Source: Octopus vulgaris | Lineage: Eukaryota | Length of the DNA stretch: 64,000 nucleotides | NCBI GenBank assembly: GCA_951406725.2 | Contig: OX597825.1 | Coordinates: 43,338,001-43,402,000 of the forward strand | Direction: 5' to 3' | Shown: positions 1-64,000 of the stretch, piece by piece | How positions within the stretch are numbered: position 1 is the stretch's first letter | How the letters are laid out: each line of letters starts with the position of its first letter | Translations under genes and position numbers: made by a program | The notes under the pieces: generated by a model | The model's database searches: none | What the model was told of the DNA's origin: nothing | Seen by the model: the letters and a program-made list of their open reading frames with translations, nothing else

Positions 1-110
1 GAGATGACCATAATAGGATATCGGACTCACTAGTTAAATTTAAATGTTTAAATGAATCTAACGGCTTTTGTGTGTTTCTTAAATGGATTATAAACACCTT
101 CCACGCTGCA

Positions 111-113
<3 letters not shown>

Positions 114-190
<77 letters not shown>
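114..190. repeat. (TA)n microsatellite (representative of >25 similar tracts in the window)
   Basis: Pure TA run. Similar runs at ~845, 2340, 10160-10340, 18710, 18880, 35210, 35965, 36720, 41700, 44355, 46250, 52145, 52360, 58390 and 59085-59265. Confidence 0.98.
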
Positions 191-193
<3 letters not shown>

Positions 194-423
194 ATCCCTC
201 TCCATATCGCAGTTCACCTATCGCAGTTCACTTATCGTGGTTTATTATTTAAACTTACATCGATTCATTCACGGAGTTGTTTTGCATTTATAATAAAATA
301 AATATATACAAATTATAAAGATAATTAAAAGATATACAGTTCAGTACTGTGCCTACTTCGCAGATTTTCCCCTACCGCGAGGGGTTTTGGAACGTAACGC
401 CCGCGATAGTCGAGGGATTACTG
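189..423. mobile_element. pogo/Tigger-like MITE
   Basis: Left end (t)AGTAATCCCTC..TATCGC and right end GCGATAGTCGAGGGATTACTG are reverse complements. TA on both sides; no coding capacity. Confidence 0.75.
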
Positions 424-840
424 TATATTATTTTAAACAGTTTGCTTCTACTCCATGTGACTTTCAGAAACTTAGCTGTTCCGCGGCAGATTACCGAATG
501 GAGGAGTACAGGAATTACATGATGGTTTCTACAAAGCAGATAACATCGTGTTGTTAGAAGCTAACACAGTCCAAGAAATTCTCCTTTCTAATGCCTTTGC
601 CTCCCTGCAATCTCGATCACATTTTTAACAACATCTGAACCGCCTTGCCCCATAGCAGCCTATTTTCCAGTCCGTCTTCGAATTACTATACTTCTCCATT
701 CGGCGTACGAACCAGATTTTTGCAACAAGCCGGCAAGAGTTTAATTTGTATCGAGCTGAATCAAACTGTATTAAAGAAATCATATAAGCCCTACCGAATA
801 TGTTGAGTGCCTTTTTATTTCGTTTGTTCACTCACTCATG

Positions 841-879
<39 letters not shown>

Positions 880-882
<3 letters not shown>

Positions 883-1626
883 CAGGAACGCAAAATTTTC
901 AAACAGACGATACAAGGAAACAAGGACGAATGATTCGGAGTTTTCTTTCCTCAGTCGAGTTCCAGATTATCTTTGCAATTTCGGCTTGTTATACTCGAGA
1001 TTACTGCAATCAGGCCAGCCCCAAACGACTCTATTATCCTTTCTATTCTTTCAGTTTTTCCTTCTTTCTATCAGCCCTTTCACACTTACATTCTTCATTC
1101 CATTCTTTGTTCTTTCGTTTCTCGCTCTCACATTTTTGGCCTTCTCTTCATGCTCACTTTTTCTCCTCTTTCACTTCACTCTGTCCCTTTCATTTTTTCT
1201 TGCCCCTCCTTAATTCTTCTATCCTTCTGCCTCTACCTCACTCTCTTCTATCCCCACGTGACCGATGTTCGGCCAAGCCTTACCTTTCTTTCTTGGTTCG
1301 ACCAACATCCGTGCAAAATCTATATTCCTCCCTGTGCCTGTCAAATTTAATGTTCCTGCCGTAAGGCTTTACTTCCACACACGCCAGCTTAATTTAATTT
1401 GTTCTTAGTCGAAAGACACATGTTGTTATGTCCTGTTATTAGCATTTGTATTTGTGTAGTATTACACCGTTTTTTTTCGTACACATTCGCTGCTTTCTTC
1501 CAAGGAATCTAATGCTCTTAGCTTAGTTTTTCCTTGGGGCTGGCCAGATTGGAGCAATCTCGAGTATAACCAGCTGAAATTACAAAATTAATCTGGAACT
1601 CGAGGAAAGAAAAGTCCAAATGATTC
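880..1626. mobile_element. Non-autonomous repeat 'family A' with ~95-bp inverted arms, probably PLE-derived
   Basis: 928-1024 (GAATGATTCGGAGTTTTCTTTCC...GGCCAGCCCCAA) is an imperfect reverse complement of 1534-1626. Flanked by (TA)n. Related copies at 15985-16365, 18995-19390 and 36775-37290. Confidence 0.65.
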
Positions 1627-2337
1627 ATGCTTATATATATATATATATATATACATCTGTAATATAGTATGTAACAATTATTCGATTGCCATAATAAAAC
1701 TCCAAGTTTCGGATGTTGCGGCGGAAAACTCCCCCGACATCTCTTCTGTTATTAAGACAAACAAAAGAGCTATTAGAATGACCGTTAAATAAAGGGAAAA
1801 AACCGAAGGAGAGCTAATAAAAAAACGCTCATAGAATTCGCGTAAGCGCGTATGTACAAAAATATGCATGTGCGCACACATCCCCACGTACATGTGCCTA
1901 TATGCATATGTTCACTCACACTCGCGTAAAGCACGTACATGTACACCCACATACACGCCTATATATGCAACCATACACATATATGTACACATATGCAACC
2001 ATACACATAAATGTACACATATACATATCCACACGCACGCACACGCACACACATACACATACGCGCACAACTATATTTATATACACGTGTAAATACGCAT
2101 ATGCTATATATGACTTGCTCGATCACACTCGCATGAAACACATGCACCCCCTACAACTATATGTATACATATATATGCAGCCATACGCATGTACACATAT
2201 ACATACCCGCACACAAGCACACACACACACGTATATATATACCCAGACACGCACAAATATATTCATATACACGTCTATATACGCACATGCACAAAAAATG
2301 CAGGGTTAAAAGTAATATAGAGACAAAATATATGAAA

Positions 2338-2383
<46 letters not shown>

Positions 2384-4164
2384 AGAGAGAGAGAGAGAGA
2401 TAAAATGCTTGTAAGTGGATACAAGAAAAAAGCATGTTCTATCAGTGACCTTGTGGGACCAAAAACGTAACAAATATAAAAAGCAGATTCATAGACAGAA
2501 GCGGAATTACACTATTTTAGACTCCAGTCCCATCACGAACTTACACCGTCCAAGGGACGGTGGGGGTGCCATTTGCTAGTATATATGTTTGTATTTATGT
2601 ATGTATGTTTATGTTTGTGTGTGTGTGTGTGTTTATGAGTGTGTGTATTTTAATTATAATCAATTTGTTTTGATTTTGATTTTTAAACTTCATTTAATTC
2701 AAATTATTTTTACTCTATCTTCCTCATACTTCATCCCATATACATAGATTGGATCCCCCACATACCATATACAACCCTACTGTACACACATGCATGCGCA
2801 GAATATATGCACACATATATACACACACACCCACACACACACGAACACGCATTCATATTCATACACCCTCCCCGCTGTTAACCTGTCCACACCACTTATT
2901 TACACGTATATCACTCACATTAACACAAACCCACATGCACACAGATACTACCATACATTCACATATACTCCAACTATTTTCGCACGCTCCTGCCTTAATT
3001 AAAACGATTTCTTTATCTCTCCCCACTTCCCGTTACTTCAGCCTTGTAACCACACACGTGCATTTCTTGAACTATTTTTTTTCTCTCCGGACCTTCCCTC
3101 TCCCCTCTTTTTGACGGAGAGCCGTGCTCCAAACGTTATACCCTCTTCTTTTTTCCATTTTAAACCAAGCGTTAACTTAATATATTCTCTGTGTACGTCC
3201 TTTCGACTTTAGTTGTTTTGTTGTTATCTTTACTTTCGATTTGTCTACACACATACACACACACTCACACGCACACACACATTGAATCGTATAAAGATAC
3301 TCAAAGTAGAAGCAGTTGAAAGAAAAACAGCAAGCTGATGAAAGTTTCGTCTTACGTTACCGAAAATATATTCAGATCTACTGCATCTTCTAATTATTGG
3401 TGTCTACATGGACATCGAAATAATTCTGGAAGAAACGAAGCTTTGATTAATTAATTCTACAGAAATATGCCTTCATAAATGTAAAAACAAAAAAAAACAA
3501 TAAATAAAAATAAAGTAACAGACTTAATATACGCTGCTCTGAAAACAGCCACCTGCTTCTTTCCTGACACGCAAAATATGGACTAAAATCAGAGCGTACA
3601 AAAAATATAGTAAGTTATTTTGATTATTTATTGAAACATTTTTCTTTCAAATACTTCATGATTCTCCTACACAGACTTCGAAATATATGATCTACTTTCC
3701 ATATAATTATATGTGCTGTATCAGACAAAAATGTTACCATCCCCCCTGGGTAATTGGACCGAATTATTGCTATGACAGTTTTCTACTTCAAGTTGAAGTG
3801 TATCATATGAGGAAGAAGGCGGAGGATTGTTTGTCGTAGATCGAGTAGAAAACGATGACATAGATGAGAAAGAAATGGGAAGGGAGAATACTTCAACAAA
3901 ACACGGTTGAAGAAGGATGTTTGTGAGCGTAACAAGTTATTTTGTAATTTGGGGGAACTGTTTTAAAAAATTGAAAACGATATAGCCGGGATTGGGATAT
4001 ATGATGAAGAGAGAACCACATATATTAAAACTCAACGCGTTGGTTTTGGACACATTTTCAACATCCTTGTAAACTGACGTAATAATTTTGCAGAGATCAT
4101 AAGATCTATAACTGGTACGTCAGCAAAACTTCGATATTTTGAAATAACATTTTACTTTTACATC

Positions 4165-4390
4165 ATTAGGCTGTGGCTAAGATGGAGCAGCGACTTTAGG
4201 AATATTAATCTAACAAATCGACCAGTTATTTTTTTCAAGCCTGATATATATTCTTAGAATAAATATCAGGCCTCTTTCGCCGATAAGCTAAGTTACGAGG
4301 ATATAAACACACTAGCACCAGTCGTCTACCGGTAGTGGGGACAAACACAGGTACAAAGACACATGCGCGCACACACACATACTGCCCGCA
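4165..4390 (-). mobile_element. Decayed 3' part of a tRNA-derived SINE (family of 52402-52829)
   Basis: Reverse complement resembles the 3' half of the SINE at 52402 (...CTAAGTTACGAGGATATAAACACAC...GGGACAAACACAG). Confidence 0.55.
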
Positions 4391-5344
4391 CACACAACTT
4401 CCCTCTATATATTTAGTGAAGCTTTACCTACCGTCGAACGATTTTCAACAAAAATCGATATCTGGTGCCATTATTTCCTATTTATAATTCTACCTTTACG
4501 GTGATATATTTCGCTAGGAATTAACATTATTGTATTGTAATAATATTTATAAGCTCTATTAAACAATTCAATATAGAAAGATGTTATTCACATCATATAG
4601 AAAACATACTATAATAAAACCTTATTGTAAAAATTAATAAAGTACAATAAATAAATCGAACTAAAATTTATTCTATTTAAAAATGTAGTCCCTCGTCAGG
4701 TATAAGATAATAAATAATAAAAAATAGTAATAGAATAAATGTACTTATCTTATACTAATTATCAAATGAATATATATATATAAAAATACATGTATTAACT
4801 ATAAATAATCGAAAAGCATTTAACAATATTTCTTAAAATAAAAATATAACTTATCTTATCGAAGGATTTTCGTTAACTAGAAATTTAAACGTAAAACGTA
4901 GAACTTAGCGTTTATAAGAAATATATCGTGTGAAAATATGGCGTAAATAGAATTTATAGAAGAAATAGATAGAAATGTGTATTTAAGCTATTAAAATTAC
5001 AAATGTATTTTAGCTGTAAGAATAAGGAAAGAAATTTAACTTTAATATACTATTAATTGGAAAAATTGTAAAGTCTAAAGAATGTAAAAATACTAAATAC
5101 CTAAAATACATAGTATAATAAACATAAATTAAGATGAAATTCTATAATTTAATCTATTTTCATTAATTAATTTATTTATTTTATAAACATCTAATTTTCA
5201 ATTTATTCTAATTATGTAATATATATTTTATAATCTCGTGCCAATTTATACACATTTTACTACTACGAATTAAAACTAAAACAAATAGTAACATAAAACA
5301 GGGTTTATATATATACACAAATTAGCTAAACTTATATAAGTAAT

Positions 5345-5765
5345 TTAGTTCATGTCTACATTTAATTTTTCGTTCGTCAAGGATTAATCAAATTTTTATT
5401 ATTAGTTAATAATATCTCCTTAAATTCGTTAGTACATAATAAACAAAAATTATTACCTATTCGATATGATTTTACCTTACAAACTATCTCCCAATTTAAA
5501 TCGTACTTAATATTTTTAGATTTTAGTTCCCATTTATATTTACTAGGGCCAGTAGAATTAAGTAAATTTCTATTCTTCAAAGAATTCATGTACTGAGCCA
5601 CACGTAATTTAATTTTATTAGCAATCGACCCTATGTAAATTGCATTTAAAGTATAACCATTCCTATTATTATCATCAATCAAAGTCACTACACATTTATA
5701 TACTACATCATCGAAATTTCATTTATTAGTTATTTTACATTTAGTTTTATCTCTACACATACACT
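5345..5765 (-). pseudogene. Penelope-like element C-terminal Zn-motif + GIY-YIG endonuclease relic
   Basis: Minus strand reads CMCRDKTKC..VVYKC..YIGS..KLR..NSTGPSKYKWELK..WEI..CLLCTNE..NLINP..KCRH, the typical PLE linker and GIY-YIG layout, with stops and a frameshift. The AT-rich 3' region continues to ~4440. Confidence 0.85.
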
Positions 5766-5769
5766 AAAT

Positions 5770-5800
5770 TATAATATTATTATTGTTATTATTAAAATTA

Positions 5801-5855
<55 letters not shown>

Positions 5856-5856
5856 C
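5770..5856. repeat. (TTA)n microsatellite at the 3' end of a Dong/R4 element
   Basis: TTA run directly abutting the element 3' UTR. Confidence 0.9.
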
Positions 5857-7037
5857 ATTCAGTAGTTTTATTTTTATAACGTGCTTTCACTTCACTACCG
5901 AGCGCAGCTCTGTGTGCCTAGGGTATGTGCTGTGATTTGTTGTGATGCTCTGATGGTTACTGTATTGAACGTGTTGTGCGTAGGATGTGTGCGGTGCCTA
6001 GTAGTGCAATTTTCTGTATGTTATATGTGTTTGTAAGTCCTTGTGTTTTTGTTATGTATTTATCTGAATATCTTTTTATCATGCCTAATTCACCTACTAT
6101 GATAGGAATTGTTTCTGTTTTTAGATTCCACATTCTAGTTACCTCTATTTCCAGGTCTTTGTATTTTTAAAGTTTCTCCATTTCTTTTAGAGAAACGTTG
6201 TCATCTGCTGGTATTGATACATCATTTAGAAAGCATTTTTTTCTTCATGATCTCTGACAACTATATCTGGTCTGTTGGCCTTAATTTCTCTATCTGTGTG
6301 TATTGGCATATCCCAAAGTATGGTTGCTTTCTCGTTCTCTGTGACCTTTTCTGGTGTGTGCCTATACCATCTTTTTTCTGTTGTTATTCCATAATGTTAG
6401 CATAGCTTCCAGTGTATGTAGGTCCCAACTCTGTCGTGTCTGTGAATATATTCCTTCTTAGCCAGGACTGGGCAGCCAGAGATAATATGATTTATTGTTT
6501 CTTGTCCATCTCCACATATTCTGCAGTTACTTGTTATATTTCTTTTCATTACATGTCTTTGGTAATTTCTGGTGGGTAGGTTTTGGTCTTGTGCTACAAT
6601 TAAAAATCACTCTGTTTCGGCTTTGAGTTCTGAGCTGGGATTTTTCTTTGCCTATTTCTTTTGCATTTAGTTTACTCCAGTACTTGCCATGAAGGGGCTT
6701 TTCTTGCCATCGTTATATCATGGTCCGTTGCTGTTCCAGTTTTAGTTTTGATTTCATTTGCTTTATAGCTTTTGTTGAGTTTTCTTCTTCTTCTTTTTCT
6801 TCTTCTTCTTCTTTTTCTTCTTCTTCTTCTTCTTCTTCTTCTTCTTCTTCTTCTTCTTCTTCTTCTTCTTCTTCTTCTTCTTCTTCTTCATATTTGTTAG
6901 GTGATTTAATTTCTTGTTTGTATTTGTCAGCTTCTTTAAATACTGGGAACAATTTTTTGTTTTGCTCGTGTTTTGCCGCTATTTGTATCAGTTTTCCTTG
7001 CTTCTGAAGTAGGTATTTTTGCAGTCCTGTGGTAGCT
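5857..7037 (-). mobile_element. R4/Dong-clade non-LTR retrotransposon, 5'-truncated (CCHC + RLE)
   Basis: Minus strand reads WQEKPLHGKY..AQDQ.LPTRNY..CRICG..ETINHIISGCPVLA..RHD..LWDMPIHTD..ANRPDIVV..IP.DDNV..KYKDL..IPIIVGELG. (TTA)n on both sides. Confidence 0.9.
6781..6889. repeat. (TTC)n expansion inside the Dong element
   Basis: TTC run that reads as poly-Glu on the minus strand. Confidence 0.95.
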
Positions 7038-7064
7038 ATTATTATTATTAATATTATTATTATG

Positions 7065-7100
<36 letters not shown>

Positions 7101-7104
7101 GGAA

Positions 7105-9480
7105 TAATTATAAGATACCTCAGACGAATCTAGAGTACCAAAACTTTTATAACCAGGACAAAAAAGACGGAAACTCGAGAACTGAAATTTCATACAGGTG
7201 ATGAGAATAAAAACATTACAAAAGTACCCTTATCGATTGACGAACTGGTTCGTAAACCAATTTACCTTGGCGGGAGGCTGTTTACAATGTAAAATAGATA
7301 GCATACCACCATTGCAAATCAACATCTGCTGGTTTATGGCGGCAATCTTCTTTGACATAAGAAAGAAAATCAATATTCTCCAAATCCAAAGCCTGCAGAA
7401 AAACATTTCTCGCGCCAGGGTATGGAGTTACAGATTGCAAAAGAATTCCATTAGCACGGAAGCTATTCCGGACCTGATCAAATTAGCAGACGGTAAAACG
7501 TTCATGCTACCGTTGATGGTAAAAGGCAGAAGTGTCATTGTGGGGTTACACTAACCACCTCAAGTCATTTTTGTTTACAGCAAAAAAAAAAGGAAAAGAG
7601 ACCATCAATTCAGCTGACACCATCACCACTACAGTACCACCAAGACTATCATCTGAAACAGCAACAGCACCAGCAGATGCATGTAGCTACAACAGCCCCA
7701 TTAGCAATGGGAATAAAACTAACAGATGCAAAAACATCAGTAAGGGCAGGTACTGCAACAACATTTGCTGCAGTGTCTACAGCATCAATAACATCAGCAT
7801 AAGCAAGTGGAGGCGCAATGGCCCAATGGTTAGGGTAGCGGACTCGCGGTCGGAGGATCGCGGTTTCGATTCCCAGACTGGGCGTTGTGTGTGTTTATTG
7901 AGCGAAAACACCTAAAGCTCCACGATTCTCCGACAGGGAGTGGTGGCGACCCCTGTTGTACTCTTTGGCTCCAACTTTCTCTCACTATTTCTTCCTGTTT
8001 CTTATCTCCGACTTCCTACACAACCGCTGAGCCTGGATGCGTATTCAGCCATCCATCGATGCCCTCGGTGTCGGGGGTTGGCCTGCTTTCTCTTCTGTGG
8101 GTCTTACGAATAGCAAAGGACCACGTTTCGGACTTCTCCCACTGGGACGAAGACCGCTTCGCTCAACAAACAAACAATAATCAGCATCAGCAGTGGGGGC
8201 AGCAGCAATTAACACAACTGATTTCGGACAAATATCAATGGCCACACGACTCACAAACATCACATCAAGAACAGCATCAAAACGAAGAACAGCAACCAGC
8301 ATCAACATCAAGAACAGCAACAGAAATTCAGTCCCAACCACCACCACCACCAAAAAAAAAACAACCATACTGACAAAGCAGCACCCCAAACCAAAACATA
8401 CTCCTCACGACTCACACCTCATTTAGTGAAGTTGACAGGAAGGGCATCAAATTGTATCCAGTAAAAAATGTGAAAAAAGAAAATGAAACAAAAATATACC
8501 AAGACAAAAGATTAGAAGATACGAACAATTTTAAATAATGAAATACACCCCCAATACAACTACACTAATAATATCAACACCATCACTGCTAGCATTACCA
8601 CGGAGTCTAACACAGGCACCTTTGTCACAAACACAATTAAATTTACACACGCACCCGCGAGCACACACAAACACAAACACCAACTGGCAGAACAAGGCAT
8701 TATTAACTTCACAGACATAAATACAAACAATAAAGAAACTAGTGCTTCACATTCAGGAAAATATACATCATGTATGGTAACTATATCGCATTAATCAATA
8801 TCCTTCCATCCCACATAAAAATTATCCAAACTTCATCCCGCACATAAAATATAAAGAAACTGCCCACAAAGTACCGTAGACTTCAGCTTGAATGTAAACA
8901 AGTGATTACATAAAGAAATGACCGTCCAAGTACACATAGCTAGCATGAAGAACGAGACAGCTGTCGCTCTATAGAAATACTACCTCAGATCACTAATATG
9001 GATGTGGTGGTCATTAGCGAGACGAGTTTCCGATTCTCAAGATTTCATGCCTATTTTCGGTGGAAACTCGCTTCAATTACCTACACATCGACCGGGAATG
9101 GGAGGTTGAGTTGCAGTATTGCTTCTTGTCCAAGAAGTTGCTGTGGCGGTCATGGATGTAAACCTCAGCGAATGTATGCCTTCAGAATAGTAGTGGCAAT
9201 GTAGCCGAATTTCTTCACGTGTCTGGAGATTTTTCTAGGAAGGTTCCGATCTTTGGTGCTACGGGATGACTAAAATTCCTTCTTCGATGCACATTCGGAT
9301 TGTGTGGCGCTAGCTGATTGGAGGGGTAATGCAAAAACCTCGCAAACTTGCAAGATTCATCTGACTGGCATTGACTGGATTTCCTGAATATGCCAATGAA
9401 GTCGGGTACAAACTGCATCGCTTCGTGCAGGTCACATCTAAACAGTGTATAGTAACAGTTTCTGTACGCCAATAGATAAG
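7105..9480 (+). mobile_element. Decayed Tx1/L1-like LINE: ORF1 (CCHC knuckle) and start of APE endonuclease
   Basis: PLSIDELVRKPIYLGGR..KIDSIPP..MVKGR-KCH.(C)GYTNHLKSF(C) matches the other ORF1 relics. ~8995-9260 reads MDVVVISET..FRIVVAM*PN..LRDD*N, which is APE-like. Interrupted by a SINE. Confidence 0.6.
7809..8178 (+). mobile_element. tRNA-derived SINE
   Basis: A box TGGCCCAATGG, B box GGTTTCGATTCC, unique body and (CAAA)n-like tail. Confidence 0.85.
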
Positions 9481-9871
9481 GGTAGTATAGGTAGTCAACA
9501 TTTTAAAATCGTCGGTTATGCAGAGAAAAAGGTTCTTAACTTCGTGGATATAAATTTATACCACCAGTTGTTACATAAAAAATACAAAAAATACAACATA
9601 GCACCTAACAGCATCTTAAGATCTTTGAACTTAAGAAAACCGTACAGAAATAACCACAATAAAACTGACACTAACAATAATAAAAGTAAATGTAACTATA
9701 GAAAGAAATATGATAATCATAACAGCAACTTTACACTATACAAGAAACACTGAGGATAGTTTCTACACTAAAAATAATAATATTATAAATAAACGAAATA
9801 GTGATAAGATCCCATTTGCGATGTAGGCTTGAATGTAGATTTCTGTATTTCTTGGAAGTAGATTTCTCTTT

Positions 9872-9957
9872 CTTTTCTGATAAGATGATTACATTATTTT
9901 ACACCGTTTATTCCTTTGGAATAAAACCAATGCTGTCTTCGAAACATATGTCGAAAG
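9872..9957 (+). ncRNA. Degenerate minimal hammerhead ribozyme motif
   Basis: CTTTT-CTGATAA...GTCTTC-GAAAC-ATAT-GTC-GAAAG. Stem I closes (CTTTT/GAAAG) and stem III is the palindromic ACATATGT, but the core CUGAUGA is mutated. Confidence 0.45.
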
Positions 9958-10190
9958 TAAAAGAATTTCAATAACACCTGCGTTCAACTCCATTTATTTA
10001 CTTATACTATACAAATTACTGCACATTAACCCGGAGTTTCTACCTTTGAATAGGTCGTTACATCCTTGTTACTTGCGTGAATTTTGCTACCCTGGTAACT
10101 GTTTATTGAATTGTCCATGTTAACTGTAAACAAAGGATAATTCATTCAACCATTTACATATATGTATATATATGTATATATATATATATA

Positions 10191-10280
<90 letters not shown>

Positions 10281-10299
10281 CGCATATATATATATATAT

Positions 10300-10341
<42 letters not shown>

Positions 10342-10437
10342 GCATATATAAGTAAATATCTGAATGCATTATTGCTGTTAAAAACAGCAATAATGAGGCA
10401 GTTAGCAAGACTTCTACCTTAATAGGTATAATATTAA

Positions 10438-10829
10438 ATATTTGAATAAAAGAAGTCCAAAAATACCGCTTCCCAAAGATGAAGACGAAAGCTTTAAAAA
10501 ACCCCACAAATCCTACGATAAAAACATACACGAGCGACGCAACGAACACTTTAAAAATAGACATACCTTCAGGATGGAATTTGAAGAAAGTTTACATAAC
10601 TCAATATCAATTGATTTCATGCTGTGCATGAGAAAATATGCACAGCATGAAATCAATTGATATTGGGTTATGTAAACTTTCTTCAAATTCCATCCTGAAG
10701 GTATGTCTATTTTTAAAGTGTTCGTTGCGTCGCTCGTGTATGTTTTTATCGTAGGATTTGTGGGGTTTTTTTAAGCTTTCGCATTCATCTTTGGGAAGCG
10801 GTATTCTTACCCTTCTTTTATTTAAATAT
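10438..10829. repeat. Near-perfect palindrome, ~190-bp arms with 8-nt loop
   Basis: ...GCTGTGCAT(10629) GAGAAAAT ATGCACAGC(10638)... pairing continues outward with few mismatches. Confidence 0.95.
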
Positions 10830-11139
10830 ACTTTATATATATATACACACCCAGAACCACGCTAATAGCTTAGGAGTGAAATTTAGGAATTCTCGGTTTT
10901 CTCTAAAGCAACGTTGATAAAAGTGTTTCCAGTTGGTTTGCACACTCATGTGGCTAAATAATTCATTATGTCAATAAATGTTATAATATCATTATGGTTC
11001 TCTGTTAATGTATACTCAATGTATGCTTAGTAAGTACCATTACCCTTCATTTTCGGAAACAATGCCTCTGTATGTTTACATACACATATATACATACATA
11101 CATACATACATACATGCATACATACACGTATTCATGTAG

Positions 11140-11710
11140 CACCTTGGGCTGACCAATGCTTTGTGTGTGGTTTTAGTAGATGGAAACTGAAAGTAGCCCG
11201 TCGCATATGTATAAATATATGTATGTTTGTGTGTCTGTCTTTGTGCCTCCCTCCATCGCTTCACAACCGGTATTGGCTTGTTTATGTCCCCGTTACCTAG
11301 CGTTTCGGTAAAAGACACCGATTGAGTATTAGGATTACAAAGAATAAATCTTGGGTTCGATTTGTTAGACGAAAGGCAGTGCTCCACCACGGCCGCAGTC
11401 AAATGACTGATACAAGTAAAAGAATAAAAGAATATATATATGTGTGTGTGATTGTGTGTGTATGTATATATGTATATGTGTGTGACCTTGTATCTGTGTA
11501 TATGTGTGTGTCCTTGTCTCCCCACCTACGCTTAACAACCGTTGTTGTGTTTATTTCCCGTAACTTAGCGGTTAAGTAAATGAGTCCGATAGAATAAGTA
11601 CCAGGCTTACGAAGAATAAGTCCTGAGTTCGATTTCTTAGACTAAAACCATTAAGGTAGTGCTCCAGCTTAGCCGCAGTCAAATGACCGAAACAAAAAAA
11701 ATAAAAGAAT
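11140..11710 (+). mobile_element. Two 5'-truncated tandem SINE copies (family of 52402)
   Basis: GACCAATGCTTTGTG..GGAAACTGAAAG..; both copies end GCCGCAGTCAAATGAC.GA.ACAA..AAAAGAATA. Confidence 0.8.
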
Positions 11711-11737
11711 ATATATACATATACATATATATATATA

Positions 11738-12612
11738 CTTGGAAAAAGATGCGTGGCGTTCGATCATATATTAATATATGCATATATACACAAACATATA
11801 TGTACATACCTACATATATATGTATATAAACATGCATATATGGGTACAGGACAAAAAAAACGTAGGCAGAATGAGAAATGAGAACATAAAAAACCAAAAA
11901 CAGAAAACAAAAAACAAACAGGGAAGCGATACATACAACATTATGAACAATCCCTTTATCAGTTGTCCCCTGTTTTATCAACTCCGCGTTTAGAATGTAG
12001 GGACAAGACATGACTTCGTTAAAACAGTCCTTCCCGCAGAGCAAATTAAATAAAAGTTGGGATTTTTTGCGGAGGATGAACGTAGTAAAAAAAACAGGAC
12101 AGTGAGAACAAAACACTAAAAACAAACGGTGAGGTCTGTTAAGCCAAGACGATGTGCAGTGATGAACGCTGGGAAAGCGAGCTTTGAGAAGAGACAGATA
12201 AAAGCACTTCCTAGCTTTAGGAAGGAAGTGGAAGAAAGAAAGAATGGCCGTTGGTCACGTGAGAGCAACGAGATAGTCAAGGGGGAAGAGTGAGAGAGAG
12301 GGAACGGTGAAGGGGAAAGAAGAAGAATAGGGAAAGTTTGGGAAAGAAAACAGAAAGGAAGAAAAACAAGAGGAGAGACAGAAAAGCGATAGAATAAGTG
12401 TGCGCATCGTACTTATTAAGATGGCACTTACTTGGAAAAGGATGCGTTGCGTTCGATCATATAACAATATAAATAATATATAAATATTTGCATATATACA
12501 TACATATATATACATACCTACATGCATATGTACATATACATGCATATATGGGTACAGGACATCAAAAAAACGTAGACATAATGAGAAACGAGAACATAAA
12601 AAAACAAAAACA
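11738..12612. mobile_element. Element bounded by ~175-bp direct repeats (pLTR-like, probably PLE-derived)
   Basis: CTTGGAAAA.GATGCGT.GCGTTCGATCATATA...GGGTACAGGAC...GAGAACATAAAAAA occurs at 11738-11910 and again at 12431-12612. Confidence 0.6.
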
Positions 12613-12649
12613 TATAAAGCAAACTATTTTCGGTACAAAATCAAACATA

Positions 12650-13285
12650 CATACACAACGATTATATGTTGCGTATATATTCTCAATGCCACTGGAGTTT
12701 AGTCTTAGTCAAGCAAGGCAATTCACATCAGGTGTCTCTTCGGATCGACTGACATCGATGCTTCGTCATTGTTTTGACAAAGCCTGCTGCAAGCTGTACC
12801 ACCGTTTGTTACTATATGCTAAATGCTTTTAAGAAAACATCTGATGGCATATCCCAATATTTCAAGACACGGAACACATTCAAATATAAATTAGAAGTAG
12901 CTCGACATATTTAAACAAAATCGAACACACATACATAAGGTGTGTGTGTTGTTAGTCGGTTGCGTTTTAGGCGTAAGAGAATATATTCTCAATGCGTCTG
13001 GTGCTAAAAACACCTGAAAGTAAGTCATAGGCAAACGAAACGACTCACACCAGATACCTTTCCGGAGCGACAACCATCGATGTTTCGTCAATGGCGTACT
13101 GAACAAGGTCTGTTGCCAGCTATATCGCCGAATATGACTATATGCTAAATGCTTCAAAAACCATCTACTGGCATGTCCCAACGTCTCATGCCTCGGAAAA
13201 TATTCAAGTATGAATTAGAAGCAGGTCGAGGTATATAAACAAAATTGAACACACATAGACAAGACATGTATTTTGTTAGCTCGTG
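12650..13285. repeat. Diverged tandem dimer, period ~306 bp
   Basis: TATATTCTCAATGC, ACTATATGCTAAATGCTT, TTAGAAG.AG.TCGA and AAACAAAAT.GAACACACATA each recur ~305-325 bp apart. Confidence 0.7.
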
Positions 13286-14183
13286 CAAGCACCGAACAAG
13301 TCCTACTGCAAACATGTGTGTTTATTTATTTGTCTGGATGACCTTTTAGATATGCGTAATATACATACATACATACATAAATACATACATACACATAGAT
13401 AAACACCCACAGATAGATACACTGGGTGCTTCAGTCTATTTTTAGGTCATTTGCACTTGAAGTAGAAAGCTGTAAATAACAGCGTGTTAGAAATTGGGCT
13501 AGGAAAAGTCGAAGACTGACTGTGCAACACGAAAACCCCGCTTGTGTAAATATAACAGACGTTATACCATTAGATCAAATCAATCCATCGAATTTCTGTA
13601 TCCATTTTAGAAATTTTATTCATGCCAGCAAGAATTGCCCGTTGCTGACATCATAAAAATTTTGTAAAATTGAGAGAACGGGAAATAATACGTTTTTAAT
13701 GGTTGAGCTTCCATTTTTTCCTTCATAAGAATAAAGTTTCTACAATAAAGAAAAGTTCGAAGGATGTAGAAAATCAGTCTGGTTTACAGACATAGGTTCC
13801 GTCCTATTGGCAGCCTTCATCTTTTCCTATCCGAATGGTTTTTCACGTAACATTTACACGCTGTTGACGCTTTTAAAAACAATATTATATCGATGAAACA
13901 AAAAAATATCAGATATTTTAAAACATGCGGTGATCTGAAGTGTGCTATTTAAATATGGAATCGGCGTGAGAAGATAACAATCATGATTCAAAACTCATAA
14001 ATCACCGAACCTCTTTTCAATATTGTTAGCATCTATCTTTGTGATAATAATACAATTTGTACACCTTGATATTACATTTTCGTCAGATACTCTGCTCGTT
14101 TCCTGAAATTAGCTTCGTTTTCTTATTTATCAATTTTGCTGTATGTGTTTATATGGGTAAGAGAGTATATCTATATAGACGTA

Positions 14184-15459
14184 CGAGGGGCGTTCAATAA
14201 GTAATGCCCCTGACCCACTTCCCATAGCAGTAGAGCAACGACACTTGGCACAGTTATTAGTCTTTTCCTACATAGGAACTACCCAGAGTTATGCATTTCT
14301 CCCATCGTTTGATATAGCTCTGGAGACCGTTTTTGTAGAAGACCCCAGCTTAGTCTTCCAACCACGACGTGACTTCAGAAATCAAGGCTGCATCATCTGG
14401 GAAACGCTTTCCTTTCAAAATCAACTTCATGGCTGGGAAGAGGTGAAAATCAGAGGGTGCAAGGAGAGGAGTTCATAGCTGCACGCCTGTGCTTCTGATC
14501 TGGCGACACGCGAGTTGTGGACCGACACGCGAGTTGTCCTGCAGGAGGAGGATGCCTTTGCTGATCTTGCCCCGCCTCTTGATTTTGATAGCTTCTCTTA
14601 ATTTCCTCAAAAGTGAAGCATAATAGGCTCCTGTAATTATGGTACCCTTTGCCAGGAAATCTGTCATCACTACTCCGTCCTGGTCCCAGAAGACTGTGAG
14701 CATAACCTTGTCAGCGGAGGGCTGCACCCTTGCCTTCTTTGGAGGAGGTGAGTCACGGTGCTTTCACTGCATTGACTGGGCTTTGGTCTATGGATCATAG
14801 TGATGGACCCAGGTTTTATCCTGTGTGATCAGTCTTTTGAAAAAGTTTGACTCATCTTCTTGGCACATCTCCAAATTCATCCTCGAGCACTCAACGCGTT
14901 CTTGCTTCTGGAAAGGTGTGAGCAACCTGGAAATCCATCTGGCAGACACCTTTTGCATATGCAAATGGTCATGAATGATAGTTTCCACAGACCCGGTACT
15001 AATCTTGACCTTATGGGCTATTTGGCGAATAGTTATGCGTTGACCTTCCAAAATGGCAGCCTCAACTTGACGGACAGACGTCTCATCAACGGCAGAAGGG
15101 GGCGACCAGATCTGGGAGCTGTTTCCACAGAGTTCCGACTATGTTTGAATTCACAATGCCAGCATTTTACAAGGTCATATGATGGGGCATCATCACCATA
15201 AGTTACTTTCATTTCATCAAAAGTCTTCCGTGGTGTGCGTCCTTTCAAATACAAAAACCAGATCACTGCTAGACACTCAACAGGCTCCATTTCACACTTG
15301 ACTCAGTTCAAACACCTGTAAATCAGAAACCACAATTATTTCATTTAGCTGTAATTCGCCACTTAATCTATAGAGGTATAAATAAGTGCACATGCAAAAT
15401 TTCAGCTAGATCAAACAACTGCAAGTGGGTCAGAGGCATTGCTTATTGAACGCCCCTCG
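14184..15459 (-). mobile_element. Full-length mariner transposon, frameshifted transposase (irritans-like)
   Basis: TIRs CGAGGGGCGTTCAATAAG.AATGCC.CTGACCCACTT with TA TSD. Motifs KVSARWI, LITQDKTWVHHYDP, KVMLTVFWD, LLQDN and LAPSDFHLF. Confidence 0.97.
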
Positions 15460-15984
15460 TATAAATTGCAATTTTTGTCATTTTGGTTTAATTGTGTGTG
15501 AGAAGAAACCAGTTTATATAATCTCTACACTAAAATTTGTAGATATATTTTTGTCTTTATAACTGTACATTTGGCATTTTAAAGTCATGTATCGTTAAGA
15601 TTATTTGTATATTTTTGTTTCCCTCTAAGCTTGCAATGATGTATGTATGTAAATGTGTATGTATGTGTGTGCATGTCTTTCTGTATGCATGTATACGTGT
15701 GTGTATGTGTGTGCGTATGTGTTTGTATGTACGCATGTATGTGCATTCATAAATCTGTTTATGTCCGTTTGAATTTGTGTATGCGTATAAATTGTGTGCA
15801 TCACCATCATATATATATATCTGTGTGTGTGTGTGTGTGTGTGTAGGTGTGTTCACTCGTGTATAATTGAGAATGTGGTATATCTATGTATATGCAAGTG
15901 TGCATGTGTATGAGCGTGTGAGATTGTCTGTGTGTGAATACAGCTGTCTGTCTTTCATCATGTATATATGTGTGTGTACATTGG

Positions 15985-16365
15985 GCTTTCACTTCATAAA
16001 CGCCAGCTCAGTTTTATTCGTTTCAGTCGAAAGACACCTGTTCTAATTCCTTGTTGTTTGTATTCGTAATTGTGTACCTGTTCTCCGTTTTTTGTCTTTG
16101 TTGTCGTACCCATTAGCTTGCTTTCTTACAAAGGGGTCTAATGCACTTAGCTTGGATTTTGGGGGAGCAATCGGATGGAAACCTCTCAAGTGTAACTGGC
16201 CGAAATGGTCGTGACGTCTGGTACTTGACTGAAGAAAGAAGGCCACGAATGACCCATCTTTTTCGCCTGTCGTTCTAATTGTTGTTTCTCTTGTCCGCCT
16301 TTGTATCGTCTATCTGTCTGAATGTTTTTATTGTCCTCTGTTGCGTGTTTGTTCCATTTTTATGT
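15985..16365 (+). mobile_element. Family A repeat copy
   Basis: Shares ACGCCAGC..AGTCGAAAGACAC and TCTAATGC.CTTAGCTT with 1380-1530. Confidence 0.6.
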
Positions 16366-16374
16366 ATATATATA

Positions 16375-16813
16375 ATAGAAATATTATTATTTCTAAGTCT
16401 CTCTAAAGGAGACTACGGTTGCGGTTCTGGAGTTTTAATAGTTATCGCCAAGCTAATATGGCAGTCCATAAATATAGAACGAAAGCTGCCGTTGATTAGC
16501 TAGCTATATGACACACGAACCTGTGTCCATTATAACCTTCGAACAGGGGAGGTCAGCCGCTTCCCCTTGCTGGTCAGGCATCTGCAGACATGTTTCAGGG
16601 TATTTGCCCTTTATCAATGCAGAGTAGCCGAACCCAGCAGCCGTCGCTACTGACCGTCTGTTCGAAGGATTATTTACCTAAATTCAGTGGAATACATCCA
16701 CTGGTTTTCAAAAATAGAAATATTTTTATTTCTAAGTCTCTCTAAAGGAGACTACAGCAGCGGTACTGGATATTAATAGTTATCGCCAAGCTAATATGGC
16801 AGTCCAGAAATAT
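16375..16813 (-). mobile_element. Retrozyme-like unit (~340-bp period, ~100-bp direct repeats) carrying a hammerhead motif
   Basis: ATAGAAATATT.TTATTTCTAAGTCTCTCTAAAGGAGACTAC...GCTAATATGGCAGTCCA occurs at 16375 and 16714. Internal inverted repeat CCTTCGAACAG/CTGTTCGAAGG. Confidence 0.65.
16582..16622 (-). ncRNA. Minimal type-I hammerhead ribozyme motif (core mutated)
   Basis: Minus strand: CTGCA-TTGATAA-AGGG-caaata-CCCT-GAAAC-AT-GTC-TGCAG. Stems I and II pair perfectly and stem III is the palindromic ACATGT; the core differs from CUGAUGA at 2 positions. Confidence 0.7.
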
Positions 16814-16871
16814 ATATAGACACATTCATACATACATACATACATACATACATACATACATACATACATAC

Positions 16872-16902
<31 letters not shown>

Positions 16903-17256
16903 ATGAGAGAAACACAGTTGAATTCACACACACATATACAGACACACACACACACACATATATATGCATTTATATGCATGTGTGTATATATATCTCACCT
17001 TCACCTTCCTTTCCTACTTGATGTGCCCTTCTCTTTCCCAACTATCTGTACTACACCTGATTACAAACTACATATGAATACTTCATTCGAATGTAAATTT
17101 TTTATCATTTGATTTTCTGTCTGAAGAATTTATAATAGGAAATTTCGTACATGTCTATCCAACATGTACAACTTTCTAATTCATATTGGCAAATAACATG
17201 AGTAATGGTACATTAATTACATTTGACGGATATTTGTCCTTATATTTTTTGGTGTT

Positions 17257-17302
17257 AACACAACGTTTCGGCTGATATACCCTCCAGCCTTTATCAGGTG
17301 TC
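17257..17302 (-). ncRNA. Minimal type-I hammerhead ribozyme motif (G8A)
   Basis: Minus strand: GACAC-CTGATAA-A-GGCTG-gagggtatat-CAGCC-GAAAC-GTT-GTGTT. Stem I GACAC/GTGTT, stem II GGCTG/CAGCC, palindromic AACGTT. Confidence 0.7.
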
Positions 17303-17349
17303 TTTTGAAATTTTGAACCTGGGTTCTCATTTCTATGGTATTTTCTATG

Positions 17350-17580
<231 letters not shown>

Positions 17581-18701
17581 TTCAGGTCACTGCCTGGAAT
17601 CGGACGCGTAATCTTGGGGTTAGTTGCCCGCGCTCTTAACCACTACGCCATATGCCCATGTAATGAATAACGGTATTAAATAATACCAAAGAAGGATTAC
17701 AACTCTTCTTTTTGATATATACATATATATGTATACGTGTGTGTGTATATGTGATTGTATGTGTTTTTGCTGGAGTGCTCACGCATGTATTAACCCTTAC
17801 ATCAGTTTCGCATCCGAATGCTTTAGTCTGAGTTTCGTAACGTTCACAGCTTCTAGATAAATCTATTTGTCATTGACTGATGAATAAGGCTCTTTCTTGT
17901 TAGATGGTTTTAGTTTATTATAAGCTCTATAAAATATGATACTTACACACCTAAATATTATAAGATGTGCCTAGATATCTAGGACATTCCAGGGAGCATC
18001 TTCTCACTAGATGCATTTATAAGTTGAAAATAATAATTTTCCTTTTTATATATAACCTCATGTATTATACAACCGAATAGGAGACAAAACATTTTACAGT
18101 ATTCAGTGTCTTTTACAAGAGTTTTAAATTGAAATCATGTCCAGACAGTGTTTATCATCCGATGCTATGAAATATATCAGAGGCGGTTAAATAAGACACT
18201 AGCAGGCTCACTACTAAGAAATATATAACAATATTCCACAGACTATGTATCTTTGTTAACCTTAGATAGAAAATATTCGAACAATATTTTTTCTGAGTAC
18301 GCAAAGTACTATTAAAATCAAAACTTGAAGTATTATATGAATTAAGTATATTCTTCATATATTTCTAAATATTGTATTAGAAATATTACTTTGGTAGTCT
18401 AAGTTTTTCCTGAATGGATGCATTCTTGCTTCATGGAAGAAACTAATTCAGTTTTGAGAAGCTATCACATAACTTTTGAAGTAGGTTTATATCAAGGAAT
18501 GAAATTTCAAAAATACGGCATAGATTTCTAAAAGTAGCTCGTGTATTACTTATAGGATTTTCTTTATGTTTTATTTCAGATTCAGAATTCTATATTCCGC
18601 TCTAGGAGCTATCACCAAAGAAAAAATATATATAATATAATGAGACATATTATCCGCGCACACACTTATACATACATACACAAACATTTGTGTATATGCT
18701 T

Positions 18702-18782
<81 letters not shown>

Positions 18783-18879
18783 GAAAGGCAGGAAGAGTGA
18801 GAGAGTTAGAGAGAACGTGAGCGAGAGTATCACGCTCATAATCGGATATATCGAACCGTTCTAGGAACAAATATGCACC

Positions 18880-18981
<102 letters not shown>

Positions 18982-18994
18982 GTGTGTGTATAAA

Positions 18995-19390
18995 TCGAAC
19001 AAAAATGCAATAGAGAACATTAAAGCATTCGGACAGATAGACGATATAAAGGCGGACAAGAGAAACAATAATTAGAAGGACAGGTAAAAAAAGAAGGGTC
19101 ATTCGTGGCTTTTTTCCTCAGTTAAATTCCAGAAGTCACGACCATTTCGGGTAGTTACACTCGTGATGGTTCGATCTGGTTGCCCCCCCCCCCAATAATG
19201 TCTAAGCTAAGATCATTAGATCCCTTTGTAAGAAAGCTAGCAAATGTGTACGGCAACAAATACAAAAAACAAACAACAAAAAACGGAGACATGGTACACA
19301 ATTACGAATACAAACAAGAAATAACAACAGGTGTCTTTCGACTGAGAACGAATCAATTTGAACTGGCGTGTATGAGGGTTCAGCTTCAAG
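18995..19390 (-). mobile_element. Family A repeat copy
   Basis: Reverse complement of 15985-16365 motifs (AACAGGTGTCTTTCGACTGA; GTCACGACCATTTCGG). Confidence 0.65.
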
Positions 19391-20020
19391 CATCACCACG
19401 CACTGCTAATAATAGATGTTAAACCCTTTTTTACTTTCTTTAAAATCTCCGAGAATAACACACATGTTGTAGGGAAGTAAAAGAAAGATGATGAATCAAA
19501 GTTGGTTAACCGTAGACACGTTTCGAACTCAAAGTAAAAATAATTTTAGTTACTGTCTTAACAGTACGGTACTCCTTAGAGCATTAATTCGTGAGTATTT
19601 AAAAAAAATATGCACTTGGCCATGCGACATCAAGTGTCATATATCCATCCATACTCGCAAAAATATACTACTGCGTTTAATTCAAATCTCACTTTTATAC
19701 ACATGTGTGTGTACACATCTAAGACCGCAGTAAATGCCATTTCGATCATTTAGGTTAATTTTCAACATTATTTTATAATTACATGCATAATCATAACAAG
19801 CGGTCAGCTTAAATTTATGCTCTAAGGAGTACCGTACTGATGAAACAGTAAGTAAAGATATTTTTACTTTGAGTTCGAAACGCGTCTATGGTTAACCAAT
19901 TTTGATACATTATCTTTCTTTTACTTACCTACAATATGTGTGTTATTCTCGGAGATTTGAAGGTAGTAAAAAGGCTTTAACGTCTATTTTTAGCAGCACG
20001 TGGTGATGCTTTAAACTGAC
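19380..20020. mobile_element. Element with ~205-bp inverted arms, each carrying a hammerhead motif (inverted pLTR-like)
   Basis: 19380-19586 is an imperfect reverse complement of 19815-20020. Confidence 0.8.
19831..19892 (+). ncRNA. Minimal hammerhead motif with intact CUGAUGA/GAAA/GUC core
   Basis: ACCGTA-CTGATGA-aacagt..AAGTAAAGAtatTTTTACTT..gagttc-GAAAC-GC-GTC-TATGGT. A mutated mirror copy lies at 19509-19570 (-). Confidence 0.7.
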
Positions 20021-20262
20021 CCCTTGTTATAATTATGTGTATAATTATAAAATAATTTGTAAAATTTACTTGAACGGTTTTTATTTTCCACCCTGGCTAC
20101 GGTTACCTGGTAAAATCATTGCTGATTTTACCCTTTATCATTATTAAAAATATATATATATATATACAGCATAGTAAACAGCTTAGGAGACATAGGAATA
20201 GATATAAACACAGATATAATGAAATAGAGTGTCGGCAAAGTTTAATATTATGATGAAGTTAA

Positions 20263-20843
20263 GGCGACGAGCTGGCAGAAACATTAGCACGCCGGGTGAA
20301 ATGCCTAGCGGTATTTCGTCTGTCTTTACGTTCTGAGTTCAAATTCCGCCGAGGCCGACTTTGCCTTTCATCCTTCCAGACTCGATAAATTAAGTACCAG
20401 TTACACACTGGGGTCGATATAATCGACTTAATCCGTTTGGCTGTCCTTGTTTGTCATCTCTGTGTTTAGCTCTTTGTGGGTAGTAAAGAAATAGGTATTT
20501 CGCCTGCCGCTACGTTCTGAGTTTAAATTCCGCCGAGGTCGACTTTGGCTTTCATCATTTCAGGGTCGATTAAATAAGTACCAGTTGCGCACCAGGGTCG
20601 ATATAATGGACTTAATCCGTTTGTCTGTCCTTGTTTGTCCCTTCTGTGTTCAGCCCCTTGTGGGTAGTAAAGAAATAAGTATTTCGTCTGTCTTTAGGTT
20701 CTGAGTTCTAATTCCACCGAGGTTGACTTTGCCTTTCATCCTTTCGGGGTCGATAAATTAAGTATCAGTTACATACTGGGGTCGAACTAATCGACTGGCC
20801 CCCTCCTCCAAAATTTCGGGCCTTGTGCCTTGAGTACAAAAGA
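20263..20843 (+). mobile_element. SINE with internally triplicated ~180-bp unit
   Basis: GGCGACGAGCTGGCAGAAAC head; three copies of GTTCTGAGTT..AATTCC.CCGAGG..GACTTTG.CTTTCATC...AAGTA.CAGTT. Monomeric relative at 28845-29057 (-). Confidence 0.85.
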
Positions 20844-21104
20844 ATATTATGACGTTGCTGTTGTTGATGATGAGGACGAGGAAGAGGGGGAGAAGAAGAA
20901 GGACGAGATGGAATTAACGGGATTGGATTTTATTTGAGTAGAGATTTATTCTCCCATTGTATTCTTCATCTTTGTACAGGATTTTAAGTAATGAATGCAT
21001 GTGGTGTGTCTCAGTATATTTTACATGATCCATAGGTAAATTTTCCTGGTTGTGTACGCCGCTACAATCAGTCCCTTTACAAGTGTACTGTTTGTGTCAC
21101 TTTT

Positions 21105-21149
<45 letters not shown>

Positions 21150-22188
21150 ATTTTTACGTTGAAAGGCCCCATAGCTGAGCTGGTACTTTGATAGTTGAAT
21201 CGGTTGTAACAAAGCATAACACTCGTTTTCTGCTTTTACAATAGTACGTTTAGCGTGCATCTCAATCATCTCAACCAAATTTACATAACGTCCTAGCCAC
21301 AAGGAAGTAAAAAACGTCAGGCAAAAGGAATTCTTTCAAATATGCTAATTTTGCCTAATTTATTATTTCATTTATTTTTTATTATTCGTTGATATCAAAT
21401 GAACAGTAAACAGTATTGATGAATCAGATGCTGGTTGGGACAGTTGTAACGCTGGCGTAAGTTACATTGTATATCGCTCTGCTGATGATTTAAGTGAAGA
21501 CAGTAGTTACTAGTAGCTTTGTGGCCTAAAGTGAAGCAGATCAATATAAAGAATTCATTTAATTAATTTACCAATTCTGTAGAGAAATCTCGACTGACTC
21601 ATAAAGTAACTCTATAATTACAAAAGAAAAAACTCCTCTATGCTGAAACGACACAGAGGTCAATTCGGATAGGAGGGAGAATAGTTGATCGAACGAGAAT
21701 TTTCGATAAAATTCTTATAAATTAGACCATAAAATACAAAATGGTTTAGATTATAAGATATTAAGTGAAGGAAAATTAATAGTTTTTTTCGATGTTGAAT
21801 TTTCTAATCTTTATTTTGCTCTATACTTTATATTTTTGTGTGTACAGCGTGTTTTAATCTGTTCATGACCTTAAAAATTCTATTCATTTTGTTTTGATCA
21901 TAAATAGTTTCCATGCTGAAAATGTACACTGGGGAATTTTGCTGATATATATGGAGTTTAGTGTATCCTCAAAATTGATAGGAAGAGTTAGAATAAAATA
22001 CTGAGGAAAAACTAGGAATGTTTATTCTTCCGGTGGTGTTACTCGTTATTATTTTAGGTTGGGTGGTGGTGTAGATGAGAGAAATAATTTTCAGAAATAA
22101 ATACAACCGAAATTTATTTTAATTATTTCCATCTTAAATCGTCTCATTTCCAATTTTCCTAACTCTAATGTTACAATAATGTGTTTTA

Positions 22189-23463
22189 CGAGGGGCGTTC
22201 AATAAGTAATGCCCCTGACCCACTTCCCATAGCAGTAGAGCAACGACACTTGGCACAGTTATTAGTCTTTTCCTACATAGGAACTACCCAGAGTTATGCA
22301 TTTCTCCCATCGTTTGATACAGCTCTGGAGACCGTTTTTGTAGAAGACCCCAGCTTGGTCTTCCAACCACGACGTGACTTCAGAAATCAAGGCTGCATCA
22401 TCTGGGAAACGCTTCCTTTCAAAATCAACTTCATGGCTGGGAAGCGGTGAAAATCAGAGGGTGCAAGGAGAGGAGTTCATAGCTGCACGCCTGTGCTTCT
22501 GATCTGGCGACACGCGAGTTGTGGACCGACACGCGAGTTGTCCTGCAGCAGGAGGATGCCTTTGCTGATCTTGCCCCGCCTCTTGATTTTGATAGCTTCT
22601 CTTCATTTCCTCAAAAGTGAAGCATAATAGGCTCCTGTAATTGTGGTAACCTTTGCCAGGAAATCTGTCATCACTACTCCGTCCTGGTCCCAGAAGACTG
22701 TGAGCATAACCTTGTCAGCGGAGGGCTGCACCCTTGCCTTCTTTGGAGGAGGTGAGTCACGGTGCTTTCACTGCATTGACTGGGCTTTGGCCTATGGATC
22801 ATAGTGATGGACCCAGGTTTTATCCTGTGTGATCAGTCTTTTGAAAAAGTTTGACTCATCTTCTTGGCACATCTCCAAATTCATCCTCGAGCACTCAACG
22901 CGTTCTTGCTTCTGGAAAGGTGTGAGCAACCTGGAAATCCATCTGGCAGACACCTTTTGCATATGTAAATGGTCATTAATGATAGTTTCCACAGACCCGG
23001 TACTAATCTTGACCTTATGGGCTATTTGGCGAATAGTTATGCGTTGACCTTCCAAAATGGCAGCCTCAACTTGACGGACAGACGTCTCATCAACGGCAGA
23101 AGGGGGCGACCAGATCTGGGAGCTGTTTCCACAGAGTTCCGACTATGTTTGAATTCACAATGCCAGCGTTTTACAAGGTCATATGATGGGGCATCATCAC
23201 CATAAGTTACTTTCATTTCATCAAAAGTCTCCCGTGGTGTGCGTCCTTTCAAATACAAAAACCAGATAACTGCTCGACACTCAACAGGCTCCATTTCACA
23301 CTTGACTCAGTTCAAACACCTGTAAATCAGAAACCACAATTAGTTCATTTAGCTGTAATTCGCCACTTAATCTATAGAGGTATAAATAAGTGCACATGCA
23401 ACATTTCAGCTAGATCAAACAACTGCAAGTGGGTCAGGGGCATTACTTATTGAACGCCCCTCG
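22189..23463 (-). mobile_element. Full-length mariner transposon, second copy of 14184-15459
   Basis: Same TIRs and TA TSD; nearly identical internal sequence and ORF breaks. Confidence 0.97.
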
Positions 23464-23718
23464 TATGATAAGTTGTTGAGTTATTAGTATTCTCGGTTGC
23501 CATTAAATATTCCTGATAATCTTGGCTACATGAAACACAATAAATATTGCCGACAGCACCATCAACCGTCGTCCTTTCCGGGTATACATTCACATCCTCT
23601 TTGTAGACGTGTTGCGAAAATATTTAATGCTAACACATATTTGTATAAAAGGAAAATACATTATCATCACAAATAATCTGTTATCACCACAGACATCCTC
23701 ACACACACATACACATAA

Positions 23719-24030
23719 CTGGCACTCCATCCGTTACGACGACGTGGGTTCCAGTTGATCTGATCGGCGGAACAGCCTACGCGTGAAATTAACATGCAAA
23801 AGGCTGAGCACTCCACAGATACGCTTATCCTTAATATGATTCACAGGGAGATTCGGCGTGACTCAGATGGGTTCTTTGAATTACAGGTACGACTCATTTT
23901 TTGCCAGCTGAGTGAACTGGAGCAACGAGAAATAAAGTCTCTTGCTCAAAGACACAACTACCACTGGGAATCGAACTCACGACTTTACGATCGTCAGGTG
24001 AATACCCTACTCACTAAACCATGTGGCTTC
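23719..24030 (-). mobile_element. Decayed tRNA-derived SINE (family of 33988-34314)
   Basis: Reverse complement has GAGTTCGATTCCC, TCTTTGAGCAAGAGACTT, GTTGCTCCAGTTCACTCAGCTGGCAAAAAATGAGT and GTCGTCGTAACGGA. Confidence 0.8.
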
Positions 24031-25276
24031 ATTCCACACCTTACATTATAAACTGACTACAACAAATAATGTGTAAAGATTTCTTTTGGTTCCTTATAAC
24101 TATCTCCTTTAACCATAAGGTACAAATCTCCCAACACACCTCACATCAATCAATATTCTCGTAGGTCGATAGACAAAACAATCTTCAAATTACATTTTCT
24201 CTTATAGCAACTAGCAACACAAACATCAGTAAGGTATATATACATTCTACATTTGTACAAATGTGTCAATAACAGTCGAATCAAGCATGTTGTCAACAAA
24301 CAGAAGTCATGTAGAAAGAAAAGAAATAGTAAAATGTAAACCACTGTCGTACAATCAAGAGAACATTTACAAATATTTAAGGGCGACGACAAAGTATAGA
24401 AAAGTTTCTGGAGGCGTATTTTACATTCAGAGGGCTGATATTTATTATCCTAAACTAAATTCCCACAATAAGTTGCTATTTACCAATCATCAAGCCGTTC
24501 CAGTTGTAAATTATGGTGATAATGCTCTCTTCAAATAAGTAAAATAACATGTCAAGACGGAGGGAAAAAATAATGAATTTAATACAAAGTTGTGGGAGTT
24601 TTCTGAAGCTCGTAGTCTAATATACTATGTTTATTTTAAGAGTACGTCGTCAAATACAAATGACAAGGAGGTATTACCAACCATATTTGACAAAGACACC
24701 AAACAAATTAAAACATTACATGTGAATTTATGTATCAGAATATGTTTAAAAAATGGAAACTTGAAAATATAGAAATTAAGCATACAGATTAAGACTTCAT
24801 GGAACACCTTGATGTCACTAGCAAAAACCTGTAAATATAATTGTCGTAGCTACCAAAATGGCTATAATATTTTTGTAAGAGATGTGACAAAGCTACGGAA
24901 TTTACTTTGCTAGTGAAGTTATAGAAACATTATTGCAGTTAATTCATTTGTTCAAAGCTGAATTCTTAATTGATTTAGTTGGAATTTATATATACATATT
25001 GTAAGTTCTAGACGGAGACCAGCCCGAAACATAGTACAATGGCCCTATTTTCATGAAACTGTTTATTATTTAGCAGCTTTGATAGATTTTAAATGATTCA
25101 CGTTCAAATTACTATATTGCATCCTCTAAGTCTAAATTTAATATTTCTTCTTTTAAGATCTCGTCAATCCTAAATCTTCTTTTCCTTTCATGAAGTGTAT
25201 GTTTATTATGCTTCCAGTAACTTTATGTCAACGATATTTTTTATTGCCTGTCTGTTTCATTGCGATGTCTATTTAT

Positions 25277-25909
25277 AGCCATGAAACATTTTTCGTCAAA
25301 TTTTGACTTTTTCCAAAAATTTAAAATCTATATTAATGGGTCGGACCAATTTGACGAAAAAATGAGCAGAGTCTGGTAGCGAACCCATGTGATCGTCATT
25401 TTTGTACATGTGCGTAAAATGGCGAAATTTTACGCTTTGGGACAGATTTCGTCAAATTGATGTCACGATGGCTTATATGCAAAATGACTAAATTTTGCTT
25501 GAGAAATAAAATGTTCTTACTTAATCAAAACCTGAAACGCTGTGGAATTAAAAGAACGAAATGAAATAAGTTTTAGTAAATCAAAACAATTCGCATTGAA
25601 ATGAAGAATTAGCAAATGCTAAATAGATTACCGTTAATAAGCTGTCTGCTTATACCCATGGAACATTTCGGCATTTTTCGTCAAACTGATGTCACAAATG
25701 GCTAGTGTGAAAAATGCCAAAATTTTACGATCTTTGAAAAATCAATGCTGATTAAAAATCGATTTTTTTAAATACCAAGCGCGTAAGTAACCGCATGGGC
25801 ATAAGGCCCCCCCACACGTGTCAAGTTTTATTAAGGTCTGTTGAATAGTCTCTAAAGAGTTAAAGTAACAAATTCACAAACACCCAAACTTGCCATTTAT
25901 TATTATAGA
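25277..25909 (-). mobile_element. Possible non-autonomous Helitron-like repeat
   Basis: Minus strand starts TCTATAATAATAAATGGCAAGTTTGGGTGTTTGTG, a typical Helitron 5' end. Internal repeated TTCGTCAAA.TGATGTCAC..ATGGCT motif. 3' end not clear. Confidence 0.4.
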
Positions 25910-26299
25910 TGTGTTCTTACCATTATTGCCGTTATTATTGATTGTCACTGTAGCTGAACTTATTTTAGAGCTCGATGTGTTGTGCATTTTCTTTCCATTC
26001 TAGAGGTTTTATTGTTCAACCGTGTGTCATTGTTGACGGGAAAAATTAGGGATGATCAACTGTTTTTGTTACTCGATGGGGCTTACGAAGCAAATGATCT
26101 AAAAAAAGAAACTTTTTCGAAACGTCAAAAAAAATTCGAATTGGCGTTATTCGCGTTGTCTATATAGTCGGTAGAGAGAAAGTAGCTGGAGGTTTTGAAC
26201 GTGAAAGTGTCTTTCGCAGTTATCGCCTACCACACAGTACTAAATACGCCGTAGTGACTGAAAATAAAAGCAACAACAAACAAAATGGATGGTAAAACT

Positions 26300-27325
26300 C
26301 GTTGAAAATCATGAGAGGCGTTAGAACTTTCGTTTTACCTAAAAAATGAACAAAAGAATTTGCTTTTGATTTCATGTATGATACCCAGGCCGAACAGCAT
26401 GGAGGAAGTGCGGCAACTGTTTTTACAAAGAAGGCGAAATTAATGACAACGACAAGACGCATGATAGGTGAGAGCAGAAACCACTGCATGACAAATATAT
26501 GGTCCATAGCAAACAAGCTGATGTTGACCAGAAGTAGACCCATCAGTTGCTGCGAAGCTCAGGGCTAAAAAGAGTGAAGGCTGCTCAAAATCAAAGCTTA
26601 TTAACTCGGAACTACCAAGCCAATGTAATGAAATATGGAGTATATCAAAAGTGTTGATTCTGTAATGATGAGATTGAAACAGTGAGCCACTAAATCAAGA
26701 CATTACGGAGTTGGCTGGTATCTACACTGGCTAATATGTCGGCATTATAAAATCAAAACATTTGACTAGTGACAAAAGCATCACCCTAAGGCTGTAGCTG
26801 ATGGCGAAAACTACCGATTCATTGCAATTTCCAGAACTATCAAAGTTAATAAACAGGATATTATTGTAAAAGACCAAAATAATAAAATTTATTTAATGAT
26901 CGTTATGAGTATCCCTTGTGATTATAATATGTCGGTAAAAGAACTGACAAGCTCAGAAACCATAAAGATTTACTCATTGAAATCGAAAAAAATGTGGCAT
27001 GTCAGGCAGTTGCAATACCAGTGATTGTAGGAGTTCTAGGAATAATCAAAAAGGTACATAAAAAATATTTGAGAAATGATTTCTAGCCTACCGTCCCTAC
27101 AAGAAGAAAAAGAAATTGTTTTAACTGGTACGTTACACGTATTGAGAAGAGGATTGTCGCTGTGAGAACAATTATAACCCATGCAAATAATTTTTTCGAC
27201 ATAACTTTATTTGATTTTCTACATAAACAGTCTGGTATTTGAATGTATCTCGTGAGTTTTTTTTTTTTTGTTCTAGGTAAGGGAAAGTTACTCGACTAGA
27301 AATGGAAACAAAATTGAAGACAAAT
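26300..27325 (+). mobile_element. Old R4/Dong 3' fragment
   Basis: EQKPLHDKY..AAQNQSLLTRNYQ..C.FCNDEIETVSH..DIIVKD..SIPCDYN..IPVIVGVLG..TGTLHVLR; ends at (AAT)n. Confidence 0.8.
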
Positions 27326-27335
27326 AATAATAATG

Positions 27336-27371
<36 letters not shown>

Positions 27372-27376
<5 letters not shown>

Positions 27377-28190
27377 TCTCATTTACATGGATGATTTAAA
27401 GCTCTTTGCAAAAAATGAACAACAACTCAAGGGCTTACTAACGATTGTTAAACAATTCAGCGATGACATCAGAATGAAATTTGGCCTCGGTAAAAGCACA
27501 AAAGCTACTTTTATCAAAGGGAAAATGACAGAAACATCTAACGTTTACCTTGACCTGCAGAATGTCATAAAAGAGTTAGACCCAACAGGGAGCTACAAGT
27601 ACCTAGGGGTAATTGAAGGGGACGGAATAAGGCATTCAATGATGAAGGAAAGGATCAGGAGAGAATGTTATCGCAGAGTAAGAGCAATACTCAAGATATA
27701 GCTGAATGCGAGAAACAGGATCGAAGCGATCAATGCTTTAGCCATACCAGTCGTGACTTACAGTTTCAATATCGTTAACTGGTCAATTACTGAAATATGT
27801 AATCTTGACAAAAAAATACGAAAACTGTTGACAATGCATAGAATGCACCACCCTAAAGCAGATACAGAACGACTTTATCTGCCAAGAAAAGAGGGAGGCC
27901 GTGGACTTTTACAACTGGCAATAACAATGAAGATTGCTACAATTAGCCTAGACACCTACCTGAAAAACTCTGAGGACTGGATGTTAAAACTTGTCTCAAA
28001 ACATGAAAAGAAGAAATCATACTCAGTAACAAAACAGGCAAAGGAATATCTAAGTCAATTCCGAATACAACAAATTTCGGAATTAGATACACAAAGCTAA
28101 GCGCATGAAAACCCGTGCTAAAACTGCGGCCTTAGATATTCTGAATGATAAATGGCAAGAAAAACCTCTCTATGGCAAATACCCAACAAC
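27372..28190 (+). mobile_element. R4/Dong RT fragment starting in (AAT)n
   Basis: NNLIYMDDLKLFAKNE..MKFGLGK..YKYLG..AINALAIPVVTYSF..MHHPKADTERLYLPRKEGGRGL..WQEKPLYGKY. Confidence 0.9.
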
Positions 28191-28844
28191 AAAAATAACA
28201 AGAACACATTTTCACAACCAGAAATAATTTCCACAGACACCGGTTCCATCACATCCCAAAGTTAAAGAACCCTCATACATATTTCCCTCATATATTATTT
28301 ATTTATTTTTTTTGGTTCAGCTAGTTCTTGAATTTTTCCATCCACTGTTAGCAAAAAGATTTCTTTTTATGGCGCTATCCACGTCGGAAAAGCTTTTGCT
28401 GCTGTTGATATCACTCTCCCACAGAAGGAGTCTAAATTATGTATCTTCATAGGCGTAGCTATCTCAGCAGACCAGAATATTACCTTCCCCACCACCTATA
28501 TCGGATGTCTTTCTTTTCCTCACTCCTCTTAAAGAATCATTAACAAACCCTACGCCATGTGACATTTCTCCACCTCTTTTGATTCACAAGTCTCACATAG
28601 AAGATAATATATGTCACAGAAATACACGTAACGAAGACACTGGCAATTAGTTTAATGCGGAATGAAATATTTTCTATCCCTAAGAGTAAAGAATATTGAG
28701 AAGAATACAGAGAGAACAAAACATAGGGTGTTACACTGATGTGAAGGGTGTTTCATATCTATATCATAAAATCATATTGATTCAGCGTACAATCCAAAAC
28801 CTCTTGTATTCTGAAACAAAAGAAAACATTCTGTTAAAATATTC

Positions 28845-29057
28845 TTTTCTGCTCTAGGAACAAGACCCGAAATTTTGCGGGAGGGGGCCAATCGATTAGA
28901 TCGACCCCAATACGCAACTGGTACTTAATTTATCGACCCCGAAGACATGAAAGGCAAAGTCGACATCAGCAGAATTTGAACTGAGAACGTAAAGACAGAC
29001 GACATAGAGTTAAGCATTTCACCCAGCGTGCTAACGTTTCTGCCAGCTCGCCGCCTT
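28845..29057 (-). mobile_element. SINE monomer (family of 20263)
   Basis: Reverse complement: GGCGGCGAGCTGGCAGAAACGTTAGCACG...GCCTTTCATGTCTTCGGGGTCGATAAATTAAGTACCAG. Confidence 0.85.
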
Positions 29058-29639
29058 CTAATTAAAATATTGCAAAAAGAAACCATGTGTGCCAAAATAA
29101 TGAGAAATCATTCTAAGGGCACAGCACTTAGATTGTCGGCTTATATAATACTCTGTCTCGTCTCTATTCAGAGGAGAGGGGCATAAAAAATCGGTTTAAC
29201 GCTAATTATTAAGTTAAAAACATTAAAGAAGCAGCGATATTGTGAAACACGTTTTATAAGTTTATATTGTAACAGGTAGAAATACACAAGTATTGAGATA
29301 GTAACTTATATACATATACGTATATAAAGATCTTCACATTCAGAGAATTTCTCATATGAAATGCATCAATGCTTAGACATATGTATACGTCAGTAGCTAC
29401 TACAATCACGCGTATGTACATTTATTTACATATACCTCCATATACAGTAGCAGTCATAATATAAGGGTCGTATTGAAATAGTTATTATAGAAGATTAACA
29501 ACACGTTGAGACTAGATATTTTACGCCTATTTGGATATATCCTATATCTGTCTTACGTAAAAGTTTCAAGTGAATGGAATTAATATTTCCTAAGTTATGG
29601 GGAAAGTTAAGGGCCACTTAGAAAAACAATGAAAACAAT

Positions 29640-30100
29640 GGAACAAGGACAAAAAATAAATCCTTACTATTAATATTTTGTGAACATCCCTTTACTATCA
29701 ATGACCTCCTGACATCTGTTATCACAAGACTGAATAAATTTCTTGCAAAATGATGGAGTAATATTGTTCCATACTTTTTTTCAATAATTCCCAGAGTTCA
29801 TCTTGTTTCTCTGGACTTTTCCTTCGTGTTCCTTCTCCAATAATCTTCCAAACGTTTTCTATAGGGTTGAGATCTGGATTTTGAGTTGGTCAGACCATGA
29901 AATCAACCTGTTCATACCTCGAAAAATCTGTGACTTTTCGCAACGTGACGGGGAACGTTGTCCTGCACGAAAATAGGAGATTGAGCTGACGTGGATCGGA
30001 GATGTGGAAGAGCATGCTATCTAAGAATCTGCTTGTATGTTTCAGCATTGACAGACCAGGACCAGCAGCAGTGATCACTCCCCATATCATTACACTGCCT
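29640..30100 (-). pseudogene. Tc1 (DD34E) transposase C-terminal relic
   Basis: GGSVMIWGVI..GPG; VQDNVPRHVAK; PTQNPDLNPIENVW. Confidence 0.8.
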
Positions 30101-30279
30101 CCTATATATATGACAATGAAAGTTATGATGTTTAAATATCCGATGAAGGACACTTCTTTCATAGTTAAAAGTCGGCTCTCTCTCTCTCTCTGTTGGTGAG
30201 GAATTTTAAAACATATATATTCATATATATTCATATAAACATATAGTCATTCATGGAAAAGTTTGTTATATATTTATTT

Positions 30280-30351
<72 letters not shown>

Positions 30352-30423
30352 CACGCACATATATATATATATATACATACATATGCATGTATACGCATGT
30401 ACATATATACATACATGTTTATG

Positions 30424-30504
<81 letters not shown>

Positions 30505-30573
30505 GCAGACAAATAGTCAGACAGAGATACACAGACTGACAGATAGACAGAAAGATAGTTAGATAGATAGATG

Positions 30574-30664
<91 letters not shown>

Positions 30665-30665
30665 T
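30280..30665. repeat. (TCTA)n ... (TAGA)n tetranucleotide tracts in opposite orientation, with TA/GA/GACA tracts between
   Basis: Read directly from the sequence. Confidence 0.9.
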
Positions 30666-31274
30666 ATTTCTCAATGTTCCTGTTTCTCCGTAGGCTTCAA
30701 ACTCTTCCGTCAAAATGTTATTTTACTATACTAGAAGTTTTGTTGATATTTCTTGGCAGAAACCACTGGGAATGTGCGCTTTTGATCAGAAACCAAGGTG
30801 ATTAACCGTTTCAAACCCACTGGCTATGGTTCATGCGTGTGAGTGTTTGCAGTAATTCCTTCTAGCTGGCCAATAATCTATGAAAACATATGACCGTCTG
30901 CCAATTATTTCCCACTATTGTTTATTTCACCTTCACATCAGATATTGAAAGTAGCCTTAATTATGTTTGACAATGTTGCTTTTTGGCTGGCAATCTTGTT
31001 ACTACTCTCTAACTCCGTGACAAATATTGAAGAAAAGTATATATTATTTATATTCTTGTTAGTGGATTCATTATGCCTGATCTTTACGTTGGCATTTTTA
31101 GGATTTGCAGAAATCTTTTTTTCTTCTTCTTCTTTTCTTTTACTGGTACTTTCGTCCAAGTCATCTCACACATGTAACAATGCATACACTCTTCATTTAC
31201 AACATACCAAAATTAATGAAACTCACATTCAATCATATCACTTACACATATAGCAAGGCATACACTCTTCATTC

Positions 31275-32950
31275 ACAGTACGGGACAGACAAAATGGGTT
31301 GAAGCAGGGAACATTGTATTGTCTTTTGAGTTCGCTGGTGTTTGGGTGTGGAGAGTCTAATTATGGGGTAATACGTGAATTTCTGTCTGTGTGTTTAGCT
31401 AGGGTTAATAATTTTTCCCGGGTGTTTCTGGCGGTTATATACCTTGAGTGAATAGATTATATATGGCTTGTGGGGTATTCCTATCGAAATAAATGTAACG
31501 ATGTTTAGTAAAAGTTCTCTGTAATGGCCCGATGTCATTTGGGTATTTTTCTTTTAAGTCTGTGTATGCGATATTGTCTATGTATATAAATTTTATATTT
31601 TCCGGTATGTTTGGGGGTGTTGGGGTTGCATATGGGGTGATACGTTCTTTTTTATTCATCAGTTCTACTGAGTTTATGTTGAATGCGGTTACGTTTATTA
31701 CTGTACCTGGGGGTAATGGATCGGGTGTTTGTATTGTGAGGGGGGTGCATGCGGGAGTTTCGATGTTTTTGATGGTAGTGTGTGGGGGTATTTAACTTTT
31801 TGCGTCTTTTTTTACCTCCCTCCAGTCGCTCTCTACTTATTCAAGTGCGTTTGGAATTGTTTTGTCTGGAGCGTCTCTCGTTGTTTTGTTACTTTACGCG
31901 CTATTATTGGTTTGTGTTGTTTGTCGTGGTATTGGTCGGTTCTTTTTGGGTTCCTGTGGCTTCCTCGGTTTGTGGGGGTTACTGGCCGTAAGGGGTGCTA
32001 TTGATGCTTTGTCTTATGGGCATGCGGTTTTAATATGCCCTTTCATGCTGCATTTGTAGTACCATGGCTGTCGCCCCTCCACTAATATTCTTAGTGTGGT
32101 TTCGTGCGGCAGTAAAATTTGATCTGGCAATTCTTCTAGATCTTTCTGGGTGGCCTGGATTAACAGTTCCAAGTATTGGCGCCATCATTTCTGCTGGTGC
32201 AGCTTGGTGACTTTAAGGATCGTGATTTTTACCCTCAAAGTTTAGAAGCAGCTGTCACCAACCACACCAAGTCGATTTCCAATGAGACCTTCCCTATTTT
32301 ACTCTTTGATATCCGCTCCGCTTGCCTAAATATGTTGACAGCAGCACTAGTCCTGTTGACTTAAGGGGAGATGTCGAACGCTTCTTGGTTTCTTCATCGG
32401 AGGCGAGCTTTGCTTCGAAGGTTCCGAAGAGCTTTCTTCTGGCTATATATGTTATATTTTGCCATATCGGTTTCAGGCATTTTCCGATTGCCTCTTTAGT
32501 AGTCATTTCAATATTTTTCGTTTTGAGTGACAAAGTTTTGTAAACTATTATTTACCTCTTTGTGATGGGTATTATTTCCCCAGGTTCGGTTAGTTTTGCA
32601 TTGGGCCCCTCTTTTTGTATTAAACACTTGTACTTCTCTAGTTCGTCCGTGACACCGACTACGGACTCGTTGTTCATCCCTCCATTACTATTCCGCGCTT
32701 CAACTCAGAGGTCAGTTTCCTCATTCTCTGGCATGTTCTTATCTTCCTTCGTTTGGCCAATTCCTCCAAGAAGAATTCTGGAGCTACAGATTGTGAGGCG
32801 TCAAATTCCATGCTGTACTGTTCATGTAAAAACGTTCCGATCACGAAAACAGCAGCCCCCAAACAGGGGGAACTCGTACAAGAAGCAAACCTGACAAAGC
32901 AGGCAAAGCGTCCAAAAGACACAGAAAACAGCAAAAGTTGTATAACAATT
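31275..32950 (-). mobile_element. Tx1/L1-like ORF1 relic apparently followed directly by a 3' UTR
   Basis: EAIGKCLKPIW..PLKSTGLVLLSTYLGKR..ILVEGRQPWYYKCSMKGHIKTACP (CCHC)..FIYIDNIAYTDLKEKYPNDIGPL, then CCCATTTTGTCTGTCCCGTACTGT, which resembles the family 3' UTR. Confidence 0.65.
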
Positions 32951-33459
32951 CAAAAAACAACGGTAATCCCAAAAGGGGAAACCTACAATTTAAACGAGAG
33001 CAACGAAAAAATATGTTGTTAATGAGGCATTGAAAAAGAATCCTTTGCTGAAATCTTAGTGAACCAGAATAGATAGAATATAACATATTATTATTAAAAT
33101 AATATACAATTTAGAATGTAATTGCTTCTATATAGATATTAACGATAAAATTTCGTACACTTTGACTAGATGCAAATGTCTACTTATTTAGAAGAAAAAA
33201 ATCTATGGTGGCGGTCAGTAACTGAAACTGTGTCTTAGATATGTGTCCGAAACGACCGTTAAACTTTTCTACTTTTTAACAATTTAGATATAGGAATTAA
33301 GCATATATTTATTAATGAAATTTATACTGGTCGCTTAAATCATTGTTGTCAGTTTTGGTCTAGATTAGATATGTATATATGTGCGTGTGTTTGTGTGTGT
33401 GTACGTAGATGCGTGCGTATAAGTTTATATGTATTTGTATATATAGTCATACGTATATT

Positions 33460-33513
<54 letters not shown>

Positions 33514-33719
33514 CAGGTATACATACATATATATATATATACCACCAAGAAAGTTAGGGGTTGTGGATCCAACCCACTAAGGGATAATACTTATCCAATA
33601 TACTGTTGGTATAATACCCAATTATTAATACACAAGTGTTTTTGATTGAAATGCAATTAAATTACTTATTATATTAAATGGGTGAAGGTAAAGAAATCTT
33701 TTACCATTAATTTGTATTG

Positions 33720-34421
33720 CAAATAAGAAAATGGAGAAGCACACTACTTGGTTCATCAACTTTAGGATAATAAAATATTGACTTATTTATTTATCAAAAC
33801 GACAACCATAATAACATACATATATTATATTATTCAATGCATATAAGATAATAATACAAGCAGTTATTAAAAAACATGAATATAAATTATTAAAATCACT
33901 TACGGCTGTTTCAGCCTATAGATAATAGCAACTCATTGTGCCTATATTATTTAAGTGTATTGAGGTGATAGGCAGTTGAAAATGAGGGCGCGTGGCTTAG
34001 TGGTTAGGGCATTCGGCTCATGATCGTAAGGTTGTGAGTTCGATTCCCGGCAACGCGTTGTGTCCTTGAGCAAGACACTTTATTTCACGTTGCTCCAGTC
34101 CACTCAGCTGGCAAAAATGAGTTGTACTTGTATTTCAAAGGGTCAGCCTTGTCACTCTCTGTGTCACGCTGATTATCCCCGAGAACTACGTTAAGGGTAC
34201 ACGTGTCTGTGGAATGCTCAGCCATTTGCATGTTAATTTCACGAGCAAGCTGTTCTGTTGATCGTATCAGCTGGGACCCTCGTCGTCGTAACCGGCGGAG
34301 TCTTTTTTTTTTAAAGTTGAAAATGAGGCACTTTTATGTATCTCTTGGGTTCGTCAGAGATTATAAAGTACAATCATAAAAATATAAATATATATATGAA
34401 ACAAAATACACACACATTTGA

Positions 34422-34479
<58 letters not shown>

Positions 34480-34494
34480 GTATATGTTTATATG

Positions 34495-34543
<49 letters not shown>

Positions 34544-34694
34544 ATATACACACATATACATATATATATATAGATAGACATAATTATACATACATACATG
34601 TATATAGACAAATAATTATATTTACTGGAACATACATATACATCCATATCAATGAGTACATATATAATATTTAATTATTACTAATATTATTATT

Positions 34695-34731
<37 letters not shown>

Positions 34732-35207
34732 GATAGTATGTATTCTTCTATTCACAATACATAGTAAAAGAAATTAAAATATAGAATATACTATAATATA
34801 ATATAAACATATGTTTATGAAAGATGTAAGCTTATTAATTTTACAATCACAGTCAATATATTCATATATCATGCAGTTATATATATATAGTTATTTCAGT
34901 ATTATTCTGCATACACGAATATATATGTGTGTGGGCAACAAAGACATGTATATGTATATATATACATACGCACAAATATACACCAATACATATATGAAAT
35001 TTTTTCCTTTTCATCATACAAAAATTATATACATACGTATTACAACATATTACAACATATTATGCGTAGTAAAAGTTCACAGACTAAGAGATAAGAGATG
35101 TTTATATGCATTGTATAATATAATATATGTATGTATGTTATTATGGTTGTCATTTTTAATGTCCTAAATTTGATGAACCAACTAGTGTGCTTCTCCATTT
35201 TCTTATT

Positions 35208-35208
<1 letters not shown>
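33720..35208. mobile_element. PLE-derived non-coding element with ~60-bp inverted segments and a SINE-split hammerhead motif
   Basis: 33720-33782 AAATAAGAAAATGGAGAAGCACACTA.TTGGTTCATCAA is the reverse complement of 35149-35208. Minus strand CTGACGA (34351-34357) ... GGCT-GAAAC-AGCC-GTA (~33901-33916). Confidence 0.5.
33988..34314 (+). mobile_element. Full-length tRNA-derived SINE with CORE-like segment and 14-bp TSD
   Basis: A box TGGCTTAGTGG, B box GAGTTCGATTCC, GTGTCCTTGAGCAAGACACTT. TSD AGTTGAAAATGAGG at 33974-33987 and 34315-34328. Confidence 0.92.
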
Positions 35209-35247
<39 letters not shown>

Positions 35248-35250
<3 letters not shown>

Positions 35251-35878
35251 ATTAATGAGAGAAATGGAAGATAAAGATACGTGATTCATTATTTATCACT
35301 ACAATGTTTTCGACCAATCTAGCATCAATCCATCGCAGGTGGGGTACTAAACATCTGGTTTAGGTATATCGGTCGGTGTAGATGTGTCTTCTTAGGCGAT
35401 TTTAAGGTGTATCTCGTTACAATAAACTTTGTTTCGCAAGATTTCCTCTTTGTCTTCGCATACACAAATGGCAAATTAAGGTATACAGCTTCATACTTAT
35501 AGAAGATCTATAAAAATGAATCATATACGAAAAGAAGCAAATATACAATACACCGAAACAACTATTATATACAACCGTTAGTAGATATCAACTAACGTTT
35601 GTATATAATACTTTTCCTTTGTATTGTGTATTTGTTTCTTTTTGTATCTGATAGTTGCCATTTATGTATGCGAAGACAAAGAGATCTTGCGAAGCAAAGT
35701 TTATTTTAAGGAGATAACTTTGAAATCACCTAAGAAAACGTATCTACACCGACGGATACACCTAAATTACATGTTCAGTATAATACCCGTGAGAGATCGA
35801 TGTTATTTGAGTCAAAATAATTGTAGTGAACAATGAAGATTCTCGTATTTCCCATCTCCCGTTTCTCGCATTAATCAA
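35248..35878. mobile_element. Old element with ~230-bp inverted arms and a decayed hammerhead-like motif
   Basis: TTGATTAATG.GAGAAA...TTTGTCTTCGCATACA.AAATGGCAA pairs with TTGCCATTTATGTATGCGAAGACAAAGAG...TTTCTCGCATTAATCAA. Confidence 0.75.
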
Positions 35879-35977
35879 TTACCCTACGAACACTTAGCCA
35901 GTGACAGTCCTATGCCGGCAAACTACCATGTTTATTACAATACGATTTCTTAACTATTAATGATATATATATATATA

Positions 35978-36041
<64 letters not shown>

Positions 36042-36042
<1 letters not shown>

Positions 36043-36715
36043 TCTTCTCTCTTTGTTGTAGCCCATGTTTCACTACCATATAACATTGCAGGTAGAACTG
36101 TGTTATTGATGAGGTTGGCGCGCGTGGTCCTGTCCAACCTTCCCTTGAGCACATCCCTTATGCCATTAAACACCTTCCATCTGGCCCTTTCTCTCCTTGA
36201 GATCTCCTTTTCGATATCTCGGCACATATTCACTTCCTGTCCCAGGTAGACATATTCCTTTACCTCTTCTATTTCATCACTGGCGATCACCATTCGACCT
36301 GTTGGTAAGTTGCCTGACCGCATGAACTTCGTTTTCATGCGGTTCATCTTGAGACCTACTGCAGAGCTTTTGAGATTGGTAACAGCTTAAAGAGCAATGT
36401 AGAGGTCAATGCTTGGAATCTCTTTGAGGGAGCACATCAATAGCGAGGTCATCAGAGAGAAGTCCAGCAAATTTAGATGGGCTGGACATGTCGCCCGGCT
36501 CACCGCCAATCGGTGGACCCGAGTAGTTGTCGAGTGGTACTCGCGTGAACGGAAACGACCACTCGGAAGGCCTCCACGACGGTGGAGTTACCATTTCAGG
36601 AGGGTGATTGGCATCACGTGGATGAGAAAGCGCGATCCAGAGAGGAGTGGACAGCGTGCTGTGACCAGCGGTGTCAAATGGATGCTCGCGGGACTGGTCG
36701 GTCAAGATGATCAAG
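36042..36715. mobile_element. RTE-clade LINE 3' fragment with inverted 5' part
   Basis: Minus strand 36375->36042: GLKMNRMKTKFM..EYVYLGQ..VLPAMLYGSETWATTKREE. Plus strand from 36376: LVTA*RAM*RSMLGISL..KFRWAGHVAR..RWT..GRPPRRW. Confidence 0.9.
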
Positions 36716-36774
<59 letters not shown>

Positions 36775-36775
<1 letters not shown>

Positions 36776-37290
36776 ATACAAAATGGGACGGGTCATTCGA
36801 AGTTTTCTTTCCGCAGGCAAGTACCAGATTATCTTCGCAATTTCGGCTGATTATACCTGATATTGCTCCAGTCTGGTCAGCCCCAAGGAAAACTAAGCTA
36901 GGCGTAGGTGTAGCTCTGTGGTAATTAGCTTGCTTACCAACCACTTGGTTCCGGGCTCAGTCCCATTGCGTTGCACCAAAGAAGCCTTGTGGATGGATTT
37001 GGCACACGGAATCTGAAACAAACCCGTCGTATATATATATATATATTTGTTTGTTTTTTGTGTTGTTTTTTTTTGTCATTGTTGCCTTACACATTCACTA
37101 GCTTTCTTACAAAGGGATCTAATACTCTTAGCTTAGACTTTTTGGGGGACAACCATATCTAGCCATCTCAAATGTAACTGTCCGAAATGGTCGTGACTTC
37201 TGGTACTTGAGTGAAGAAAGAAAGCTAAGAATGACCCTCTTTTTGCCTATCCTTCTAATTGTTGTTTCTCTTGTCTGGGTCTTGACTATT
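36775..37290. mobile_element. Family A segments in opposite orientations around a truncated SINE (36901-37030)
   Basis: 36790-36900 matches 930-1024; 37100-37275 matches 16115-16295. Confidence 0.6.
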
Positions 37291-38665
37291 TTTTTTTCTT
37301 ATCAGGTCGACACGCATGTATATTTGAATAATCTGTTTCAATTTTTTCCGTATCCTGTCGTAAATTAACAATCCTTTGGTATTCTTCAGCCACCACCTGT
37401 AGAGTAATTTCGAATCTTGCTTAAAGAGGTAAGAGAGTGGAGGTGTTATCGATGGCCTAGAGCTGCAGAGTGCTGGGTGTAGAACTGATCAATAGTACCT
37501 ACAATTCCGAAACATTAGATTGTCCACACCCCACAGCAAGTTCATAGTACTTGTTTATCGATTTTAGTGTACATATATACAAATAGACGCATATAAATGA
37601 GTATGCGTGTGTGTGTGCACGCGCGTATATGCAAACGTGTGTGTGTATGATAACTCGTATTTCTCTGCAAAATATTTTTAGATATAATTAATTAGTTCAT
37701 GCTCTTTAGTGTTTCGACTTTGAGATTTTCATCCGGCCATATAGTTTGGATGGTCATGCTTTGCAAGATATATTAACGCTAATATATTAATCCACATGGC
37801 TATAATATACGTGAGTGAAAGGTGGAGAGAGTAACTATCAATAAATGGCTCGGTTGATGATTTTTTTACTGTGTTCTTAATATCAACGAATAGGTAAATG
37901 AAGCGTGAGGGTTAAAGGTTGACGGAGATGGACTACGTACAGACCCCAGGCAAGTGGATGATTACCTATATCATGGTAACTCTGCAGCTTATACTAAAAT
38001 ATTTTGTCTCGTTGGCCATGGTAATAATTGGAGAAATTATATTAATTCATTAAGCTAATAAAACAATAAACTATGAAACTGCAAGCCAATAACCTGCAAG
38101 CCTATGATGAATGAAGAATTACATGTCATAGTCCTGAGATTAAATGATCTCCCGTAAAAAAAACATCCTAATTTCTATACTAGAGAGTATTTGGGGAAAT
38201 TGCATACACTTGTTCTGAAGGTAAGTTACTGATTAACCACGCCCGAAGAATATAGTAAAAGGTTATCTAAGTCTGAGCAGTGAATCGTTTGATGAGAGAA
38301 AGGTTTTTTTTTTCCTGTGAATTTTGTTAATATTTATGTAGAAACAATAACAAGTTGATAGAAAAAACATACTGAAAATGAATAACTAACATCTCTACAG
38401 TTACAGTAAAAAGGTTCTACGAGTCGAATCCAAACTATATTATGCAGAATTATGCAAAGCTGAGGGTCAAAGTTCCTTCATTGATCACAGATCAGACTTC
38501 ACACTAAAAATCAACAAAAGCATGTAATGTAATAATTGTTTCTTTTAGCAAGAATTGTTTCTTTTATTAACGAACGAGGACTAACAAACACTTCGAGGAC
38601 TGTATAAAAAGATATAGCATGGAGAAGACAAACAAAACAAAAAACTTAAAATGAAACTGTAAAGA

Positions 38666-39092
38666 GGTGCAGATGTGGCTGTGTGGTAAGAAGCTTGTTT
38701 TCCGACTACATGGTTCTGGGCTCAATCCCACTATGTGGCATCTTGGGCGAGCGACTTCTAATATAGCCACGGGCAGAGCAAAGACTTGTGACTGGATTTG
38801 GTAGACAAAAACTGAAAAGGAAGCCTGTCGTATATCTATGTATATCTATGTGTGTGTCTTTGTGTCTATGTTTGTTCTCCACCACCGTTTGACAATCGGT
38901 GTTGATGAGTTTACGCACCCCGCTACCACCAACTTACCGGTTCAGCAAAAGAACCTGATAGAATAAGTACCAGGTTTAAAATTTAAAAAAAACATGAGCA
39001 ATGTGGTCGATTCATTTAACTAAAAATTCTTCAAGGTGGTGCCCCATTATGGTCGCAGTCTAATGACTAAAACAAGTGAAAGGTAAAAGATT
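38666..39092 (+). mobile_element. tRNA-derived SINE (family of 52402)
   Basis: GGTGCAGATGTGGCTGTGTGGTAAGAAGCTTG..GGGCTCAATCCC..TGGATTTGGTAGAC..GCAGTCTAATGACTAAAACAAG. Confidence 0.85.
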
Positions 39093-39198
39093 ATCACCTT
39101 TCTTTGCCATTATGCCAAAGTAAAAATTCAACCACCAGAGTAGTTATCTCTCAGCTTGATATAAATATGTATCTCTATTTCTACCAATCTCCTTTCTA

Positions 39199-39363
39199 TA
39201 ACTCACCTAACCATAGTAGTGCATGACAATTTCAAGAGCGAGACGGAATATATTTTGTATGGCACGATTATATGAGTCTAACTCACCTAACCATAGTAGT
39301 GCATGACAATTTCAAGAGCGAGACGGAATATATTTTGTATGGCACGATTATATGAGTCTAACT
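39199..39363. repeat. Perfect 80-bp tandem duplication
   Basis: TAACTCACCTAACCATAGTAGTGC...TATGAGTC repeated exactly at an 80-bp period. Confidence 0.95.
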
Positions 39364-39378
39364 GTGTATATATACATA

Positions 39379-39414
<36 letters not shown>

Positions 39415-39503
39415 AATAGATACAAATAGATATGCTCCTAGATATGTGTGTATGTGTGTGCATCGCCAAAATAACAGATACGTAGAGATACTTGCACATT
39501 ATA

Positions 39504-39545
<42 letters not shown>

Positions 39546-39574
39546 TACTTAATATGCTTATAAATATATGTATG

Positions 39575-39637
<63 letters not shown>

Positions 39638-39642
39638 TTGTT

Positions 39643-39673
<31 letters not shown>

Positions 39674-40059
39674 ATGTGTGTGTATGTGTGTTTGATTTGA
39701 GTATGTATACATAGAGGTATTTGTGTATCCTTATACGTAACTATGTGTATGTTTCTCTATGTGCGAATATTTCTGTCAATGTACCGTATTTATGTATGAA
39801 ATATGCATATATGTATTCACAAAATCTGTAGTTAAGTACATATAATTCATTATATTCCAAGGGTGTTAATATCTGACATGTTATTTATAAATTCACAGTA
39901 AATATTTGACAAGAGGGACAGAGGCGGGTGGAATATTTGAAACGAATATCTTTATACCTCTGGAGATTAAATATTATAGCAATGCAAGATCTTGAATTGC
40001 ATAGATTAGAGAATATATCAAACATGGTGTTTTGGTCAGCAAGAATGTTGTTGACTTAC

Positions 40060-40142
40060 TTTGCATTGATAATGGAGAAGCATTTCTTTATTTGTATTTT
40101 TTAATATACTTGCAATACTATCATCCCTATCAATCATCTCTG
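40060..40142 (-). CDS. Candidate exon of an unidentified host gene
   Basis: Long polypyrimidine tract + TTGTCAG acceptor, 83 nt open frame (EMIDRDDSIASILKNTNKEMLLHYQCK), donor AAA|GTAAGT, in non-repetitive DNA. Confidence 0.45.
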
Positions 40143-41701
40143 CTGACAATGGAGAGAAACGAAGTAAAGAAAGAAATTCGAGTGAAAGCAGAGAATAAAT
40201 ATAAAATGTAAATAAATATCGATACATATGAGTGATTTGTATGTCGTAACACGATACTTTACGCTCATTGAAGGGATATGCTTTGCTTTCTCACTGTTTC
40301 TTATATTATGAAAAACAACAATGAATCAATAAGCATTTATGGACCGAATTTATCAATTGTTTATGTAATATATCTTTTCTTTTTTTGAAGAGGTGGTAGA
40401 TATGAGTTATGCTTTTATGAAATGTTGAAATGGAATGATATAGTAGGCATTCATTTGTATGTGAGATGCGGCTCCTTGGTTGCTTAAATATTTTTGGCCT
40501 GTTTGAGGTCAATCTGGAAGATACTATTTCTTTACATTCCCTGAAATCAAACATAACAAACTTTGTGTTAACATGGAGCTAAAACAATAAGGAATACCTA
40601 AAAAAAAACACTACCGAAACGATTGCTTAATAAATCACGGTAAATAATGACCAAATTCTTTTTACGAAAAACTTTAAAGTTCTCTTGAATTTGTTAGATA
40701 CTTTCATCCTGATAATATGATAAAAAATAAAAACAAAAATAAAATCAATTCAAAAAGGAAAAGCTTAAATGCAAGAAACGCCCATAACCTCAGTAGAATA
40801 AGAAGGTACAGAAACACTACTATTTTTGTTGTTTACATCTCTTGCGATCAACGTTTATCGTATTTATATTTTAACATTAATAACGGAAATAGCACATTGT
40901 GGAAAACAATAGAAATAAACGCTTCAGGTGATTTACATTTTAGTTTTAATAATACAACACGTTTGAAACTTTGCTAAACATTTACAAATACGCTACATTT
41001 TAGCATACGTTCTAGATTCGTATTCCGATGAGGTTTTTAGAATTTTTTATTGCAATGTTTACAATAGATCTAACATTATTTATTTTTACTTTGTATACAA
41101 CTTATACTTACTTAACTCCACATATCTTTCAGAAATAATAAAATCCGGTGTCGCTGCCCTACGAAGCTTCGTTCAAGATTCTCCGTCGCAGTTTCTCTCT
41201 AACACTAATAGTCGATGAAACCAACATATGCAGAGAGTCTTGGGCAGAGTAAAAACGGGCTTGTTTTTTGATTGGCGTTCTGCTGACACTCTATTACATC
41301 GTCCACGAAAGAAAGGCAAGCGTTTTTGATATCATCAAAGATTTGAAATGATTACAAAAAGGTCATAAATTTAACGCCTACAGAATATTTTCCGATAATC
41401 TGCAAATCCAAAGCTTCTAACATGATCCAGAGCAACATAGAACTCATTCGTATCATGTAATCTCAGAATACTGGATTAAACCTCTTCGCTGACTTTATCG
41501 GGGATTGGCAAAAGATTGCACACTAGCTAAATAACTAGCACTGTGTTATAATGTTAATACAAGGAATTGATTTAAACATAAGTAACAAAAAGAAAAAGGA
41601 TATACAGATGATCGAGCGCGAAGCATGGTGAAAACCAGTATTTTCGGAAACTCTATCGGTTCTCTCTCTCCATTTACAGACACACCCACACACACCCACA
41701 C

Positions 41702-41750
<49 letters not shown>

Positions 41751-41757
<7 letters not shown>

Positions 41758-43306
41758 AGGTTTGAAAATGCAATTTTAAAAGATGTTTATTTACTTTACC
41801 GGTTTCACTCTTTGGAAAAAAAATTGTCAAAAGTAACGTAAAAGTTTGGTTGTGTTAATTATTGGTTGTTACAAAATGCTACAATACATATATACAGTCT
41901 TTGGTAACAAGAAAATGATAAGGACATAAAAAAGTTTAACAAGTTCCTTAAAATATTGGGCACAAAAGATTACAATATATATATACATTCTCAAGAAAAT
42001 GTTAAAGATAGTTTCCAGAAGGAATTATTAAAAAGTTCAGTGGGATATTGTTATTGTATCTGTATATTCATACACGCACAGAATATTGGTTGCCACAAAA
42101 TACTACAATACATATATATACATTCTCTGGTGACAAAAGCATGTTAAGAACATAAAAAAGTTTAACAAGTTCATTAAAATATTGAGCACAAAAGATTACA
42201 ACAAATATATACATTCTCAAGAAAATGTTAAAGATAGTTTCCAGAAGGAATTATTAAAAAGTTCAGTGGAATATTGGTATACATGCACAGAATATTATGA
42301 GTTCAAAAAAGTTTACAGTAGGGAAGCTCAAACTAACCTGTCCACCATGTTAACGTAAAAGACCATTATCTATTTCAAGGGACACTGTAGGTATGTTTGG
42401 GTGGGGGGAAGGAAGAGTAATGTGGAACTGAAAAGAATTTCTCCTTTTTGTCTCTCCTTCACGCATCGATGATTTGGGGGATTGGTCATTAGAGGTCAGA
42501 AACGTTCGAGTGCGTGTGTCTTTGTGTGTGTGTATATACATATGCGGTGTGAATAGATGTGTCTGCGTGTTTGTAAAATATGGTAGGATGGTGTGTGTTT
42601 ATGTGTGCCCGTTTGTCAACCGTGTGTGTGATTGTCTTGGTGTTGTGTGTGTGCGTGTGTATGTGGGTGATTGGCATTTGGTAGGATGGTGTGTGTATAT
42701 GTGTGCCCGTTTGTCAACCGTGTGTGTGATTGTCTTAGTGTTGTGTGTGTGTGAGAGAGTGTGTGTGTGTATGTATGTCTGTGATTGGCATTTGTCATGG
42801 GGTGTGTGTGTATGTGTGTTTGTAAGGAGGTCAGAATGGTGTGAGTGAATGTGTCTTTGTGTGTGTATATATGTATACATGTGTTTGTGTGTGTGTGAGG
42901 GGCTGTTTTTGATTGGTCCCAGGGTCCATTGTGGTGTAAATAGATGTGTGTTTTTTTTAATATTTGGTAGGATAGTGTGTGTTTATGTGTGCTCGTTTGT
43001 CAACCGTCTGTGTGATTGTCTTGGTGTTGTGTGTGTGTGTTGCGTGTGTGTTCGTATGTGTGTCCATGTGTGTTGGGTTTGTCTGGGTGACGTGTGCGTG
43101 TTTATGCTTTTTGTGTGTGTTGGTATTGAGTATGTGTTTGTGTGTGTGCATATATATGGTGCGAGTGTGTGTGTCTTTGTGTGTTTGTTTTGGATGTGTG
43201 CCTGGGGGGTATGTTAGAGTATGTTTAGTTGTGGTCTGTATTTTTGAATAAGATTATTTTCCCTATTTATTCGTGTTTGGTCTGACAAATACCAATCACG
43301 TACATT

Positions 43307-43342
<36 letters not shown>

Positions 43343-44304
43343 TATACCCAACAGAAATGGACACACATACGAACAAACACATTCACACTAGCGCTCACGC
43401 AACACACTAACAAACATTAACCACACACATACACACACACACACAAACGGGCACACATATACACACACGATCCTACCAAATTTTAAAAACACACATCTAT
43501 TTACACCACAATGGATACTGGGACCAATCAAAAACAGCTCACACACACACACACACACAAACACATGTATACATATATACACACAAACAAAGACATCACA
43601 CTCACACCATTTTGACCTCAATACAGACACACATATACACACACATGCACACACGCAGCACCATGATAAATGCCAATCACGCACATACCTACACACACAC
43701 ACACAACACCAAGACAATCACACACGGGGTTGACAGATGTGCACAATTATACAAACGCCATCCTACCAAATTTCTAAAAAAACACATCTATTTACACCAC
43801 AATGGACCCTGGGACCAATCAAAAACCGCCCCCCACACACAATGTATATATTTGTTGTAATCTTTTGTGCCCAATATTTTAATGAACTTGTTAAACTTTT
43901 TATGTTCTTAACATGCTTTTGTCACCAACGAATGTATATATATGTATTGTAGTATTTTGTGGCAACCAATATTCTGTGCGTGTATGAATATACAGATACA
44001 ATAACAATATCCCACTGAACTTTTTAATAATTCCTTCTGGAAACTATCTTTAACATTTTCTTGAGAATGTATATTTATGTTGTAATCTTTTGTGCCCAAC
44101 ATTTTAAGGAACTTGTTAAACTTTTTTATGTCCTTAACATGTTCTTGTTACCAAAAACTGTATATATGTATTGTAGCATTTTGTAACAACCAATAATTAA
44201 CACAACCAAACTTTTACGTTACTTTTGACAATTTTTTTTCCAAAGAGTGAAACCGGTAACGTAAATAAACATCTTTTAAAATTGCATTTTCAAACCTTCT
44301 TTCG
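41751..44304. mobile_element. ~2.55-kb foldback element with ~460-bp terminal inverted repeats
   Basis: 41753-42214 is the reverse complement of 43841-44302. Inner GT-rich and AC-rich arms also pair (GATTGGTCCCAGGGTCCATTGTGGTGTAAATAGATG / CATCTATTTACACCACAATGGACCCTGGGACCAATC). TA at both ends. Confidence 0.88.
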
Positions 44305-44351
44305 TATATAATTCCACTCGGACGGTACCCTACAACTCCACTTTGTTATAA

Positions 44352-44443
<92 letters not shown>

Positions 44444-44533
44444 AGAAATAAAGAGACAGAGAGACAGAGAGAGAGTTTGAAGTAATGTACAAATATTGTA
44501 TCTTTAGAATAGGGTAGTCAGAATGTTGGATGA

Positions 44534-44565
<32 letters not shown>

Positions 44566-44655
44566 TCGGGGTGAGTAGTTGATAATTATAAGCACCTGTG
44601 TATACCGTTTGGTGGAGTAAATTGATCAAAATAAAAACATGATGCGAAGGATTCA

Positions 44656-44733
44656 GCGGTACATATGTTTCGGGCCTTTATTAGACAGATTTATAACAAT
44701 GCATAATGTATGTCTGTGGCCTTCTTCAGCCGC
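44656..44733 (-). ncRNA. Mirror copy of the intact hammerhead
   Basis: Reverse complement of 45773-45850. Confidence 0.8.
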
Positions 44734-45772
44734 GCACAACAGCTTCCACAAGGACATGTGTTACATCAAAAATTCTTGGTTGGGGATGCAAATCCTCTCA
44801 TTCGCGTACGACATAATGCGGCAGCAGCATAGAATTGAAGCGTCCATCTCTTTCTTCTCTCAATGTAGAATGAGGAAAATTGGATGTTGAAGTAATGTAA
44901 ATAAATAAATACATATATAGACGTGAAGATGGAGGGGCGAGAATTCAGGACGAGGGATAAAAAATGTATAAAAAGTGTAAGTATAGAAAAATATAAAAAT
45001 GTAGAGCATAAAGATATAAAGAAGTATAAGGAGATGTAAAGGGGGTATAAAGAATATAAAGAAATGTAAAGAAATATAAATAAATGTAAAGGCATAAGGT
45101 TATAAAGTAAAAATAGAAATAGAAATAAAAGTAAAAAAACATGATAAAAATGTAAAAAAATATAAAGATAAGGGATGTATAGAGGTTACGGACCAAGCAT
45201 GGTGGTCAGGAGATTGATAAAATTTAGTTGTAGAATTGTCAGTAAATAAACAGTTTCGTCTGGGGACCTAATGTGTTGTAAATCAGAGCTGTTGAGCGTT
45301 TAATCTGGTTCCTTGAATTAATTGGACTTCTAGTACACACATATCATCATGGATACATACACCCATATACACGCGTACATATACGCCTCCAAGCCTATAA
45401 GCATACACACGCACTCGCGTGTAAACATGTACATAAACACACACACACCCACACGCACGCGCGTACACATACATACATACAACAGAATATCCGCATGTAT
45501 ACACGGACACTATACGTGTACACACTCACATGTACATACGCGCGCCCATCCCTACATACACACACGCATATGCCCACGCTTCCAGGTCTAGATATAAGAT
45601 ATTAAAGGATGTATATAAGAACGTATGTAAAGAATCACTACATTGAGAGAAGAAAGAGATGGACGCTTCAATTCTATGCTGCTGCCGCATTATGTCGTAC
45701 GCGAATGAGAGGATTTGCATCCCCAACCAAGAATTTTTGATGTAACACATGTCCTTGTGGAAGCTGTTGTGC

Positions 45773-45850
45773 GCGGCTGAAGAAGGCCACAGACATACAT
45801 TATGCATTGTTATAAATCTGTCTAATAAAGGCCCGAAACATATGTACCGC
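45773..45850 (+). ncRNA. Type-I hammerhead ribozyme with intact catalytic core
   Basis: GCGG-CTGAAGA-aGGCC...ACAGA..TCTGT..GGCCc-GAAAC-ATAT-GTA-CCGC. Stem I GCGG/CCGC; predicted cleavage after A45846; A.C mismatch at the base of stem II. Confidence 0.8.
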
Positions 45851-46247
45851 TGAATCCTTCGCATCTTGTTTATATATATATATACATACATTTCATTTTC
45901 ATTTTTAGCGCTTTCTTCTGCTATCGGATTTATCAAAAAGTGGTTTGAAGTTAGATTTCTTGGCCTTTTTATATACATACAATTTTGTGTAGATTGTCAA
46001 GCAAGCGAGACCTTTTAAGATGGGTAGGAAAAATAATTTTTCTATTTTTGAAATGGTTAAGATTTTAACTGAAAAACCAGCAGTTGTTTTTGACTTTATT
46101 CAGTGAAAATTATAATTGCATTTCCAGGTCTTGTTCTTTTGTATAGTCATTAAAGAATAGTTGTATGAATGTGGTCAACGTTTCTTGATTGAATCACTAG
46201 ATGTTTTCGAAAGAGTGATTTTTTAGTTCGCTATACACTCACACATC

Positions 46248-46320
<73 letters not shown>

Positions 46321-46499
46321 TTGTAGAAGTAGAACACCTCTATTGGTTGACTCCTAATGGACTGTGCTACAGTATAAATGGACATACACAGAGAGTCTTG
46401 GGCAGAGTAAAAACGAGAGTTAATTTTTTATTGCAGTTTCGCATACGGGCTTGTTTTTTGATTGGTGTTCTTTTCCCCATTTGGAGGCAAAGAATTTTG

Positions 46500-47975
46500 A
46501 AATGGAATGTTCGCCAGTACAAGTCGGTGGTTATGCGTCGGCGGTCGGTAGTCGAGCGACCAACTTTTCAAACGCATTGGAAGTGCGAGTGATAGCAATA
46601 GACCTCAAAACGATTGGAAGTCACAGTGAGCGGCTCCACAAGGAAGGGAAAAGCCTGCAACTAACCCCGCCAGAGGAAGTGACCAATAGTACCAGAAGAA
46701 GGACAGTGGTATACATAGCGCTGTCCTTATCCAGCAAGAAAATTTAGATAGCGACAGAGGAGGCTATTGAAAAGTGCCTAGAAAAAGTGTAACCACCTAC
46801 TACAGTGGAGGCACTGTGTAGGTGAGGTTTACCACGGTAACCAATCCCTCCACTATACCTTTGAGATCACAGGAATGGTGTTCCTGCCACCCTGCTGCGG
46901 TAACAGAGTCGCGAGAATCAGAGTTGGCAAGGTGTCGCCAGAAATAAAGGAAGCATGGCTAGTGGTATCCATAACTTATGAAACAGAAGAAATAAAAATA
47001 TTGCAAGTAACAAGAACTAAGAAGCTGACTTTCTGGGGTTATGGACTGGAAATGGTGATCCAAGCCAGCCAAGAAGAATTATATGTGATAACGGAAGAAA
47101 TACTACTGCCGGAAGATAAAAAATCATGAGTGGTAGTGGAGGGTCATCCACTCACCTCCTATCACTGCTGTGTGAAGGGGCACATGAAAGCAAAGTACTG
47201 AGACAACAGCCCCAAGCATGGATGAAAATACGGAATACACAGACGAAGAAGGATTCGGTGAAGTTCCAAAAAGAGAGATGTGGCTACAGTGTCACCCCCG
47301 AAAACTACTAAAAAGAAAAAGAAAAACATTAACACTGAAGGCGACACACAAGTATTTAACAGACTAGACATACTCACACAGCATACACCACAAGTAGAAA
47401 CACCCCAAAATAGTGATACCAGCCCGGTTACCTCCAGACCCAAATGCAGACAGAAAAAACACACAGACTCAGAAGACCCCCCCCCCCGAAAACACAAGGC
47501 TTACATTATGACATACGCCAAAAGCATGGCAATCCAACGCATGATTACCATCATTAAGTCAGGAATAAGAGTGAAATTGCCGGCTGAGGCGAAATCGGAA
47601 TACACCAAATGCATATTAATTGACAGAGAAAAATACACAAAATTAAAAGTAAAAAAAATTGGTTCACTAATTGACCCGCTAGGAGAGGAGATAGAATACG
47701 AAACCCTACCTCCGGTTGAGGATTACAAAGACATAATACAGTACCTGAACTAGTAAATACAGTAAGTAAAATTTTTGATGATGACAATTTGATAAAAAAA
47801 ACTGGAGGCAAAAACAGTTAAATGTAACCACCCGAAGGTGGGGTTCGAATGGCCATCTCACCTTCATTTTTATATAATTTCACCTTTCATCCGTTTTATG
47901 ATTTTGTCCCCCACGTATACTGTTTTGTCTGCCCTTGTGCCGTCCACTCCCTGTTACGGGCCATTGTGCCTAAAA
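46500..47975 (+). mobile_element. Tx1/L1-like ORF1 relic directly followed by family 3' UTR (HAL1-like)
   Basis: EEAIEKCLEK..VFLPPCCGNRVARIRVGKVSPEI..VVVEGHP..YHCCVKGHMKAK (decayed CCHC)..ILIDREKYTKLK..IDPL; 3' UTR-like segment at 47835-47975. Confidence 0.65.
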
Positions 47976-48044
47976 ATTTAAATGTAAAGCCGAGAAATCT
48001 GTTGTTACAACCTCCGCTTGTGGATTACAAAGACATATTACACT

Positions 48045-50100
48045 AATTTCTTTATTAACCATAAACGTCGAAATATAGAGTGGACGATGCAAGGACAGAC
48101 AAAGGGTAGAGGCACGAATAGAAGATATAATCGATGATAAATGTGTATGAAATTCGGATGAGAATTAAAAATGAATGAAAAAAATTAATGAAGTGAGGCA
48201 TGTAGCCGACCCCACAAACCACATTTCAACACTGAATCCCTTGGTAGACTCTACTTTCTCGCTCAATCAGGTTCATCTACTCTCAACACTCTTGCTACAG
48301 TCCTCCATCATTTCCGAAATATTCCGTGCAACAGACATCTCCTCTCCAGCCTTATTTTCCATTTCATATGGAAAAGGAAGAGGTTCACCAACCCAAGACT
48401 GGAGATGAAAATGCCTATCACGATCCCTTTCACTCTTGTCTTCCATACTACCTCCGCGGTAGCTACAACGCAGAGGAAACGAGCCTTCTCTTCCCTAATG
48501 AAGAAAGGCGGCCGAACAATCTTAAAGACGACCGACCTGTCCTCCGGGTATACAAAGACTGCTCTTACCTCTAACACAGATTTTTCCGGAGTAGGACTGC
48601 AACTCCTCCTCCGCTCCCAGGTTGGTTTAGGGAAATAAATTTCTCCTAACCGTTTAGGAGAAAGGTAAAAGACTGCAGTCCACTCAGTTTGGTTTCGGTA
48701 ATAATTACTAATTCTAAACTAAGCGACCTGAGCTCGTCAAGGAGGCAGCTTCACTTCTAATCCTAACCCAGGCCGCGCAAATTTATGCAACCTACGTTAA
48801 GCGAGAATATGAAGCAGTCTTACCGTTCAAGGAGGGAGAATGGTTATCCCTCCTCCTCCGTTCTTTTTTGCGTCGTAGCTTGGGGGGAGGCTTTATGAAT
48901 GATTGATAAAAATGAGACGACAATTTTTTGGAAAGGACCAACGTCCTCTTTGAAAGTCATTTTTAAGGCTGCATAGCCTGTTGAATCAAATTGAATGAAC
49001 TGTATGTGGGATAAGATTTGGGTTCTCGTGTGCACGGAACGGAGAAGCAGATGGAAAGTTTTGTATAACTGTGTGAGTTTTTCATTTTTGGTGTTTACAG
49101 AGGTAATGTTAATGCATAGTTGGGGGTCGGTGGTTGGGGAATTTGGAGAGGGGGTGTTTGTGGTTTTATTTGAGATAGTGAGAATGCTAGTGTCAGAATG
49201 AGTGCGGAGGGGATTCTTACTTTTTCTGCTTCTCTTTTTTCGGGTGACCGTACTCCACTCCATGTCTTCTTTGGGTAGTAGTTGCGTTCCCGTCTCTTCT
49301 GCCGTTCTTTTTGTCGCTTCTTTAAGCGGTTGGCTTTCTTTTGGTGGCTGGGTTTCTCTCTCTGGTGAATCTTCTGATGTTGTTGGGTTGTTGGTGGGCT
49401 CTGATGGTGAAGGACATTCCGATCCTATGTAGCCTTTTTGGCCACACTTATAACATCTCGGTTCGAGCCATGATCCGAGGCTAGTGTCTTCCTTGATTAA
49501 AATGGACTCTGATAACTTTTCTAAATCTGCAGGGGCCGCTTGAATCAGTATTTCGAGTTGTTGGCCTTGCCAATTTTGTTGCAGGTATTGTGTTTCCTGC
49601 GGATGGTTATTTTATCCTCCAAGCCCAGTGTAATAGCTGCCGTGAGACAGCCAGCATCAATCTCCGGCGGAATGTCTTCTACCTTTACCTTGGAATTATG
49701 CCTCCCAAGGTATGTCGGTAGGAGGACTAGTTCAACCGATTTGAGCGGAGCGGTTAAGTGTTGCCTGACTAACTTCTCTGATGGAAATCTCACCTCCACA
49801 GAGGCAAATTTTTGCCTTGAGTAATGTAAGTTAGATCCTTCCAGATGGGCTGAACGTACTTTTCTATGCCTTCCTTTGAAGCAATCTCAATTTTTTGTTC
49901 TTTACATTATATGTCGTCTAGAACACAGTCCTCCTCTGGGTGGTAAGCGTTACTTCGCTTACTAGGTTTATTCTAACGTTGAAACCCTCTTTTCGAAGTA
50001 TTCCTCTATATTTGTCCAGTTTTTTTTATTTCCGTAGAAACGTCTCTGTTACTCACGCTGGCGGCTGCAGCAAAATTGGTACTTTTTTAACAACTATTAT
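48045..50100 (-). mobile_element. Internally deleted Tx1/L1-like LINE: ORF1 + ORF2 C-terminus + 3' UTR
   Basis: PLKSVELVLLPTYLGRH..PRCYKCGQKGYIGSECP; KIVRPPFFIREEKARFLCVVATAEVVWKTRVKG (Tx1-like ORF2 tail); TGTCCTTGCATCGTCCACT..AATAAA. Confidence 0.7.
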
Positions 50101-50165
50101 TTCGGTATTTACTTCGTGTTCGGTTATTATTCTTTTCATTGCCTCAGCAATCATTTCGTCTTCTT

Positions 50166-50315
50166 CCGACGGGGGTCGAGTGACCATTTCACCTTCATAT
50201 TTTATATAATTTCACCTTTCATCCATTTCCTGTTTTTGTTCCCACTCGTATTGTTCTACATGTCCTTGTGCTGTCCATTCTGTATTACGGGCCTTAGTGC
50301 CTAATAAAGAATTAA
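50166..50315 (+). mobile_element. Isolated 3' UTR of the same LINE family
   Basis: CACCTTCAT.TTTATATAATTTCACCTTTCATCC..CCTTGTGC.GTCCA.TC..TTACGGGCC..GTGCCTAA is shared with 47850-47975; ends AATAAA. Confidence 0.7.
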
Positions 50316-50485
50316 GAATTAAGTGTAAACCCAAGTCTTTTGGAATTACGGATGAATTTTTTGATTCTCGGCTTCGGCCTAGGTTAGTGAATATTTGAAC
50401 TGCTGATTGGTAAAATTGCTACTACTTTGTTGAATTTTTTTACGTATTTTGAAACACATAGCTTGTTAAGCAAACTTGTGTTTTT

Positions 50486-52130
50486 TGTTGTTCCTCCCCA
50501 CCCCGTGTGGGATGGAGGCAGAGATGCCTAGTGCAAGCGTAAAGAAGAAAATGGAAGCTACGCAGCAGGAGCGGGAAAAAGAATGAAACGCAGTTCGAAA
50601 TGAGAGAGGTAATGATATCTCGCAATAAGCTACGGAAATGCAAGAAGTATGCAGAAAAGGAGGGGGGCAAAGTAAAGTTGACCCCTCCAGAAGAGCTTTT
50701 GGCATAAGTAGAAAAAAGAAAAATTATATACAGGACCCTCAACCTGAAGGAAAGTAAGATAAAAGTGGCTACGAGTAGGACATCGAAAGGTGTTTTGACT
50801 GCATAACAAAGGAAGTAACCTTTTATGCACGTGGAAGGAAATTCGGTACAGTAAATGTGAGATTTGCCTCCACTGGAGAAGCAGTAAAGAACGTGCGATA
50901 CAACAGTGGCGATGAAGTTTCAAATAGTACCGAAACGGAAGAGTTACTGAAAGCAGTCGTAAAACAATAAGAGCAGCAACAGCAGTAACTACAGATGTTA
51001 ATAGAGTTGTTGCTGCAGTCGAGAAATTCGACAGAATCATTTTCAGCGGACGATATTGCAAAATCCACCGAAAAATTTCAGTACAAGCCGGATGAAGGAA
51101 CTACCTTTACCGCGTAGACATATTCTGAGAAGAATGCAAGGGATGGTCTACTGAAAGGAAGGTAAGGCTCCTTTTGCGAAAACTTGCCCCTTCGGAACTT
51201 GAAAATGCTTGTAACTTTATTTTGCGAAGATAGAAATGGGACTGGAAAGCATTTTGTGCAATATAGCACGTGATTTGCCGGCAACGCTGGAAGAAATTGA
51301 ATTGAAATTGGAAAAAGATATGTTCATGAACACGATTAAAAAAATATTATTGGAAAGCAACACGAAGAGTAATATAAATGAACGGAACGCAGGTTCAAAG
51401 CATTATTCAGTATGTGATGATGTAGGATATCCGGGGTTTGCCCGGATGAAAAGCCTCATGAAGACTTACGTGCATTGACCGAATATGGACAAGCAAATTG
51501 AGAGACTGGTAAAACAATGTAGGGGATACGCTATGGCAGCAAACGCGCCCCCAGAGCAGATAGAGCCGTGGCCAAAAACTAATTCAGCATGGTCTAGATT
51601 GCATGTGGATTTCACAGGACAAATAAATGGCTCTTATCATATCATCGTGGTGGATAGCTATTCCAAATGGACTGAAGTGTGTAAATATTCAAAGCCAACC
51701 ACAAATGTGACTATTGACTTCTTGCAAGAATTGTTCGCTCGTTATAGACTGCAAGATACGATCGTGTCAGATAATGGCCCACAATTGACGACGAAGGAGT
51801 TCGAAAGATTCGGTAAGTCGGTCCAGATGAAGCATGTGTTAACTCCGCCATACCATCCCAGGTCAAATGTTTTAGCTAAGATTCTTCGACACACTCAAGA
51901 AAGCCTTAATAAAGACCAGACGAGAAGCCCTTGAAGATAGAAATATGACAAAGTTCTTATAGGTGTACAGTATAACACCGAATCCAAATTCAGAGTCGGT
52001 TAGGTCGCCCGCAGACTTGATGTTCACCAGAAAGATTCGTTCTCTGTCTGACAAAATGTTGACAAAGTGTTTGACAAATTGTAGAAAACGGAAAATACAA
52101 AATTCGGGAAGTAGAACGAAATTGTGTTGA
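50486..52130 (+). mobile_element. Ty3/Gypsy LTR retrotransposon relic (5' LTR, PBS, gag fragment, integrase)
   Basis: TGTTGT(50486)...ACAACA(50905) followed by PBS-like TGGCGATGAAG. Integrase motifs GYPGFARMK..WSRLHVDF..VVDSYSKW..IVSDNGPQ..PPYHPRSN. Confidence 0.85.
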
Positions 52131-52143
52131 TATTTATACCACC

Positions 52144-52196
<53 letters not shown>

Positions 52197-52354
52197 TATA
52201 AAATATTAAAAAAAAACACCTTTTATCAATTCAAAATGAATAATTAAATTACACCATCTAGAAAATTACATATCAAAGAAAAGTTAGAATTAAAATGACA
52301 ATTAAAAAGTAAACATTAAGTAAATTACAAAAATAATATAATGTATATAATAGG

Positions 52355-52401
<47 letters not shown>

Positions 52402-52403
<2 letters not shown>

Positions 52404-52571
52404 CGCAGGAGTGGCTGTGTGGTAAGTAGCTTGCTAACCAACCACATGGTTCCGGGTTCAATCCCACTGCGTGGCATCTTGGGCAAGTGTCTTCTGCTAT
52501 AGCCCCGGGCCGACCAATGCCTTGTGAGTGGATTTGGTAGACGGAAACTGAAAGAAGCCTGTCGTATGTAT

Positions 52572-52609
<38 letters not shown>

Positions 52610-52829
52610 TTATGTGTCTGTGTTTGTTCCCCTAGCATTGCTTGACAACCGATGTTGGTGTGTTTACGTCCCCGTCACTTAGCGGTTCGGCAAAAAGGGA
52701 CCGATAGAATAAGTACTGGGCTTACAAAAAAAATGAGTCCCGGGCTCGAGTTGCTCGACTAAAGGGGATGCTCCAGCATGGCCGCAGTCAAATGACTGAA
52801 ACAAGTAAAAGAGTAAAGAGTAAAAGAGT
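52402..52829 (+). mobile_element. Full-length tRNA-derived SINE inserted in (TA)n
   Basis: A box TGGCTGTGTGG, B box GGTTCAATCCC, internal TA/TG tract and (AAAGAGT)n tail. Confidence 0.92.
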
Positions 52830-53589
52830 ATATATATACACACACATATACTAAATGCTCCACCATATTAAATTGTAAATTGAAAGATTTGTCCTTCAAT
52901 GTATGATGAGCAAAATTTCATAAGGTCCATACTTGAAAGAGAGACTCTCTTGTGTTGAAGTTACTAATGACAGAATGCAAGCTGACAACTACTGAGTCTG
53001 TTGTCTGATCTTCAATTGATTTAGTCTAATATCTCACTGATTAAATAGATATTAAGTTTTATCATACAGGAGCAACTTGTATTAGAAAATTCTTCAGAAA
53101 GATATATAGGTGTGTAAAATAATTGTTGAATTAAAAATATAAATATATATAAAAATATATGTAAATATGTATAAGTGTAAATATATAATATATATGACAG
53201 TTTAAACATTTTGAATTCAGTTTTTAAAGCATCTTACGATCGTTTCGCAGAAGTGCTGTCTCTATAATGGAATCCTATATTGATAAGCATTTATAGACAA
53301 CTCTTCTGCTCTTCAGCGATATAAAATTTGAATTTTGTATAATATATCGAATGGTAGTTTTTAAAAATAAGAATATGATAATATGGTGTTTGCTTGAAAT
53401 ATAAATCAAAAATTAAAAATTGCTGCTTTTGATTTTGGTAAGCACACTTTAGTGTGAGAGTCTTAAAATCCATATATGCTTCCTTGGTAAATCTTTAATA
53501 ATCCATAATAGTTATGTGTAAAAGTTATATTATAAAGCCTCAGCCTATCAAAATCCGTCGTTCATGAGCACCAAGTAAAGCTGCGCACA

Positions 53590-54339
53590 CAAATCGCTAC
53601 GATGTTTGGGTACCACATGAGTGAGAAGAACCTTTTGGATCGCATTTCCATCTGTGATTCGCTTTATAAATGGAATGAAAACGCGCCTTCTTTATAGAAA
53701 ATTGTGACAGGTGATGAGAAATGGATTATGTATCGAAATGTTCAGAGAAAGCGATATGAGCCACTCCTAGCCACCACAAAAACGGGTCTTCACCCTAAAA
53801 AGGTCTTGCTTCGTGTCTGGTTGGATTAGAAAGGAATTCTGTACTATGAGCTTCTCCCAAGTAACCAGACAATAAATTCTGAAAAATACTGCACACAACT
53901 GGACGAGTTAAAAGCAGCAATTCAAGAGAAACTTCCAGAATTGGCCAACAGGAAAGGTGTTGTTTTCCAACATGATAATGCAAGACTGCACATTTCTTTG
54001 GGAACCAGACAAAAATTGCTGTAGCTCGGCTGGGATGTGTTACCCACCCTCCATATTCACCACATATTGCTCCTTCGGATTTCCACTTATTCAGGTCTCT
54101 GCAGAATAGTCTTAATGGTAAAAATTTCAATTCCATGGATGATGTAAAAAGATACCTTGATGAATTCATTGCCACGAAACCAACTCAATTCTGGGAAGAG
54201 GGTATTTTAAAGTTAAAGGAAAGATGGAGATGCATTGTGCAACAAAATGGTTCATATTTGGTTGACTAAAAATGTAATGGCAAGTATTTATTGACCTTTC
54301 TCGTTCCTTTAAAAATCGGTACGAACTTTCCGGACAACC

Positions 54340-54342
<3 letters not shown>
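53590..54342 (+). mobile_element. 5'-truncated mariner (mellifera/cecropia-like)
   Basis: WVPHE, IVTGDEKWI, GLHPKK, VFQHDNARLH and PPYSPHIAPSDFHLF; 3' TIR CGAACTTTCCGGACAACCCAA + TA. Confidence 0.9.
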
Positions 54343-54403
<61 letters not shown>

Positions 54404-54794
54404 TAATAATCATTCATGACATTCAATAAGTGTATCGTACTGTTCCTTCGTCCAGGGTTTTGCGCACACTGTGTATGTGATCTGTTGTGACATAACGCCG
54501 TCTGAGGCCAGATCACTGCCCCTGATGCAGCTGGTTTCGGATATGCCCGAGCGGAAAACTTTCACCATGATCGGCTATAGCTTAATTCTCGCCGTTAATT
54601 CTTTCCTTGTGTTGCATCAGGATTTTATGAGTCGTTCGTGGGGTTCCCACGAGAGTTGTTATTGAGATCCCACCTCTCTCTTCCTCTCTTTATCTGTATA
54701 TACACGACTACATGTATATACATACACATACATATAAATAGCGTGCTTCCATTGTTTCGCCTCCATAGCCAGTGATTATCATTACCACCATCGT

Positions 54795-54977
54795 TCTACC
54801 TATAGCGTTTATCAATAATAATATGAGTCCTGGTATATTGCAGTAGATCTTCGTCTTTATTTATCAAATACTCGGTAAGCGTTCTCCTTTCACTTCTTAT
54901 ACAATGATCTGTACTAATCAGTCCTCTGCCACCATTCTTTCTTGTCATATACAGCCTGTTTACGTTTGTAGTTAACA
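54795..54977 (-). mobile_element. Short R4/Dong fragment adjoining (TTA)n
   Basis: NVNRLYMTRKNGGRGLISTDHCIRSERRTLTEYL, homologous to 56165-56295. Confidence 0.85.
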
Positions 54978-54978
54978 C

Positions 54979-55107
<129 letters not shown>

Positions 55108-55324
55108 CATCATCATCATTAAAATGTATTATTAAATGTTTAGTTTCAATTTTTGTCTTGTACCTGAGATAAACATAAATTTGTGAGTGTTGAATGGAAT
55201 AGTAGGACGAAGTGTACCAGATTGGTGAACAGGCTAAATTCAACAGGTCTGTAAATAGATTCGGCAGACGGTGAGAGAGTCAGCAATGGATATTCCTGTG
55301 CGATAAGGAGACAAAAGAGGCCTC

Positions 55325-57120
55325 ACACCCTCCCTAGGGAACAAAAAGGATGTAGGAAGAGTTCTCAGGTTACAAAAGATTACCTTGTCATCGATAAAAC
55401 AGTTCTGAGGCATTGTAAAAAAACATCATACAAACATGTCTATGGCTTGGATTAACTTCGTGTTGCTGATAACATCACACATTTTCTGATGTATAGCATG
55501 AAAGAGTGGAAAACCAAATTGTACTCAAGTAATATATTCCTTGGAGAAGTTAAAGGGGAATCTTCCGGCATGACTCGTTTTCTCCGTTATTTTTTTGTAA
55601 TTTTACTAGTATCCATAACAATGACACTTAGGAAATTTAAGATGGGTTACCGATGTGGGAAGAAAGGCCCATCATTAAACCATCTTCTGTTTATGGATGA
55701 CTTGAAATTGTTTTGAAAATCTGAAAAACAGACGGATTCTTTAACGAAAACAGTCCAGAAGTGTGGTAGGGACATCGATATGGAATTTGGGATAATCAAA
55801 TGCTCAGTACTTAATATGAAAAGACGGAAGAAAGCAACCTGCAGAGGATTGCACTTACCATCAGGAGAGACCATGGGTGAGCCCGACGGTAGTGAGTATA
55901 GATATTTAGAGATTTTGGAGCTGGATGACATTCTACAGAGAAAAATGAAAATTAAGCTCAGCGAGGTATATCAAAAAAGGGTGAAGATGGTGTTGAAATC
56001 GAACCTCAATGCCAAAACTTTGCTTACCATAATGAATATCTGGGCAGATGCGGTGGTCAGATATAGTGCATCCATTCTCAAATGGACTAAGGAGGAAATA
56101 TCAACACTGGGATAGAAGGATAAGGAAGTTGATGACGCTGCATGGGGTGCTACACCCCAAAGCAAACGTAAACCGACTGTATATTAAAAGAAGGAACGGT
56201 GGCAGAGGACGAATTAGTATAGACCATTGTATAAAGAGTGAAAGGGAAACTCTTGCCGAGTATTTGATAAATAGTGATGAAGACATGTTGCAATATGCCG
56301 CGAAAGATATGGGTGTAAATGCAGATGAAATGATAGGCAAGGAGGAGTTTAACCAAAGAGCTGAGGAGAAGAGAAAAGAAAACCTTCTTGAAAAGAGAAT
56401 GCATGGACAGCTTGAAAGGAATACACAAGACGTTAAGGATAATACAGCGTCGTGGGCGTGGTTTGAGCGAGGTGATTTGAAGTGTACCACCGAAAACCTG
56501 ATCATTGCTGCACAAGATCAGGCTCTCGCTACCAATTCATTGAAGTATAGTATCTATAAAACTTCTGACTCCCAGAAATGCAGACTCTGTGGAAATAGTA
56601 TGGAAAATGTGACCCACTTGGTAAGTGGATGTGAGCGCTTTGCACAAAAAGAATACAAGCACCTCCACGATGAAGTGTGTGTGTGTATCTTCATTGGTTA
56701 TTATGCCGTAAATAGCAATGTGAAGTAACAAAGATCTAGTATGAGCTTGTACCAAGTAAAGATATGCAAGAGGATGAAAAAGTAACGATACTCTGAGACT
56801 GATTTTCAGACGGATCGTGTAATCACACACCGTCGGCCGGATATTGTCATATTGAATAAGAGAGACAAATACTGTCAGATCATTGATGAAGCCATACCAA
56901 ATGTCATGAATGTTGTGAGTAAAAAGGTTGAAAAAATCACCAAGTACTTTGAATTGAAAGTGGAAATGGCAAGACTGTATGGAATGCGAGAAGGTAATGT
57001 AAATGTGATACCAGTGGTGATTGGAGCGTTGGGCTCAATCCCGCTGAAACTTGACAGATGTTTGTGGCTTGACAGATGATTAAAGACTCCAGTGCATCTC
57101 TACTTACACTGTATTACGAA
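55325..57120 (+). mobile_element. R4/Dong RT + CCHC + RLE relic ending in (AAT)n
   Basis: EQKGCRK..MAWIN; NHLLFMDDLKLF; RLYIKRRNGGRG; IAAQDQALATN; CRLCG..HLVSGC; RRPDIVI; IPVVIGALG. Confidence 0.92.
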
Positions 57121-57209
<89 letters not shown>

Positions 57210-57323
57210 AAGAAGAAGAAGAAGAAGAAGAAGAAAAATATAACAGACAATTATTTTACCCCAGTGTCACTTTGATGGCATGAACTGCTCTCTCACTCAA
57301 TAATAATAATAATAATAATAATA

Positions 57324-57378
<55 letters not shown>

Positions 57379-58348
57379 AAATTACTTATTTCGCACAAAG
57401 GTCTGCATTTGCAAGCAAATGACCATATCACGTTGCAATGTTTTTTTGGTCAGAAGTTGTAAGAAAATCGAAAGCTGATCCAAGAATGATTTTTCAAAAC
57501 TATGTACTATAAAATCACTTCGCTTTATCTTCTACATCAAATTCAAATATCTTCTTGAATCATTGTGCAAATTAATCAGAATCACACAGTGATTTCAGTT
57601 GCCTTGGTGAAGTCGAAAGCGGAATAGCAGAATTGTATATAGAAAAGAAGAATATACTACGCAAGCATTATACTGACCTTTCCGGTCAGAAATATCTATG
57701 AAAATGGAAGAATATATAGAGTAAGTAGGATTAAAACTATATTTGGCACATATGCAATTGTAAAGAGAACAGAACACGAGAAAGATTACTACATGCGAGG
57801 TGAGAATAAAAGAGACAAATTCCTTTGAATATAAAGACCTACGTTTTTGTATAAAACTAAAATCATTCCTCATATCACAAAATTCAATAAAAATCCGATA
57901 CACTGCCTACATCATGGCGCGTAAAATAGCAGTTATAATGGCTGAATTATTGTATTTTGGTTTTATTTCCCATTTTACTTGGGTAAGTATACATATACAC
58001 ATGTAAGAAAGTACCTATTTCTAATTCACAGCTAGATTTTGTATCAGAAGTCATCAAAGAGATCCAGAAATTTTGCAAAAACTGGATATATCTTCATAGA
58101 TCTCACTGTCTCTGTCTACCTCTTTGTCTCTCTGTTTTGTTTACACATTAATATAAATACACACACACACCCGTGCGCGTGTATGTGTGTATGCATATAT
58201 ATATATATACACACGAAAATTACATGACAAAGAGATAAACGGTTATCTTATATACTTCATTAACTTACAGGTGTAAATCTAGTGCTTATTCTATTGGCAT
58301 CTTTTGGACGAAATGCTAAGCTACGGGGAGGTAAACACACCTACACTC

Positions 58349-58437
<89 letters not shown>

Positions 58438-58842
58438 GCAAACAGCATGGACGTGTGGCTGCTGGGAGGCTAGATCAAATCTGAAACTATCACGAAGCAG
58501 GAATTAAGAATCTGCAAAAACAATTTTTAAAAACTGTTTTAATGTAAGCCATCTCAGCAAACTAGAAAGATTCTTTTCTTATATGGAGTACCTATATATG
58601 TATTCGAAATTTCTGTCGGCTTTCTTCGAGACGCGTGCTTATAGTGATGAATTATATGGTTATGGACGATGTGTCTAGTTTCGGCATATTTGGCATTAGA
58701 ATTTTTTTTGTTTTGCCCTTGTTTATAAGTTGTATATATATATATATAATTAAAATGAGGTTGAAAACTTGGATATTATTTTGATAACATCAATTTTAAC
58801 ACCAGTGGTCTAGCATATAGAAAACTGAGGTTCAATAAATAA

Positions 58843-59072
58843 ATTACATATATAAATATAAGAGGGAATTTTTACCACTATGTGGAAACCCTTATGCTAG
58901 AAGAAGATCCGCTATTGTCTTAACCTCTAAGAATTGTTCTCTAGAAAATTTCAGGTGTTTGCTAAATTTTCTAGAGAACAATTCTTAGTGGTTAAGACCA
59001 TAGCGGATCTTCTTCTAGCATAAGTGTTTCCACATTGCGGTAAAAATTCCTTCTTATATTTATATATGTAAT
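58843..59072. repeat. Near-perfect palindrome, 109-bp arms with 12-nt loop
   Basis: ...GTTCTCTAGAAAATTT(58951) CAGGTGTTTGCT AAATTTTCTAGAGAAC(58964)... Confidence 0.95.
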
Positions 59073-59083
59073 ATTATATATAA

Positions 59084-59269
<186 letters not shown>

Positions 59270-59379
59270 CTAATTTTTTTTAGAAAATCAAAGAAACTAT
59301 GGAAGTGTTCGAGTCAAACCCGGGACGCTAGACAAGTGGGTCTCTATCTGCTGCCCCTCAAATTAGGAAAAGCTACGCA

Positions 59380-59870
59380 AACGTATCTGATGGGCTATAC
59401 AGTGATGATACTCTATTCGCAGTAAATGGTTCATCTAAACCGGAGATTGAAAGAATTAAAAAGTCACTGAGAACATTGCTTTTGAATTTCTTTAATCTCA
59501 ATATTGTATTCAAGACTGACACAAAAATAAAAATTATACTAACCGTACAGTAAAACAAATCAAACATTGCAATGTATTAACGTCTCTTCTAATCATTCGA
59601 AATTAAACATTGATAGTATTATCACCACCATCTCCATTAGAATATACAGTCTATCAGCAAACGAGGAGATCTTCAATGCACACGCACCAACTTATAATCA
59701 TGCCCTAAAATTATGCGGCTTTCAAGACCATGTTTTCTACATCCCGGACACCAAACTCAAAATTAATTAGCTAATTTAACACTTCATAGGAATTGTGATA
59801 TGAGTAAAATAACCCCATCATTAAATTATAAACCTATAAGAAGACCTTTCATTGACCCTATTAAATTTTA
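59380..59870 (+). pseudogene. Penelope-like RT/thumb relic
   Basis: GLYSDDTL (cf. GLYRDDGL)..EIERIKK; INVSSNH..ISIRIYSLSANEEIF..YNHALKLCGF. Confidence 0.8.
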
Positions 59871-59894
59871 TAATCCTAATACTAGAAATTTTAG

Positions 59895-60500
59895 TAAACA
59901 TTCTCCCTCTGTGCCCAAACACCTTACTAGATTTGCAGATGAGGGTAAGACATCATAGGATGAATGAATCGCAAAACTTAGCCGAGATATAGTCCACCTC
60001 CATATGTCATTCCAACTTATTTTTCTTTCAAAAACTTGTTCCTCCCATCGAGTTATCTGTCCTTGTTGAGTGCAGATGGATGAGGAAGAAAGAGGTGAAT
60101 GATTTTGTGAGAAAAGCGAGAGCAAAGAGTGCCCCAGGAGGTGATGACTTCTCGCTTAGAGTATACAAAGAATTCAGTCGTGTGTGAAAGAAGCTCTTCA
60201 TCCTACTCCGACAGTTGTGTCGCGAAGAGACTCTAGAGAAGGATTGCGTAATGCAGAAGGCATATACCTGCTGAAGGAGGTCTTGCCTTTCTCTAGCCCC
60301 CACTTTCGCACAGTTTCCAGTGTAGCGCTTTCGCTACCTAGTCGTGTCGCCACGACTTGTAGTGGTTTAGGTACGTCTAGGGAATTCGTTCGTGATTTGG
60401 GCAATGGTTTCCCTGCTTCTATTGCAGGTGCGGCACATTGGAGACATTTGCTCATTCCTAAGGTTGACCTTCCAGTTCGTGGGCACACAGAAGTGATTGT
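59895..60500. mobile_element. HERO/R2-group non-LTR fragments in alternating orientation
   Basis: Minus strand: QQGQITRWE..ERKISWNDIW..SYDVLPSSANL. Plus strand: FVRKARAKSAPGGD..VYK..AEGIYLLKE. Confidence 0.7.
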
Positions 60501-60744
60501 GTAGTCCCTTCCTGCGTAATTTTTCTTCGTGTCATTTTTGTACTTCTTCCTTTGTTTTCCCCTTTTCTATTTTCCCATCTTCCTTTATATTCTTCTTGGT
60601 GCCTTCTGATATTGTTCTTAAGGACCCAACAATAATTGGTACTATCTTCCAGTTCTTCATTTTCCAAAGCCGGGTTATTTTGTACTTAAAAGGTTTTTAT
60701 ATATCTACCTTTCTTTCTGTCTTCCTTATTGACTATTCGTGGGT

Positions 60745-60875
60745 CAAAGGGGGCATGCAACATTAACTGTATTGCATAAGTGGTGCAACTTGTCGACCGC
60801 CACTATGTCGGGTCTGTTATGCGCTAGCACCTGATCTGTTTGGATTGGGAAATCCCAGAGGAGTTTTGCTAATCT
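60745..60875 (-). mobile_element. Short R4/Dong RLE fragment adjoining (TTA)n
   Basis: KLLWDFPIQTDQVLAHNRPDIVAVDK. Confidence 0.8.
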
Positions 60876-60883
60876 CCGACTCC

Positions 60884-60941
<58 letters not shown>

Positions 60942-60999
60942 ATTATTATTATTATTATTATTATTATTAATATCATTATCATCATCGTCATCATCATCT

Positions 61000-62155
61000 T
61001 TTAGTACTCTTATTTTTATCACGTGCTTTCACTGCAGCGCTGTGTGCCTTGAGTGTGTGCTGAGGTTTGTTGTGATGCTCTTATGGTTACTGTATTGAAA
61101 GTGTTTTTCGTAGGATGTGTGCGGTGCCTAGCAGTGCTATTTTCTGTATGTTATATATACTTGTTAGTTCTGGTGTTTTTGTTATGTATCTGTCTGAATA
61201 TTTTTTGTCATATCTAATGTGCCTATTATGATAGGAATTGTCTCTGTTTTTAGACTCTACATTCGAGTTACCTCTATTTCCAGAACTTCGTATTTTGGAA
61301 GTTTCTCCATTTCTTTTAGAGAAATATTGTCATCTCTTGATATTAATACATCGATTAGAAGGCTTTTTTATTGGTTATCTCTGACAACTATTTGCTTATT
61401 TGCCTTGATTTCTGTATTTGTGTGCATTGACATATCCCAGAGCATGGTTGCCTTCTCATTTTCTTTGACTTTTTCTGGTGTGTGCCCATACTATCTTTTT
61501 TCTGTTGTTATTCCATAGTGTTGGTATAGCTTCCAGGGTCCCAACTCTGTCGTGTCTGTGAATATATTTCTTCTTAGCCACGACTGGGCAGCCAGAGATA
61601 ATATGATTTATTGTTTCTTCTCCATCTCCACATATTTTGAAGTTACATGTATTTCTTTTTGTTACATGCTTTTGTTAATTTCTGGTGGGAAGGCTTTGGA
61701 TTTGTGCTGTAGTTAGAAATCCTTCAGTCTCTGCTTTTGAATCTTCAGCTTCTCAGCTATTGTCGGAATTTTGCTTTGTCTATTTTTTTCTCCTTAATTT
61801 AACTCAGTATTTGCCATGAAGGGGCTTTTCTTATCATGAACCTTTTACTGTTCCAGTTTTAGTTTGGATTTCAGATTATTTACAGCTTTTGTTGTTTCTT
61901 CGTTTTCTTCATAGTTGTTAATCACTATGACTTCTTTTTTGTATTTTTCCGCTTCCTTAAATACTGCAATCAGTTTTTTGTTTCATTCATGTTTTGTGGT
62001 TATCTGTATTAGTTTTCTTTGCTTCTAAAGTAGGTGATTCTGTAGTCCTATAGGGTTTATTTTGTAATAGTTTTCTAGCTGAATAAGGCATCTACCACCA
62101 TCGATATATTGTATATATAACCTTTCTGTGTCAGATTTTGGATGGTGAATCCTAA
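61000..62155 (-). mobile_element. R4/Dong 3' fragment (same family as 5857-7037)
   Basis: Colinear nucleotide similarity to 5870-7030, including the 3' UTR (GTGCTTTCAC..TGTTGTGATGCTCT.ATGGTTACTGTATTGAA). 3' end abuts (TCA)n/(TTA)n. Confidence 0.9.
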
Positions 62156-62849
62156 AATATATTTTTCTAAACCAAACGTCATGTTTATTTCTTTGGTAAA
62201 TCTATGCACTCACTGTAGTAATGTTTCCAGCTGTTTATAATTTGTAGCATACAGTTTTATATCATTCATATATAAGAGTTGACTGAGTGTTTTGCCGTAA
62301 CAGTTTTATCCACATCTAGTTCCGTTTAGAATGTCAGATAAATGTGTCAGTGCGAAGCAGAAAAGGAGTGGAGAGAGAGCTTGTCTTCATGAAATATTAT
62401 TATCATTATTATTATCATTATTATTATTATTAAAAATCTTTTACACCCAAATTTATGTTGTAGTTATATTATCTTGACGAATTCATATGTGTCTACTCAA
62501 GTCTCATAAAGGTTACTTAGGAGTCTTGCAGAAATCAGGGCAACATTTGGGGTCTAAAGATATCCTTTTGTGATATCTTACTACCATCAGATATAATATT
62601 TCGATTTCAAAACTGCGCATATATTCACCCCAAACCACTTAACAGTATACTAGCTAAATATACTTACTGCTTAAGAGAACACAGGCTTCTTTCAAATTCT
62701 ATGCAGAATTTGAGCTTTTTCATTTATATGTGTTTGTGCGCGTGTGTGTGTGTGTGTTTTAACAAGCTGAGACAGTTATGCATTTGTTATATCATTTTTA
62801 GAGGAATCAACACAATTATAGAAAGTACCAGGGAGAGGGAGCGTTCGTG

Positions 62850-64000
62850 AAATATTTCATTTTGCGTTTTCACACTTCCTAATGATTTAATTCTGCTCTT
62901 TAGGTCTGTTCTCAGGATCTCATCGTTTTTGTTTTCCTAACCACTCTTAATCTTCTTATTAACTTCCGGATCTCCTCAGGCACTAAAACATCATTGCTCT
63001 GGGACATCATTGAGTGATTTCTTGCAGTCTATCTGACATAAGTTTGTTTATCTTATTTGTACTTCACTGAACACATTGCTAGTGATACAGACTAGATAAG
63101 CATTTCTCTTTGTTGTCTTTCTGCACCTTTTCTTTTTATTTTGAACATATATTTTGGAAATATACAAATAATCATCTGTAAGGACAGTTAATAATTTCTG
63201 TAGCAATGCTAAGCCTATAATAAATCTATGAGTACCGACATTCTCTCATATTTTTTGTGCTTTTATATTCCTATTCCTACAATCCTTCGTTATGTCATCG
63301 ATGTTGGTATTCCGTTTTCTATAAAGATAAATAAGAAGTGGTTGCATATTATTGTACATGTTTGTGACAATTTAAACCAGTCTCTGAAGAACATTGGGTT
63401 TAAAAGCTTTCCGCTTCGGTACTTTTTTAATTATCACTTGCAGCTTCTCTTCTGTAACTTTTATATTTACTTCTTTTGATCTGTTTCACTTTTAGATTCC
63501 TGTAACTAAACCGCCTTACCCTTTTGTCAGCTACTGATCCAAATATCGGACCAAAATCGATTCTCCTTATATAAATTGTCTTTGATGGTAAAGTGTCCTT
63601 TCATTCTCTCTAAGGAAACTGCTTTGTTGAAACTGATTTATTCTTTGATGGTGCCCAGTTGTTTTTTATTGCTTTAATATTTTTGCCTCATCCCATCTGT
63701 AGCTATCAGTAATCCTCTGTGTCTGATGTTATACTTTCTTGTAGCTCGTCCCTAAGTCATTCATTTTTCGTCTTGTTTTGAATTATAGCATTTATTATTT
63801 GAACATGTCTAAAGAGAATTCAACGTGATTCTCAAGTCTCCATTTATAACATGAGACTTTCCTCATTTTTCTGCTTGATATATTGCACGTCAAGAATCTC
63901 CACAGCAACAAAAGCTTCGTAATGTGTAATGCCATTTACATCTATTGTATTTTTAGTTCTGTATTTCGTTGTTTATCCAGTCTATTTATCGCTTCACACA
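62850..64000 (-). pseudogene. Highly decayed R4/Dong RT N-terminal region
   Basis: NRFWSDIW, IIKKVPKRKA and IDCKKSLNDVP (cf. IDYKKAYD.VP); many stops. Confidence 0.6.

Follow-up and report, generated by a model that had tools for sequence, protein, structure and literature searches.

Penelope-like elements (PLEs) of the Hydra clade are recognised by an RT with a C-terminal GIY-YIG domain, by the motifs DKT, RW-x, CxCX5C, CxxC and CxH, and by a (TA)n target, and the clade includes an octopus family, Hydra-1_Obim (Craig et al. 2021, PMC8557442). Inverted pLTRs of EN+ PLEs have been described as head-to-head truncated copies with a tail at one end only (PMC8557442 Fig. 2, PMC3846280), and opposite-strand PLE hammerhead pairs 100-700 bp apart are already known (Cervera and De la Pena 2014, PMC4209133). 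The latter study also proposed hammerhead-made circular RNA, and saw no cleavage when a single PLE hammerhead motif of the dimer-dependent type was tested. In the case of the Poseidon element PAc (Anolis), the protein cuts and extends both target strands in vitro, RT starts at two internal RNA sites bounding the tail, and hammerhead cleavage is dispensable, with the Anolis hammerhead cleaving only in the presence of protein (Frangieh et al. 2024, PMC11167929). The origin of PLE tandem and inverted repeats with a one-sided tail, as well as the role of the hammerhead, is left open in the passages of PMC8557442 and PMC11167929 that treat them, and the family described here bears on this question.

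We analysed a 64,000-nt window of the Octopus vulgaris genome (assembly GCA_951406725.2, contig OX597825.1, positions 43,338,001 to 43,402,000 of the forward strand), the whole stretch of DNA in which an earlier note, made from the sequence alone, had singled out an inverted pair of hammerheads. With a probability of roughly 0.8, we read the locus as a young Hydra-clade Penelope-like retrotransposon that inserted into a TA repeat as two truncated copies placed head to head. On this reading, both target strands were likely cut and one RNA copied from two fixed start sites, so that the arms likely arose in the course of insertion as a by-product, and in read-through RNA the hammerhead is predicted to be inactive. 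Taken singly, the locus is ordinary mobile-element debris and gives no basis for a host-gene switch; the locus-specific claims fail, and the family-level rules are the worthwhile part.

Results and discussion

Layout and age of the locus

The left arm and positions 45638-45865 are complementary at 228 of 228 positions, with 2 mismatches across the next 10 bases, and the arm and motif match at the locus lies well above chance level (Table 1). The exact alignment that the earlier note had called for upholds its identical 228-bp inverted arms. The span it gave, 44641..45865, is right for the arms and too short for the insertion as a whole, which covers 44557-45871 with a tail (44557-44640) on one side only and (TA)n on both. 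The 769-nt 'spacer' between the arms is the 3' UTR of the element, continuous with the left arm. The locus consists of two 5'-truncated 3' ends of a PLE placed head to head within (TA)n: on the minus strand, the final 985 nt and the tail; facing it, an inverted copy of 209 nt with the short end. It is one of few mixed cases, in which one arm ends at -209 and the other continues past this point.

Table 1 Features of the insertion, in window positions.
Feature	Position	Strand	Remarks
(TA)n target, left	44535..44560	.	Last 4 bases common to the element's TATA; family ends in (TA)n
Long-end copy	44557..45638	-	Carries 985 nt of 3' UTR before the cut; tail reaches +120
Tail (post-cut sequence, start of element 5' UTR)	44557..44659	-	Runs into the ORF in tandem loci L040, L046, L101 and L102
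Left 228-bp arm, belonging to the long-end copy	44641..44868	-	Complementarity
Type I hammerhead motif, left copy	44656..44733	-	Predicted cut after A at 44660
Initiator-like TCATT, which we take to be an Inr-like motif	44869..44873	-	Putative RNA start at its A (44871), 212 nt upstream of the cut; arm 5' ends cluster here
Central inversion junction	45638..45638	.	Unique to the locus among loci examined
Short-end inverted copy	45638..45871	+	First base 3 nt downstream of the putative RNA start; last base ~+25 to +29 past the cut
Type I hammerhead motif, right copy	45773..45850	+	Helix II region of 51 nt and palindromic helix III; cleavage predicted after A45846
(TA)n target, right	45872..45884	.	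Read from sequence

The long-end copy is 99.1% identical to locus L031 over 979 nt. In octopus, a distance of 0.09 corresponds to 25 My (PMC13282606); if this rate is applied, the 0/228 differences between the arms would make the insertion younger than ~1.8 My (95% bound). It is young yet not pristine: compared with most copies, the tail has lost 12 nt by deletion and has one substituted base, and the short end also carries a substitution. The earlier description of a young PLE insertion with an inverted pLTR is borne out.

Copy number, protein and clade

When the octopus's own genome (2.8 Gb) was searched with the arm, 1,459 first-look candidates were obtained, of which 40 were scored; all of these proved 100% identical to the arm, so that there are at least 40 identical loci. 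A 25-mer over the 3' half of the hammerhead has 1,773 exact genome matches and 0 in the reversed control. Junctions with (TA)n were found at 390 exact long ends and 449 exact short ends, with 0 in reversed controls. Linkage to a PLE ORF, which the earlier note had wanted checked together with copy number, was found as well, the left arm continuing via the 'spacer' into the ORF.

An intact 836-aa protein is encoded at all 5 of the ORF loci checked (L101-L105). It is a single ORF, RT followed by a C-terminal GIY-YIG domain, and contains RIRWA at 37 (RW is present, with A as the third residue versus RWK), PADKT at 124 (DKG modified to DKT), YRDD at 357, CxCX5C at 696, YIG at 730, CxxC at 793 and CxH at 823; no CCHH was seen in the printed EN, judged by eye. 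Pfam returned no RT or EN match for the family proteins, only sub-threshold Desmo_N and similar, and a PDB sequence search with the family protein likewise gave no RT or EN match. Among Atlas neighbours, GIY-YIG occurs on 25-50% of members and HTH_animal on 25-100%. On the basis of the motifs, a by-eye likeness to the Hydra-1_Obim protein and the Atlas matches, the element is assigned to the Hydra clade of PLEs. Naiad/Chlamys PLEs, which have an N-terminal endonuclease, DKA and no canonical hammerhead, were ruled out, the EN here being C-terminal, the motif DKT and a hammerhead present.

In tandem loci the post-hammerhead sequence is the 5' UTR of the next ORF, with the ATG at +196 and a unit of 4,675 nt; the four loci named for the tail in Table 1 are partial tandem copies. 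Contigs from four runs presumed to be RNA span the pLTR, tail and ORF start, and are silent on starts, ends, strand and level.

The family shares with the Hydra clade the single RT/GIY-YIG ORF, the motif set, the (TA)n target and the 3'-end hammerhead (PMC8557442). It departs from the published description in its longer unit with a 2-kb 3' UTR ('generally <3 kb' in the clade), in RWA versus RWK, in a 51-nt helix II region and an even 8-nt helix III palindrome (short loops and a 1-2-nt loop III, respectively, in six Hydra rows), and in a tail of ~73 nt versus 30-40; the hammerhead sequence sets it apart from Hydra-1_Obim (PMC8557442). The layout of head-to-head truncated copies with a tail at one end only matches that of EN+ PLE inverted pLTRs, and the pLTR of ~200 bp with an Inr-like motif is also found here (PMC8557442, PMC3846280). 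The locus itself is not special within the family, since intact 836-aa copies are present elsewhere in the genome and the hammerhead 3' half recurs in so many exact copies.

Loci L106-L120 represent sister PLE families with ~57% protein identity and open frames of 930-1,072 aa. Their hammerheads have a 7-bp helix II with 57-58-nt inserts, and they possess their own short and long ends at (TA)n.

Ends and pairing of inverted copies

Two classes of end join (TA)n, a long class at +115 to +133 (mode +120) and a short class at +27 to +59 (mode +47). The top of the genome junction lists (the first 100 long junctions, and 91 of the first 100 short ones after leaving out 9 beyond the range of the long list) yielded 38 inverted pairs within 12 kb, comprising 37 long/short, 1 short/short and 0 long/long (P=1.3e-10). 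Reading 81 loci in full gave 33 inverted pairs, 32 long/short and 1 short/tandem; this set, which overlaps the 38 pairs, was chosen by arm identity, long end or ORF and was not blind, and it tests long/long only, since 40 of the 81 loci had been picked by their long end. The rule was replicated in 20 further loci picked by the hammerhead 25-mer (one had a previously known short end), where 14/14 head-to-head pairs were long/short; the other loci showed unpaired arms (five loci) or a tail-to-tail pair (one locus).

Arms measure anything from 24 nt to >4 kb, central junctions differ, and the short-end arm is the longer one in 9/33 and 6/14 pairs. Most junctions display a 0-6 nt overlap or insertion with no palindrome, and L002, L062, L072 and L073 have near-symmetric junctions. 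Partner arms are 0.5% divergent over 1.2 kb, versus 6.6% between loci (5 pairs among 40 arms), and the minor alleles in this set divide into 174 common to partners, 7 shared-but-discordant and 25 private. A 199-nt comparison of 21 pairs gave 0.5% versus 1.3% and alleles of 31/3/18. The 7 discordant alleles are shared with other loci, six of them being in L031. Gene conversion between arms could contribute to the allele sharing of partners.

Insertions of three or four alternating inverted segments were observed at L080, L093, L095 and L100, suggesting repeated switching within one event. A further site (G000:C1:57297027-57313345) holds three same-strand hammerhead copies ~8.1 kb apart, with identical flanks in the two read, so it appears to be a tandem segmental duplication.

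A shared truncation point at the putative RNA start

Among 47 arm 5' ends in L061-L100, 15 lie 199-221 nt upstream of the cut, with 12 in the interval 60-198 and 3 in 222-500, and the cluster is centred on the A of TCATTC at -212. The figure of 228 bp is therefore a preferred truncation length and not that of a designed repeat. Where both partners extend to this point, they tend either to end at it or to run past it together (8 both stopping, 2 one, 11 neither; p=2e-4), with 3/1/6 in the replication table. Judged from truncation points only, an RNA 5' end would fit the shared stop better than a stall. If -212 is the RNA 5' end, long arms would need a continuous template, either a longer tandem transcript or a hammerhead-made circle.

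A G precedes the inferred start in all three +1 starts of the first set (one explained by the partner arm) and in 2/3 of the second; a cap-derived extra G was set aside as start evidence, the counts being too weak. A DPE-like GGACG at +27, one base away from the usual spacing, was left unused as evidence. A single strong 9-bp stem was predicted in the 5' UTR, pairing 95-103 and 177-185 (L046 unit positions; probability 0.79-0.99), and twin hairpins at both RT start sites were rejected, the fold giving no clear pair beside both. The stem encloses the +120 start and persists in the diverged copy L113, where one of its pairs is G.U; the tail substitution at the locus falls in its 5' strand.

Proposed insertion mechanism

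In L1 twin priming, both nicked target strands prime on one RNA to create an inversion, and the second primer lands upstream so that nothing is duplicated. Here, the two starts would lie ~73 nt apart and the same segment would be copied twice. The insertion steps we infer would begin with a tandem source copy transcribed from ~212 nt upstream of the hammerhead. The RT/GIY-YIG protein would then nick both (TA)n strands, one 3' end priming at ~+120 nt and the other at ~+30 to +47 nt past the hammerhead cut site, and both cDNAs would copy back across the uncut or re-ligated hammerhead. Each cDNA would halt independently, often at the RNA start (yielding ~210-nt arms) and further on where the template is longer or circular, before repair joins the two, leaving an overlap or insertion of a few bases.

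We lean slightly towards staggered twin priming as the general origin of PLE inverted repeats, whereby both (TA)n strands would prime on one RNA. There would be two template classes: a linear RNA from -212 with the hammerhead uncut would give ~590-bp palindromes, and the long arms would come from a continuous 4.7-kb RNA that may be circularised by the hammerhead. This model is favoured by the long/short end rule, by the fact that either arm can be the longer, by allele sharing and by two-strand extension in vitro (PMC11167929). PAc resembles the present family in its two internal starts bounding the tail, its AT-rich target, the processing of both strands and a hammerhead crossed uncut; it belongs to another clade, its starts lie inside the ORF as opposed to the 5' UTR, and they are reported without target homology, whereas both main ends here are at TA in the RNA (PMC11167929). 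The end rule, the longer arm on either side, the allele sharing and the shared -212 stop are here counted over many loci, such counts and the model being absent from the relevant passages of PMC8557442 and PMC3846280. By title and abstract opening, no PLE-mechanism paper was found to propose twin priming for Penelope inversions, subscription papers (e.g. Arkhipova 2006) being outside the search.

Several points count against the steps proposed, namely the mixed locus of the window, which would call for two RNAs, a stall or a stop by chance, as well as the one short/short pair, the seven discordant shared alleles and possible gene conversion. Mixed loci would be accommodated by a variant, with the same element identity, in which the arms are copied from two RNAs of one source locus linked through either a protein dimer or the palindromic helix III. 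The PAc protein is a predicted dimer (PMC11167929), and an intermolecular helix III is computed at -7.0 kcal/mol. We nevertheless hold this variant to be unlikely, as the -212 stop is strongly common to partners, as one molecule would give, and alleles seldom differ between them.

Self-priming or fold-back, with one arm copied from the other as put forward for rotifer Penelopes on an antisense template (PMC3846280), is improbable. It would account for near-identical arms with shared alleles and for the near-symmetric junctions, but leaves the long and short ends of 37/38 pairs unexplained and does not fit the majority of junctions, which are not palindromic. At L070, L071 and L126, moreover, the short-end arm exceeds its long-end partner by up to 4 kb, and the share of pairs with a longer short-end arm excludes fold-back copying of one cDNA as the source. 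Staggered twin priming predicts RT starts near +47 and +120, an RNA start at -212 and a unit of 4,675 nt, and the intact 836-aa enzyme copies and >1,700 ends make it directly testable.

The hammerhead motif and its predicted activity

The earlier note had placed an intact-core hammerhead in each arm, with cleavage after A45846, and both the motif and its predicted cut are correctly located; the two motifs read outward. On the plus strand, stem I pairs GCGG (45773-76) with CCGC (45847-50). The core CUGAAGA (45777-83) is followed by A45784, and helix II is closed by GGCC (45785-88) and GGCC (45830-33). Then come C45834, GAA (45835-37), the palindrome ACAUAUGU (45838-45) and A45846. The CUGANGA core, GAAA, UH and three helices of a type I hammerhead are all present, with a helix III of only 2 bp as a monomer. 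The core-adjacent helix II is imperfect, with A.C opposed at 10.1-11.1 or, alternatively, one A and one C bulged out; a G10.1-C11.1 pair requires bulging of A45784 and of one C, and the predicted fold keeps A.C unpaired. No other base was found at position 10.1 among 96 arms. An Rfam search (E<=1) returned no hammerhead family among 110 hits, which were microsatellite look-alikes.

The motif shares with described PLE hammerheads the type I arrangement, a 4-bp helix I, an extra base after position 9 and a palindromic minimal helix III, with a helix II bulge as in D. virilis, and is distinguished by its long helix II insertion and GUA cleavage triplet (PMC4209133). The extra base, bulged helix II and palindromic minimal helix III mark it, as far as sequence can tell, as the known dimer-dependent PLE type. 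The hammerhead is the most conserved zone, with a diversity of 1.1% versus 2.3% in the leader and 5.7-6.8% upstream (17 arms). Two sister motif types retain an 8-nt palindrome of another sequence and a stem I with compensatory changes; when no palindrome filter was applied, 8 motif types were found, of which 4 are palindromic, 3 are one base off and 1 is not palindromic. Since sister families keep a palindromic helix III and compensatory changes in stem I, the hammerhead looks selected at the family level.

With a folding z-score of 0.6-0.9 versus shuffles, the motif is not unusually stable. In an 83-nt construct, the hammerhead is the minimum-energy fold (stem pair probabilities 0.76-0.85). 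The stem I probability is 0.00-0.01 in four longer contexts: the 111-nt construct proposed in the earlier note, where the hammerhead fold carries a penalty of 5.1 kcal/mol, the complete arm, the read-through RNA, and a transcript beginning at the putative element start (44871), which would lack the antisense arm and also a partner hammerhead. Read-through RNA is predicted to fold into the arm duplex (-451 kcal/mol), as had been proposed, and imposing the hammerhead fold costs 126 kcal/mol. Because the antisense arm is transcribed first and the cost of forcing the hammerhead is so high, the duplex would act as a one-way block and not as the antisense switch that had been suggested, and the inversion is a family-wide by-product.

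The view of the locus as the best candidate for a currently active ribozyme, with a switch able to cut a host pre-mRNA, is consequently very improbable. The core is intact, the duplex is real, the short construct folds as required and sister families conserve the motif; however, stem I is predicted not to form in the four longer contexts, helix III is minimal, the same motif segments occur in 87/96 arms, and tandem copies beside intact ORFs are better candidates. The single motif tested by others did not cleave and the Anolis one needs protein (PMC4209133, PMC11167929). No host exon was found in the 150/270 candidate frames scanned (24.2-63.5 kb), where short exons would escape and the 3 hits were all TE domains, and the pre-mRNA cutting idea therefore remains conditional. 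Ribozyme activity at the locus is thus unlikely by prediction, and the hammerhead would most likely act on element RNA, as a dimer or aided by protein, releasing the unit-length 4,675-nt RNA, and not on host RNA.

We give next to no weight to an artefact of assembly or to a MITE whose terminal inverted repeats are 228 bp long: perfect arm identity and a locus junction known from the assembly alone would suit either, but an artefact is unlikely because the layout recurs with different central junctions in 33/81 and 14/20 further loci, and contigs from independent runs contain the two end types as TA loose ends, while a MITE or TIR DNA transposon, with fixed symmetric inverted repeats, is ruled out by variable arm lengths, varied junctions, asymmetric ends and continuity into the RT ORF.

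Other elements in the window

To the left of the locus, 41745-44310 is a second (TA)n-flanked inverted insertion whose 414-nt arms match at 97%, with a ~50-nt tail confined to the right side and a CA-rich spacer. No intact hammerhead core was found in this interval, which probably represents another PLE family. A hammerhead-like motif at 53316 (-) has a 7-bp helix II, a 63-nt insert and the palindrome ACGAUCGU, followed by a TA run, with stem I unpaired. Another at 19837 (+) has the core CUGAUGA, the palindromic ACGCGU, a 6-bp stem I with G.U pairs and a weak helix II, and is likely decayed. Remnants of related PLE proteins lie at 5383-5763 (-) and 59362-59743 (+), the EN part being 33% and the RT part 40-41% identical to the 836-aa protein. 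A near-perfect 78-nt palindrome occupies 10595-10672. The window is TE-rich, as it also contains two near-identical mariner-like fragments (14788-15138 and 22792-23142), an RT fragment (27318-27698), an integrase core (51479-51931) and a partial DDE transposase (53830-54021).
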